A stretch of DNA of 64,000 nucleotides, from IMG/VR virus record IMGVR_UViG_3300027759_000001. One strand, written 5' to 3'. A program made the position numbers and the translations under genes. Shown one piece after another: positions 1-64,000 of this stretch; position 1 is the stretch's first letter, and the number at the start of each line of letters is the position of its first letter. The notes below the pieces were generated by a model that saw only the letters and a list, made by a program, of their open reading frames with translations, made no database searches and was not told the DNA's origin. The stretch is from a virus (Duplodnaviria; Caudoviricetes).

Positions 1-78
1 GAGGGTAAACGAAAACCAAGATGGTATTTTATTGATGAAATAAATAAATTTAGCACACATAGAGATTGGGTGTATTAA
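1..78 (+). CDS. 3' end of a truncated CDS (EGKRKPRWYFIDEINKFSTHRDWVY*)
   Basis: Frame 1 is open from base 1 to TAA at 76-78, followed by a 10-nt A-rich spacer and the next ATG, like the other junctions of this operon. Confidence 0.7.
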   Translation, partial: EGKRKPRWYFIDEINKFSTHRDWVY

Positions 79-88
79 AAATAAAATT

Positions 89-871
89 ATGAAAAAAAAA
101 ATAGCAGTTATATCAGGTTGGTATAACTTTGGGGAAAATAACGGAATTAGTGATGACAATAGGTTTATGACTAATTGTTTTTATGAAAGTGCAAAAAAAC
201 ACTTTTTACCTCATCACGATGTTGAATTTATTTTTATGAACAATAGTGATATCACAATAGATGGGGTAACAAATATAAATTTTGATTATCAAATTGAGGG
301 GTTTTGGGAAATGTGTTTAATGAAAATTTTAAGTTTAAAATTTTTAAAAAACGAATATGACTATATATTTGTTCATGATAATGATCAAGTTTACATTAAA
401 GACGTAAATAACAAAATATTAGAATCTGATTTTACATTTGTGGACCATTTTTATCCATCACCCGTTAAGGATATTTACGAACAAGTAACAGATATAGTAG
501 AACTAAACTTCAACACATCTGAAGAAAAATGGACTATGGGTAATTTTTTTGGTGGAAAACAAAAAAATATGATGGAGTTATTATCAATAACTGAAGAACA
601 AAATAAAAAATATTTTGGTTATAATTTTAATCAAAATTATTTTTATTCAAGGTATCCTGAAGAACTTTTTATTGTTAAATATGTTTATGAAAATAATATT
701 AACCATAAAAGGCTTAATACGTGTGTACATCCATTACAATCTGAGGGGGAATATTTTTTAAGCGATTGGGGTGATGATGATTCGGTTCCTTTTGAGGTTA
801 CAAACGTAAATTTATTACACAACACTAAAAAAAATTTAAATAAATTAAGAAAATTATATAAACAAAATTAA
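89..871 (+). CDS. GT6-family (ABO/alpha-1,3-Gal/GalNAc transferase-like) glycosyltransferase
   Basis: FYESAKKHFLPHHDVEF, YDYIFVHDND (DxD at D97-D99), TMGNFFGG and EELFIVKY match the motif order of GT6 enzymes (F..SA..HF..G, DxD/NxN, YxGGFFGG, DESHLNKY). Confidence 0.75.
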   Translation: MKKKIAVISGWYNFGENNGISDDNRFMTNCFYESAKKHFLPHHDVEFIFMNNSDITIDGVTNINFDYQIEGFWEMCLMKILSLKFLKNEYDYIFVHDNDQVYIKDVNNKILESDFTFVDHFYPSPVKDIYEQVTDIVELNFNTSEEKWTMGNFFGGKQKNMMELLSITEEQNKKYFGYNFNQNYFYSRYPEELFIVKYVYENNINHKRLNTCVHPLQSEGEYFLSDWGDDDSVPFEVTNVNLLHNTKKNLNKLRKLYKQN

Positions 872-880
872 AAAAATTAT

Positions 881-2218
881 ATGGAAGAAAATAAAAAAAT
901 AGTTATAGCACAATTTTTTACCACTAACCTTAGTTATGGTAAATTTACAAAAGAAATAAATAAAAAGTATTGTGATGAAAAAGGATACATATATCATTTA
1001 GAGTCCGACAATAATAAAATAAAAACTGCATTAGAAGGTAGATCCCCAACATGGTATAAACCAAAATTTATTAATGAGGTTTTTGAGTTATATAATCCTG
1101 ATTACATTCTTTTTTTAGATGCAGATGCGATAGTATGTGATTTTAGTTATAAAGTGGAAGATTTTATTGATTCAGATTATAATATTATATGTACCGAAGA
1201 TTATGGACCTAGTAAATTAAATGCTGGTGTTTTCATAATGAAAAATTCAGATTGGACAAAACGAGTAATGAATAAATGGTGGGAGACAGGTAATAATTTA
1301 GTTGGAGGACCAAATAATGAAATGGGGTTCTATAAAACGGGATTATGGCACGATCAAACTTGTTTCGGACATTTAATGGATATTATGCCCGATTCTAAAA
1401 CAAACATTAAATTAATAACTAATAAAGTATTAAACGGTAGAGAGTATAAAAATAACGTAGATAAAAATTTTATATTTCACGCCTTCTCTTATGGTATGTT
1501 ACCAAATAGAACCATTGATAAATGTTATTACGACATCTTCAATATAGATATCCCTGATGGTGAAAAATTATCTGATATTGTAGAATATTACGATACGGAT
1601 AAACATTATGAACATAATTATTTAAGATTAATTTACGATGATTTATTTCTTCCCATACGAGAAGAAGTTAAAACTTTTGTTGAGATAGGTGTGAATCATG
1701 GAGGATCTATTTTAATGTGGAGAGATTATTTTAAAAACTCAAAAGTTTTAGGGTTAGATAATAATTTACCTTTCTGTGAAGAAAAATTAAGAGATAAAAA
1801 TTTAGATCGTATTGAATTAATTAATCTTGACCAATCAATTCCTGAAATGTTAGAAACATTTGCAAACCAATATAGTGACATTGATGTTATATTAGAAGAT
1901 GGTTCACATAGAATGCACGATCAACAAATCACATTAGCAAAATTATTTAAAACATTAAAGTCAGGGGGGATATATGTACTTGAGGACTTACATACTAGTT
2001 TAGAGGCTCCGATGCCTGAAAAGGCTTGGTGTGGGTGGGGAGACTCAACAAAAACATTAACCTTAGATATGTTAAACAATTTCATATCAACGGGCAAAAT
2101 ACAATCCGATTATTTAACGGAAGATGAGATTAATTATTTAAATGATAATATTTTATCTGTAGAGATATATCAAAATAGACCCGATTGGAGTATAACAAGT
2201 GTAATAATAAAAAAATAA
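881..2218 (+). CDS. Fusion: GT34 (GMA12/MNN10-like) glycosyltransferase + class I SAM-dependent (sugar O-)methyltransferase
   Basis: N-half: WYKP, YILFLDAD (D80-x-D82), LNAGVFIMKN, WHDQ. C-half (~aa 230-445): DTDKH, FVEIGVNHGGS..MWRDYF, VLGLD, DVILEDGSH, LKSGGIYVLEDL. Confidence 0.85.
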   Translation: MEENKKIVIAQFFTTNLSYGKFTKEINKKYCDEKGYIYHLESDNNKIKTALEGRSPTWYKPKFINEVFELYNPDYILFLDADAIVCDFSYKVEDFIDSDYNIICTEDYGPSKLNAGVFIMKNSDWTKRVMNKWWETGNNLVGGPNNEMGFYKTGLWHDQTCFGHLMDIMPDSKTNIKLITNKVLNGREYKNNVDKNFIFHAFSYGMLPNRTIDKCYYDIFNIDIPDGEKLSDIVEYYDTDKHYEHNYLRLIYDDLFLPIREEVKTFVEIGVNHGGSILMWRDYFKNSKVLGLDNNLPFCEEKLRDKNLDRIELINLDQSIPEMLETFANQYSDIDVILEDGSHRMHDQQITLAKLFKTLKSGGIYVLEDLHTSLEAPMPEKAWCGWGDSTKTLTLDMLNNFISTGKIQSDYLTEDEINYLNDNILSVEIYQNRPDWSITSVIIKK

Positions 2219-3180
2219 TGATAGGTATAGTTCACCACACATTTCTTACAGGTAACTGGCAAGAAATATTAAATTCCCAAATAGAAAGACTTATATCTTC
2301 TGGGTTATATGACAACGCAGATATTATATGGTTTACTTGTAATTTAAATGGAAATGATGAAAATGTATTCACCGACTTTCTTAAAGATTACAATAAAATA
2401 CAAACCGAATGTCATGTTAATAATGGAGCTGAATACCCTGGTATTCATAAAGTAAAAGAATTAGGTGATAACAATGAGGACATGAAGATCCTTTATTTTC
2501 ATGGTAAAGGAGTTAGTAATACATATACAAATAACGAAACTAAAGAAGTTAATGAAGATAAAGTAAAAAATATACAATCATGGAGAGAGTGTTTGGAATA
2601 TTTTGTCATTGATAAATGGAAAGATTGTGTTGATAAATTAGACGAATATGATAATGTTGGTGTTACTTGTAATGGTGGTTGGTATTGGGGTAACTTTTGG
2701 TGGTCACAATCTAAACACATAAAAAAATGTAGACCCGTTGATTATTGGGGTAGGTGGGATTATGAAGCTTGGTTAAATTCGTATGTGGAAAATCAAACTA
2801 ATTATGAATTTTTTAAATTTACGTATAACCCATATGTTACTATTATACATGAGGATTGGTATAAAAAAATAAGAACTGAAAATGACCCAATTAAAATAAC
2901 GGTATTAAATGCATTTTATGGTACCCCTCCATTTGAAATTGATGAGGGTTATTCAAATATTCCATTAAATGTTACGGAAGATGTTAAGAGTGTAATAGAA
3001 GAAAAATTGAAGGAACAGAATAATGAAAAATTTTATTTTCCCGTTAATAACGAATCTATGGGTTGTGACCCATCACCTGGAAATAGAAAGTTTTTATTTA
3101 TTGAATTTTATTTAAGTAACAGTAATAACATTTATAAATTAGGACTTCATGAAGGGATGTTCTTTGACCAAAAATTTTAA
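2218..3180 (+). CDS. Putative glycan-active enzyme (LYFHGKG / GNFWW family) with C-terminal lectin-like (DP.PG..K.L) domain
   Basis: True start is likely the ATG at 2218, overlapping the previous stop (TAATG). Motifs ILYFHGKG, YWGNFWW, RWDYEAW. C-terminal NAFYG...GCDPSPGNRKFLFIEF resembles SUEL-lectin/DUF3395-like domains. Sits in the GT operon. Confidence 0.55.
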   Translation: MIGIVHHTFLTGNWQEILNSQIERLISSGLYDNADIIWFTCNLNGNDENVFTDFLKDYNKIQTECHVNNGAEYPGIHKVKELGDNNEDMKILYFHGKGVSNTYTNNETKEVNEDKVKNIQSWRECLEYFVIDKWKDCVDKLDEYDNVGVTCNGGWYWGNFWWSQSKHIKKCRPVDYWGRWDYEAWLNSYVENQTNYEFFKFTYNPYVTIIHEDWYKKIRTENDPIKITVLNAFYGTPPFEIDEGYSNIPLNVTEDVKSVIEEKLKEQNNEKFYFPVNNESMGCDPSPGNRKFLFIEFYLSNSNNIYKLGLHEGMFFDQKF

Positions 3181-3189
3181 AAAATAATT

Positions 3190-5550
3190 ATGGAAGATTT
3201 TTTTGACAAGGTTTTACACTACTATGGTAGAAAAGGTGAAAAACTATTTATGATTAACATTGGTGCAATGGACGGTGTTTTATTTGATAGTATGAGTGGT
3301 TATGCGGATATGTATAATTCAGATGTGTTATATGTGGAACCAATGAAACCTCACTTTGACAGATTGGTTAAACATAAAGGAGGTAACCCAGCTAATAAGT
3401 TTGAGAACTCCGCAATTAGTAACTACAACGGAACTATAAACATGAAAACAATTCCAATTGAGATTGTTGATCAAGGATTAGTTCATCAAGCATTTTATGG
3501 TATGAGCGTTATTGACCCAACAAAGAATGGTATGGGTAGTGAAGGAGATAGAGAAGTTGTTGAGAAGTATGCCGTAGATGTTGAGGTTAATTGCATTACT
3601 TGGGATACGTTAGTTAAAAAACACGATATAGATTATTTTGATGTATTATCTGTAGATACGGAGGGACATGACTATACAATATTCAAACAAATTGATTTAG
3701 AAAAATTTAGACCTATTTTAATACGTTTAGAATGGTGTAATATGACAGACGAAGAAAAAACTAACATCCTTAATAAATTTACCTCATCAGGATATGTTTA
3801 TGAAATTTTGGATAATATGGATATTGATGCGGTTAGAGAAGATGTGTATGAAGAAATAAAGTCAAAATTAGAACCAAAACAAATAATTGAAACCTCAAAC
3901 TCAAAACTTACATTAGTGACAGGTCTTTGGGATATTGGAAGAGGTGACCTTCAAGAAGGGTGGTCTAGATCATTTCAACATTATTTAGATAAATTTCAAC
4001 AACTATTACAGGTTGATGTGAATATGATAATATTTGGAGATAAAGAATTAGAAGAATTTGTATTAAACAATAGAAGTAGTGAAAACACACAATTTGTAAT
4101 CAGGGATTTATCTTGGTTTAAAAATAATGATTTTTATGATAAAATACAAAAGATAAGAACTAACCCTGATTGGTATAATCAAATTGGTTGGTTAACAAAT
4201 TCTACACAAGCTAAATTAGAAATGTATAATCCTTTGGTAATGTCCAAAGTTTATCTTTTACACGATGCAAAGATTTTAGATAAGTTTGATTCAGAATATA
4301 TGTTTTGGATTGATGCTGGTTTAACAAATACAATTCATCCAGGATACTTCACTCAAGATAAAGTTTTAAATAAATTACCTCAATTGGTTAAGAATTTTCA
4401 CTTTGTTTGTTTCCCTTATGAAACAAATAGTGAAATACATGGATTTAAATATCAAGAGTTGTGTGATTTAGCGGGTAAACCTGTTAATATGGTTGCTAGA
4501 GCTGGTTTCTTTGGTGGAAAAAAAGATGTTATTTCTGAAATCAATAGTATATACTATGGATTAATGAACGATACTTTATCACAAGGGTTAATGGGAACTG
4601 AAGAGTCGTTATTTACAATTATGACCTACAAATATCCTAATTTAATAACGTATTCCGAAATAGAAAATAATGGTTTGATGGGTAAATTTTTTGAGGATTT
4701 AAAAAATATGACGGTTGAAACTAAAATTAATGATATTGGTAGTGAGATAGGATTATATGTTATTACGTTTAATTCACCAAAACAATTTGAGACTCTAATT
4801 GAGTCAATGTTAGACTACGATCCATCATTCGTAACTAAAACTAAAAAATATTTACTTAATAACTCAACAGATTTAACGACAACCGAAAGATATATTCAAC
4901 TATGTAACCAATATGGGTTTGAACATATTAAAAAAGATAATATTGGTATAACAGGTGGAAGACAATTTATTGCTGAACATTTTAATGAACAAAATAATTT
5001 AAGTCATTATTATTTTTTTGAGGATGATATGTTTTTTTATAATGGGGGAGATATAACTTGTAAAAATGGATTTGTTAGAAAAATAAAAAACATATTTGAC
5101 AACACATTAAAAATAATAAAAGAAGAAAATTTTGATTTTTTAAAGTTAAACTTTAGTGAATTTTATGGTAGTCACAATAAACAATGGGCTTGGTATAATG
5201 TTCCACAATCTTTCAGAGAATCCCATTGGGTAAACAATCCAAGATTACCCGAACATGGTTTGGATGCTAACTCACCTAATTTAGAATTTAAACACATAAA
5301 ATCTTATAATGGAATACCATATGCTACAGGTGAAATTTATTTGTGTAACTGGCCAATAGTCATGTCAAAAGAAGGTAATTACAAATGTTATCTTAAAACA
5401 AAATATGGTATGCCTTATGAACAAACTCTTATGTCCCATTGTTATCAAGAAATGGTAAAGGGTAATATAACGGGTTCTGTATTACTTTCAACACCAACTG
5501 ATCACAATAGATTTGATTTTTATGATGGTAATTTGAGAAAAGAATGTTAA
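3190..5550 (+). CDS. Triple fusion: FkbM-family methyltransferase + HtrL/YibB-like domain + GT-A (GT2-like) domain
   Basis: aa ~1-215: INIGAMDG, YVEP, DVLSVDTEGHD (FkbM). aa ~238-510: LTLVTGLWDIGR, YNPLVMSK, MFWIDAG (HtrL/YibB). aa ~520-786: LYVITFNS, NIGITGGRQ, YFFFEDD (E611-D613; GT-A). Confidence 0.8.
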   Translation: MEDFFDKVLHYYGRKGEKLFMINIGAMDGVLFDSMSGYADMYNSDVLYVEPMKPHFDRLVKHKGGNPANKFENSAISNYNGTINMKTIPIEIVDQGLVHQAFYGMSVIDPTKNGMGSEGDREVVEKYAVDVEVNCITWDTLVKKHDIDYFDVLSVDTEGHDYTIFKQIDLEKFRPILIRLEWCNMTDEEKTNILNKFTSSGYVYEILDNMDIDAVREDVYEEIKSKLEPKQIIETSNSKLTLVTGLWDIGRGDLQEGWSRSFQHYLDKFQQLLQVDVNMIIFGDKELEEFVLNNRSSENTQFVIRDLSWFKNNDFYDKIQKIRTNPDWYNQIGWLTNSTQAKLEMYNPLVMSKVYLLHDAKILDKFDSEYMFWIDAGLTNTIHPGYFTQDKVLNKLPQLVKNFHFVCFPYETNSEIHGFKYQELCDLAGKPVNMVARAGFFGGKKDVISEINSIYYGLMNDTLSQGLMGTEESLFTIMTYKYPNLITYSEIENNGLMGKFFEDLKNMTVETKINDIGSEIGLYVITFNSPKQFETLIESMLDYDPSFVTKTKKYLLNNSTDLTTTERYIQLCNQYGFEHIKKDNIGITGGRQFIAEHFNEQNNLSHYYFFEDDMFFYNGGDITCKNGFVRKIKNIFDNTLKIIKEENFDFLKLNFSEFYGSHNKQWAWYNVPQSFRESHWVNNPRLPEHGLDANSPNLEFKHIKSYNGIPYATGEIYLCNWPIVMSKEGNYKCYLKTKYGMPYEQTLMSHCYQEMVKGNITGSVLLSTPTDHNRFDFYDGNLRKEC

Positions 5551-5556
5551 TTGCAA

Positions 5557-5563
5557 TATTTAT
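5557..5563 (+). promoter_or_regulatory. TATTTAT motif (putative late promoter)
   Basis: 14 nt before ATG 5578; context AATATTTATTGTAAAA is also found at 22913. Confidence 0.6.
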
Positions 5564-5577
5564 TGTAAAATCAAATA

Positions 5578-6300
5578 ATGGAATTTTACATTAAGAAAAA
5601 TGCTACGTTACCCGTTTTAAAGATGCAAGTCGTTAAAGACGGTAGAAGTGATTATAATAAGATGATGGAAATGATTGAGGAATCTTCTATCTTCTTTTCA
5701 ATGGTAGATACTGAGACTGGAATTCCAAGAATTGTTACAAGACCCGCAGGATTTGTTGAGAAAACATTATTGGACCCAAATGCTGAGTATGAGTATTATG
5801 TTTATTATCAGTTCACATCAAATGATACAAGAAAAGTTGGTAGATATGAAGGTCAGTTCTTATTAAGAAATTCAGATGGCACATTAATTTTACCAATCAG
5901 AGAAAAACTTTATATAAACGTACAAGAAAGTTTCATTGCGGATGATCTTCCGTATGAATCTTGTTATGTTGTTGGTTTCCCTTGTTGTGCTAGTATACCT
6001 ACAACAACTACAACCACAACAACACCTTGTCCTAGTTGTAGGGCTTGTTGCCCACCAACTCCAACACCATTACCGACAACAACAACTACTACATATATAC
6101 CAATCACAACAACAACAACAATCCACAATGATTTTGTTGTTTTAGACATACCAGAAAATGATGTAAACTTTGGTTTAGTAATAACTAATTTAGTTCCTAT
6201 AGAAATACCTGAAGATGATGTAAACTTTGATTTGGTTATTACAAATTTAGTCCCTATAGAAATACCTGAAGATGATGTAAACTTTGATTTAATAATTTAA
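5578..6300 (+). CDS. Probable virion protein: BppU-N-like domain, Thr/Pro/Cys-rich linker and C-terminal 19-aa repeats
   Basis: N-terminal FYIKKNATLP.L...G.YEGQF resembles baseplate-upper-protein N domains; PTTTTTTTTPCPSCRACCPPTPTP linker; preceded by TATTTAT. Confidence 0.55.
   Translation: MEFYIKKNATLPVLKMQVVKDGRSDYNKMMEMIEESSIFFSMVDTETGIPRIVTRPAGFVEKTLLDPNAEYEYYVYYQFTSNDTRKVGRYEGQFLLRNSDGTLILPIREKLYINVQESFIADDLPYESCYVVGFPCCASIPTTTTTTTTPCPSCRACCPPTPTPLPTTTTTTYIPITTTTTIHNDFVVLDIPENDVNFGLVITNLVPIEIPEDDVNFDLVITNLVPIEIPEDDVNFDLII
6148..6300 (+). repeat. Coding tandem repeat, 57-bp unit x ~2.7 (IPE[N/D]DVNF[G/D]LVITNLVPIE)
   Basis: Units start at 6148, 6205 and 6262; differences are mostly synonymous. 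Confidence 0.95.
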
Positions 6301-6310
6301 AATTATAAGA

Positions 6311-6322
6311 TATTTATAAATA
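6311..6322 (+). promoter_or_regulatory. TATTTATAAATA motif (putative late promoter) before the carbonic anhydrase gene
   Basis: Perfect 12-bp palindrome in the intergenic gap. Confidence 0.6.
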
Positions 6323-6346
6323 AAAATAAAAAGAAAAATAAAAAAA

Positions 6347-7438
6347 ATGATACAAGGAATAAGAATTACAAGTCAAAATTTATCGGGGGATACCGCTAAT
6401 GTTACTTTTAACCCACAAACGGGTGGTACAATTAATTTAGGTACACAAACAATACCTTTTAATAATATCACAAATTATCCTTATGGTACTTATGAATTAT
6501 TTGTACCTGAATTTAATTACACATATGATGTAATTGTCCCAGCCCCGCAAAATGGTCAGGATGCATATACGACAACAGTTAGAGACGTTACAATAGATGG
6601 TGGATTAAAACCATTCTCAGGAGCGGTATTATCTGAAGTATGGGGGACATATACAACTGATTATATTACAAATCAAGGAATACCATCAACATCTATTGTT
6701 TTAGCTGAAGGTATTTGTTCTGATGATGTTGACGCATCAAAAGTACCATCAAATATTGGTCAATGGCCAAATAGTATTAATTCGTTTTTAGGTCCATTTA
6801 TGTCAGGTGGATTAGCGGGATATCCATTTGTGGGTAGTGTTGGTTTTGGGGCATTTGCAAGTCACGTAGCAACAAGTGGTGCTACCGAAACAAATGCCAC
6901 TTTATTTGTTACGAGTATGCCACATATTGGTGTGACTGAAGATGGTCGTTCAGGAAGAATGTTACGTAGAGGTAAAGCTGATAGTATAACAGATAATACT
7001 TGTGGTGCAGTTTGGGGAGCAATTAACCAAGTTGTAAATGTTTTATCAGCACCTCCAAGTCAAAGTAATCCACCATTTGATAATGGTAATTATTCTTTTT
7101 GGAAGTTAACAGATATTTTATGGCCATTTAAAAACGTATTATCAGGATTTACAGGAACTAGTGAGGAAATATATAATAAACAAATGATTTTTGCGACAGA
7201 AACAATTAGAGATGCCGCATATGATTATATTATTGATGTTTTACCAAGTCAAGTGACGGGTAACACACAAAACGATGTATATTTTTTAAGTGGTATTTTT
7301 ATCAATACTGATGTTATTCCTGACAGTACATTACAATTTGAATCTTATGTTGTTGTTGATAAAGTTATGAAATATGAATTTGGTATTGGTTGGAGTGATA
7401 TTACCATTAGTTATAACACTGGATTACCAATTGACTAA
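6347..7438 (+). CDS. LCIB/LCIC-type (theta/beta-like) carbonic anhydrase domain with N-terminal beta-rich extension
   Basis: ICSDD (C124), GGLAGYPFVG..GFGAFASHV, PHIG (H193), G..G...RRG, TCGA (C219): the motif series and Cys-His-Cys Zn ligand set of the LCIB_C_CA family. Confidence 0.8.
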   Translation: MIQGIRITSQNLSGDTANVTFNPQTGGTINLGTQTIPFNNITNYPYGTYELFVPEFNYTYDVIVPAPQNGQDAYTTTVRDVTIDGGLKPFSGAVLSEVWGTYTTDYITNQGIPSTSIVLAEGICSDDVDASKVPSNIGQWPNSINSFLGPFMSGGLAGYPFVGSVGFGAFASHVATSGATETNATLFVTSMPHIGVTEDGRSGRMLRRGKADSITDNTCGAVWGAINQVVNVLSAPPSQSNPPFDNGNYSFWKLTDILWPFKNVLSGFTGTSEEIYNKQMIFATETIRDAAYDYIIDVLPSQVTGNTQNDVYFLSGIFINTDVIPDSTLQFESYVVVDKVMKYEFGIGWSDITISYNTGLPID

Positions 7439-7459
7439 TTAAAAAAATTAACAAATCAG

Positions 7460-7488
7460 TTGATAAGAGTAATTTTTACTCCTATATT
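7460..7488 (+). promoter_or_regulatory. sigma70-like promoter for the DNA polymerase, with a palindrome in the spacer
   Basis: TTGATA (7460-7465), 17 nt, TATATT (7483-7488); spacer holds GAGTAA-TTT-TTACTC (7467-7481). Confidence 0.65.
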
Positions 7489-7505
7489 TATTTTACGAAG
7501 GTAAA

Positions 7506-7523
7506 TGCCGACCTAATTCGGCA
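7506..7523 (+). promoter_or_regulatory. 5'-UTR hairpin upstream of the DNA polymerase gene
   Basis: TGCCGA-CCTAAT-TCGGCA: a 6-bp GC-rich stem in otherwise AT-rich DNA, 28 nt before the GTG start. Confidence 0.5.
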
Positions 7524-7551
7524 GCTAATAAACCAACTAAAATAATTTATA

Positions 7552-10335
7552 GTGATATCACAAGAAGAAATAAAAAGTTTCCTAGAAGGGAACGATCCTG
7601 AGGAACATATTGTTTCCGTAGAGTTTGATTACGTATCAGACCACATTTTCAAAATTAAAGAAGTACCTGGTAAAGGTAAAATTATACAACAAGATTCGTT
7701 AATCGCGTTTGCTTGGGTTGGTGATCTACGTGGTCTTAACTTTTACGAAGGTTCCAAAGCATTGCAAAAACAGGCGATGGGTAAATATGGTATCCTCATA
7801 GAAAAACTCCGAACAGATGGTAATGAACGATTAGAAGAAGGATTAACCTTTATGGTTAAATCCATTAAAGGATATCGTTCTTTAACCCAATTCTTCCGTG
7901 ATGGTGGAATTGATCCGTGGGGTGAAAAGGCAAAAGATAAAATCCTAATGGTTTCTCCTGTGGAACAATACCTCATCTCAAAAGAGAAAAGATTGTTCAA
8001 AGGGTTTGAGGAATACAATGATATAACGAGGTTTGTATTTGACCTTGAGACGACCGCATTAGAACCAAAGGATGGTCGTATCTTTATGATTGGAATGAAA
8101 ACAAATAAAGGATTCCAAAAAGTTATTGAATGTTCAAACGAAGATGAGGAACGAGCAGGTCTTGTGGAGTTCTTCAAAACAATAGACCAACTTAAACCAT
8201 CAATCATTGCGGGGTATAACTCAGCAAACTTTGACTGGTTTTGGATATTTGAAAGATGTAAATCACTTCATTTAGATATTAAGAAGATTGCAATCTCAAT
8301 GAATGCTAAAAAGACAATATCACAAAAAGAATCAATGTTAAAGTTGGCAAATGAGGTTGAAAGATTTAATCAAGTTCAAATGTGGGGTTATAATGTAATT
8401 GATATTATTCACTCAGTTCGTAGATCACAAGCGATCAACTCAAACATTAAAGAGGCAGGTTTGAAGTATATTACCAAGTTTATTGATGCCGAAGCAAAAG
8501 ATCGTATCTATATTGACCACACAAGTATTGGTCCAATGTATGCAGAAAAGGACGAATATTGGTTAAACGTAGAAAATGGTAATTACAAAAAAGTTGGATC
8601 CGATCCAAAGGTAGATGAGATATGTGTAAGACGAGGGGATGTATATCTTAAAACAACGGGGGACGACATAGTTGAGCGTTATCTTGACGATGACCTTGAG
8701 GAAACGTTGATTGTGGATGACGAGTTCAACCAAGCAACGTTTCTATTAGCATCCTTGGTACCAACAACATATGAAAGAGCATCCACAATGGGAACGGCAA
8801 CATTATGGAAAATGGTAATGTTGGCTTGGTCATATAAATATGGTTTGGCAATACCACAGAAAAAAGAACGAAGAAGTTTTGTTGGTGGTTTATCACGTTT
8901 ACTTAAAGTAGGTTATTCTAAGGACGTTCTTAAGCTTGACTACTCGTCACTATACCCATCCATTCAGTTAGTTCACGACGTGTTCCCTGAGTGTGATATA
9001 ACGGGAGCAATGAAGGGGTTATTAACCTACTTCCGTAACTCTCGTATTATGTATAAGAACTTGGCGGCAGAATATAAAACCATAGATAAGAAGAAATCAA
9101 CATCTTTTGACCGTAAACAATTACCTATTAAGATCTTTATTAATGCGTTCTTCGGATCGTTATCAGCACCACAGGTATTTCCGTGGGGTGATATTGACAT
9201 GGGGGAACAGATTACTTGTACAGGTAGACAATACCTACGACAAATGTTAAAGTTCTTTAGTAAACGAGGATATAGTCCTTTGGTATGTGATACCGATGGT
9301 ATGAACTTCTCATTACCTGATGGTGGTGTTGATGACAGAGTTTATATAGGTAAAGGAAAAAATTGGTTGGTTAAAGAGGGTAAAGAATATCGTGGTTATG
9401 ATGCCGATGTTGCAGAGTTTAATGATATCTTTATGAAAGGTGAAATGGGACTTGATTGTGATGGTACTTGGGATTCTTGTATTAACTTGGCTCGTAAGAA
9501 CTACGCAACAATGGAACAAAATGGTAAGGTTAAATTAACGGGTAATAGTATTAAGTCTAAGAAGATGCCAAAATACATTGAGAAGTTTTTGGATAAGGGA
9601 GTTAAACAATTACTTAGAGGTGAGGGTAAAGAATTTATTGAGTGGTATTATGAGTATATCCAAAAGATATTTGACCAAAGAGTTCCGTTGGCTGAGATTG
9701 CATCTAAATCAAGAGTTAAATTAAGTGTTGAGGATTACATCAAACGTAGTAAACAAACTACTAAAGCGGGTAATCTTAATTCACGAATGGCTCATATGGA
9801 ACTTCTTATTAGAGATGGGATACAATCAAATCTTGGAGATACAATCCTTTATGTTAACAACGGAACAAAGGCATCTCATGGTGATGTTCAGAAAGTTAAT
9901 GAAAAAATGACTAAGAAGGAAAAAGATGAATACTTTGAGAAACACGGTAAAATGCCAGTACTTGGTTCACACGTAGAATTAAATTGTTATCGTATTGAAC
10001 CATCGGATTTAGAAAATAACCCCGAAATGTTAGGGGAATATAATATCCAAAGAGCAATTGCAACTTTTAACAAACGAGTTGAACCTTTGATGATTGTATT
10101 TGATGATGAGGTTAGAGATACTTTATTAGTTAAGGATCCTGAAGATAGAAGTTTCTATACATCAGACCAATGTAAATTGATTAATGGTAAACCATTTAGT
10201 CCTGGTGACCAAGATGATGTTTACGAAAACTTAATTAAAATGGAACAAGGTGAAGTAGAGTTTTGGGAATCTGTCGGTATTGATCCAAACTATATGTATG
10301 GATTGGCCGAAGAAGGTTGGGAAGAATTCGTGTGA
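7552..10335 (+). CDS. Family B DNA polymerase with 3'-5' exonuclease
   Basis: ExoI FDLETT, ExoII GYNSANFD, ExoIII YLDDD; motif A LDYSSLYPS, motif B KIFINAFFG, motif C CDTDG. GTG start. Confidence 0.97.
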   Translation: MISQEEIKSFLEGNDPEEHIVSVEFDYVSDHIFKIKEVPGKGKIIQQDSLIAFAWVGDLRGLNFYEGSKALQKQAMGKYGILIEKLRTDGNERLEEGLTFMVKSIKGYRSLTQFFRDGGIDPWGEKAKDKILMVSPVEQYLISKEKRLFKGFEEYNDITRFVFDLETTALEPKDGRIFMIGMKTNKGFQKVIECSNEDEERAGLVEFFKTIDQLKPSIIAGYNSANFDWFWIFERCKSLHLDIKKIAISMNAKKTISQKESMLKLANEVERFNQVQMWGYNVIDIIHSVRRSQAINSNIKEAGLKYITKFIDAEAKDRIYIDHTSIGPMYAEKDEYWLNVENGNYKKVGSDPKVDEICVRRGDVYLKTTGDDIVERYLDDDLEETLIVDDEFNQATFLLASLVPTTYERASTMGTATLWKMVMLAWSYKYGLAIPQKKERRSFVGGLSRLLKVGYSKDVLKLDYSSLYPSIQLVHDVFPECDITGAMKGLLTYFRNSRIMYKNLAAEYKTIDKKKSTSFDRKQLPIKIFINAFFGSLSAPQVFPWGDIDMGEQITCTGRQYLRQMLKFFSKRGYSPLVCDTDGMNFSLPDGGVDDRVYIGKGKNWLVKEGKEYRGYDADVAEFNDIFMKGEMGLDCDGTWDSCINLARKNYATMEQNGKVKLTGNSIKSKKMPKYIEKFLDKGVKQLLRGEGKEFIEWYYEYIQKIFDQRVPLAEIASKSRVKLSVEDYIKRSKQTTKAGNLNSRMAHMELLIRDGIQSNLGDTILYVNNGTKASHGDVQKVNEKMTKKEKDEYFEKHGKMPVLGSHVELNCYRIEPSDLENNPEMLGEYNIQRAIATFNKRVEPLMIVFDDEVRDTLLVKDPEDRSFYTSDQCKLINGKPFSPGDQDDVYENLIKMEQGEVEFWESVGIDPNYMYGLAEEGWEEFV

Positions 10336-10343
10336 TGAGGTGT

Positions 10344-10694
10344 TTATGACATCTTCAACCCGTCTGAAGATAGGATATACCAGTTACCCTGAACAAATTG
10401 AAATTGGACACAAGCCCCCTTTTCTAACAATAGTTCATCCCACTCCTCATCAATTTTTCCTGTGTTAGGTTTAACTAAAACACTAACCAATGATTTTATA
10501 ATAATACGATTGGTGGTTTCAGAGTTTAATAAAATTTCTGACCCACCGATTGTTTTAACAATAATTAAATCCTCACCATTGGTGGTGTGATTCTTTTCTA
10601 ACAAAATTAAATTATTATATTCAGTTTTGTGTTCTATTACAATATTTTGTTTCATTACTGTTTTTCTTATTGGTATTTCTTTAATTATTGGCAT
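10344..10694 (-). CDS. Small beta-rich hypothetical protein, probably structural
   Basis: 116-aa ORF 1 nt downstream of the neck gene on the same strand; alternating hydrophobic strands, ends GACVQFQFVQGNWYILSS. Confidence 0.6.
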   Translation of the reverse strand: MPIIKEIPIRKTVMKQNIVIEHKTEYNNLILLEKNHTTNGEDLIIVKTIGGSEILLNSETTNRIIIKSLVSVLVKPNTGKIDEEWDELLLEKGACVQFQFVQGNWYILSSDGLKMS

Positions 10695-10695
10695 A

Positions 10696-11820
10696 TTAAA
10701 TAACGTAAATTTGTCTTGGAAACGCTCTAAATTTCATTGCCTTATTTAAGTTTTCGGCAATTAACGCTTCACGTTCCATTACCTTTTCAGGTTTTAATCT
10801 TGTTAGACGACCTTCGGCACCAATTAATTCATCAATTAATTTTGTTTTTTCATCTTTTGCCTCAGTTGCTAATGCCGCATAATCCATAGTTAAATCACCA
10901 TCAGGGGATTTAAGGTTACCACTGAATTTACCTCTTACTCTTGCCAATGTTTCTTTACAATAAGCAATAAACCATCTTCTAACCCAAACTTGAGCTGGAT
11001 TATTAAGATCCAACCAACTAATTTTATCGTATGGTACATCAGAAGGTAATTTAATAATATCAGGATTGTTTTTTAAACATTCGTCCCTATCTTCAGGACC
11101 AACATCATAATACCAATACCAAACTCTACCTTTCATCATTGTGGAATTACCAAAGTCAAATTTACCACCAGGAGTGTTCATTAAGTGAACTGCTTTCTTA
11201 CCTCCCGGTAATGCGGTTACCCTATAAGTTAAATCTCCCGAAATAATTCTTTTCTGAATGTTGATCTCTTGCATTCTTAATAACATATCAAATGCTGGCA
11301 TCATAAAATAACTTCCTGCCATGTTACCCATTTGTGCAAATCCACCTGCTCCACCAATACCACCACCAAATTCTCCGAATCCAAATCCTGCCCCAAACAT
11401 TGAATTATTTAAAGTTGCCGGTGTAAACCATAACAATTCATTAAGTTCTCTGTTTTCAGGAATTTCGTATATTTGTTGGTTATGAACTAATTGTATAAAA
11501 TCTTTTTTCAATACTGAATCACCACCCGCTTGTAGACCTACAATTTTAGAATAAGCATAAGTGTATCGTGTTTCGTAATCTAAACTTCTTGTTGTAAACG
11601 CTTTTGATAATGATTGAGTGTCCATGTTTAAGTTATACAAATTAGTCCACTGAGATTCAGTTAACCAATCTTGGACGTATTGTGAATATTCGTCAATAGA
11701 AAATTCAAGAAGAGTGTCCATTTGTTCCTCTTCCAATTCTACACTTCTAAGTGGAGCGCCTAAAACGTGTTTTACTTTTTTGTATAGGTCACTTCTTTCT
11801 GGTTCGTTAATTATTGACAT
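10696..11820 (-). CDS. Neck protein / head-tail adaptor (T4 gp13-like)
   Basis: N-terminal VKHVLGAPLRSVELEEEQMDTLLEFSIDEY matches the gp13-type LGAP..EL..EQ pattern; C-terminal helical region. Confidence 0.8.
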   Translation of the reverse strand: MSIINEPERSDLYKKVKHVLGAPLRSVELEEEQMDTLLEFSIDEYSQYVQDWLTESQWTNLYNLNMDTQSLSKAFTTRSLDYETRYTYAYSKIVGLQAGGDSVLKKDFIQLVHNQQIYEIPENRELNELLWFTPATLNNSMFGAGFGFGEFGGGIGGAGGFAQMGNMAGSYFMMPAFDMLLRMQEINIQKRIISGDLTYRVTALPGGKKAVHLMNTPGGKFDFGNSTMMKGRVWYWYYDVGPEDRDECLKNNPDIIKLPSDVPYDKISWLDLNNPAQVWVRRWFIAYCKETLARVRGKFSGNLKSPDGDLTMDYAALATEAKDEKTKLIDELIGAEGRLTRLKPEKVMEREALIAENLNKAMKFRAFPRQIYVI

Positions 11821-11828
11821 ATGAGTTT

Positions 11829-11840
11829 TATTTATAAATA
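11829..11840 (-). promoter_or_regulatory. TATTTATAAATA motif before the neck gene
   Basis: Perfect 12-bp palindrome upstream of ATG 11820 (minus strand). Confidence 0.6.
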
Positions 11841-11845
11841 TCTTA

Positions 11846-12934
11846 TTATTTTGTTCTTAACAAATATAATTCGTTAACAAATTCCCAATTAACGTGATTC
11901 CAAAAATTATTTATATATTCGTCACGTTTATTACGATATTTTAGATAGTATGCGTGTTCCCACACATCAAGTCCTAATAGTGGATACCCACCATCTTTGA
12001 CTACATTCATTAATGGATTATCTTGATTAGATGTGGAAATAATTTTTAATCTATTATTTTTAGTTAAAATTAACCAAGCCCACCCTGATCCAAATCTATC
12101 TTTAGCAACCTGATTAAATTCATCTTTTAATTTTTTAATATTTCCGTATTGTTTTGTAATTTTTTCAAATACTTCACCACTTGGTTTTTGTTTGGTTGGA
12201 CTTAACATTTTCCAAAATAAAGCGTGATTAAAGGCACCACCAGCATTATTTCTAACTTTAGTATCATACTTACTAATATTTTTGATTATGTCTTCTAATT
12301 CAACATCACCTTTTTTATTTGATAACGCATCATTTAATTTCTTAACATAACCTTTATAATGTTTGTTGTAATGGATATCCATAGTTTCAGGATCTACAAA
12401 TTGTTTCATTGATGAATATGAATATGGTAATTTTTCAATACCAATTTTTTTCATTTCCATTATAAAATCTTTTTTGATATTTTGTTTTTCTGAAATTAAA
12501 ATTTGTTCATTAATAAGATTAATTTTATTGTTAATCCCTTTAAACCCTTCAAAAACATATTCATTAAATTGTGGGTATTCTTCTTCAAACATTTTAATTA
12601 GTCGGCCACCATATGCATTTGCTTCATCTTCATTCTGACCACCAATGTTTGGACCTTGTTCTCTTTTAAGAACATTTATTTGGTAAGCATGAACCCACTC
12701 ATGAGCTAATGTTCTCATTATATCACGATTTAATCTACCATCAGTTAATACTTTAATTCCATTTTTTGGGTGTTGACTACCTGTAGACATTCCACCTATT
12801 TTTTTACCCACAAATTGAATAGTGATATCCTCCTTTAATTGATAATTCTTTTGTAAGAATTTAATAAAGGTGTGAATTAACTCGTTATACTTTGAATCAA
12901 GTCCTGAATTTATACGTTTGATGCTTACTTTCAT
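11846..12934 (-). CDS. Fusion: zincin-like HExxH domain + Mn/Fe superoxide dismutase
   Basis: aa 78-82 HEWVH with downstream NEDEANA. aa ~164-362: LPYSY, DIHYNKH, NNAGGAFNHALFW, FGSGWAWL, NQDNP, LDVWEHAYY (all four SOD metal ligands present). Confidence 0.92.
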   Translation of the reverse strand: MKVSIKRINSGLDSKYNELIHTFIKFLQKNYQLKEDITIQFVGKKIGGMSTGSQHPKNGIKVLTDGRLNRDIMRTLAHEWVHAYQINVLKREQGPNIGGQNEDEANAYGGRLIKMFEEEYPQFNEYVFEGFKGINNKINLINEQILISEKQNIKKDFIMEMKKIGIEKLPYSYSSMKQFVDPETMDIHYNKHYKGYVKKLNDALSNKKGDVELEDIIKNISKYDTKVRNNAGGAFNHALFWKMLSPTKQKPSGEVFEKITKQYGNIKKLKDEFNQVAKDRFGSGWAWLILTKNNRLKIISTSNQDNPLMNVVKDGGYPLLGLDVWEHAYYLKYRNKRDEYINNFWNHVNWEFVNELYLLRTK

Positions 12935-12939
12935 TAATG

Positions 12940-12946
12940 ATAAATA
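12940..12946 (-). promoter_or_regulatory. TATTTAT motif before the SOD fusion gene
   Basis: 5 nt upstream of ATG 12934 (minus strand). Confidence 0.55.
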
Positions 12947-12965
12947 TTATCAATAACAAAAAGAT

Positions 12966-14735
12966 TTATCTTCTCTTGTTAATTAAACCAAGGATTTCCT
13001 CAACAACATCACCAACGTTTTCAGGTTGTTGATCACCCATAACGGTTCTAATGATTTCTTTTTTACGATTTAGTATGTCATATACCGCACCTTCTATTGT
13101 ATTTTCATACAATGGGTAATAAACAAGTACGTTTGATTTTTGACCATAACGATACGCTCTATCTTCAGCCTGAGCGTGTTCAGCGGGAACAAATGATAGG
13201 TCATTCATAATAACAACCTCAGCGGCAGTTAAAGTTAAACCAACACCAGCAGCTTTTAAATTCCCCACAAATACTTTAATCTTATCGTTCTCTTGAAACT
13301 CATCAACTGCGTTTTGACGATGAGGTTTGGAACAACTACCGTCTAAATAAACTGCTTGTTTACCAAAGTGTTGGTAAATTGTTTGTAAGGTATCTGTAAA
13401 ATTAGTAAAGATTATAACTTTCTTACCTTGTTCAATGATGTTTTCAGCAAATTCAATTGTCTGTTTTGTTTTTTCATTTGCAATAACCTTCCTTACTTTC
13501 ATCAATTTTGAGAACTGAACGGTAAGGGAAGAGGATTCGTCTTTTTTATTATCAAACCAATCATAGTATTCACCCATCAGTTCTTCATACTCTTTTGATT
13601 TCAAACGAAGATATACAGGAGAAATAATTTTATCGGGAAGATCTAACACATCTTCTTTTAACCTACGAAGAATTTGTTTTGAAGTTCTATCTCTTAACTC
13701 TTCCAAATTAGATGCCCCCGTTACGTTCCAAACTTTTCTTCTACCCGCCATAAATTGGTAACCCTGACAATAACGAATAGCGTAAGCCATCCAATTTTGT
13801 GCAACAGGTGATTCAATAATATTCAGTAAGTTATAGTAGTTCATTGGACGAGAAGTCATTGGAGTTCCCGTTAATAACCAAACTCTTTTAATATCCTTAA
13901 CAAAATGATTTATGATTTTTGTTCGTTGAGCTTGGGGATTTGAAATCATATGTGCCTCATCTAAAATAACAAGATCAAAGTTTGATTGATTTAATATTGA
14001 TCCATTTTTCTTTTTTGGATCAGTATCGTGGAAATTTTTTAGGATATCATAATTAACGATAACAAAATCAGATTCAGTTGAAAATTTCTTTCCTTCTGCA
14101 ATATAAACAGGTCTATCTGAATAATTTTCAATTTCACGTTGCCAGTTAATCTTTAATGATGCAGGACAAATAATCAATATTTTCTTTGATCCTGTCTCTA
14201 AAGCGGCAATAATTGTTGCGGTTGTTTTACCAAGACCCATATCATCAGCAAGAATGAATCGTCTTGATCCTGCCAACTTTTCTACCGCTTCTTTTTGATG
14301 TTCCAATGGAGGTCGGTGATCATATTTAGAATAATCTACCTCAACTTTTTCAACATTGTGAGTTTTTATTAATGAAGATTTAGGAACCCAAAATTCTGTT
14401 AAAGGATCCTTTTCAAAGAACTTACCCCAAATATGATATGATTTTTCTTTCTCAACTAATAATTTCTCAATGTAAATTTTTTCAGGAGTTTCCATCAAAT
14501 ATCTTTCTTCGGCAAACTTCTTTGCAAAATATGTATCAAGATCAACCCACTTACGAGCAACCTTAGGAACCGTATCAAAATAATTTATAATGTAATCTGA
14601 TTGAGTTCTTGTTGGGTAAAACTTTTTACTAGTTTCTTTTTTTGTTTTTAGATACAATATATGATTGTTGGCACCCGAATACGAGTCCAATAAGGACAAA
14701 GCTTTATGCTCTATTAGTGATGGGGCAACTTCCAA
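12966..14735 (-). CDS. SNF2-family (SMARCAL1/HARP-like) helicase
   Basis: LADDMGLGKT, ILDEAH, LLTGTP, GLTLTAA, QAEDRAYRYGQ. Start placed at TTG 14735; the listed start at 14792 runs through the divergent intergenic region. Confidence 0.92.
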   Translation of the reverse strand: MEVAPSLIEHKALSLLDSYSGANNHILYLKTKKETSKKFYPTRTQSDYIINYFDTVPKVARKWVDLDTYFAKKFAEERYLMETPEKIYIEKLLVEKEKSYHIWGKFFEKDPLTEFWVPKSSLIKTHNVEKVEVDYSKYDHRPPLEHQKEAVEKLAGSRRFILADDMGLGKTTATIIAALETGSKKILIICPASLKINWQREIENYSDRPVYIAEGKKFSTESDFVIVNYDILKNFHDTDPKKKNGSILNQSNFDLVILDEAHMISNPQAQRTKIINHFVKDIKRVWLLTGTPMTSRPMNYYNLLNIIESPVAQNWMAYAIRYCQGYQFMAGRRKVWNVTGASNLEELRDRTSKQILRRLKEDVLDLPDKIISPVYLRLKSKEYEELMGEYYDWFDNKKDESSSLTVQFSKLMKVRKVIANEKTKQTIEFAENIIEQGKKVIIFTNFTDTLQTIYQHFGKQAVYLDGSCSKPHRQNAVDEFQENDKIKVFVGNLKAAGVGLTLTAAEVVIMNDLSFVPAEHAQAEDRAYRYGQKSNVLVYYPLYENTIEGAVYDILNRKKEIIRTVMGDQQPENVGDVVEEILGLINKRR

Positions 14736-14751
14736 AATTTTGTTTTTTATA

Positions 14752-14780
14752 AAAATAACAATAAAAAAGATATTTATCAA
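14752..14780 (-). promoter_or_regulatory. Possible sigma70-like promoter for the helicase
   Basis: Minus strand TTGATA-N17-TATTTT, overlapping divergent TATTTAT motifs. Confidence 0.35.
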
Positions 14781-14786
14781 TAAATA
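14771..14786. promoter_or_regulatory. Back-to-back TATTTAT motifs (TATTTAT-CA-ATAAATA) at a divergent junction
   Basis: Plus copy 14771-14777 faces the head-closure gene; minus copy 14786-14780 faces the helicase. Confidence 0.55.
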
Positions 14787-14793
14787 CGACAAA

Positions 14794-15306
14794 ATGGCGA
14801 ATAGAGTTCCTATAACAAGACTAGGTAAATTTTTTGGTGATAACGATTTTAACCTTGAGGTTGAGATGGGTCAAGAGTGGTTGGTTGGTGATATGAATTT
14901 CACTTGTGTACTTTATAGAGTTGATAAAGTAAAAACCAAAATTGATGATGTGTATGGTGAAACGGTTAAGGACGGTGTTAAATTTTTACCCCCTGTTGAG
15001 TTCAACGCATATATTGCAATTGCTGCACCTGAAAATAAATTCTTGGGTTCCACAAAAATGGATCAACTTGAGCCTGGTAATATTACAATGTCGGTTTATT
15101 TAAAAACTTTAGAAGATTTAGAAATTGATATTCAGTTTGGTGATTATGTTGGTTATTACGATACGGAAAGTTTTGTGAGATACTATACCGTGGTTAATGA
15201 TGGTCGTGTCACTTCAGATATAAAACATACTTATAAAGGATATAAACCTTTTTATAGGACAATAATTGGATCACCTGTCGGACCAAACGAATTTAGAGGA
15301 TTATGA
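14794..15306 (+). CDS. Head-closure / neck protein (T4 gp14-like)
   Basis: Start corrected to ATG 14794 (MANRVPI); D.VYGE..KF.PPVE motif; lies between neck and tail-terminator genes. Confidence 0.65.
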   Translation: MANRVPITRLGKFFGDNDFNLEVEMGQEWLVGDMNFTCVLYRVDKVKTKIDDVYGETVKDGVKFLPPVEFNAYIAIAAPENKFLGSTKMDQLEPGNITMSVYLKTLEDLEIDIQFGDYVGYYDTESFVRYYTVVNDGRVTSDIKHTYKGYKPFYRTIIGSPVGPNEFRGL

Positions 15307-15728
15307 AAATAATAGCTGATGAAAAAGAAGGGTTGTTAAAAAATAAAATTAACAATTTAATTGGTAAAAAAGTAATGTGTTATTATGACTTACATAGACA
15401 CACATTTTCGGTAACCCATAAAGGACTTCTTATGTTAAAGGCTGACTATTTAAAATTAAATGATGTTGAGTTTAGAGTAAGACAAGGTGGAAAACAAAAA
15501 GTAAGAGACGAAAAAAGAAAAAATGTTCACGCATTTGTTATTGGTAATTTAGATGATTATTGTGAATTTCCTTGTAGGAATATTCCAGTACCTGAATCAA
15601 ATGATGTGGTTACATACAATCCTTACAAATATGATTCTTTTGTTAATAAAACAACGGAAGAACCAATTTATAAGTCAAATGAAATTGAAATGATTAACAT
15701 TAAAGATAAAATATTTTTAATAAACTAA
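15303..15728 (+). CDS. Conserved phage hypothetical protein (YxxLH..FSV / KNVHAFV family)
   Basis: YYDLHRHTFSV, FRVRQGG..KV..EKRKNVHAFVIG; ATGA overlap with the previous gene. Confidence 0.7.
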   Translation: MKIIADEKEGLLKNKINNLIGKKVMCYYDLHRHTFSVTHKGLLMLKADYLKLNDVEFRVRQGGKQKVRDEKRKNVHAFVIGNLDDYCEFPCRNIPVPESNDVVTYNPYKYDSFVNKTTEEPIYKSNEIEMINIKDKIFLIN

Positions 15729-15729
15729 T

Positions 15730-16767
15730 ATGGGGTTACCTAAAAAAATAAAAAAAGACATATCATTAATACCTAAGAAGACACTTCTTCCTAGACGACA
15801 TGAGATTGCCGATATGATTTCGGAAGATGGTACTTATTTACCTAAAAGTTTATTACATGCTGATTTAGATAGGGGGTTTTTAGATTTTGTTAAAGACGGA
15901 CTTAAAACTGTAGTTGAAGGAAAAACGGTACCAATGGTGGATGTTTTAATAACAACACAAAATTGGGCTCAATTTGTTGAGACGTGGAACTTTGAAAATA
16001 TTGATAAGAATGTTGAACCACCATTTATTACGGTAATCAGAACACCTGAAGTTAAGTATGGTAGTAACCCAGCGGTTATGTATAATATCCCAAACAGAAG
16101 ATTATATTACTACGCCAAAGTACCAACTTGGGATGGTCAACGTCATGGAATGGATATTTACAAGATTCCACAACCTGTTCCTGTTGATATAAAATACACC
16201 GTTGCAATTGTTTGTAATAGAATGAGAGAGTTAAATAAATTCAATCAAATTGTATTAGAAAAATTTGCGTCAAGACAATCATATCAAACTATTAAAGGTC
16301 ACTATATTCCAATTGTTAATGATGATATTTCTGATGAGTCAATAATGGATTTGGAAAAGAGAAAAGTATACATTCAAAAATATACTTTCACAATGATGGG
16401 ATTCTTAATTGATGAAGATGAGTTTGAGGTACAACCTGCGGTTACAAGAATATTCCAAATATACGAAACTGAAAGTAAAATTAAAAAAAGAAAACCTAAA
16501 AAAGAAGTTCCTAATTCACCACAAACTGCAACCTTTACATATTCAGATATTAACACAGAAAAGGAGGAAACATTTCATTATACCGTAAATATGCGTTTTA
16601 TGGGTAGTGAAAACGTGGATTCATATTCTGTTTTTATTAATGGTGATTACTATGGTGATGATGTAGTTGTGGTATTAGTTAATAATGGGGATGTAATTAA
16701 AATAACAATTATTAAAGATAATCCTTCTGAACAATCTTCAATAGTATTTAGTGAAGAGTTACTTTAA
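15730..16767 (+). CDS. Tail terminator / sheath stabiliser (T4 gp15-like) with C-terminal extension
   Basis: PQPVPVDIKYTV..CNRMRELN pattern; position just before the sheath gene. Confidence 0.7.
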   Translation: MGLPKKIKKDISLIPKKTLLPRRHEIADMISEDGTYLPKSLLHADLDRGFLDFVKDGLKTVVEGKTVPMVDVLITTQNWAQFVETWNFENIDKNVEPPFITVIRTPEVKYGSNPAVMYNIPNRRLYYYAKVPTWDGQRHGMDIYKIPQPVPVDIKYTVAIVCNRMRELNKFNQIVLEKFASRQSYQTIKGHYIPIVNDDISDESIMDLEKRKVYIQKYTFTMMGFLIDEDEFEVQPAVTRIFQIYETESKIKKRKPKKEVPNSPQTATFTYSDINTEKEETFHYTVNMRFMGSENVDSYSVFINGDYYGDDVVVVLVNNGDVIKITIIKDNPSEQSSIVFSEELL

Positions 16768-16928
16768 TCCTCCCCGTAGATATCTTTTTTTTCCTTACAT
16801 TTTTCAAAAATAAGGTTCTCCAAAAACCTATACATTTTAATACCACGTTTATCGCAATACTTCTTTAGGGTCTCGTGTGATTCAACCGAAATCTTCAGGT
16901 TTTTTATCTTCTTAGTATCTTTATCCAT
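16764..16928 (-). CDS. Ribbon-helix-helix DNA-binding protein (54 aa; missing from the ORF track)
   Basis: Manual translation MDKDTKKIKNLKISVESHETLKKYCDKRGIKMYRFLENLIFEKCKEKKDIYGED*: alternating strand (KNLKIS), helix, RG turn, helix. Confidence 0.8.
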   Translation of the reverse strand: MDKDTKKIKNLKISVESHETLKKYCDKRGIKMYRFLENLIFEKCKEKKDIYGED

Positions 16929-16930
16929 AG

Positions 16931-16948
16931 GGCAGAAAAAAGGCAGAA
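16931..16948. promoter_or_regulatory. Direct repeat GGCAGAA x2 (11-bp period), candidate RHH operator
   Basis: GGCAGAA at 16931-16937 and 16942-16948, immediately upstream of the RHH start codon. Confidence 0.45.
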
Positions 16949-16964
16949 TAAAATCTTACCAAAA

Positions 16965-16972
16965 TATAAATA
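16965..16972 (-). promoter_or_regulatory. TATTTATA motif facing the RHH gene
   Basis: Plus strand reads TATAAATA; about 37 nt upstream of the RHH ATG. Confidence 0.5.
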
Positions 16973-17008
16973 CTTTCTAATAAGTAAAGTTTTTCCTCAA
17001 ATTATCAA

Positions 17009-17015
17009 TATTTAT
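17009..17015 (+). promoter_or_regulatory. TATTTAT motif before the sheath gene
   Basis: 37 nt before ATG 17053. Confidence 0.6.
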
Positions 17016-24952: not shown

Positions 24953-27900
24953 ATGTCGGATAGTACATTATCGTTTGCGTCCTCGTCAAATTTTAGGGAT
25001 ATATTATTAGCCCGTAATTTACAACCATATTCGGTACCAGGGTCTTATTCTCCTAGTAGTAATAGTGTTAATTACGAGACTAATCTTTCTGTAGCAAATG
25101 TTATTGACTCACCAAACGGATTAATTTCAACAAACCAACTTGCTAATAGTTTATATTCACTCAATGAATACGGACCCGAAGGTGGTTATGACGGGAAATA
25201 TTCTGTACCTGGAGCACCACTACCCGTGGAATCAAATTCAGGGCCATACGCACCAACAGATACAGTATTAGATTTAGTTAATGAGTTTTATATTGATGCG
25301 GCATACGTACAAAACATTTACGGACCTGAAGGTGGTTTTAAAGATTTAGTTATTATAACCGATGTGGTTGGTAATCCTAAAATGTATACACCATATTGGG
25401 ATCCCTCAACATTTGTAACCTCATCCTATTCTCCATACGAGATAGTTTTTAGTAATAATCCAAATGGAAGTAATGGTCCTCTATCTCAAGATACTTATTT
25501 AGCAAAAATTGGTGCGGCACAACTTAAAAGTTTATTTGAAGAAAGAATTGCAAGTGAAATACTACAAGCAAGTGTTGGTAGTGTTAATTTAGATTCATTA
25601 CAAGATCCGTTTAGTGCAAGTATGATTGCCACAGGTCAACAACCATTCTTTACAAAAAATTGGAGAATTACCGTACCTGAAAACCCAATAAGTGCTTCTG
25701 TAACATTGGCAAATAGATTAACAGGAACATATTTCCCTGTATCATTTATTCCTGGTGATTATTTTGATGAATCGTTTATAGATAATCCACAAACTGAAGC
25801 TGCTTTAAATGTTGCAAATAATTTAACAGGTGGATTTTTGGGACCAATCTTAAATAAATTTAAGAATCCCTCTGAAATATTTGTTGCAAACACAGGATTT
25901 GGACAAAGGTCAGTATTATTCTCAAGTTTAGATTATAATAAATATAGACCGGCTTATAGTAGAGGTATCATACAAGGTGCAACAACTGCAATAGATAGAT
26001 TATTCAATCAAGATAAATCACAAAGTGGTGGTTATTATGTTGGTAGTCCGAATTCTGAACCTTCTCAGATTGATTCACCGGCAAATCAAGTCCCAATTGG
26101 GAAAAATGGTAGACAAGTACAAACTATTGTTTATGGACCACAAGAACTTGGTATTCTATATGAAGGTAATGAAGCTCAATTACAATTTGGTTTAAAAGGA
26201 AAATCATATACCGATGGTGGTGGTATTGATGGGCAATTTATTTGGACATCACCAAAATATAAAGACAATGCAGGATTTAAAGTGGGTCCTGGTGGAGTTG
26301 TCACAAGATTAGATAATGAATTTGAAACAATTAAAAGTGATTATGGTAGATACCAATCAACAGATATTGATTTCAAAGGTGATTCAATCTTAGATAAAAC
26401 ACAAAGACTTATTGAATCTGCGGATCAAGTACAAGGTCAAGCAAGATTAAAACACGTTGGTAATGCAATTAACCAAGTGTCTAAGGTATTCAACGATGGG
26501 TACAAAGAGATGACAAAGGGTTCTATGGTATTATCTTATACTGATCAAGCTGATGGGTCTCAAGCGGGTATTGAGTATTGTAGAGTGTTCCAAAAAGACA
26601 CACCTTACTTTACATATGCTGACTTACAAAAGAGTGATGGTATTACAACTGAAGGTAGAAAATTCTCGTATTCAGTTTTGGATAAGACATATAATCTTAA
26701 CATTGCTCCACTTAAAAATCCTGGATCAACAAATATTGTAGATAACAAAGTTAAAAAATATATGTTCTCTATTGAAAATTTAGCGTGGAGAACTTCAGAT
26801 AGACCTGGATTTACTTACGATGATTTACCTGTTTGTGAAAAAGGACCAAATGGAGGTAGAGTCATGTGGTTTCCACCATATGATATTTCATTTAGTGATG
26901 ATAGTACTCCTGATTTCTCATCAACTAATTTCTTGGGTAGACCCGAACCAATATACACTTATAAGAACACTTCAAGAAAGGGTAGTATAAGTTGGAAGAT
27001 TGTTGTGGATCATCCGGCAATTATGAATACTATTATTCAGAAACAATTGGCGGGAGTTGCAAAACAAAGAGTAGATTCAATTGTTGATTCATTCTTTGCG
27101 GGGTGTACAAAATATGATATGTATGAATTAGGTATTAAATTTAACACAATACCGACAAGAGATTTATTTACATACCAACAAATATTAAATAACCCAAGAT
27201 TAACCAATGAAGAGTTGGGTCAGGTTGCGTTTGAAATACCTGTTGATCCTCAAGTTATTGTTGAAAAAACTGCGGAAGGTGGTGATAGTGGAAAAGATGG
27301 CACGGGTAGTAATAGTACCATAACAAATGCAACATCAACATTACAAAATTCGGATGAGTTAAAAGAATTTTTAAATTATGCATTTTATTTTGAAAATGAT
27401 TGTCCTGAATGTTACGGTTCATATGCAACAACCTCATCAAAACCATTTGATAGTTGGTATGATTCATATATTCCTAAACAAAGTACAACATATGTAACAA
27501 AAGCTCCGGCAACAGTTTATGTTGGATCAGAACCGTTTACCAAAGAAGGTGTACAAACATTTTTTAATAATGTAATTAAAAATAATTTTGATAAATTAAA
27601 AACTGATTTCTTAAAAAAATTAAAAGAAATAATAATAGATAAAAATGGTACGGTTGTATTAACATTAAGAGGTTCGGCATCGGCACCTGCAAAAGTAGGG
27701 TATAACAAAAAATTATCACAAAGAAGGGTAGATAGTGTACAAAAATGGTTTAAAAATCAAAAACTTGGGGATAAACTTATAAGTGAATTACCTGAAGATA
27801 AATTTAAAATTATAATTGAAACACAGGGTGAGGAGGAAGTCGTAACTGTTGGTAATTCTAGTTCTAATACCGCATCTGCAAGTGGATCCACTAGTCCTGT

Positions 27901-29995
27901 AAATGGTATATCTGTTAATTGTAGTACAAATATAACTACAACTCCGTCTGTGAATACAACTGGTGGTGATATTGTGGGAGCTTCTTCTAATAGTGCAGCG
28001 CAATGGTGGTCAGTACCTGCAATGGCTTGTAGACGAGTTGCTTTAACTAAAATTGAGGCTAAGGTCCCACCCGACCCAATCCCTGTTGAAAAACCAAAAG
28101 ACCCAAAAGAAAATGAGACAGGAGATGGTGACGGAACTAACACATTTAAACCTGGTGATCCATCTAAAACAATCAAACCATCACCTAATTTAAGGATTGA
28201 ACAAAAAATTAAAGAAGGTATATCTAAAAAAATATTAAGATTTTTATTCTCAGAATGTGATTACTTTGAGGTTATTAAGGAAAGTGATCCTATGATATAT
28301 GATAGTATCAAACAAAAGATTAAGTACTTTAATCCTGCGTTCCACTCAACAACACCTGAGGGATTAAATGCTAGACTAACGTTTTTGAATCAATGTATGA
28401 GACCTGGTCAAACAATTCCTGTAATTGGACCTGATGGTAGACCAAAATATAATGATGCGTTAAATACGTCATTTGGAGCACCTCCAATCTTAATTTTAAG
28501 AATGGGTGACTTTTATAATAGTAAGATTGTCCCAACATCATTATCTATTGCTTATGATCCAATAACATTTGATTTAAATCCTGAAGGTATTGGTGTACAA
28601 CCAATGATTGCTAAAGTGACAATGGCGTTTAACTTTATTGGTGGTCATGGACTTAAAGAACCTGTTGAAGAATTACAAAACGCATTATCGTTTAACTATT
28701 ATGCGAACACCGAAATTTATGACGAAAGAGCAACGGCAACTGAAAGTACTGAGGCAAGAGATAAATACATGGTTGAGAAGATATTGGCTAACCAACCAAA
28801 AGTAACAACTGCCAGTGTTGTAAATCAACAACCAAAAAGAGGTGGGGAAGCAATTGGAACAATATCGGGGGATACTGATATTGATTACACTAAATTCGTA
28901 AATGACTATTGGAATAGTACTAAAGAATATTTTGATGCTTATATTAATACAAATGCGACAATTGGTAAAAACTATAACATAGGTATTTTAGATTTATTAT
29001 TTACAGAAAGAGATTACTCTACAGGTACTGCAGAATTTACACCTGTAATTGAAGTTCCAATTTATGGTAAACCAAGTAATGTTGAAGACAAATTGGATAA
29101 ATTATTTAATAAAGTTAATGGGGATATTTCACAAAGGAACGATCCTTTTATGCAAGTGGTTACCATAAATGATCAATCTATAACTAATGGTGACAAAAGA
29201 GAAATTGAAAATAAATTAAAAGAGTATGTAACAGGAATTAAAACAGATTTTATTACAAATGTTAGTAATAGTGTAAACGATTTAGTTTTATTACAACAGG
29301 ACTATATTCAATATATAAGAAAGGCAAATTTGGTATTATCAAAAACTGACGGAATAATGAATTCAAATAATGAACCTGATGTCTATGATATTTCAGGAGT
29401 TACAGATTCATTTACTCAGTTACAAACTTATTTGAAAAAAATAACAGATAAACATATTGAATTTTATCTTGTAAATGAAGGAATAGTTGAAGCACAGGAA
29501 TGTTTATATTTAAAAGAAGATTATTATAAAAAATTATCTTCAACTTTTACAGATGATAGAGGTGGTCCCCCTAGTGATTATAAAACCTCTAGGGAAAATT
29601 TAATGAATAGTGATCCTTCTAATAGATTTTATCAAGTGATGGCAAACATATTTAATGATGAAAATAGTAAAAATGAGTTAAAAACGTTCATACTTAATGG
29701 CCAATATAGTAACATAACTTTTGTTACGGATGTTGTTGATAAAGCAATTTTAAGTTGTTCAAATAACTTTAACCCATACACTAAAGTTAATAAAGATAGT
29801 TATGACAAAATAAAGACCAATCAATTATATTTAAATTTAATGATAAGTCCAATAGAGGATGATGTTAAATTTGGATTAACATATAAAAAAGTTAGTGGTA
29901 CCTCATCACAAAAAAAGGCGGTAAAAGAATTATATTCAAATGTGAATGTGGATAATAAAGAAAAAACCTTTGATGGTAAAATTAAATTTAATTAA
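24953..29995 (+). CDS. Large baseplate/tube-initiator protein with inserted OmpA-like domain
   Basis: FPPYDISFSD...FLGRPEPIYTYKNT.R and PPILILRMGDFY...PMIAKV tube-initiator-like segments flank YFEND...GSAS...YNKKLSQRRVDSV...CRRV (OmpA-like, ~27380-28060). Confidence 0.7.
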   Translation: MSDSTLSFASSSNFRDILLARNLQPYSVPGSYSPSSNSVNYETNLSVANVIDSPNGLISTNQLANSLYSLNEYGPEGGYDGKYSVPGAPLPVESNSGPYAPTDTVLDLVNEFYIDAAYVQNIYGPEGGFKDLVIITDVVGNPKMYTPYWDPSTFVTSSYSPYEIVFSNNPNGSNGPLSQDTYLAKIGAAQLKSLFEERIASEILQASVGSVNLDSLQDPFSASMIATGQQPFFTKNWRITVPENPISASVTLANRLTGTYFPVSFIPGDYFDESFIDNPQTEAALNVANNLTGGFLGPILNKFKNPSEIFVANTGFGQRSVLFSSLDYNKYRPAYSRGIIQGATTAIDRLFNQDKSQSGGYYVGSPNSEPSQIDSPANQVPIGKNGRQVQTIVYGPQELGILYEGNEAQLQFGLKGKSYTDGGGIDGQFIWTSPKYKDNAGFKVGPGGVVTRLDNEFETIKSDYGRYQSTDIDFKGDSILDKTQRLIESADQVQGQARLKHVGNAINQVSKVFNDGYKEMTKGSMVLSYTDQADGSQAGIEYCRVFQKDTPYFTYADLQKSDGITTEGRKFSYSVLDKTYNLNIAPLKNPGSTNIVDNKVKKYMFSIENLAWRTSDRPGFTYDDLPVCEKGPNGGRVMWFPPYDISFSDDSTPDFSSTNFLGRPEPIYTYKNTSRKGSISWKIVVDHPAIMNTIIQKQLAGVAKQRVDSIVDSFFAGCTKYDMYELGIKFNTIPTRDLFTYQQILNNPRLTNEELGQVAFEIPVDPQVIVEKTAEGGDSGKDGTGSNSTITNATSTLQNSDELKEFLNYAFYFENDCPECYGSYATTSSKPFDSWYDSYIPKQSTTYVTKAPATVYVGSEPFTKEGVQTFFNNVIKNNFDKLKTDFLKKLKEIIIDKNGTVVLTLRGSASAPAKVGYNKKLSQRRVDSVQKWFKNQKLGDKLISELPEDKFKIIIETQGEEEVVTVGNSSSNTASASGSTSPVNGISVNCSTNITTTPSVNTTGGDIVGASSNSAAQWWSVPAMACRRVALTKIEAKVPPDPIPVEKPKDPKENETGDGDGTNTFKPGDPSKTIKPSPNLRIEQKIKEGISKKILRFLFSECDYFEVIKESDPMIYDSIKQKIKYFNPAFHSTTPEGLNARLTFLNQCMRPGQTIPVIGPDGRPKYNDALNTSFGAPPILILRMGDFYNSKIVPTSLSIAYDPITFDLNPEGIGVQPMIAKVTMAFNFIGGHGLKEPVEELQNALSFNYYANTEIYDERATATESTEARDKYMVEKILANQPKVTTASVVNQQPKRGGEAIGTISGDTDIDYTKFVNDYWNSTKEYFDAYINTNATIGKNYNIGILDLLFTERDYSTGTAEFTPVIEVPIYGKPSNVEDKLDKLFNKVNGDISQRNDPFMQVVTINDQSITNGDKREIENKLKEYVTGIKTDFITNVSNSVNDLVLLQQDYIQYIRKANLVLSKTDGIMNSNNEPDVYDISGVTDSFTQLQTYLKKITDKHIEFYLVNEGIVEAQECLYLKEDYYKKLSSTFTDDRGGPPSDYKTSRENLMNSDPSNRFYQVMANIFNDENSKNELKTFILNGQYSNITFVTDVVDKAILSCSNNFNPYTKVNKDSYDKIKTNQLYLNLMISPIEDDVKFGLTYKKVSGTSSQKKAVKELYSNVNVDNKEKTFDGKIKFN

Positions 29996-29997
29996 AA

Positions 29998-30321
29998 ATG
30001 AATTTACAATATTATAACAGATATAATGAGTTTTTAATAAATGGACAACAAACAGTTGTTCCGTACATAAATTTACCTGCAAAAACAACTGATAAAAATT
30101 TCATATACAAAGTTGGACAATCAAGGTTAGATAAGGTATCATTCCAATTTTATAATACACCATATTTTGGTTGGTTAGTACAAATGGCAAACCCCCAATA
30201 TAGTGGTATGGAATCAAACATACCCGATGGAGCAATTTTAACAATACCATTCCCCCTTGTTAAGTCATTACAGGATTATAAAAACGAATTAGAAAATTAT
30301 TACTTCTATTATGGTAGATAA
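29998..30321 (+). CDS. LysM-like baseplate wedge protein (gp53 / P2 gpX-like)
   Basis: RLDKVSFQFY..PYFGWLVQMANP...IPDGAILTIP. Confidence 0.8.
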   Translation: MNLQYYNRYNEFLINGQQTVVPYINLPAKTTDKNFIYKVGQSRLDKVSFQFYNTPYFGWLVQMANPQYSGMESNIPDGAILTIPFPLVKSLQDYKNELENYYFYYGR

Positions 30322-33300
30322 AGGTGAAAATATATTAGTGGAATTTGATTATGATAACATTACCTTAATAGACCCAAATAAAATTGTAGATAGTGAAGGT
30401 AAAGTTAGTGATAGATTAGTTAAACATGAGAACCTTGTGTTTTATGCAAATTTAGAATGTAATGTATTACCAAGAACTAAATTAGCCTTAGGTTCGGCAT
30501 TGAATGATTCCGTTAGAACTGTTTCCGTTGGTAAGATTAATTTCTTAAATCCTGGTAACAAAACGTTCATGGATAACAGATATACCGATGAAATCACCGG
30601 TAAAGGATCTTTACAGGGTCAAGGGGTAAATCAACCAAAATTAAACGCAGTTCAAAACCCAAACAAATCCGATGATTTTTACCTTACACAGAGTACGTAT
30701 TCAAATGGTACACCTGGTGCGGTTGACAATGGTTTATTAGGTATAACTGAGATACAGGTTGCAATTGATACAAGTTTCTTACCTACCGTAACGGTTAACT
30801 TAACAGATGTTAAAGGAAGAGCATTATTTGAAGGTGGGAACAACTCACCTTACTCTGCGTTTTTCCAATTACCATATCCTATGTTTTATTTAACATTAAA
30901 GGGATATTACGGTAAGGCAGTTAGATTACCATTAATGTTACAATCGTTTACATCAAACTTTGATAATACAACAGGTAACTTTAAGATTGTATTAAAGTTT
31001 TTTGGGTATAAGTATACGGTGATGTCTTATGTGAATTGGGGGGCTATGATGGCGGTACCACATATGTATAATAATTTTGTGTCAACTGCACAAGCAAGTA
31101 CAAACACACCTGCGGGATCTAACCTTGATAAAATGTCAGCAAAACAAGTTAGTAGGGGGTATCAAAAAATGAAAGAATTATATTCTGAATATAAATCAAA
31201 AGGTTTAATTGACGATGATTTTCCTGAGATAACAATTACACAATTAAAGGCTCGTTTAGATAGATTTATTAATAATATATTAGAAAAATTTACCAAAGAA
31301 AATTTGGGATCAATAACAGAATTAGATAATTTTCAAACTCAGTTAACGGAATTTCAGAAAAAAGTATTTTTTTATGGTGATTCATGGTTTGAAACATACA
31401 TGGATAAAACAACTTCATATAATTTAAAAGACACTAAGGAAGTTGTTTATACGTATAAGAAAGACTATTCGGATCCTAACAAACAAGCTGAGGCTGAAAC
31501 TAAATTGGCGGGTATTTTTACTGAATATCAAAAATTATTACAAAGTAATAGTGTTGCGGGAAAAAATGGTAGTTATACGGTTGGTGGTAAAATCACAAAA
31601 AGTGAAGTACCTATTGATGCAACTGTAGAAAAATGTTACGCAAAAATTAATCCACTTACGGATATTGATTTTGCAAAAACGTATGAAGAAAGAAACGGTA
31701 AACCTGCAAAGACACAAACTGAATTAGATACGTTCATTGCGACTAACTCAATTGTACCTGGAACTAAGTTCTTTGTGTTTGAGGGTACTGATCACTTTAT
31801 TGATATAACAGAAAAGGCGGCCAAAGAATCGTCAAAACTTAGAAGAGAAATTGAAGAAAAAATTACCGATAATCTTAATGAACAATTAAGTAATAAAGAC
31901 ACTGGTGTTGGGTTTAAACCATCTATTAGAAACGTATTAGCAGTTTTCTTTGCACAAGGTGAAGCGTTTATTCGTTTAATGGATGATGTCCATTCTAAAG
32001 CTTGGGATTTAAGGGAAAATAAATACAGACGACAAGCAATTTTTGGCAGTAATAGTAGTGCATTGAGTGTGGATGTTAAATCATCTACCCAAAATAATGA
32101 ACCGATTTATCCTTGGCCTCAAGTTATTAAAGAAACTTTAGGTGATGATAAACAAGAGAAATTTGAAATTGTTTATCCGGGAGACAAATCAATTTCAACC
32201 ATGACAAAGGCGTATATTCCTGAAATATGGCCTGAAGTTGAATTTGTTGAGGAATTTATTAAAGGTTATACTGATAGGGTACCTAAAAATCCTGATTATG
32301 GTGATGAGTCTAATGTGGTTACAAGACCAAATAGATTAAGTTTAAATGCTCTTGATTTCCCTGTGACAAATGAGGTATTCCAAAACAAAGAAGAGATAAA
32401 ATTCTTTTATGAGATTTATGAAAGGATTATGGTTAACACTTATTATTCTAAATTAAATAGACAATCAGGATATGATGCGAGCATCTTTATGGTTGAAGCG
32501 GAAGACGAAAAGATTAATATACTTAAGAGTTTAGGTAATGATAATCCATTTTTAACTCAAAAACTAAAACGATACTTAATTGATCAAAATAATTTCTTAA
32601 CATTTTTAAGACACATTTCAAATCAAGGAGAAGGTGAAAGTTGGCAAAAATTCATAAGAGGAGAATTCACAATAAATTACCTTAAGAATAAAACTAACGT
32701 ACCTTTTGAATTATTTAATCAACAAATTTTAACAAATGAAAGATCTCAACCAAATGTTTCATTAACTGATGAATCAAAAATAATAGACTACATAGGGAAT
32801 CAAACCTCTAGTAATGAATTTGATTTTTCTGATATGTACCCTATTACTAATTTTAATTGGTGTAAGAATTATCTTGCGGATGGGGAAGCACTTCAAAATG
32901 TTAATTTGGCTTATAACACTAAAGACGTATTATCTTACAATACAACACATAAAACAATTTGTAATTTTAATAACGACGATACTAACGATAAGAAAAGACC
33001 TATAACTAACTTTAACTATAAGGCTGACGTATTTAGTCAAAATATTGACACTTCTAATTTCAAAACATTCTATAATAGTAGAAAAATTGAGGAACAATTC
33101 ACAACTGAAGGTAATTTAAATTACACTAACTATGATGGATTTGTAACCGACACTCAGACAACTTCAATATTGAACACACCTTATTTTATAAATGCAATTC
33201 AAAATGGTGTGTATAATTTTAGATATAAACCAAATGATTTATCATCTTATAAACAAGCTGCATATCTATTCTTAAATAGTTTACCACTAGCAAGTCTTAG

Positions 33301-36300
33301 AGAAAAATATAGATCATTTAACGAACCTAATGATTTAAGTTATATCTTATCAACCATTAAAAAATTTGGAGCGGTACATAAATTACCATACGCTTGGGTT
33401 GTTAAATATGGTTCCATATGGCATAGATATAAAACTTGGAATGATACTGGTGTAGATATATTAGATGAGGTTTGGAAAGATTTTGATTATTTAGGTAATT
33501 ATGATCCCGTAACATCAGCATCAACAAAAGTTTATTCTTTGAATATTGAAGGATTACAAAACAATATAGTTTTAGAAAATACAGTAAGTGCAACACCAAA
33601 CTTAGTTGCATATAATTCAACAACTATGAATACAGGGTTTTTCCCTAAGTTGTATGATGATATGAATGTATTCTTACAAGGATTACAATTATTTTCTGGA
33701 GCAACACAATTAAATGGTACTTGTAGTATTGTTGGAACAACATTAGACGTTTATACTATTAATGATAATAACTTGGCTCCTGGCGAAATATTAGCTGGAC
33801 CAACAGTAGATGTTAATACAACTATTGTATCCCAAATAAATGGAACAACAGGAGGTGTTGGTAAATATGTTGTTGATATATCTCAAAATACATCAATATT
33901 AAATGGTACGTGTAATGTTAATGGAACAACAATGGACGTTTTAACGTTTACGGGTGGTACATTATCCGCAGGACAAATTATTTCAGGTCCAACTCTTGCT
34001 CTTGGAACTAAAATTGTTAGTCAAGTGAGTGGTACTACAGGAGGTGTTGGACAATATATTATTGATATAACCCAAACACTTACAGGAGAAAACTTTACTG
34101 TGGTTACACCAAATATTTTTTATGTTACTAATTCAGCAACAGGGGGGTATTCACAAACTGAAATCCAAACATTAATTAATGATGGTAAAATGGTGATGAC
34201 AACAAATTCATCAGGTAAAATTATTGAAATAAGTGGTTTTGATCCTAACGATAATGATAGATCATTAAAAATAACACCTTGGTCAACAATAGTTAAAACT
34301 ACTGAAGGTGATAAATATTTTATAATGCCGTCTTTTGGTTATACAAAAAATCAAACAAAAGACGAGTGTTTTAAAAATAACAAAATGAAAGTAGAGGTTT
34401 CTAGTAATCCTGCGGTCTTTAACGGATCGGTTAGATTATTTTGGGGATCACCAAACTATGGTTATTTTGATAATACTAAAATTACAAAACCAAACCCTGA
34501 TTCATATTTGAAAGAAATATTGTCGGATAAGAAAACACAACAGAATTTTTCATTGAATGGTGATATTACAAAATACGATAAAATATCGGAAATGTTTACA
34601 ACATTTGATACGGAAATATTAGATTACTTTGAACAAGAGTTCTTAAATTTTAGTAGATCAATTTACGATTTTAAGACATTGGTTCCAAGTGATAAAGATG
34701 TTGAAACTGAATCTGAAAGATCATACAAGAACTTTCAATTATTAATGAGAGAATTATTAGTTGTTGAAAAACCATCTACCCTTAATTCCGAGGGGATGAT
34801 TAATTCTGTTATAGAAAAACAAAAAACAAATTTTCAAGGGATACTAACTAATTTCTTAGAATATAATGTTGTATTGAAAATGGGTAACCCATCTATGTTT
34901 GATAGAAGAACATTCTTAACATTCTCCACTAAATTCTTAATTGATCCTGTATCGTATCAAGGGTACAATCAAGGAACAACAGGAAGTTTACCATCAAATG
35001 GTGGAACCATTACATTGGCTCAATCTAAAACTGCAAACCCTGAAACATGGAAAACGTTGGAGAAATATGTTGGATTTTCTGAAATACCTGAGTTAGTCTA
35101 TTCCGATAATGGGTCATATATTACGGATTTCTTTATTGATTTGAATGTTCAATTTACGGAAAAAAATGTTAAAGATTTTGCTCCGTTGATTATGTTATAT
35201 GCAACTCAGAAACTTAATAATTTCAAAGTTCCAACAAATAACGTTGTGATACCAAATCCTGTACCTACACCCGTACCAAGTCCTCAAACACCTGGTGATT
35301 TATTAACTACAGTAACACTTAAAGATACTAAAACAATTTCCGTATACAAATTTGGACCACAAAAATATGGTGTTTATAAAGATGCAACAGGAACAATTTT
35401 ATTTACAGGACAACCTGTAAGCGCATCATTATACCCATTGAATGCTCCTATTGTTGATGCGATTATTATAAGTCAATACCCCCCTACAGGTTTATCATCA
35501 AACCCTAATGATCCTCAATTTATTGTTAGTACTGTTAATGTAACTACTTCACAAGTAACAACAACTACGACAACTCTTCCTATTGTACAAAATTTAGGTA
35601 ATAGTGTAGATGGTGTTAAGTTTTATGGTCTTATGGATGAATACCTTGATAAATCAGAAACTTATTTAAAAAATGTTATTTCTAATTTAATGACAGGTGT
35701 ACGAGCTGGCTTACCAAATATTACAATAGAAGGTGATAAAGGTAATAAGTCACAACTTGAGGGAGAACAAACAAGAGTTGAGATGTGGGAAACATTCAAA
35801 GCGTTCAATGATACATGGGTTGCCGGTGGTGACTTTAAATCAAAAACAATGTTTGAAGATGTTTTATTATTTGATAGGGCAAGTAGAGACGTTGGACAAA
35901 AAGTTTATGTTGACATCTTCAAAATTAAAGATTTAATTGAAGGTTCATTATACAAAAATAATATGTTAGATATTGTATCAACAATATTATCACAAAATAA
36001 TTTTACTTATTTCCCATTACCAGCTTACGCTAATTTCTATAACGCACAAGACGCAGAAAAAAATCCTGTACCAAGAAGTGAAGGATCAACTGAATTTGCT
36101 AACTCATTTTGGGGTACGTTCTTAAATGTGGATTATAGAAATACATCACCTAAGTTTTTATGTTATTATGCAAACAAACCTAGTCAGTATGTGGATATGA
36201 AGGACAATGTTGATTATAGATTTAGAGACGATGCGTTTGACCTTAGACGAGCAAGTGATAACCCATTAGTTGAGAGTCAATCTAACAAAAAGAATTGGGA

Positions 36301-37444
36301 TAAATCAAATAAGGTAGTTGGATTTAATATTGATATTAGTAATCAAAATCAACAAATATTTAAAAACTTTAGTGTTGGTCAAGATGTTGGAAAACCTACC
36401 GCAGAATCTTTGGAAATGTTAAATCAAATGGCAAATCAAAGTAGAAACAGAAGTACAGGATCTCAAAATGTATCTTTATATAACTTATATAGAAATAGAA
36501 GTTACGAATGTTCTGTTGATATGTTGGGTAATGCACTTATACAACCAATGATGTATTTTAATGTAAGAAACATACCTATGTTCTCAGGTCCATATATGAT
36601 TACTTCAGTAAGTCATAATATTAGTGATGGTGAATTTAGTACAACATTTAAAGGTACAAGACAACCTTTTTATAGTTTACCTAAAATTGATAGTTTTATA
36701 CAATCTTTAAGTTTGGACATAATATCTAAATTACAGGAACAAGTAAAAGCAAATGAGGAGAAATCTAAATCATCACCTGAAAACGTAATATTCCAAAAAA
36801 ATAATGTGGTTTCAAATGTAACTGGTACTGATACAATAACTAAAAATCAAGATTGTTCTGATAAAATTAATAGTGGTTATGTTGGATATACACCATTAGA
36901 TAATCCAACATCAACTCAAATATCATATAAGGACTTTAAAAAACTACTTGGAGATAGAATTGTCGCAAGTGGAATACCAAAAGAAACCACAAGTAATGGG
37001 GTGACAAAACTTACGGATAATTTTATAAATTTATCTTATTATTTATTCTCATTTATTTATTTAGACTCGGCATCATCAAGTGGAATGAAAGCTTATGAGA
37101 ATAATTATAGTACAATTAATTTAACTGAAACTTATGGGGCGGTACTTGCCACAACAACTAATAAAAAGTACTATTGTCTTTCAAGAGGTACTAATTTAAA
37201 CATACCAATTGTGTCATTTATATCTGCTGAAAAATTTGTGGATTTTGCAATTTCTAAATTTAAAGATAAATTATCTTTAATTAATACAAATCTTACTGCT
37301 CAAGAGGATATTGTTAAATTGTATGTTACAAAGTATCCAAGTACTCAACCTGATAATGTTTATACTGAAATGACAGAACAAGATAAAAATACATTACAAA
37401 ATAAAGTAAAACAGGCAATAGATATATATAACTCATTAAATTAA
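30311..37444 (+). CDS. Very large baseplate hub protein (gp27/VgrG-like)
   Basis: N-terminal LGITEIQV...V.L.DV.GRALF; C-terminal SY.CSVDMLGN..IQP..YF...G.YMITSVSH.I...F.TTF.G.R. Follows the LysM-like gene. Confidence 0.75.
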   Translation: MVDKGENILVEFDYDNITLIDPNKIVDSEGKVSDRLVKHENLVFYANLECNVLPRTKLALGSALNDSVRTVSVGKINFLNPGNKTFMDNRYTDEITGKGSLQGQGVNQPKLNAVQNPNKSDDFYLTQSTYSNGTPGAVDNGLLGITEIQVAIDTSFLPTVTVNLTDVKGRALFEGGNNSPYSAFFQLPYPMFYLTLKGYYGKAVRLPLMLQSFTSNFDNTTGNFKIVLKFFGYKYTVMSYVNWGAMMAVPHMYNNFVSTAQASTNTPAGSNLDKMSAKQVSRGYQKMKELYSEYKSKGLIDDDFPEITITQLKARLDRFINNILEKFTKENLGSITELDNFQTQLTEFQKKVFFYGDSWFETYMDKTTSYNLKDTKEVVYTYKKDYSDPNKQAEAETKLAGIFTEYQKLLQSNSVAGKNGSYTVGGKITKSEVPIDATVEKCYAKINPLTDIDFAKTYEERNGKPAKTQTELDTFIATNSIVPGTKFFVFEGTDHFIDITEKAAKESSKLRREIEEKITDNLNEQLSNKDTGVGFKPSIRNVLAVFFAQGEAFIRLMDDVHSKAWDLRENKYRRQAIFGSNSSALSVDVKSSTQNNEPIYPWPQVIKETLGDDKQEKFEIVYPGDKSISTMTKAYIPEIWPEVEFVEEFIKGYTDRVPKNPDYGDESNVVTRPNRLSLNALDFPVTNEVFQNKEEIKFFYEIYERIMVNTYYSKLNRQSGYDASIFMVEAEDEKINILKSLGNDNPFLTQKLKRYLIDQNNFLTFLRHISNQGEGESWQKFIRGEFTINYLKNKTNVPFELFNQQILTNERSQPNVSLTDESKIIDYIGNQTSSNEFDFSDMYPITNFNWCKNYLADGEALQNVNLAYNTKDVLSYNTTHKTICNFNNDDTNDKKRPITNFNYKADVFSQNIDTSNFKTFYNSRKIEEQFTTEGNLNYTNYDGFVTDTQTTSILNTPYFINAIQNGVYNFRYKPNDLSSYKQAAYLFLNSLPLASLREKYRSFNEPNDLSYILSTIKKFGAVHKLPYAWVVKYGSIWHRYKTWNDTGVDILDEVWKDFDYLGNYDPVTSASTKVYSLNIEGLQNNIVLENTVSATPNLVAYNSTTMNTGFFPKLYDDMNVFLQGLQLFSGATQLNGTCSIVGTTLDVYTINDNNLAPGEILAGPTVDVNTTIVSQINGTTGGVGKYVVDISQNTSILNGTCNVNGTTMDVLTFTGGTLSAGQIISGPTLALGTKIVSQVSGTTGGVGQYIIDITQTLTGENFTVVTPNIFYVTNSATGGYSQTEIQTLINDGKMVMTTNSSGKIIEISGFDPNDNDRSLKITPWSTIVKTTEGDKYFIMPSFGYTKNQTKDECFKNNKMKVEVSSNPAVFNGSVRLFWGSPNYGYFDNTKITKPNPDSYLKEILSDKKTQQNFSLNGDITKYDKISEMFTTFDTEILDYFEQEFLNFSRSIYDFKTLVPSDKDVETESERSYKNFQLLMRELLVVEKPSTLNSEGMINSVIEKQKTNFQGILTNFLEYNVVLKMGNPSMFDRRTFLTFSTKFLIDPVSYQGYNQGTTGSLPSNGGTITLAQSKTANPETWKTLEKYVGFSEIPELVYSDNGSYITDFFIDLNVQFTEKNVKDFAPLIMLYATQKLNNFKVPTNNVVIPNPVPTPVPSPQTPGDLLTTVTLKDTKTISVYKFGPQKYGVYKDATGTILFTGQPVSASLYPLNAPIVDAIIISQYPPTGLSSNPNDPQFIVSTVNVTTSQVTTTTTTLPIVQNLGNSVDGVKFYGLMDEYLDKSETYLKNVISNLMTGVRAGLPNITIEGDKGNKSQLEGEQTRVEMWETFKAFNDTWVAGGDFKSKTMFEDVLLFDRASRDVGQKVYVDIFKIKDLIEGSLYKNNMLDIVSTILSQNNFTYFPLPAYANFYNAQDAEKNPVPRSEGSTEFANSFWGTFLNVDYRNTSPKFLCYYANKPSQYVDMKDNVDYRFRDDAFDLRRASDNPLVESQSNKKNWDKSNKVVGFNIDISNQNQQIFKNFSVGQDVGKPTAESLEMLNQMANQSRNRSTGSQNVSLYNLYRNRSYECSVDMLGNALIQPMMYFNVRNIPMFSGPYMITSVSHNISDGEFSTTFKGTRQPFYSLPKIDSFIQSLSLDIISKLQEQVKANEEKSKSSPENVIFQKNNVVSNVTGTDTITKNQDCSDKINSGYVGYTPLDNPTSTQISYKDFKKLLGDRIVASGIPKETTSNGVTKLTDNFINLSYYLFSFIYLDSASSSGMKAYENNYSTINLTETYGAVLATTTNKKYYCLSRGTNLNIPIVSFISAEKFVDFAISKFKDKLSLINTNLTAQEDIVKLYVTKYPSTQPDNVYTEMTEQDKNTLQNKVKQAIDIYNSLN
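33710..34075 (+). repeat. Two 63-aa (189-bp) beta-rich module repeats inside the hub
   Basis: LNGTCSIVGTTLDV...IVSQINGTTGGVGKYVVDISQ (33710) and LNGTCNVNGTTMDV...IVSQVSGTTGGVGQYIIDITQ (33899). Confidence 0.9.
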
Positions 37445-37462
37445 TTTTATTGAATAACTAGA

Positions 37463-37474
37463 TATTTATAAATA
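37463..37474 (+). promoter_or_regulatory. TATTTATAAATA motif before the 74-aa gene
   Basis: Perfect 12-bp palindrome. Confidence 0.6.
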
Positions 37475-37483
37475 AAAACAATT

Positions 37484-37708
37484 ATGGATACAAAATTAAT
37501 TTTAGACAACTACTTGGGTAAAAACACAAGAGTGTCAGAGAAAGATAAAGGTAATGGGTACAAAGAAGTTTGTGACTTAGATACTGGAGATTGTTATACG
37601 CTTAGAATAAAAGACGGATTAATTGAGAGAGTTGATAATACTATGAACACATTCAAAAAAATCCAAGTTGAAACTAAAACAGGAATTAAACAATTATTAA
37701 ACGGATAA
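37484..37708 (+). CDS. Hypothetical protein (74 aa)
   Basis: ORF after TATTTATAAATA motif; contains CDLDTGDC. Confidence 0.7.
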   Translation: MDTKLILDNYLGKNTRVSEKDKGNGYKEVCDLDTGDCYTLRIKDGLIERVDNTMNTFKKIQVETKTGIKQLLNG

Positions 37709-37710
37709 CC

Positions 37711-38400
37711 ATGGCAATAGATAAAAAAATATTAAAAGAAATAAGTAGATTTAATTCTATTAACAAATACATAAGTGAACAAGTTGATCCTGCATTAGAC
37801 CCAGCGTTGGCACCACCTGCGGATCCTGCTTTAGCACCTGATCCTGCCGCTGGAGCTCCACCTGTTGATCCTAATGCACCTGTTGATCCTAATGCTGCAC
37901 CCGCAGACCCTAACGCAGTTGCTCCAATTCCACCGGCAGCACCTGTTGATATTGCAACCGATCCTGAGGTAGAAGAACTTGGTGCTGAGGGAGAAGAAGA
38001 AGAAAACAAAGAAGAATTGGATGTTACAGATTTAGTTGCAAGTCAAAAAAATATGGAACAAAAACAAGAAGAATATTTTGATAACCTATTCGCTCAACTA
38101 AAAACTCTTGAGGAAAAATTAGGTGAAATGGATGGTTTGGTAACAACCATAAATAACTTAGAAACTAAGTTTGATAAATTTAGACCAAAAACACCACAAG
38201 AAAAATTAGAACTAAGAAGTTTAGATTCAGGACCTTTTAACCAAAAATTATCTGATTTCTTTCAAGACAAAGAACCTGATATGGAAAAATCGGGTAAAAA
38301 TGAATATGTGTTAACAACTGATGATGCTAATAATTACTCAACAAATGATGTTGAAACTTCATTTAATGATTACGACGACGAAGACACAAATATGATGTAA
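37711..38400 (+). CDS. Acidic, Pro/Ala-rich coiled-coil protein (possible scaffold/internal head protein)
   Basis: DPALAP and PVDPNA repeats, coiled-coil YFDNLFAQLKTLEEKL, acidic tail. Confidence 0.6.
   Translation: MAIDKKILKEISRFNSINKYISEQVDPALDPALAPPADPALAPDPAAGAPPVDPNAPVDPNAAPADPNAVAPIPPAAPVDIATDPEVEELGAEGEEEENKEELDVTDLVASQKNMEQKQEEYFDNLFAQLKTLEEKLGEMDGLVTTINNLETKFDKFRPKTPQEKLELRSLDSGPFNQKLSDFFQDKEPDMEKSGKNEYVLTTDDANNYSTNDVETSFNDYDDEDTNMM
37861..37896 (+). repeat. 18-bp coding direct repeat (PVDPNA x2)
   Basis: cctgttgatcctaatgca / cctgttgatcctaatgct. Confidence 0.9.
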
Positions 38401-38407
38401 TACTTTA

Positions 38408-38442
38408 GAGAGGGACATCAATGTCCCTCTCAAGTTTTTTTT
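38408..38442 (+). terminator. Intrinsic terminator ending the hub/structural unit
   Basis: GAGAGGGACA-TCAA-TGTCCCTCTC then AAG and a T8 run. Confidence 0.88.
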
Positions 38443-38452
38443 AAATATTTTA

Positions 38453-38481
38453 TTGACTACCCTACTTTTTATAACTATATT
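38453..38481 (+). promoter_or_regulatory. sigma70-like promoter for SSB / replication island
   Basis: TTGACT (38453-38458), 17 nt, TATATT (38476-38481); same -10 hexamer as the polymerase promoter. Confidence 0.7.
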
Positions 38482-38513
38482 TTCTACGTAAACCTTTAAT
38501 AAATATATACAAA

Positions 38514-39377
38514 ATGGCGACAAACAATGTTTTAGATGCAGTTTTGGCTCAGTATGAGAGTTCAAAACAAAGTGGTTCTTCTTCCACTTCAAAATTCACA
38601 CAAGAAGAAAGAATGAAAAAGTATTTCGCAGCAATCCTTAAGGATAACGAAAAACAAGGTCAACGAACAATCCGTATTTTACCTACAACTGATGGATCAT
38701 CTCCTTTTAAGGAAGTTTGGTTTCACGAAATCAATGTTGATGGTAAATGGCAGAAGTTCTATGATCCAGGAAAAAATGACAACGAACGTTCACCTTTGAA
38801 TGAGGTATATGACGAGTTAATGTCAACAGGTCGTGAATCCGACAAACAATTAGCAACACAATACAAAGCACGTAAGTTTTATATTGTTAAAGTAATTGAC
38901 CGTGACCACGAAGAAGATGGTGTTAAATTTTGGAGATTTAAACACAATTACAAACAAGAAGGAATCCTTGACAAAATTATTCCGATTTGGAAAGCAAAAG
39001 GTGATGTTACTGACTCTGATACTGGTCGTGACTTAATCCTTGAACTTACAAAGGCAAAGACTCCAAAAGGAGCAACGTATACGGTTATTCAAACTGTTAT
39101 GTATGACGATCCAGCACCAACACATGAAGATGCTGAACAATCATCAGCATGGGTCAACAATGAGTTGACTTGGGAGGACGTATACTCTAAGAAACCTGTT
39201 GAATATCTTGAATCAATTGCAAGAGGTGAAACTCCACGTTGGGACACTGACGCAGGAAAATACATCTACTCAAATAATCAAGAAGAAGAGATTTCTATGG
39301 GTGGAAGTGTAAAGTCTGAAGTTAAAAAGGCTGATCCTCAGTCTAATCAAGAAGTTGACGAAGATTTACCATTCTAA
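38514..39377 (+). CDS. Single-stranded DNA-binding protein (T4 gp32-like)
   Basis: IRILP, PF..VWFH, FYIVKVIDRD, GVKFWRF, D..TGRDL; acidic C-terminus DEDLPF. Confidence 0.88.
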   Translation: MATNNVLDAVLAQYESSKQSGSSSTSKFTQEERMKKYFAAILKDNEKQGQRTIRILPTTDGSSPFKEVWFHEINVDGKWQKFYDPGKNDNERSPLNEVYDELMSTGRESDKQLATQYKARKFYIVKVIDRDHEEDGVKFWRFKHNYKQEGILDKIIPIWKAKGDVTDSDTGRDLILELTKAKTPKGATYTVIQTVMYDDPAPTHEDAEQSSAWVNNELTWEDVYSKKPVEYLESIARGETPRWDTDAGKYIYSNNQEEEISMGGSVKSEVKKADPQSNQEVDEDLPF

Positions 39378-39389
39378 TTAAACTTTAAC

Positions 39390-39425
39390 ATGGACACTTG
39401 GAATACTGAGTGTCCATATTTTTTA
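39390..39425 (+). terminator. Hairpin + T-run after the SSB gene (probable terminator/attenuator)
   Basis: ATGGACACT...AGTGTCCAT followed by ATTTTTT. Confidence 0.7.
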
Positions 39426-39436
39426 AAATCAAAAAA

Positions 39437-39667
39437 ATGAGCAAAATAGCAGAAAAAATGTATGAGGCATTGTCCTTAAAATATCGTAGTGAAATCGCTG
39501 AGGCGGAAGCAACATTATTAGTTTATTTAACTTCACCTGTCGGTATTGGTGAACACCCACAACATCTTGAAGAAATGGATAAGTTGGTTGAAAAATTCGC
39601 TAATGCACAAGATAAACTTGAGTCATTGGAAAAAATTCGTAAATATAATTCAGTAATTACACAATAA
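39437..39667 (+). CDS. Small conserved phage protein (PVGIGEH motif)
   Basis: Start corrected to ATG 39437 (MSKIAEK), since 39410 lies inside the hairpin; helical hairpin with PVGIGEHP. Confidence 0.75.
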   Translation: MSKIAEKMYEALSLKYRSEIAEAEATLLVYLTSPVGIGEHPQHLEEMDKLVEKFANAQDKLESLEKIRKYNSVITQ

Positions 39668-39668
39668 C

Positions 39669-40652
39669 ATGGCGATAAGAAAAAGAGAAATATCTTTAGA
39701 GACAATCAAAGGTAAGTACTCAACAAAAACAAAATACAAACCAGAAAGTTTTTATAATCTTGGGGAGGCTTTTTTGGGGTCATCTGGATTACCGGGACCC
39801 ATTATGGGGGGTATAAATATGTTTTTAGGTCACTCTAATACTTCAAAAACAACGGCAATGATCCTTGCTGCAGCAGACGCTCAAAAAAAAGGACATTTAC
39901 CTATTCTTATTATTACTGAGAAAAAATGGTCTTGGGAACACGCTATTGAATTAGGGTTACAGGCAGAAAAAAACGAACTTGGTGAGTATGATGGTATGTT
40001 TATTTTTAATGATTCGTTTGATGTGATTGAACAAGCAACTGAATTTATTAATGATATTCTTGATGCCCAAGAAAAAGGTGATATTCCTTATAGTTTATTA
40101 TTTTTGTGGGATAGTATCGGTAGTATACCTTGTCAGATGACTTTTGATGGTAAAGGTGGAGGAATGCACAACGCAAAAGTATTAGCGGATAAAATTGGTA
40201 TGGGAATTCATTCAAGAATCTCAAAATCTAAAAAAGAAGAATATCCGTATTACAACACTTTGGTTATTTTAAATCAACCTTGGGTGTTACTTCCTGATAA
40301 TCCATTTGGTCAACCTGAAATCAAAGCTAAAGGTGGTGAAGCGGTATGGTTGGCATCATCATTAGTGTTCTTATTTGGTAATCAGAAAAAGGCAGGTATT
40401 AGTCACATTGATGCGACTAAGAATGGTAGAAAAGTATCGTTTGCAATTAGAACTAAGATTTCAATATTAAAGAATCACGTTAATGGTCTTGGGTATAAAG
40501 ATGGTAAGATCATCGCAGTACCACAAGGTTATATTACAGACACAAAAGAATCTTTGGATAACTATAAGAAAGAATATTCTGATTATTGGGAAACAAAATT
40601 AGGGTATTCAGATTATTCTTTGGATGAATCTGATGATGACTCTGACGAGTAA
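39669..40652 (+). CDS. uvsX: RecA/UvsX-like recombinase
   Basis: P-loop GHSNTSKT, Walker B LFLWDSIG, ILNQPW, KGGEAV..ASS, K..KNH. Confidence 0.9.
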   Translation: MAIRKREISLETIKGKYSTKTKYKPESFYNLGEAFLGSSGLPGPIMGGINMFLGHSNTSKTTAMILAAADAQKKGHLPILIITEKKWSWEHAIELGLQAEKNELGEYDGMFIFNDSFDVIEQATEFINDILDAQEKGDIPYSLLFLWDSIGSIPCQMTFDGKGGGMHNAKVLADKIGMGIHSRISKSKKEEYPYYNTLVILNQPWVLLPDNPFGQPEIKAKGGEAVWLASSLVFLFGNQKKAGISHIDATKNGRKVSFAIRTKISILKNHVNGLGYKDGKIIAVPQGYITDTKESLDNYKKEYSDYWETKLGYSDYSLDESDDDSDE

Positions 40653-40682
40653 AAAGTATTTCAAACGACTTAAAAATTTTAA

Positions 40683-41693
40683 ATGGTCAAAACATTAATT
40701 GTTGATGGTAACAATTTATTAAAAATAGGATTTCATGGGGTTAAGGATTTTTATAATAATGGGGAACACATTGGTGGGACTTGGTATTTTCTTAACACAA
40801 TTCGTAAATTTTTAGAAGAAACTAATTTTAATAAAGTTATGGTCTTTTGGGATAGTGATACAAACTCATCACAAAGAAAATTAATATATCCAAAATATAA
40901 GATGAATCGTAAATCTTCTCCTAATGATGAGGAGAAGACTGATTCATTTAACAAACAAAAAACAAGGGTTAAACAATATCTTGAAGAGATGTTTATAAGA
41001 CAATTAGAGGTTGAAAATTCGGAAGCGGATGATCTTATTGCCTACTATTGTCAAATCTCTTTAGATGAAGAGAAAACAATATTCTCAAGCGATAAAGACT
41101 TAACTCAATTAATTTCAGAAAAGGTATTAATCTATTCACCAAACTTAAAGTCGTATTATAGATTTGGGGACAACATTAAATTTAAAGATTGTTCTATTCC
41201 CCATTATAATGTTATGACATTTAAGCTCCTTGCTGGTGATACTTCGGATAATATTGACGGAATAAGTTTAATGGGTGAGAAAACTTTAATTAAGTTTTTC
41301 CCTGAAATACTTGATTCAGAGATATCTTTAACTGATATTTTAACAAAGGGTGAGTTATTGTTAAAAGAACAACAAAAAAATGTTGTTTTAGGAAATCTAC
41401 TCAGTGGAAAAACCAAAGAAGGTATTATGGGTGATGATTTTTTTAAAATCAATAAAAAACTCGTAGATTTGTCAGAACCTTTAATTGATGAAGAGGGTAA
41501 AGAAATGGTTAGGGAATATTATTCCGAATCGATGGATCCCGATGGGAGAGGACATAGAAACCTAATTAGAATGATGATGGATGACGGATTCTTCAAATAC
41601 CTACCAAAAGGTGATGACTCTTGGGTTAATTTTTTAAAACCATTTTTAAAATTATCAAGAAAAGAAAAAACAAAATTTAGAAACAAAAAGTAA
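40683..41693 (+). CDS. 5'-3' exonuclease / flap endonuclease (T4 RNase H / PolI N-terminal-like)
   Basis: LIVDGNN, Y..NR, EADDLIA, SSDKDL.QL, GDTSDNI.G...GEKT. Confidence 0.93.
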   Translation: MVKTLIVDGNNLLKIGFHGVKDFYNNGEHIGGTWYFLNTIRKFLEETNFNKVMVFWDSDTNSSQRKLIYPKYKMNRKSSPNDEEKTDSFNKQKTRVKQYLEEMFIRQLEVENSEADDLIAYYCQISLDEEKTIFSSDKDLTQLISEKVLIYSPNLKSYYRFGDNIKFKDCSIPHYNVMTFKLLAGDTSDNIDGISLMGEKTLIKFFPEILDSEISLTDILTKGELLLKEQQKNVVLGNLLSGKTKEGIMGDDFFKINKKLVDLSEPLIDEEGKEMVREYYSESMDPDGRGHRNLIRMMMDDGFFKYLPKGDDSWVNFLKPFLKLSRKEKTKFRNKK

Positions 41694-41707
41694 AAACAAA
41701 AAAAAAG

Positions 41708-42157
41708 ATGAGAGATCAAGATGTAACAAAAGTTGAATTCCTATTAATGTGTAATGATAACATTGTAGTACAACGTTTTTTTAACGTTAAAGGATTTAAC
41801 AAAAACGCCCACAAATCTGAGGATTTTTATGACCATATGAGTATGGTATGTCGTAAATTAGAATATGATTTGAAAATGCGATCAGTGGTCTATATGTTAG
41901 ACAACAAATATGAAATTTCTGAGAACCCAGAAATTTTAAATACGTCAATTACTGACGGTGATGAAAATTTTAACCTATATATTAAGGTTGGAGACATGAC
42001 AATTTGTCAGAGAAGGTTTGATGCTAAAGTCTATCCACCAAAGGTAAGATATACCGTAGACCTACGCCCAAAGCTAAAAGGTATACTAAACGACCTGACT
42101 GACATTTTTTCAGGCAAAAATTTTAATTATTTTTACCCTGAATTTATCCAAAACTAA
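41708..42157 (+). CDS. Hypothetical protein in the replication island
   Basis: 149-aa ORF between exonuclease and helicase; no motif recognised. Confidence 0.7.
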   Translation: MRDQDVTKVEFLLMCNDNIVVQRFFNVKGFNKNAHKSEDFYDHMSMVCRKLEYDLKMRSVVYMLDNKYEISENPEILNTSITDGDENFNLYIKVGDMTICQRRFDAKVYPPKVRYTVDLRPKLKGILNDLTDIFSGKNFNYFYPEFIQN

Positions 42158-42160
42158 TAG

Positions 42161-42167
42161 TATTTAT
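42161..42167 (+). promoter_or_regulatory. TATTTAT motif before dnaB
   Basis: 22 nt before ATG 42190. Confidence 0.5.
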
Positions 42168-42189
42168 CTTTACTAACAGAAGGAAAATT

Positions 42190-43581
42190 ATGGCGACAAA
42201 CAAAAATTTTGAGTATCTAGGAAACACATTCCAATTACAATTACTTAATCAAATTATTTTAGATAAAGATTTTTCACATTCAATTATTGATGTGATTGAA
42301 AACAATTATTTTGAAAATAAATACTTTAAAATAATTACCCAAATGATCAGAGAGTATTATACAAAATATGATCACACACCATCATTTGAGACACTAGAAC
42401 AGATTACTAAATCTGAATTACAACAAGAGATTGCATCCAAGATAGTATTGGATACAATTAAGAAAATTAAGGACGCACCTATTGATGGTGTAGCTTTTGT
42501 ACAGGAAAAGGCGTTAAAATTCTGTAAACAACAGGAACTTCAAAAGGTTATGACCAAAGCTCAAAAAATCATTGATGGTGGTGAATTTGAGAACTATGAT
42601 GCCCTTGAGGAAATGGTTAGAGGAGCTTTACAAGTAGGAGCTAAAGACACAAGTTCAATGGATGTCTTCTCCAATATTGATCAAGTCCTTGATGAAGACT
42701 ACAGACACCCAATTCCAATGGGAATACCTGGTATTGATAGACTACTTAAAGGTGGTTTGGCTAAAGGTGAGATTGGGGTTATATTGGCACCAACGGGTGT
42801 GGGTAAATCTACAATCTTAACTAAAATCGCTAACCACGCATTTAACTTAGGAAACAACGTACTTCAGATCTTTTTTGAAGATAACCCAAAGGTGATTCAA
42901 AGAAAACATTATACACTTTGGACTAAGGTTCACCCTGATGAATTGTCAGAAAAAAGAGACGAAGTTATCAAAAAGGTTAAAGATATTGAGGAATCTATGC
43001 CAAATAAGTTAATTATGAATAAGTTACCATCTGATACGGTAACTATGTCACAAATTAAGAATCAGATTAGAAAGATGGTGGCAGATGGTAATAAGATTGA
43101 TATGGTATTACTTGATTACATTGACTGTGTTGTTCCTGATAAGAATTTAGGGGATGAATGGAAGAGTGAAGGATCTGTAATGAGAGCATTTGAAGCTATG
43201 TGTCACGAAATGGATTTAGTTGGATGGACCGCAACACAAGGTAATAGAAGTTCTATTTCTTCTGAGGTTGTAACAACTGATCAAATGGGTGGATCAATTA
43301 AAAAGGCACAAGTTGGTCACGTTATTATTACGGTTGCAAAAACACTTCAACAGAAAGAAATGAAATTAGCAACAATAGCAATTACAAAATCAAGGGTTGG
43401 TGATGACGGAGTTGTATTTGAGAATTGTAAATTTGATAATGCGATGTTAGACATTGACACCGATAGTTCTATGACTTTCTTAGGGTTGGAAGAACAAAAA
43501 GAAGAAAAACAACGAATGAGAGTTAAAGAGTTGTTAGAAAAAAGACAACAAAGACAAAAAGACGAAACAAAAACTAATTAA
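42190..43581 (+). CDS. dnaB: Replicative DnaB/gp41-like helicase
   Basis: [28 protein letters not shown]. Confidence 0.93.
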
Positions 43582-43595
43582 TTTTAATAAAAAAA

Positions 43596-44543
43596 ATGGA
43601 AAAAATATTAAAGGAAAACCCTAACAGGTTTGTTATCTTCCCTATAGAACACAATGACATATGGGAATACTACAAAATGCATCAGGCGGCGTTTTGGACG
43701 GCAGAAGAAGTAGATTTAACGAATGATATTCGTGATTGGGAAAAATTAACAGATAATGAAAAATTCTTTGTAAAGAATGTATTATCATTTTTTGCAGCTT
43801 CTGATGGGATTGTAAATGAAAATTTGGCGGAGAACTTTTATCGTGAAGTACAATATCCTGAGGCTAAGTTTTTCTACGGATTTCAGTTGGCGATGGAGAA
43901 TATTCACTCATTAATGTATTCGTTATTGATTGATACATACATTAGTAATCCAAAAGAAAAAGATGAGTGTTTTAATGCAATTGAGAACCTACCAGCGGTT
44001 AAGAAAAAAGCTACATGGGCTCTTGATTGGATTGATAATGGATCTTTCCAAGAAAGATTGGTGGCATTTGCTGCGGTTGAGGGTATATTCTTTTCAGGAT
44101 CATTCTGTTCAATATTTTGGATGAAATCAAGAGGAATAATGCAAGGGTTATGTAATGCAAATACACTTATCTTTAAAGATGAAAACTTACATTGTGATTT
44201 TGCAATTCACTTATTGAACAACCATTGTGAGGAAAAACCATCTGAAAAAAGAATTAAAGAGATTTTGTTATCGGCTTTAGAAATTGAAAAAGAATTCATT
44301 ACCGAGTCATTACCTGTATCATTGATTGGAATGAACTCAAACTTGATGAAACAATATTTGGAGTTTGTTGTTGATGGTCTTTTAGTTAAATTTGGATGTA
44401 GTAAAGAATTTAATGTTGAACAACCATTTAAATTCATGGAACAAATTGCAGTTGAAACAAAAGGTAATTTCTTTGAATCAAGAACAATGGAATACCAAAA
44501 AGCAAAATTGAACGAAACGATTACGTTTGAAGAAGATTTTTAA
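43596..44543 (+). CDS. nrdB: Class Ia ribonucleotide reductase beta subunit
   Basis: [22 protein letters not shown] (radical Tyr), VEGIFF, DENLH. Confidence 0.97.
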
Positions 44544-44556
44544 ATATTAAAAAATT

Positions 44557-46986
44557 ATGATGTCACTTAAAATATTAAAACGAGATGGGGATAATGTAAC
44601 GTTTAACCCACAGAAAATTTACAACCGTGTTAAAAAAGCAGCAAAAGGATTGAATGTTAATTCAGATGAGATTTTTATTAAGGTTATTACTTCAGTACCA
44701 ACTGAGGGTGTAATAACAACAAAAGAATTAGATAAGTTAGTTTATGAGATTGCGGCATCTTACACTGGTAGTCACCACGATTACTCAAGATTAGCGTCTT
44801 CAGTTGCAATTTCTTCATACCATAAAGAAACCAATCCAAGTTTTTCAGAAACTATGAATTTGTTATTTGGTGATGGTATCATCAATGAAAAATTGATTGA
44901 GACCATTAAAGAATATGGTGAGGATAGTATTGATGAGGTAATTAATCACGATAATGATTATAATTTTGATTACTTTGCTTGGAGATCTTTACAAGAAATG
45001 TACTTGTTAAAAAGACCTAATGGTGTTGTAGTTGAAAGACCACAACATATGTATATGAGGGTCGCATTATGGGTTACAGATAACTTTGTGGAGGCGGTTG
45101 AGTACTACAAATCATTATCAAATCAACTTATCTCTAAGGCAACACCAATTATGATTAATGCGGGTACAAAGGTACCTCAATTAGCATCTTGTGTTTTACA
45201 CTATAATAATTCAGATTCAAGAAGTGGATTGTTAAATACATTAACGGATATATCAACTTATTCTTCAGACGCTGCAGGAATTGGACTATCAATAACTAAC
45301 ATTAGAAGTAAAGAAAGTAGAATATCAAGTTCAGGTGGTTATGCGGGTGGTTTATTAAAATACCTTAAAATAGTTAATGAATCTTTACGTTTCTTTAACC
45401 AACAAGGTCGTAGACCAGGGTCAGCGGCAATTTATCTTGAACCTTGGCATAAAGATATTTTTGATTTATTGGAAATTAAAAAGAACACAGGTGCTGAAGA
45501 ATTGAGAGCTAGAGATTTGTTTACGGCACTTTGGATTCCTGATAATTTCATGAGAGCGGTAAAAGACAATACTGAATGGTATTTATTCTGTCCTAACGAT
45601 ATTATTACTGCAGGTATCAAACCATTACAAGAATCATTTGGTGATGAGTATGAAGAAAATTACAATAAAGCGGTTTCTTTAGGGTTGGGTAAAAAAGTTA
45701 AGGCTCAAGACATTTGGTCTAAAATTATTGAATCACAAGTTGAAAGTGGTGTTCCTTATTTATGTTCTAAAGATAGTGCAAACAGAAAGACTAACCACCA
45801 AAACATCGGTGTGATCAAACAATCTAATCTTTGTAATGAGATTTATCAGTACACAGATGAAGAAACAACGGCTATCTGTACGTTATCTTCAATAGTACTT
45901 AAAAACTTTATCGCTAATGGTAAATTTGATTTCCAATTGTTGTTTAATGAAGTAAGAAAAGTAGTTAGAACTTTAAATAAAGTTGTAAATATTAATAATT
46001 ACTCAACACAAAAAGGATTAAAAGGTGGTTTAGAACAACGTGCAATTGCTATCGGAACACAAGGTTTGGCTGACGTATTTTACTTACTTGACTTAATCTT
46101 TACAGACGAAGAAGCAAAAATCTTGAACAAACAAATTTTTGAAACCATCTATTACGGAGCGGTATACGAAAGTAATGAGTTATGTAAAAATGGTAAACAC
46201 GAACCATACAAACACTTCAAGGGATCACCTATGTCTAAAGGTATTTTCCAATTTGATATGTGGGATTTGAATGAAAATGATTTGTCAGGATATTGGGATT
46301 GGAATAAATTAAAAGAAGATGTTAAAGAGTATGGGGTATGTAACTCATTATTCACGGCACAAATGCCTGTTGCATCTTCCGCTAAAATTACAGGATCATT
46401 TGAGATGACTGAACCGGCTCACTCAGCATTGTTTAACAGAAGAGTTGTTGGTGGTGAAATTATGATTGTGAATAAATACTTAATTTCTGACTTTGAGAAA
46501 ATTGGTATATGGTCTGAAGATTTGAAAAATGAAATTATTATGAATGAGGGTTCAATCCAAAACATTAATTTCAATAACTACTTAGATCCTGAAGACAAAC
46601 ATTATAATAAGAAAGTTAAAAGAATTGAGCATTTAATCCCTAAGTACAAAACTATTTGGGAGATCTCACAAAAAGAACTTATCAACATGGCGGCAGACAG
46701 AGCACCATTTATTGATCAATCACAATCAATGAATATCTATATGTCAAACCCAACATTGTCTAAGATTACCTCATCACACTTCCACTCTTGGGAGAAAGGT
46801 TTGAAAACACTTTGTTACTACGTTAGAACAAAGGCAATTTCAACAGGAGCGAAACACTTAGCATTGGATATGACAAAAAGAGAACCAATTAAAAAAGTAG
46901 AAACACCTAAAGTAGATTTTTCAAATATGGATTTACCACAAAAACCTGATAGTTCAGAGTTTGAATGTTTCGGATGTTCATCTTAG
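44557..46986 (+). CDS. nrdA: Class Ia ribonucleotide reductase alpha subunit with N-terminal ATP cone
   Basis: KRDG ATP cone, PQLASC, SNLCNE, ICTL, CYY, C-terminal CFGC. Confidence 0.97.
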   Translation: MMSLKILKRDGDNVTFNPQKIYNRVKKAAKGLNVNSDEIFIKVITSVPTEGVITTKELDKLVYEIAASYTGSHHDYSRLASSVAISSYHKETNPSFSETMNLLFGDGIINEKLIETIKEYGEDSIDEVINHDNDYNFDYFAWRSLQEMYLLKRPNGVVVERPQHMYMRVALWVTDNFVEAVEYYKSLSNQLISKATPIMINAGTKVPQLASCVLHYNNSDSRSGLLNTLTDISTYSSDAAGIGLSITNIRSKESRISSSGGYAGGLLKYLKIVNESLRFFNQQGRRPGSAAIYLEPWHKDIFDLLEIKKNTGAEELRARDLFTALWIPDNFMRAVKDNTEWYLFCPNDIITAGIKPLQESFGDEYEENYNKAVSLGLGKKVKAQDIWSKIIESQVESGVPYLCSKDSANRKTNHQNIGVIKQSNLCNEIYQYTDEETTAICTLSSIVLKNFIANGKFDFQLLFNEVRKVVRTLNKVVNINNYSTQKGLKGGLEQRAIAIGTQGLADVFYLLDLIFTDEEAKILNKQIFETIYYGAVYESNELCKNGKHEPYKHFKGSPMSKGIFQFDMWDLNENDLSGYWDWNKLKEDVKEYGVCNSLFTAQMPVASSAKITGSFEMTEPAHSALFNRRVVGGEIMIVNKYLISDFEKIGIWSEDLKNEIIMNEGSIQNINFNNYLDPEDKHYNKKVKRIEHLIPKYKTIWEISQKELINMAADRAPFIDQSQSMNIYMSNPTLSKITSSHFHSWEKGLKTLCYYVRTKAISTGAKHLALDMTKREPIKKVETPKVDFSNMDLPQKPDSSEFECFGCSS

Positions 46987-47009
46987 TATGAATCTTATAT
47001 TACAATGGG

Positions 47010-47040
47010 AAATCACGGCTTAGGTCGTGATTTTTTATTT
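47010..47040 (+). terminator. Intrinsic terminator after nrdA
   Basis: AAATCACGGC-TTAG-GTCGTGATTT followed by TTTATTT. Confidence 0.85.
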
Positions 47041-47072
47041 TATATGTATTTATTCAAAACACATAGATACTA

Positions 47073-47079
47073 TATTTAT
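47073..47079 (+). promoter_or_regulatory. TATTTAT motif before the gp25-like gene
   Basis: 5 nt before ATG 47085; a second copy lies at 47047-47053. Confidence 0.6.
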
Positions 47080-47084
47080 AAGAT

Positions 47085-47543
47085 ATGGCAAATGGAATAA
47101 CATATGGGGTAAATTTTCCTTTTAGGGAATCTTACGTTGGTAAATATTTAGATGTTTCTGATACAACTGAAGAGGAAGTAAGAAGTAATTTAATTCATTT
47201 ATTATTAACTAAAAAAGGATATAGATATTATCTTCCTGATTTTGGAACAAGATTGTATGAATATATTTTTGAACCTCTTGATGGGCCTACATTTAGTGAA
47301 ATTGAAGGCGAAATTAGGGATTCTGTTGAAAAATATATGCCTGGTGTACAGATAACAAATATTTCAATAACCGACGCTTCTTTAGGTGAAGAAGATAAGG
47401 GTACTTTTATTAATCCTGACGGAGAAAGAGAATTTAAAGTACAAGGTATAAGTGAAAAAGAACATACCGCAAAAATTAAAATAGACTATAAGGTCACAAA
47501 TCAAGCCTTTGAAAGTAGTGATTTTGTTATTATCAATATTTAA
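47085..47543 (+). CDS. Baseplate wedge protein gp25-like
   Basis: YG..FPF, V.SNL.HLLLT.KG.R...PDFGT.LYEY.FEP. Confidence 0.92.
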   Translation: MANGITYGVNFPFRESYVGKYLDVSDTTEEEVRSNLIHLLLTKKGYRYYLPDFGTRLYEYIFEPLDGPTFSEIEGEIRDSVEKYMPGVQITNISITDASLGEEDKGTFINPDGEREFKVQGISEKEHTAKIKIDYKVTNQAFESSDFVIINI

Positions 47544-47549
47544 TAGTAT

Positions 47550-49388
47550 ATGGCTGAGAAAAAAATATCATACACGACTAGAGATTTCCAAGGAATAAGA
47601 ACTGAGTTAATTAACTTTACCCGTACTTATTATCCTGATTTAGTACAGAACTTTAACGATGCTGGGGTTTTCTCAGTAATGTTAGATTTAAATGCTGCCG
47701 TTACGGACAACCTACAATTTAATATTGATAGGAGTATTCAAGAAACGGTATTACAATATGCTCAACAAAAATCTTCAGTTTATAATATCGCTAAGACTTA
47801 CGGGTTAAAAATTCCGGGTCAAAGACCTTCGGTGGCATTAGTAGATTTCTCAATAACGGTTCCCGCATTTGGTGATAGAGAAGATTTAAGATATTGTGGT
47901 ATTCTAAGAAGAGGATCACAAGTAAGTGGTGCTGGTCAACCATTTGAAACCGTTTATGATATTGATTTTGCTTCAGCAATAAATTCTGAAGGAACATTAA
48001 ATAGATTAAAGATACCTAACTTTGATGCTAATGGTAAAATATTAAATTACAACATTGTAAAAAGGGAAGTTGTTGTAAACGGATTTACAAAAGTATTCAA
48101 ACGAGTTATTACACCAAACGATGTAAAACCATTCTTTGAATTATTCTTACCTGAAAAAAATGTTTTAGGTATAACAAGTGTCCTTTTAAAAGATGGGACT
48201 CAATTTAATACAATTCCAAATCCACAGGACTTTTTAGGGTTAAACGATAGATGGTATGAAGTTAAGGCACTTGCTGAAGACAGAGTATTCATTGAAGACC
48301 CAACTAAGGTTTCTGATCAACCTGGTACTAAGGTTGGTAAGTATATTTTAACTAACACTAAATTTACATCTGAGTATACACCTGAAGGTTATTTAAAAAT
48401 GACATTTGGTGGTGGTAATGTTTCTGCTGAAGAACAACTTAGAGATTTTGCAAGATCAGGTAAAGGATTTGATTTAAATAAATATTCTAATAATTTAGCT
48501 TTAGGTGCGGCTCTTAAGTCAAACACAACATTGTTTATACAATATAGAGTTGGTGGTGGACAAGCAACTAATTTAGGTGTTAATGTAATCAATCAAATTG
48601 GTACGGTTTCATTCTTTGTTAATGGTCCATCGGAAAGTATTAACAGATCTGTTATTAATACATTGAAATGTAATAACGTTACTGCGGCGATTGGAGGGGC
48701 AAACGCACCAACACTTGAAGAAGTAAGAAATATGGTATCCTATAACTTCTCAGCACAAAACAGAGCGGTTACAATAAATGACTACGAATCAATTATTAGA
48801 ACAATGCCATCTCAGTTCGGAGCACCTGCAAAAGTTGCAATTACTGAAGAGAATAATATGATAAAGATAAAAATGTTATCTTATGATACAAGTGGTAATT
48901 TAACTGACACGGTTTCTAATACATTAAAAAGTAATGTTGCAAACTACCTATCAAATTATAGGATGATTAACGACTACATTTCAATAGAAAGTGCAAACCC
49001 AATTGATTTGGCGGTTAATGTTGATGTTGTATTAGATGCTAGTCAAAACCAAGGTGCGGTTGTGTCTAAAATAATTGATATTATTTCAACATACTTTAGT
49101 CCTACAACAAGACAATTAGGTCAAAATGTTGTGGTATCTGAATTAAGAAGATTAATCCAAGCGGAAAATGGGATAATAAGTATTTCTGATATGGAATTCT
49201 TTAATAAAGTTGGGGGACAATACTCGTCAAATCAAACATCTCAAAAATATTCAGATCCGGCAACTAAACAAATTCAATTAATTGCTGATACAATTTTTGC
49301 TGAACCTACTCAAATCTACCAAATTAGATTTCCTAACAAAGATATCAATGTTAGGGTCATTAATTTAAGTACGGTTAATTTTTCCTAA
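47550..49388 (+). CDS. Baseplate wedge protein gp6 / baseplate J-like
   Basis: ISYT.RDF..IR, YRVGGG...N, QNRAVT..DY, FG.PAKV. Confidence 0.92.
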   Translation: MAEKKISYTTRDFQGIRTELINFTRTYYPDLVQNFNDAGVFSVMLDLNAAVTDNLQFNIDRSIQETVLQYAQQKSSVYNIAKTYGLKIPGQRPSVALVDFSITVPAFGDREDLRYCGILRRGSQVSGAGQPFETVYDIDFASAINSEGTLNRLKIPNFDANGKILNYNIVKREVVVNGFTKVFKRVITPNDVKPFFELFLPEKNVLGITSVLLKDGTQFNTIPNPQDFLGLNDRWYEVKALAEDRVFIEDPTKVSDQPGTKVGKYILTNTKFTSEYTPEGYLKMTFGGGNVSAEEQLRDFARSGKGFDLNKYSNNLALGAALKSNTTLFIQYRVGGGQATNLGVNVINQIGTVSFFVNGPSESINRSVINTLKCNNVTAAIGGANAPTLEEVRNMVSYNFSAQNRAVTINDYESIIRTMPSQFGAPAKVAITEENNMIKIKMLSYDTSGNLTDTVSNTLKSNVANYLSNYRMINDYISIESANPIDLAVNVDVVLDASQNQGAVVSKIIDIISTYFSPTTRQLGQNVVVSELRRLIQAENGIISISDMEFFNKVGGQYSSNQTSQKYSDPATKQIQLIADTIFAEPTQIYQIRFPNKDINVRVINLSTVNFS

Positions 49389-49438
49389 TAATTTATTTTT
49401 TTTTAATTAGAACTATTTTTTGAAAATAGGAAATAAAC

Positions 49439-49445
49439 TATTTAT
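49439..49445 (+). promoter_or_regulatory. TATTTAT motif before the 1814-aa gene
   Basis: 14 nt before ATG 49460. Confidence 0.6.
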
Positions 49446-49459
49446 CAAAAAAGACTTTA

Positions 49460-52400
49460 ATGCCAAAATCATATAGAATAAGGACTCAAGTAGGAGTTGA
49501 CAAATACATCAATGTAAAATTAGACCAAGATTTTGATTTTTTAGAGATCCTATCTTTAAAAATAAATCAATCAGACCTTTATACAAAGGTGTGTTCTGAC
49601 TATGGGGTTGTAGTTGGTAGAGTTCTTGTAAATGGTGGTTTTGGGTTACCAAATGCAAAAGTATCCATATTCATACCATTATCTAGTGAAGATGAATTAA
49701 ATCCCACAATATCTGAATTATATCCATATAAAACATTATCAGATAATAATGAGTTAGGGTATAGATATAATTTACTACCTCATGATCCATCATATAGTAT
49801 TCATGCTGCAACAGGGACATTTCCAAATAGAGAAGAAGTTTTAACAGACCAAACATATATTGAAGTTTATGACAAATATTACAAATATACCGTAAAAACA
49901 AACGATAGTGGTGACTATATGATTTTTGGGGTTCCAATTGGGACTCAAACCGTTTTTATGGATGTTGATTTATCGGATATTGGATGTTTTTCATTAACAC
50001 CACAAGATTTAATTAATGCGGGTCAAGCAACTCAAACACAAGTTAATGGATCAACATTCAAATCTTCAACAAATTTAAGTGAATTACCACAGATAAAAAC
50101 AGTAAATAGAAACGTTGATATATCACCTCTTTGGGGTCAAGAAGACATTTGTCAAATAGGTATTACAAGAGTTGATTTTGATTTAACTGCCGAAGCAAAC
50201 GTAACTATTAATCCTACCGCTATTTTCCTTGGATCTATTATTTCTACAACTAATGAAGATTCACTTAAAACAACTTGTAAACCAAAAAATAATACAGGAA
50301 ATTTATGTGAATTAATTGCGGGGCCTGGACAAATATTAGCTATTAGACAAACAATATACCCTGATAAAAATAATTTTCCACTTCTTGAACAATATAAATT
50401 TGAACAAGATGGTAAAATTATAGATGGTGACGGATCTTTTTTGGCAAATGTTCCGATGAATTTGGATTATATTATTACAAATGAATTTGGAGAACAAGTA
50501 ATTTCAAATGACCCAACAAAAGGTATCCCAACAAAGGGAAGATATAGATTTAAATTTAAATGGAGTAATGAAGGTGGGTTACAGAATGATTTTCAAAGAG
50601 CAAATTTTTTAGTTCCAAATATTAAAGAACATGGTTGGACTAACACTACAGACCCACTTGACCCTACTTCCAAAACACCATTTTTAATTATAATGCCATC
50701 AACATTTCCTGTTAATCCACCACAATATACAGGATCAACAACGGTAGCCTTAGATGGTGGGTTAACTTTTGATAATTCTGTTAACACTAAAATTTTCACT
50801 ATCTATATTGATAATGGTAGTGGACCTGAACCTTATTATGGTGATATAAGTGTAATACCTGTAAATGCTGGTGATATTGTTTTAGTAGTTTCAGAACCAT
50901 TAGATAACACACAACAACAAGAAGTTAATTTTACTTTTTATCCTAAAGGTTATTTTGATTTATTAAGATCATATACTTTTAGTTTAGATTGGGATGATTA
51001 TGTTGATCCAGTTTCAGCAATTAATTGTGAGGATACATTTTATGAAATGAACTACAATAAAGTTTATACTACGGCAATGTTCCTTGACAGATACAAAAAT
51101 GGGGTTGGAAGAGGAAGACACTTAGGTATTAAAGAAATTGATAATAGAGCTTGTAAATCAACGGTAAATACATTTCCATCTAACGACATTATTAAAAATT
51201 TTGACGCTATATTTTTTGTTTTTAATGTCTTTATGAGTATTTTGGCATACCCATTAATAGTATTGTTATTTGTTGCTCACTTTATCGCATGGATGTGGCC
51301 GGTATTAAAGTGGTTATTAATCATTTTAGGGATATATTTCCTTTATGATGCAATATCGGAAATGATTGATTGGATTAACTCGTTAATTGAGTTATTTGCT
51401 TTTTCGCCTTTAGGTGGTCCTGTAATTAATTTAGGTCTGATTTTAAGAATTGCGGCAAAGGCAATATCGTTTTTATTTAGAATCGCTTTTGCGATTGCAT
51501 TCATTGCTTTTACAATAAAATACCTTACTAGGATAAAAAATTTCCCAAGAATAGGTCTACCTATGATGTCTTATCCTGAATGTTCAAGTTGCGATTGTGA
51601 TTGCGGACCTGCAACTTTGGATGATGATATTGATCAAAATTCTGTTAATGATGCAATTGCTTCAGAGCAATCAACTAATAATCAACAAGAACTTGGTCAA
51701 GCTAAAGGATTTTTGGCTCCGGTTAATATGCCAAGTGCATATGAGGTTCAACATCCTAATGCCCAAAACAATCCTATTGAGGATGCAATGGAAAGAAATG
51801 ATGGTCCGTTTTGGGGGGGAGATTGTCTTGATAGTGCAACAAGCGGATGTTTAAATTGTGGAATACCATCGTTAAGTACTGCGGCAATGAAACAAGATAT
51901 TACACCTCAGGTTGCCGGAAGAGGTATTGCTGACTATAATAGAATTTTTTCGGGTTATGATATATTAAGTTCAACTGGAACGGTAAATGTGGATATGGTT
52001 TTTGGTAATGAATTTGCTTTGTATCACGCACCACAACCATTCCTATTTGCAGCTTGGGATAATAGTGGTAAAGACCCAAGAAATTGGGCTTTCCCTAAAA
52101 GTGCAACTTTTCCGCAAAGATTAAATGAATTTAACACAAGAGATAAATATTTTGATTCTTATGGTGGTGCAAATAGAATAAAAAGTTTTGTTAACCCATC
52201 TTTAAATGGTAATACTTTTTTTGAAGATCAAGTAATAGTTCTTTTAGCTAATCCGGGAACTAAAGATCAAATGCAAGTTGGTAAACCAATTAGTTTTAAT
52301 GACCCAACAAAATCCAATGGAAATGTTAATATTACGGGAGCTACATTAAATGAATTAGGTAATAACTCAATTACGGGTACAACAACAACAGGTCAAACAC

Positions 52401-54904
52401 CAATATTCGTTACTTATGCGAACCCTTCAAGTATTACTAGTACGGCACCTATTACAAAACCTTTTATAATTACCCAACCTGCAATTTCAAACATTCCGTC
52501 ATCAATTCCTGGTGATGAAGTTGGGAATCTTCAATACCCTACCGATGTGGAGTATTATCAGATGATAACAGGTATGACCGTTTCTGAATTTCTGACAATG
52601 TGTGGTACTAACTCAGGTACTTTTCCTACTAGTTTTTTAAAACATATAATTCATTTTGACTATTGTTGTAATGGTAATTATAAAGATTATACTGCTGGAG
52701 AGTGTTTAACTCAAATGACTAACTATACAGATTTTGAAATTATTATACTTAATAGAGGGGTTGACGTACATACCGCAACACAAAAAATAAAATACGATTT
52801 ATCAAGAATATTTGGTAAATCTTATGGTAATGTTATAACACCTGAGGGAGATTATTTTTTAAATGTTCCTATACGACCATCAGGATTAAAACCATCAAGT
52901 CATAACACCACAACAAACTCAGCGACCAATCTTTATTCCCCATCATATAACTTTGATATAGGACCTGCGAATGGAGCAAATCCTAACTATACTGCGTTTA
53001 CTTCAAACTATCCTTATTATTATTTATCTACGGATGATCTTAGTGTTGCCGATTACCAACCAGTTAGTGGATGGAAATTTATTGGAGATTCTTTTTTAAC
53101 TAATACTCCAAGAACGATATTACAATCAAGTTTCTATACGATACCAAGTTATACACCAAACTACATTGGAGGTGGTACATTTTTAGGGAAACAAAGTAAC
53201 GCTGGTTACCCTAGTTGTAATAATAATAGTGTAAATGCAGAAACTCCTGATAATGGAAAACCAGCTAAGGGTGAACTAGGTGATGTACCATCAAACCAAT
53301 TATCTGCGTTATATTCACCGGCATATTATAGATATACATTACCTGGTGTTAATTTTAACGATAAGACTAAAATGGTTATGAGAAGTGACCGACTACCGAC
53401 ATCCACAAAAACTGAAGATGGTGCAGGATCAAGAACAGGTTTCGCGGCACACCAAAATAATAATTTTACATTTTATACTGCCGATGGTAGTGAAGGTCAA
53501 GCAGGTACAGGTCTTTCAGTTGAGATAACGGGAGAACAATATGATAGTCCTACACAAACTTTTGATTGTGAAACTATGGTGTCATTACAATGTTATCAGG
53601 GATCTGGTAATAATGTGTCTATTATACCTCCAAATCAATGTATTGTTCCGGAAGGTAGAGTTAAAGGTGGTTGTTATTGTCTATTAAATAAAAAATATTT
53701 AACTGAATATAGTGAAGATGTTGCATTATTTTTAGAATGGAAAACAAGATTTACAATTACCTTTGCCGCTTGTCGTGGTATATTTGCGCAAGTATTCCAA
53801 AACAATTGGATAAATGGAACATTATATATGTTCTCATTTAATAAAACCACAACATATGCGGCCTTGTCTACTATACCAACATATAATTTTTGTGATGATG
53901 TTATTGTTTTTAATGAATTAACTAATGGTTTCTATTATAGATGTTCACCATGGAAACAAAGTACACAACAATTTATTGGTAAAGATAAACCTTTGGTTAA
54001 TCCAAACTGGCCATCATCAATAGTTACTGGATATCCTGGATTAGGTTATAATGAAAAACAAATCCAATTTCCAACAACAATTGCAGATTTAGGGCCTAGA
54101 GATGAGTTTATTACTGAGATATGTAATAGTTCAAATTTTAATAGTTACATAGTTGATCAAGTTAAATCTACTTCTTATCAAGATACATCAGATATAATCC
54201 AAATTGGATTTTTATCTAGATTATTAAATGATACATTTAGACAGTCAATCTTACCTATAACGGTAGGTGGGGGTACTACCGAAGGTAAGGGTATTATTCA
54301 ATTCTTTAATAGTAATAGAAAGGCGGATAGAATAGATGGTGATTTTGCTCAAGCTCTATCAATAAACTCTGAATGGAAAATTAACCCATTTATTTTTGAA
54401 AATTACCCTAATCCAAACTCTATATATTTTGGTGATGATAACTCATCACCACCAAGACCTGTATTTGGAATATTCTTTGAAACCCCAACTGATGAATATA
54501 AATATAGAAGAAGGTTTACTCCTGGTGTTGAAACATATAGTCAATCACCATTAATACAAGATTACTATGGTTTTCCAAAGACACAAGATGTTCCTCATTA
54601 TCAATGGAAGATAGAAACATCACCAAATATATTTGGGTCTGAAAATAATAATTGGTATACGTATTCACCTTTCTTTCATAAAGGGTATCAAAACTTAGAT
54701 TTTAATATTGACCCATATTTTCAATCATCAACCACAAAATTAGGTATGATTACCAATTTTGATGTTAATGGTAATCCATTACCAACACCACAAGTTGTAA
54801 ATAAAGTTTTAGTTGGGGCTCCATTCCATTTTTATTTTGGTTTAAATAATGGTAAAACCGCTATTAATAAATTTATTAAATTATATGTAACAGACGAAGG
54901 ATAA
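49460..54904 (+). CDS. Very large baseplate-region protein with a multi-pass hydrophobic segment
   Basis: N-terminal GVV.GRV..N.GFG.PNAKVSIF and TN.SGDYMIFGVP.G (carboxypeptidase-regulatory-like/Ig fold); ~104-aa hydrophobic stretch at 51206-51517. Confidence 0.7.
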   Translation: MPKSYRIRTQVGVDKYINVKLDQDFDFLEILSLKINQSDLYTKVCSDYGVVVGRVLVNGGFGLPNAKVSIFIPLSSEDELNPTISELYPYKTLSDNNELGYRYNLLPHDPSYSIHAATGTFPNREEVLTDQTYIEVYDKYYKYTVKTNDSGDYMIFGVPIGTQTVFMDVDLSDIGCFSLTPQDLINAGQATQTQVNGSTFKSSTNLSELPQIKTVNRNVDISPLWGQEDICQIGITRVDFDLTAEANVTINPTAIFLGSIISTTNEDSLKTTCKPKNNTGNLCELIAGPGQILAIRQTIYPDKNNFPLLEQYKFEQDGKIIDGDGSFLANVPMNLDYIITNEFGEQVISNDPTKGIPTKGRYRFKFKWSNEGGLQNDFQRANFLVPNIKEHGWTNTTDPLDPTSKTPFLIIMPSTFPVNPPQYTGSTTVALDGGLTFDNSVNTKIFTIYIDNGSGPEPYYGDISVIPVNAGDIVLVVSEPLDNTQQQEVNFTFYPKGYFDLLRSYTFSLDWDDYVDPVSAINCEDTFYEMNYNKVYTTAMFLDRYKNGVGRGRHLGIKEIDNRACKSTVNTFPSNDIIKNFDAIFFVFNVFMSILAYPLIVLLFVAHFIAWMWPVLKWLLIILGIYFLYDAISEMIDWINSLIELFAFSPLGGPVINLGLILRIAAKAISFLFRIAFAIAFIAFTIKYLTRIKNFPRIGLPMMSYPECSSCDCDCGPATLDDDIDQNSVNDAIASEQSTNNQQELGQAKGFLAPVNMPSAYEVQHPNAQNNPIEDAMERNDGPFWGGDCLDSATSGCLNCGIPSLSTAAMKQDITPQVAGRGIADYNRIFSGYDILSSTGTVNVDMVFGNEFALYHAPQPFLFAAWDNSGKDPRNWAFPKSATFPQRLNEFNTRDKYFDSYGGANRIKSFVNPSLNGNTFFEDQVIVLLANPGTKDQMQVGKPISFNDPTKSNGNVNITGATLNELGNNSITGTTTTGQTPIFVTYANPSSITSTAPITKPFIITQPAISNIPSSIPGDEVGNLQYPTDVEYYQMITGMTVSEFLTMCGTNSGTFPTSFLKHIIHFDYCCNGNYKDYTAGECLTQMTNYTDFEIIILNRGVDVHTATQKIKYDLSRIFGKSYGNVITPEGDYFLNVPIRPSGLKPSSHNTTTNSATNLYSPSYNFDIGPANGANPNYTAFTSNYPYYYLSTDDLSVADYQPVSGWKFIGDSFLTNTPRTILQSSFYTIPSYTPNYIGGGTFLGKQSNAGYPSCNNNSVNAETPDNGKPAKGELGDVPSNQLSALYSPAYYRYTLPGVNFNDKTKMVMRSDRLPTSTKTEDGAGSRTGFAAHQNNNFTFYTADGSEGQAGTGLSVEITGEQYDSPTQTFDCETMVSLQCYQGSGNNVSIIPPNQCIVPEGRVKGGCYCLLNKKYLTEYSEDVALFLEWKTRFTITFAACRGIFAQVFQNNWINGTLYMFSFNKTTTYAALSTIPTYNFCDDVIVFNELTNGFYYRCSPWKQSTQQFIGKDKPLVNPNWPSSIVTGYPGLGYNEKQIQFPTTIADLGPRDEFITEICNSSNFNSYIVDQVKSTSYQDTSDIIQIGFLSRLLNDTFRQSILPITVGGGTTEGKGIIQFFNSNRKADRIDGDFAQALSINSEWKINPFIFENYPNPNSIYFGDDNSSPPRPVFGIFFETPTDEYKYRRRFTPGVETYSQSPLIQDYYGFPKTQDVPHYQWKIETSPNIFGSENNNWYTYSPFFHKGYQNLDFNIDPYFQSSTTKLGMITNFDVNGNPLPTPQVVNKVLVGAPFHFYFGLNNGKTAINKFIKLYVTDEG

Positions 54905-54905
54905 A

Positions 54906-64000: not shown

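Follow-up and report, generated by a model that had tools for sequence, protein, structure and literature searches.

A glycan-building and methylating operon of a freshwater jumbo phage, with Thr-rich candidate acceptors among its neighbours

The DNA analyzed here, a window of 64,000 nucleotides, belongs to a widespread freshwater jumbo phage. Near its start lie four genes, P1 to P4 (89-5550), followed by the next gene, P5 (5578-6300). An earlier sequence-only reading had described P1 to P4 as co-oriented and tightly spaced, and the coordinates agree: all lie on the + strand, as ORFs 89-871, 881-2218, 2218-3180, and 3190-5550, with spacers of 9, -1, and 9 nt. The ATG of P3 at 2218 overlaps the stop of P2 as TAATG, and the P3 homologues are 320-aa proteins. 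Together, P1 to P4 carry five GT-type domains, along with two domains of sugar O-methyltransferases and a single lectin domain of the rhamnose-binding type. The earlier figure of about four GT-A-type domains understated the number, and the two methyltransferases and lectin-like domain claimed at the same time were recovered by profile and family matches in P2, P4, and P3. The domain evidence gives good support to the description of the locus as a glycan-building and methylating operon, and the gene that it abuts does encode the Thr/Pro runs attributed to it.

P1 (89-871, 260 aa) is a GT6-like GT-A glycosyltransferase with a DxD motif at D97/D99. The P1 sequence alone matched nothing in Pfam at E<=0.01. 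A profile of the P1 family (32 members) matched bovine alpha3GalT (2vxl, E 6.5e-6) and about 60 entries for ABO transferases over residues 22-200; the values for the bovine enzyme and the human ABO transferases ran from E 6.5e-6 to 3e-5. D97 and D99 are invariant in the family alignment and align with the DVD of 2vxl, and PF03414 is present in 10 of 33 P1 homologues. The N-terminal part of P2 (881-1555), with a DAD motif, is a GT-A glycosyltransferase of the GT34/DUF273 type, matching PF05637 (GT34) with 50.5 bits against a gathering cut-off of 23 (E 3e-13) and DUF273 (PF03314) with 37.8 bits against a cut-off of 30 (E 2e-9). Its best match among solved structures, a weak one (E 0.063), was domain 1 of PBCV-1 A064R (2p6w). 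The C-terminal part of P2 (1568-2218) is predicted by homology to be a class I SAM-dependent sugar O-methyltransferase of the TylE/MycE/CmcI type, with matches to TylE (8ia9, E 4.9e-16), MycE (3ssm, E 3.7e-13), and CmcI (E 0.007). The same domain scored 27.1 bits against PF13578 (cut-off 26.3) and has the SAM-binding glycine motif EIGVNHGG.

Residues 1-243 of P3 (2218-2946) were assigned a GT-A fold, related to DUF8361, from an AlphaFold model (pLDDT 94). Structure comparison of this model gave 109 chains at Z>=8, and the top rows were all GT-A transferases (Z 13.3-11.5, approximately 160-170 residues aligned, rmsd 2.7-3.5), the closest being PmHS2 (Z 13.3), chlorovirus HAS (12.2), and KfiA (12.1). 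No DxD follows the fourth strand; strand 90-95 instead leads into YFHxKG, with invariant Y93, H95, K97, and G98 and no acidic pair. P3 therefore fits a metal-independent GT-A enzyme or another activity, and its catalytic role is only predicted. The C-terminal region (2878-3180) appears from profile matches to belong to the SUEL/L-rhamnose-binding lectin family, with sugar binding putative. The P3-family profile matched the L-rhamnose-binding lectin CSL3 (2zx0, E 1.1e-5) in two stretches, the better covering residues 221-310, and also lectin 5h4s (E 0.0055).

P4, of 786 aa, begins with an optional FkbM methyltransferase domain (3190-3900; PF05050, 50 bits against a cut-off of 22.7; TIGR01444, 46.6 against 37.7), which near-identical strains lack and in whose place others have a TylF-type methyltransferase. 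The remainder, termed P4core, comprises two conserved domains. The HtrL/YibB (WlaTC/HtrL) domain (3904-4720) matched PF09612 with 70.9 bits (cut-off 24.1); P4 is nonetheless not an orthologue of E. coli YibB, since TIGR02192 scored 74.5 bits where its cut-off is 264.9, and the two have this domain in common. The C-terminal domain (4732-5550) appears GT2-like, with a predicted GT-A fold, and bears NSTD and EDD motifs, of which N44/S45 and E97-D98-D99 are conserved in the family. This assignment comes from relatives, 6 of 22 of which matched PF00535 (GT2; best E 1.8e-5), whereas P4 itself did not; GT2 is also carried by the domain's language-model neighbours. A sequence search of the PDB with this domain gave no match.

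Other contigs of the same phage revealed that the operon extends upstream beyond the window, in the order GT60-like, GT92, FkbM, and P1 to P4, with spacers of 3-10 nt. The upstream genes were scanned with Pfam only, and the first gene, which lies outside the window, matched PF11397 (GT60-like) with an E of 3.4e-72. No hydrophobic segment was found in P1 to P5 (maximum KD19 hydropathy 1.1), and the products of P1 to P4 and of the upstream genes are predicted to be virus-encoded soluble glycosyltransferases.

The same layout recurs in about 150 related viral contigs: a GT60-like gene, a cassette, the HtrL+GT2-like enzyme, and then a BppU_N-like/Thr-Pro protein. The cassette is hypervariable and holds 0-7 glycan genes; in minimal loci the GT60-like gene adjoins P4core directly. 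In the window, P1, P2, P3, and the FkbM domain of P4 belong to this variable part, and none of the 80 related loci in a first set contained P1. GT60 was found in 74 of these 80 loci, and in the six without it the DNA upstream of P4 spans at most about 2.1 kb, which is shorter than the stretch separating GT60 from P4 in most loci. In a second set, 50 loci extend 7 kb or more upstream, and 48 of these contained GT60. P4 is followed by a P5 homologue in nearly all first-set loci and in 65 of 67 in the second set. By these comparisons the GT60-like gene and the HtrL/GT2 enzyme form the conserved core. Families in the operon's kin include GT9, GT25, and HtrL.

Among 50,697 cultured phage records, the GT60-like gene and P4core occur in the same four: Xanthomonas phages XacN1 (ORF334-ORF330) and Xoo-sp13 (304-300) and Stenotrophomonas phages CM1 and RAS14. 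The two enzymes stand there in the same order with a cassette between them, at 44-47% identity for the GT60-like protein and 42-45% for the HtrL+GT2-like enzyme, which in XacN1 (ORF330) is annotated merely as hypothetical. A GT9 gene nearby is common to both cluster types. The XacN1-type cassette, in contrast, consists of a carbamoyltransferase and two genes of no assigned family, unlike the GT92, FkbM, GT6-like, GT34+methyltransferase, and GT-A+lectin genes of this phage. No P5 homologue lies downstream of the XacN1-type clusters. XacN1 was not among the matches to the DNA polymerase of this phage, nor among the best tail-sheath matches. In XacN1, (TP)n tracts are present as well, and ORF325 (3313 aa), next to the cluster, contains one. 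XacN1 virions have periodate-Schiff-positive protein bands, reported without assignment to proteins or to its glycosyltransferases, and the authors suggested phage glycosyltransferases as the makers of the stained virion proteins (PMC5852040).

Several proteins encoded by this phage could accept such a glycan. A ATATTTAT motif, a candidate late promoter, lies on the + strand at 5556-5563, 22 nt before P5, and the same motif precedes the tail-sheath gene and further structural genes. P5 begins with a conserved domain of about 135 aa (5578-5982, + strand) that is Ig-like and BppU_N-like by fold matches, the best being middling matches (Z 7.8, TM 0.51) to baseplate and neck proteins. We assigned P5 to the particle because of this middling match and the promoter-like motif, and the domain is probably its anchor there. 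The rest of P5 (5983-6300, + strand), a candidate O-glycan acceptor, contains three short repeats and Thr/Pro runs (T8, T6, T5) as well as a Cys-rich junction. Across the P5 homologues the N-terminal domain is retained, with a mean column identity of 73%, and most of these proteins bear hypervariable Thr/Pro tails, some with large distal domains beyond. Upstream, the neighbours of the operon include a lectin-type fibre protein that has a TP linker and a 721-aa protein in which Thr makes up 42% of the residues, so that Thr-rich fibre-type proteins stand on both flanks. The tail sheath (PHROG 23; 17053-20394, + strand), a bona fide virion protein, offers another candidate acceptor in its Thr/Pro-rich insert near residues 283-325 (about 17900-18030). 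Thr/Pro tracts lie in the tail sheath, in P5, and in the neighbours of P5; glycosylation of these tracts is a prediction, as is the place of P5 in the particle.

Virion proteins and the host surface had both been offered as sites for the glycan. The virion is the best supported of these because the first gene of the operon encodes a conserved GT60-like polypeptide GlcNAc-transferase, fibre-type proteins rich in Thr are encoded to either side, a Thr/Pro insert is present in the tail sheath, and XacN1 pairs the same two conserved enzymes with stained virion proteins. As to co-occurrence of the cluster with Thr-rich proteins, most P5 homologues have the Thr/Pro tail, but one sub-lineage (L066-L068, L073) keeps GT60 and P4core although its P5 has no Thr tail, and in it no Thr/Pro-rich ORF was found within the 12-22 kb of sequence examined. 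Also against a virion glycan, conservation of gene order among kin can stem from shared ancestry instead of function, Thr/Pro linkers are common in phage fibres with no glycosyltransferase nearby, and GT9, GT25, and HtrL are best known from lipopolysaccharide synthesis. A live rival, if an unlikely one, is that the enzymes act during infection on a glycan of the host envelope (LPS core or O-antigen, capsule, or S-layer glycan) and remodel it. Such remodelling could block superinfection or keep progeny from sticking to debris, and the Thr-rich genes nearby would then be merely co-located hypervariable host-range genes. GT9, GT25, HtrL/YibB, and FkbM are typical of LPS and O-antigen loci, HtrL occurs in Acinetobacter outer-core loci, the strain-level turnover of the cassette is like that of O-antigen loci, and a comparative study of jumbo phages proposed that variable glycosyltransferase clusters alter host outer polysaccharides (PMC7824862). 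The family of the invariant first enzyme is, however, known solely for polypeptide acceptors, the operon is located among late-type structural genes, and P1 to P5 include no membrane-spanning or lipid-carrier component. In a Pfam census of 73 cassette clusters, no family of flippases, polymerases, ligases, or initiating phosphoglycosyl transferases turned up, and a seroconversion or O-antigen module of the Gtr, Wzy, or Oac type was rejected since neither P1 to P5 nor the census yielded a membrane-embedded transferase, flippase, or polymerase.

It is distinctly unlikely that the glycan is placed on phage proteins outside the particle, such as released or cell-bound Thr-rich decoys or adhesins, or on host proteins. 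The virion place of P5 is deduced rather than observed, and homologues of its N-terminal domain are absent from cultured phages, so that no proteome covers them; against this stand the insert in the tail sheath itself, the baseplate and neck proteins as best folds of that domain, and the glycoprotein stain of XacN1 virions. Hypermodification of DNA bases with a methylated oligosaccharide seems most improbable. Phage glycosyltransferases do often act on DNA, and 4 of 22 relatives of the P4 C-terminal domain weakly matched the TET-associated glycosyltransferase family (best E 0.023), but this is below significance and the GT-A fold is common to both families. To our knowledge, no GT6, GT34, GT60, GT92, GT10, or GT25 enzyme acts on DNA, the lectin domain and Thr-rich neighbours have no role in such a pathway, and no base hydroxymethylase was detected among the window ORFs scanned against Pfam or PHROGs.

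Glycosylation of virion proteins by virus-encoded enzymes has known counterparts. The fibril glycosylation clusters of Mimivirus are virus-encoded, vary in gene content between related viruses, and decorate surface fibres; unlike the present operon, they include nucleotide-sugar biosynthesis genes for rare sugars, serve other acceptors and linkages, and act in a eukaryotic host. Chlorovirus PBCV-1 A064R, which has two GT domains and one methyltransferase domain, finishes and methyl-caps the capsid glycan (PMC9614988), and by analogy may be taken as a precedent for a viral multidomain GT/methyltransferase enzyme acting on a virion glycan. Like A061L a finishing enzyme of the capsid N-glycan, it is soluble and virus-encoded and joins GT-A domains to a methyltransferase, as here; it adds and then O-methylates terminal sugars, and its domain 1 has a GT34-like fold. 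PBCV-1, however, infects a eukaryotic alga and bears its N-linked glycan on the major capsid protein, the system has neither a GT60 initiator nor a Thr-rich acceptor, and homology to the window proteins is at best marginal. In mycobacteriophages, virion proteins are reported to receive O-glycans from phage-encoded glycosyltransferases, with glycans seen at the C-termini of subunits of the capsid and tail tube (Freeman et al. 2023, as cited in PMC12619734 and PMC12582341). These phages are siphoviruses that infect Actinobacteria, and they usually have one or two genes for glycosyltransferases. We know of no GT60-like enzyme, methyltransferases, or hypervariable cassette in mycobacteriophage glycosylation.

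For the first step, a guide is given by the mucins of Trypanosoma cruzi, on which GT60 enzymes make GlcNAc-alpha-O-Thr (PMC9472816). The GT60 enzymes of T. cruzi and Dictyostelium (mucin-type initiation; Skp1 Gnt1) share the family model PF11397 with the first enzyme of the operon, and their known acceptors, Thr residues in Thr-rich mucin-like repeats, match the Thr runs encoded around it. The members known so far are eukaryotic enzymes of the Golgi or cytoplasm, and the donor and acceptor of the phage protein are only predicted.

The domain identities, gene order, pattern of conservation and variability, and Thr-rich neighbours described above are observations; which proteins accept the glycan, which sugars it contains, in what order the steps occur, and how the particle is affected are what we infer. 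P1 to P4 would make up the downstream half of a soluble, cytoplasmic pathway of protein O-glycosylation encoded by the phage. The GT60-like enzyme, as a polypeptide HexNAc-transferase, would place the first sugar on Thr of Thr/Pro-rich stalks of fibre-type and other particle proteins, with P5 (5578-6300), the upstream (Thr-X)n protein, and the tail-sheath insert as candidates. The strain-variable cassette, here GT92, FkbM, GT6-like P1, GT34+O-methyltransferase P2, and GT-A+lectin P3, would extend the chain, which would be capped by methylation of terminal sugars, while the bifunctional HtrL+GT2-like P4core, to which an FkbM domain is added here, would supply two invariant steps. In animal polypeptide GalNAc-transferases a lectin domain holds the enzyme on its glycosylated substrate, and that of P3 may keep the enzyme on stalks already glycosylated. 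We favor, with moderate confidence, a reading in which Thr-rich stalks on proteins of the phage particle undergo mucin-type O-glycosylation and methyl-capping in the cytoplasm.

Four genes, P1 to P4 (89-871, 881-2218, 2218-3180 and 3190-5550, all on the + strand), fill the segment from 89 to 5550 and are separated by spacers of 9, -1 (TAATG) and 9 nt. The sequence-only reading had taken them for a glycan-building and methylating operon, and Pfam, profile and fold searches recovered every domain that it had named, and one more. P1 (260 aa) by itself had no Pfam match. A profile of its 32-member family, however, matched structures of GT6 enzymes, bovine α-1,3-galactosyltransferase and the human ABO transferases, with E values of 6.5e-6 to 3e-5, and its invariant D97-x-D99 lines up with the DxD of those structures, which bears out the GT6 assignment; PF03414 was found in 10 of 33 P1 homologues. 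The GT34 assignment was likewise recovered by Pfam in P2 (445 aa), where a GT34/DUF273 domain is fused to a methyltransferase whose nearest relatives of solved structure, TylE (E 5e-16) and MycE (E 4e-13), O-methylate deoxysugars.

P3 is 320 aa long from the ATG at 2218, the same length as its homologues. Its model (pLDDT 94) contains a GT-A domain whose top fold matches were GT-A transferases without exception, with Z as high as 13.3, and its C-terminal domain gave a profile match to L-rhamnose-binding lectins (CSL3, E 1.1e-5). Since the DxD is absent from P3 and an invariant Y-F-H-x-K-G stands in its place, the transferase chemistry is only putative. P4 (786 aa) begins with an FkbM methyltransferase domain and continues with an HtrL/YibB domain, both scoring above the Pfam cut-offs, as the earlier proposal of PF05050 and PF09612 had anticipated; a C-terminal domain completes it. 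GT2 was matched by 6 of 22 relatives of the C-terminal domain (E 1.8e-5), with the NSTD and EDD motifs kept. Neither P4 alone nor the profiles of its HtrL and C-terminal domains gave a usable match among PDB sequences, and a hydropathy scan found no hydrophobic segment in these operon proteins.

The operon is larger than this segment and continues 5' of the first base of the window. Upstream DNA, read from contigs carrying exactly P1, encodes in order a LamG-type protein, a GT9 enzyme, two fibre-type proteins (one with a TP linker) whose ends are SPRY/fibrinogen-like and legume-lectin-like, a 721-aa protein of 42% threonine with a (Thr-X)n run and, 62 nt further on, a 415-aa protein that matches the model of the GT60 polypeptide GlcNAc-transferases (PF11397) with an E value of 3.4e-72. 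GT92, stand-alone FkbM and P1 follow, and the spacers from the GT60-like gene through P2 are 3-10 nt. A sequence search of the GT60-like protein against the PDB gave no usable match. The fibre-type proteins (L085, a related locus, 2410-5093, and other related loci) have a common N-terminal domain of ~60-115 residues and differing LamG, SPRY/fibrinogen-like or legume-lectin-like ends, a pattern suggesting that a shared handle takes interchangeable heads.

Comparison of related loci showed which parts are constant. We fetched 80 related viral contigs with P4 and 69 more with the P4 C-terminal domain; their polymerases are 65-99% identical to that of the window. The second scan, a domain alignment aimed at distant lineages, reached close relatives only (64-96% identity), and the following co-occurrence counts are therefore not phylogenetically independent. 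The GT60-like gene lies 5' of the P4 core (the HtrL/YibB and GT2-like domains) in 74 of the 80 loci, the remaining six having at most ~2.1 kb upstream of P4, and in 48 of the 50 second-set loci that extend 7 kb or more upstream. A homologue of P5, the next gene (5578-6300), follows the P4 core, as in 65 of 67 loci of the second set. The conserved parts are thus the GT60-like gene, the P4 core and P5.

Separating the GT60-like gene from the P4 core is a cassette of 0 to 7 co-oriented genes, and by the same comparison the first three genes of the window are cassette content. The 167 cassette ORFs fell into 73 clusters at 40% identity, among which we recognised FkbM, GT25, GT34, GT10, Methyltransf_23/24, PLOD-type GT, GT2, GT4, carbamoyltransferase, DegT aminotransferase, HAD and GNAT families. 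P1 is missing from every locus of the first set of 80; ~15 of them have P2 and P3. P4 may lack its N-terminal methyltransferase or have a TylF-type enzyme there instead, and entire genes come and go between strains whose polymerases are 99% identical: one near-identical strain, G001, has no GT92, FkbM, P1 or FkbM domain of P4. Another variant, L088, encodes a 551-aa P4 with no FkbM. In L085, a variant of the same phage population, P3 is called as two ORFs of 102 and 195 aa (12130-13092, corresponding to 2218-3180 of the window), suggestive of a disrupted copy.

Residues 1-135 of P5 are conserved (mean column identity 73%) and end at a Cys-Cys junction, past which most homologues have runs of Thr or Thr-Pro that are hypervariable; some have extra domains, to a total of at most 1231 aa, and a few are bare N-domains. 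Modelling of the N-domain gave an Ig-like sandwich (pLDDT 79) whose best fold matches are the baseplate of phage NF5 (Foldseek E 6e-4, TM 0.51), the BppU N-terminal domain from lactococcal phage TP901-1 (Z 7.8 and 7.5), a baseplate protein of staphylococcal phage 80alpha and a phage neck protein. Because common folds also turn up at such scores, we call the domain BppU_N-like rather than a BppU_N member; Pfam BppU_N matched 3 of 43 relatives weakly (best E 0.042), a lead only, beside the fold matches. The N-domain profile had no usable match among PDB sequences, and no homologue was found among cultured phages.

A ATATTTAT motif lies 22 nt 5' of the P5 start and also ahead of the sheath gene, a gp13-like neck gene and other structural genes; 11 of 24 forward-strand copies are within 45 nt of a start codon. 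In the form (A/G/T)TATTTAT it precedes many structural-gene starts by 13-45 nt, for example at 5556, 6310, 17008, 20451, 22914, 24933 and 47072 (+) and at 11841 and 12947 (-). It resembles the T4 late TATAAATA box and may serve as a late promoter. The motif also precedes an Fe/Mn superoxide dismutase gene (11846-12934, -; PF00081 E 3e-20, PF02777 E 2e-39) surrounded by structural genes. Its product has an N-terminal extension of ~165 residues with no similarity to that of the neighbouring LCIB/theta-type carbonic anhydrase (6347-7438; PF18599, E 1.7e-27), whose short N-terminal domain (residues 1-64) is joined to other proteins in related loci; G001 has a 651-aa ORF in place of the carbonic anhydrase gene.

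The source is a low-GC (~30%) jumbo myovirus, with P4 borne on a contig of 291,788 bp. The window also encodes baseplate wedge proteins, a family B DNA polymerase, a DnaB-type helicase, a gp32-like protein, both subunits of ribonucleotide reductase and a tail sheath of the T4 superfamily closest to those of a Microcystis phage, Flavobacterium phages and an uncultured 484-kb phage. The sheath (17053-20394) is unusually long at 1113 aa, with the sheath-family match confined to residues ~820-1111; its N-terminal 800 residues hold a Thr/Pro insert and unassigned domains. Some 10 studies of freshwater and sediment contributed at least 14 DNA runs with near-identical sequence, and IMG/VR holds at least 577 related stretches; a DNA-level search of cultured phages gave a single weak match. 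Metatranscriptome contigs from four freshwater runs cover P1-P5 with few differences, but as they carry neither strand nor level and may reflect DNA carry-over, transcription cannot be claimed.

Searches of 50,697 phage records with the GT60-like protein and with the P4 core picked out one and the same set of four: Xanthomonas phages XacN1 and Xoo-sp13, Stenotrophomonas phages CM1 and RAS14. By polymerase and sheath comparison these four do not rank as near relatives of the window's phage, and the module is therefore common to separate lineages. The two annotated Xanthomonas records have the GT60-like gene, a carbamoyltransferase, two genes without assigned function and the P4 core, with a GT9 gene also nearby in XacN1. 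(TP)4+ tracts number 5 in XacN1, including one in the 3313-aa ORF325 adjoining the cluster, and 8 in Xoo-sp13, against 0 for a control pattern. XacN1 virions contain at least two Schiff-stained glycoproteins, in bands not assigned to proteins, for which phage glycosyltransferases were suggested as the makers; ORF330 was left without annotation in that study (PMC5852040).

The most economical reading of sequence and context is a soluble pathway that would O-glycosylate Thr-rich stalks of phage proteins. The GT60-like enzyme would initiate on Thr, as its family forms GlcNAc-α-O-Thr on T. cruzi mucins (PMC9472816); cassette enzymes would extend the chain and cap it by O-methylation, and the HtrL/GT2 enzyme would contribute two invariant steps. 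The lectin domain of P3, reminiscent of that of animal polypeptide GalNAc-transferases, could hold the enzyme on partly glycosylated stalks. A worked-out viral precedent for fusing transferase and methyltransferase is A064R of PBCV-1, which adds two rhamnoses to the capsid glycan and methylates the last (PMC9614988).

The main rival is remodelling of a host envelope glycan, a role proposed for jumbo-phage glycosyltransferase clusters (PMC7824862) and in keeping with the presence of several families typical of LPS synthesis; the initiator is nonetheless of polypeptide type, and no membrane or lipid-carrier component was found in P1-P5 or among the Pfam families of the cassettes. Possibly the pathway glycosylates proteins outside the virion; that it modifies DNA is unlikely. 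Stalk glycosylation leaves unexplained the sub-lineage (L066-L068 and L073) that has the GT60-like gene and P4 core together with a P5 lacking the Thr tail, where no Thr/Pro-rich ORF was present in the fetched 12-22 kb.

We tentatively propose, as a possibility somewhat short of probable, that an abundant freshwater jumbo-phage lineage and, separately, the XacN1 group carry out self-contained cytoplasmic mucin-type O-glycosylation, in which a fixed GT60-like initiator and HtrL/GT2 enzyme combine with a fast-exchanging transferase/O-methyltransferase cassette to give the Thr/Pro stalks on plug-in fibres a strain-specific virion 'glycotype', in what would be the viral equivalent of O-antigen serotypes. 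Chloroviruses, mimiviruses and mycobacteriophages are known to encode glycosylation of their own virions, which was also suspected for XacN1. To our knowledge, glycosylation of phage-particle proteins has been documented in only a handful of phages, and little is understood of its biology; the literature searched held no description of a GT60-like initiator, a fixed frame with a variable cassette, methyl-capping fusions or a link to Thr/Pro stalks. If the proposal is true, phages recurrent in freshwater metagenomes have a modular, strain-variable pathway begun by an enzyme whose family is otherwise characterised in protists, and its soluble transferase/O-methyltransferase fusions would form a glycoengineering set. 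XacN1, Xoo-sp13, CM1 and RAS14 open the idea to direct test, and the pathway would account for the frequent Thr/Pro stalks in the fibre-type proteins of these phages.

What the first reader, a model, noticed from the sequence alone, without database searches (positions are those of the whole stretch)
6347..7438. Phage-encoded LCIB/theta-type carbonic anhydrase, fused to a structural-type domain and under the late motif
Seen: all the LCIB-family motifs and the Cys124/His193/Cys219 ligand set, a ~70-aa Thr/Asn/Gly-rich beta-type N-terminal extension, and an upstream TATTTATAAATA like the structural genes. Known: LCIB/LCIC and theta-CA proteins work in algal and diatom CO2-concentrating mechanisms. 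Inference: a phage CO2/bicarbonate (or local pH) enzyme that may be displayed on or packaged in the virion rather than acting as an ordinary early metabolic gene. I know of no functional study of such a phage protein.
Basis: partly seen in the sequence, partly recalled or inferred. Interest (0 to 1): 0.85.

Follow-up and report, generated by a model that had tools for sequence, protein, structure and literature searches.

The report
Phage carbonic anhydrase on plug-in handle
A giant freshwater bacteriophage encodes a complete algal-type (LCIB/theta) carbonic anhydrase joined to a small phage-only "handle" domain that related phages attach to many other proteins. This suggests, without proving it, that the enzyme rides on the virus particle.

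Summary
ORF 6347-7438 (+, 363 aa) matches Pfam PF18599 LCIB_C_CA (96.6 bits against a cut-off of 25). A confident model matches the solved LCIB structures best (TM 0.83 to 6kfs and PtLCIB4). C124, D126, H173, H193, R207 and C219 are invariant in 44 homologues. A beta-CA-type homodimer is modelled.

New here:
- The enzyme belongs to a strongly supported clade that holds every homologue whose phage context I checked. A bacterial homologue is its sister.
- Residues 1-67 are a phage-only beta-sandwich module. It always sits at the extreme N-terminus of at least 67 other protein clusters. Those carry Thr/Pro linkers, a beta-propeller, a lectin domain or unknown heads.
- Related jumbo phages hold several module genes per locus. 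In one, a 691-aa module protein occupies the carbonic anhydrase's position.

The upstream TATTTATAAATA is real. Sense-strand TATTTAT occurs 15 times in the intergenic DNA, against 1.65 expected. It precedes the sheath, tube, neck and baseplate genes, but also PolB and the DnaB helicase, so "late" is likely, not shown.

Catalysis and virion display remain inferences. No paper found describes an LCIB-type enzyme in a phage. The scan noted the same architecture in another genome (e1-5407930).

The parts
6311..6322 (.). Palindromic TATTTATAAATA. It contains the genome's recurrent sense-strand motif TATTTAT (6311-6317) and the T4 late-promoter word TATAAATA (6315-6322). It is a candidate promoter for the gene.
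   Evidence: The 18-nt form AGATATTTATAAATAAAA recurs before the gp13-like neck gene (11829, minus strand) and before a 74-aa ORF (37463).
6347..7438 (+). Coding sequence of 363 aa (P0001): N-terminal module plus LCIB/theta-type carbonic anhydrase domain.
   Evidence: There are 392 clusters of homologues; the 120 best listed are full-length and 75-98% identical.
6347..6547 (+). N-terminal module, residues 1-67: a small phage-only beta sandwich shared by many otherwise unrelated proteins.
   Evidence: Only generic Ig/FN3-like fold matches were found, Z 5-6.
6554..7435 (+). LCIB_C_CA (beta-carbonic-anhydrase fold) domain, residues 70-363.
   Evidence: Pfam match. Model pLDDT above 90 from residue 71. 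Foldseek TM 0.83 to 6kfs and 5b5y. Profile E 9e-54 and 3e-52.
6716..6724 (+). Codons C124-S125-D126: first Zn ligand, the Ser that the active PtLCIB4 also has, and the catalytic Asp.
   Evidence: C124 and D126 are invariant in 44 sequences. S125 aligns with S47 of PtLCIB4, as shown by the S47R mutant chain.
6863..6865 (+). Codon H173, the equivalent of PtLCIB4 His88.
   Evidence: Invariant. Mapped through the H88A mutant chain 5b5z. It lies in the modelled dimer interface.
6923..6925 (+). Codon H193, second Zn ligand (PHIG motif).
   Evidence: Invariant. Aligned to the PH(V/I)G motif of the solved LCIB chains.
6965..6970 (+). Codons R207-R208 (RRG motif). R207 is invariant.
   Evidence: A review calls the equivalent Arg194/193 of CrLCIB/LCIC important for the active site (PMC5876011). 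Residues 207-211 lie in the modelled interface.
7001..7003 (+). Codon C219, third Zn ligand.
   Evidence: Invariant. Aligned to the second Cys of the CCG motif of the solved chains.
7467..7495 (+). A/U-rich hairpin (7467-7481) followed by a T-rich run, a possible end of the transcription unit. The run itself contains the next TATTTAT (7485-7491), ahead of PolB.
   Evidence: The fold of 7436-7555 has a z-score of -4.0. Motif position. A second hairpin lies at 7506-7523.

Best explanation
The gene encodes a zinc-dependent carbonic anhydrase of the LCIB/theta subtype (beta-CA fold). It works as a homodimer with the active site at the subunit interface, interconverting CO2 and bicarbonate.

The enzyme is made by an uncultured freshwater jumbo myovirus with T4-like core genes. 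It belongs to a clade of LCIB proteins in which every checked member sits in a phage context.

Its first 67 residues are a phage-only beta-sandwich 'handle'. This phage lineage puts the same handle at the N-terminus of many different proteins: lectin, beta-propeller and large unknown heads, often behind Thr/Pro linkers.

The gene looks like a transcription unit of its own, behind the TATTTAT motif that also precedes the sheath, tube, neck and baseplate genes.

The most likely reading is that the handle docks these proteins to one common site on the virion. The particle would then carry an active carbonic anhydrase that acts outside the cytoplasm: at the host surface, in the particle's surroundings, or on entry.

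Shown: family membership, an intact ligand and catalytic set, the fold, the modular handle, the clade of phage-context homologues, and motif sharing.
Inferred: zinc binding and turnover (about 0.65), late timing (about 0.6), virion association (about 0.45).
For: Family and active site:
- PF18599 at 96.6 bits against a cut-off of 25.
- The profile of 44 homologues hits solved LCIB chains: 6kfs at 9e-54 and PtLCIB4 at 3e-52.
- The AF2 model has pLDDT 84.9, above 90 in the domain. Its best Foldseek hits are all LCIB structures (TM 0.79-0.83 to 6kfs and the PtLCIB4 chains). Canonical beta-CAs follow.
- C124, D126, H173, H193, R207 and C219 are invariant down to about 22% identity.
- S125 matches the Ser of PtLCIB4. 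H173 matches its His88.

Dimer:
- The model scores 0.90; the best of 3 controls scores 0.01.
- In calibration the mark was reached by 20 of 30 proteins solved as pairs of one chain, and by 1 of 23 solved as single chains.
- The runs agree in at least 96% of contacts. The partner's pLDDT is at least 92.
- The interface holds residues 125-131, 148-156, 161-166, 173, 207-211 and 220-221.
- LCIB dimers have been solved, so the pass may reflect likeness only.

Selection and spread:
- 392 clusters of homologues. The 120 best listed are 75-98% identical over the full length, on contigs up to 320 kb.
- Mostly freshwater runs from 16 studies.

Clade of phage-context homologues:
- A 27-row clade (support 100/100, stem length 1.67) holds all 11 rows with a checked phage context.
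- Its sister P0168 lies in a bacterial contig.

Handle:
- Residues 3-70 alone match the extreme N-terminus of at least 67 other representative clusters of 72-829 aa. In 28 of them a Thr/Pro/Ser-rich segment follows directly.
- The heads include a DUF5122 beta-propeller and Laminin_G_3.
- L001 holds four module genes within about 10 kb. In L005/L006 a 691-aa module protein sits where the LCIB gene sits in L001.
- The nearest structure clusters are 100% viral.
- There is no signal peptide: the module starts at residue 1.
- A second clade repeats the design with another N-terminus that also exists as a 73-aa stand-alone gene next door.

Motif.
Against: - There is no biochemical, proteomic or timing evidence of any kind.
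- Chlamydomonas LCIB and LCIC have the same ligand set yet showed no activity in vitro (review PMC5876011). An intact site therefore does not guarantee turnover.
- The handle resembles no annotated virion protein. There is no PHROG hit and no similarity to other ORFs of this window. Fold matches are only generic, Z 5-6.
- The neighbouring large genes in related phages gave no clear tail-fibre annotation.
- TATTTAT also precedes PolB and the DnaB helicase. The exact motif is not kept before the orthologues in L001 and L003.
- In this protein the handle joins the enzyme without the Thr/Pro linker seen in many module proteins.
- No obvious use for a carbonic anhydrase outside a cell is known for phages.
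Confidence: 0.5

Rival explanations
1. It is an ordinary intracellular auxiliary metabolic enzyme. The carbonic anhydrase works in the infected cytoplasm. It speeds bicarbonate supply for carboxylations that feed nucleotide and lipid synthesis (carbamoyl-phosphate synthetase, the purine carboxylation step, acetyl-CoA carboxylase). Or, if the host is a phototroph, it short-circuits the host's inorganic-carbon pool. On this reading the N-terminal module is an oligomerisation or cytoplasmic targeting domain, not a virion anchor.
For: - The catalytic set is intact.
- Viral alpha, beta and gamma carbonic anhydrases have been reported as auxiliary genes in metagenomes (bioRxiv 10.64898/2026.01.21.700432).
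- The gene lies beside PolB, and the window also holds RNR and a superoxide dismutase.
- TATTTAT also precedes PolB and the helicase.
- The dependence of those carboxylases on bicarbonate is established biochemistry (my knowledge).
Against: - The module is shared with lectin, propeller and Thr/Pro-linker proteins, which look extracellular rather than metabolic.
- In a related phage the same genomic position holds a 691-aa module protein with no recognisable enzyme family.
- A second phage clade independently joins the domain to another N-terminal module shared with a neighbouring gene.
- Host-type beta-CAs would be the easier genes to borrow, yet the phage proteins form their own long-stemmed clade.
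Confidence: 0.3
2. The LCIB-like domain is not a carbonic anhydrase in this setting. Either it is a binding or structural head in which the zinc site is kept for stability or for ligand recognition, comparable to the inactive Chlamydomonas LCIB/LCIC. Or it is a beta-CA-fold enzyme with another small substrate, as in the COS and CS2 hydrolases.
For: - CrLCIB and LCIC lack activity in vitro despite the same ligands (PMC5876011).
- The other heads carried by the handle are binding-type domains: lectin and beta-propeller.
- The phage clade has its own insertion after CSDD (the NIGQxP segment) and a long stem. Both allow a changed pocket.
- In three lineages the gene follows glycan-building genes: this window, L011 and L014.
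Against: - Every residue tied to catalysis, not only the metal ligands, is invariant across the clade: D126, H173 and R207.
- Position 125 is Ser as in PtLCIB4.
- The modelled dimer places these residues at the interface, as in LCIB and beta-CA structures.
Confidence: 0.17
3. It is a recently captured, decaying or mis-assembled algal or bacterial gene with no role for the phage.
For: None beyond the unusual family for a phage.
Against: - The 120 best-matching homologue clusters are full-length, intact and 75-98% identical, from many samples and studies.
- The position is syntenic in contigs of 166-320 kb.
- It belongs to a strongly supported clade in which every checked member lies in a phage context.
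- The pattern scan of 185,579 species genomes found only one marginal locus, of 34% identity over 50 residues.
Confidence: 0.03

Closest known systems
PtLCIB4 and other diatom/algal theta-type (LCIB-family) carbonic anhydrases; PDB 5b5y, 6kfs, 9vzj
   Same: Same Pfam family (PF18599) and same fold (TM 0.83). Same Cys-His-Cys zinc set with Asp two residues after the first Cys. Same His88 equivalent and RRG arginine, and Ser next to the first Cys as in PtLCIB4. The dimer is modelled through the same face.
   Different: About 20% identity. The phage clade has an extra NIGQxP segment after CSDD and lacks the Arg of the algal CSDEVxR stretch. There is no transit or signal peptide and no pyrenoid or thylakoid context. 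It carries a phage-only N-terminal module and is encoded by a virus of bacteria.
Chlamydomonas LCIB/LCIC (PDB 5k5w, 5b5x)
   Same: Same family and ligand set. One related phage (L009) even has two tandem paralogues, which recalls the LCIB-LCIC pair.
   Different: A weaker match: TM 0.68-0.70 and profile E about 1e-21. CrLCIB/LCIC were inactive in vitro (PMC5876011). The PDB holds a PtLCIB4 S47R mutant (5b60), and the phage keeps Ser at that position. That the mutant copies an Arg of CrLCIB is my recollection and was not checked here.
Bacterial LCIB_C_CA homologues (for example P0168/P0307 in a bacterial contig, L013)
   Same: Sister group of the phage clade in the tree. Same CSDD, PHIG and CG motifs.
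   Different: About 27% identity, 275 aa, with no N-terminal module and no NIGQxP insertion. They sit among housekeeping and two-component genes. Their function is also unstudied.
Modular phage fibre, spike and decoration proteins (conserved N-terminal virion-binding part, exchangeable C-terminal head) and Ig-like decoration domains such as T4 Hoc
   Same: The module is strictly N-terminal and sits on many different heads. There are several paralogues per locus, heads are exchanged at one genomic position, Thr/Pro linkers occur, and the fold is a small beta sandwich.
   Different: No sequence or specific structural match to any known anchor or decoration domain. Attachment to the virion is untested. 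The comparison with these systems rests on my general knowledge.
Viral carbonic anhydrases reported from metagenomes (alpha, beta, gamma classes)
   Same: A virus-encoded CO2/bicarbonate enzyme in aquatic communities (bioRxiv 10.64898/2026.01.21.700432).
   Different: Those belong to the alpha, beta and gamma classes and are read as metabolic genes close to their hosts' copies. This one is of the LCIB/theta subtype, lies in a clade whose checked members are all in phage contexts, and is fused to a module.

Membership tests
LCIB / theta-type carbonic anhydrase (Pfam PF18599 LCIB_C_CA) | Match to the family HMM above the curated gathering score | tested here: met
   96.6 bits against a cut-off of 25, E 1.7e-27, residues 104-337, profile positions 12-216 of 223.
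LCIB / theta-type carbonic anhydrase (Pfam PF18599 LCIB_C_CA) | Cys-His-Cys zinc ligand set in register with solved members | tested here: met
   C124, H193 and C219 are invariant in 44 sequences. They align to the CSD, PH(V/I)G and CCG motifs of 6kfs, 5b5y and 9vzj. Model coordinates could not be read, so ligand distances were not measured.
LCIB / theta-type carbonic anhydrase (Pfam PF18599 LCIB_C_CA) | Catalytic Asp after the first Cys, the His88 equivalent and the RRG arginine | tested here: met
   D126, H173 and R207 are invariant. H173 was mapped through the H88A mutant chain. The review names the equivalent His162 and Arg194 of CrLCIB as important (PMC5876011).
LCIB / theta-type carbonic anhydrase (Pfam PF18599 LCIB_C_CA) | Beta-carbonic-anhydrase-like fold closest to LCIB structures | tested here: met
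   Foldseek gives 6kfs at E 1e-14 and TM 0.83, and 5b5y at TM 0.83. All eight hits with E at or below 0.001 are LCIB-family entries. Canonical beta-CAs follow at E about 1e-3.
LCIB / theta-type carbonic anhydrase (Pfam PF18599 LCIB_C_CA) | Homodimer with the active site at the subunit interface | tested here: inconclusive
   The model scores 0.90 against a best control of 0.01. In calibration the mark was reached by 20 of 30 proteins solved as pairs of one chain and by 1 of 23 solved as single chains. The runs agree in at least 96% of contacts and the partner's pLDDT is at least 92. The interface includes residues 125-131, 173 and 207-211. Like complexes have been solved, so this shows likeness, not binding.
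LCIB / theta-type carbonic anhydrase (Pfam PF18599 LCIB_C_CA) | Zinc content and CO2 hydration activity | not testable with these tools
   This needs purified protein, with metal analysis and a stopped-flow or 18O-exchange assay.
Algal/diatom CO2-concentrating-mechanism component | Plastid targeting and a role around the pyrenoid or thylakoid of a phototroph | tested here: not met
   The protein is encoded by a tailed phage with sheath, tube, baseplate and gp13-like genes. It has no transit or signal peptide; the phage module starts at residue 1. It shares the enzyme family, not the cellular system.
Genes behind the T4-type late promoter | TATAAATA about 10 nt before the transcript start, shared with virion genes and read by a gp55-type factor | tested here: inconclusive
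   TATAAATA lies at 6315-6322, 25 nt before the ATG. The recurrent word in this genome is the sense-strand TATTTAT, with 15 intergenic sites against 1.65 expected. It stands before the sheath, tube, gp25, gp13 and large structural genes, but also before PolB and DnaB. A gp55 homologue was not sought, because the rest of the genome is not held.
Phage virion proteins with an exchangeable head on a conserved N-terminal anchor | The same N-terminal domain on different C-terminal heads, as paralogues in one phage lineage | tested here: met
   At least 67 representative clusters carry the module without LCIB. The heads include DUF5122 and Laminin_G_3. L001 has four module genes. In L005/L006 a 691-aa module protein takes the LCIB position.
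Phage virion proteins with an exchangeable head on a conserved N-terminal anchor | Physical presence in the particle, docked to a structural protein | not testable with these tools
   There is no isolate and no proteome. The fold matches of the module are generic beta sandwiches, Z 5-6.

The most novel reading that the evidence does not exclude
The particles of a widespread lineage of freshwater jumbo phages carry an active carbonic anhydrase dimer on their surface, held by a 67-residue plug-in handle. The same handle displays lectins, propellers and other heads. This would be a general display system in which one cargo is an enzyme that changes CO2/bicarbonate/pH chemistry at the host surface or in the particle's micro-environment. 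It would be the first virion-borne carbonic anhydrase and a new class of virion accessory function.
Probability: 0.3. Interest if true: 0.85.

Novelty: new variant of a known kind. Interest (0 to 1): 0.62.

Why it matters
LCIB/theta carbonic anhydrases are known only as parts of algal and diatom CO2-concentrating mechanisms, and even there their activity is debated. Here the same enzyme core appears as a strongly supported clade of homologues that, wherever checked, lie in tailed-phage contigs. That clade is common in lake metagenomes.

At least two of its lineages have the core joined to lineage-specific N-terminal modules that are shared with neighbouring genes. If the enzyme is active, phages add a previously unnoticed source of CO2/bicarbonate catalysis to freshwater carbon chemistry. 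If it sits on the particle, it would be a new kind of virion function.

Apart from the enzyme, the 67-residue handle defines a large, unannotated family of modular phage proteins. The enzyme gives that family an assayable cargo with which to find its docking site. The small, soluble phage versions may also help in working out why some LCIB proteins are active and others are not.

Tried and rejected
- Phage records: DNA and protein searches of INPHARED with the locus, the protein and the module found nothing. The closest isolates by PolB are only about 23% identical, from Salinibacter and Nostoc/Anabaena phages. No cultured relative or host could be named.
- Own genome: it is not held. The nearest virus record, G001 (44.5 kb), has no match.
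- The module against the other ORFs of this window: nothing significant by blastp or phmmer.
- PHROGs: no family for the protein, for seven of the ten homologues tested from the representative search (the other three gave only marginal matches, E 0.003-0.007), or, usefully, for the neighbours in related phages.
- ESM Atlas feature search of residues 1-95: no usable hit.
- Module fold searches in PDB and BFVD: no match at E 0.001 or better. VIA-align gave only generic Ig/FN3/T9SS-CTD-like sandwiches, Z 5-6.
- Pattern scan of 185,579 species genomes. The narrower one found a single marginal locus in a Terriglobia MAG. Being pattern-limited, this does not show absence from cells.
- N-terminus of the second clade (P0134). 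Its resemblance to tail-fibre N-termini is my recollection. tblastn gave only E 0.004-1 hits, one of them to a 'putative tail fiber protein'. This is not evidence.
- RNA libraries. Contigs from a lake metatranscriptome cover 6394-6544 with no differences. DNA carry-over cannot be excluded and contigs give no level or strand, so this is a weak hint of transcription only.
- Host clues. Only 5 of 39 genes have a Shine-Dalgarno-like core, and no sense-strand TAnnTTTG box lies in this window's intergenic DNA. The host stays unknown. The Bacteroidota suggestion in earlier notes was not confirmed here.
- P0127 and P0128, high-scoring 'homologues' with 30-49 matched stretches, are Arg-rich tandem-repeat translations and not relatives.
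- A capsid-targeting or protease-cleaved leader was considered. The N-terminus has no early (I/L)xE-type motif, and the only LSE lies inside the folded domain. Rejected by inspection.
- Literature: no paper in the held library links LCIB, theta-CA or PF18599 to phages. The primary structural paper on PtLCIB4 was not held.
Full report
**1. The observation**

The window has an open reading frame at 6347-7438 on the plus strand, 363 aa (P0001). D126, H173 and R207/R208 are also present. The first 70 residues are rich in Thr, Asn and Gly (14, 13 and 10%).

The 12-mer TATTTATAAATA lies at 6311-6322. Allowing one mismatch, it has 7 matches in the window against 2.8 expected.

**2. The setting**

The window is part of a tailed phage with T4-like core genes:
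- Virion genes: sheath (17053-20394), gp19-type tube, T4-type baseplate proteins, gp25- and gp6-like wedge proteins, and a gp13-like neck protein.
- Replication genes: gp32-like SSB, UvsX, a DnaB-type helicase, ribonucleotide reductase, a family-B polymerase and an SNF2 helicase.

G+C is 31.5%. Orthologues of the finding lie on contigs of 166-320 kb, so this is a jumbo myovirus.

No record in the phage collection is close. The best PolB matches are about 23% identical. Runs that hold the stretch are mostly freshwater and lake metagenomes, from 16 studies. The host is unknown. Only 5 of 39 genes have a Shine-Dalgarno-like core.

**3. The C-terminal 290 residues are an LCIB-family carbonic anhydrase domain**

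- Pfam PF18599 matches at 96.6 bits, against a gathering score of 25.
- The single sequence already finds solved LCIB chains. A profile of 44 homologues finds them at E 9e-54 (6kfs), 3e-52 (PtLCIB4) and about 1e-21 (Chlamydomonas LCIB and LCIC).
- The AlphaFold model has pLDDT 84.9 and is above 90 throughout the domain.
- All eight Foldseek matches with E at or below 0.001 are LCIB-family structures. TM is 0.83 to 6kfs and PtLCIB4. Canonical beta-carbonic anhydrases follow.
- Across 44 sequences, down to about 22% identity, the invariant columns include C124, D126, H173, H193, R207 and C219.
- The PDB mutant chains fix two equivalences. The H88A chain shows that H173 is His88 of PtLCIB4. The S47R chain shows that S125 is its Ser47.
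- A review names the equivalents of H173 and R207 as the residues whose disorder was blamed for the inactivity of CrLCIB/LCIC (PMC5876011).

A two-copy model of residues 68-363 scored 0.90, and the best of three controls scored 0.01. In calibration the mark was reached by 20 of 30 proteins solved as pairs of one chain, and by 1 of 23 solved as single chains. The runs agree in at least 96% of contacts, and the partner's pLDDT is at least 92. The interface contains 125-131, 148-156, 161-166, 173, 207-211 and 220-221, the surroundings of the metal site. LCIB dimers have been solved, so this shows likeness rather than binding.

I could not read model coordinates, so ligand distances were not measured.

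**4. A clade of phage-context homologues**

The closest 120 listed clusters are full-length and 75-98% identical. In the exhaustive search of representatives the next relatives are 30-49% identical.

I checked the genomic context of four further groups. All are phage-like:
- L010 has the prohead protease, the gp23 capsid protein, PhoH, then LCIB, then gp13.
- L009 has lysozyme, RNA ligase, dCMP deaminase and two tandem LCIB genes.
- L011 and L014 have long runs of small genes after a glycan-building block.

In a maximum-likelihood tree, all 11 rows with a checked phage context fall in one 27-row clade with 100/100 support and a stem of 1.67. The sister row, P0168, lies in a bacterial contig among isocitrate dehydrogenase, two-component and transketolase genes. 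Eukaryote-like rows lie on the other side.

Most members of the clade share an inserted NIGQxP segment after CSDD. Sixteen rows of the clade have an unchecked context, and the root is at the midpoint only.

**5. The N-terminal 67 residues are a separable, phage-only module**

- The exhaustive search returned a second class of hits that match only residues 3-70, always at positions 2-5 to about 70 of the target.
- Among the 150 best representatives, 67 carry the module without an LCIB domain. Their lengths are 72-829 aa. In 28 of them a Thr/Pro/Ser-rich segment follows directly.
- The heads that Pfam recognises are a DUF5122 beta-propeller and a Laminin_G_3 lectin domain. Most heads are unknown.
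- An HMM of the module finds several genes per locus in related jumbo phages. In L001 these are the LCIB gene, an 87-aa stand-alone form, a 150-aa protein and a 685-aa protein.
- In L005/L006 a 691-aa module protein directly follows the large 1332-aa gene. In L001 the LCIB gene lies downstream of the counterpart of that gene (1351 aa), after an extra 802-aa gene. So the carbonic anhydrase is one of several alternative cargoes at one variable locus.
- This 64-kb window holds only the one copy.
- With an alignment of 56 modules, the model is a six-strand beta sandwich with pLDDT about 85 over residues 1-67.
- It has only generic Ig, FN3 or T9SS-CTD-like matches, Z 5-6. Its nearest ESM Atlas clusters are 100% viral hypothetical proteins.

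A second LCIB clade repeats the design with a different N-terminus. That N-terminus also exists as a 73-aa stand-alone gene immediately upstream.

**6. The upstream motif**

The sense-strand core TATTTAT occurs 15 times in the 2156 nt of intergenic DNA, against 1.65 in shuffles. It is about 36 times denser there than in coding DNA.

It lies 6-61 nt before the following genes:
- the LCIB gene and the gene before it;
- the sheath, tube, gp25-like wedge and gp13-like neck genes;
- the 1680-aa and 1814-aa proteins;
- the zincin-SOD fusion and several unknowns;
- but also PolB (7485) and the DnaB helicase (42161).

At the LCIB gene the palindrome also spells the T4 late-promoter word TATAAATA. The 18-nt form AGATATTTATAAATAAAA is repeated before the neck gene and before a 74-aa ORF. 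The exact word is not conserved before the orthologues in L001 and L003, where related A/T words stand instead.

Downstream, a hairpin with a T-rich run (7467-7495) and a second hairpin (7506-7523) separate the gene from PolB.

The gene therefore looks like a transcription unit of its own that shares its signal mainly, but not only, with virion genes. Late timing is likely but not shown. Contigs from a lake RNA library match 6394-6544 exactly. That is only a weak hint of transcription.

**7. Reading**

What is shown:
- a complete LCIB/theta-type beta-CA core with every residue tied to metal binding and catalysis;
- conservation in hundreds of variants;
- membership of a strongly supported clade whose checked members all lie in phage contexts;
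- fusion to a phage-only N-terminal module that behaves like an exchangeable-cargo handle.

What is inferred:
- The enzyme is active (about 0.65). Set against this, the Chlamydomonas proteins have the same ligands but were inactive in vitro.
- It is made late (about 0.6).
- The handle docks it to the virion (about 0.45).

The virion inference rests on five points: the strictly N-terminal position of the module, its multiplicity, the Thr/Pro linkers and binding-type heads of its sister proteins, the absence of a signal peptide, and the motif shared with structural genes.

The main rival is an intracellular metabolic carbonic anhydrase (0.3). A non-catalytic head, or one with a different substrate, is possible (0.17).

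**8. Novelty**

Searches of the held literature found no paper linking LCIB, theta-CA or PF18599 to phages. Viral alpha, beta and gamma carbonic anhydrases have been reported from metagenomes as auxiliary genes.

This is a new variant of a known enzyme kind, with a new lineage, a new fusion and a new setting. It is not a new kind of system. An earlier first-stage note of this scan describes the same architecture in another genome (e1-5407930). That note is not independent evidence.

Noticed in passing
window 11846-12934 (-): A 362-aa protein whose C-terminal half is an Fe/Mn superoxide dismutase (Sod_Fe_N and Sod_Fe_C, E 3e-20 and 2e-39). Its N-terminal 160 residues contain an HEWVH (HExxH-like) motif. 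TATTTAT lies 6 nt upstream. The gene sits between the SNF2 helicase and the gp13-like neck gene.
   Followed up: partly
window 5578-6300 (+); L001 9838-9936; L003 9936-9971: The gene just upstream of the finding has a Thr/Pro/Cys-rich tract and ends in three repeats of about 19 aa built on IPE(N/D)DVNF(G/D)L(V/I)I. In related phages the proteins at the same position (802 and 676 aa) are otherwise unrelated, yet they end in the same peptide. This is a conserved C-terminal tag of unknown role.
   Followed up: partly
window, 15 sense-strand intergenic sites (for example 5557, 6311, 7485, 17009, 21378, 24934, 47073, 49439): TATTTAT is a strongly enriched, strand-tracking intergenic motif: 15 sites observed against 1.65 expected. 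It is the reverse complement of most of T4's late-promoter word. It precedes mostly virion genes, but also PolB and the DnaB helicase.
   Followed up: yes
window 37484-37708 (+): A 74-aa ORF below the list threshold. It is preceded by the same 18-nt AGATATTTATAAATAAAA that precedes the LCIB and neck genes.
   Followed up: no
L009 8001-10067: Another phage carries two adjacent LCIB-family genes (401 and 285 aa, 37% identical to P0001 over 271 residues for the second). This recalls the LCIB-LCIC pair of Chlamydomonas.
   Followed up: no
L010 7765-9086: In a T4-like phage the LCIB gene lies between the gp23/PhoH genes and gp13. Its N-terminal 45 or so residues are duplicated as a 73-aa stand-alone gene directly upstream.
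   Followed up: partly
window 89-5550; L011 1-6557; L014 1-6560: In three different LCIB lineages the gene follows a block of glycosyltransferase, methyltransferase and sugar-epimerase genes, with one or two genes between. This could be shared late or accessory placement, or a functional link. It is unexplained.
   Followed up: no
L005 12092-13003: Where the 691-aa module protein replaces the LCIB gene, the next gene is a 303-aa peptidase (phrog_16701, E 1e-55; faint Peptidase_C1). It is another enzyme in this variable locus.
   Followed up: no
window 17053-20394 (+): The tail sheath is 1113 aa. The recognisable sheath domains lie only in residues 823-1104, so about 800 residues are extra.
   Followed up: no
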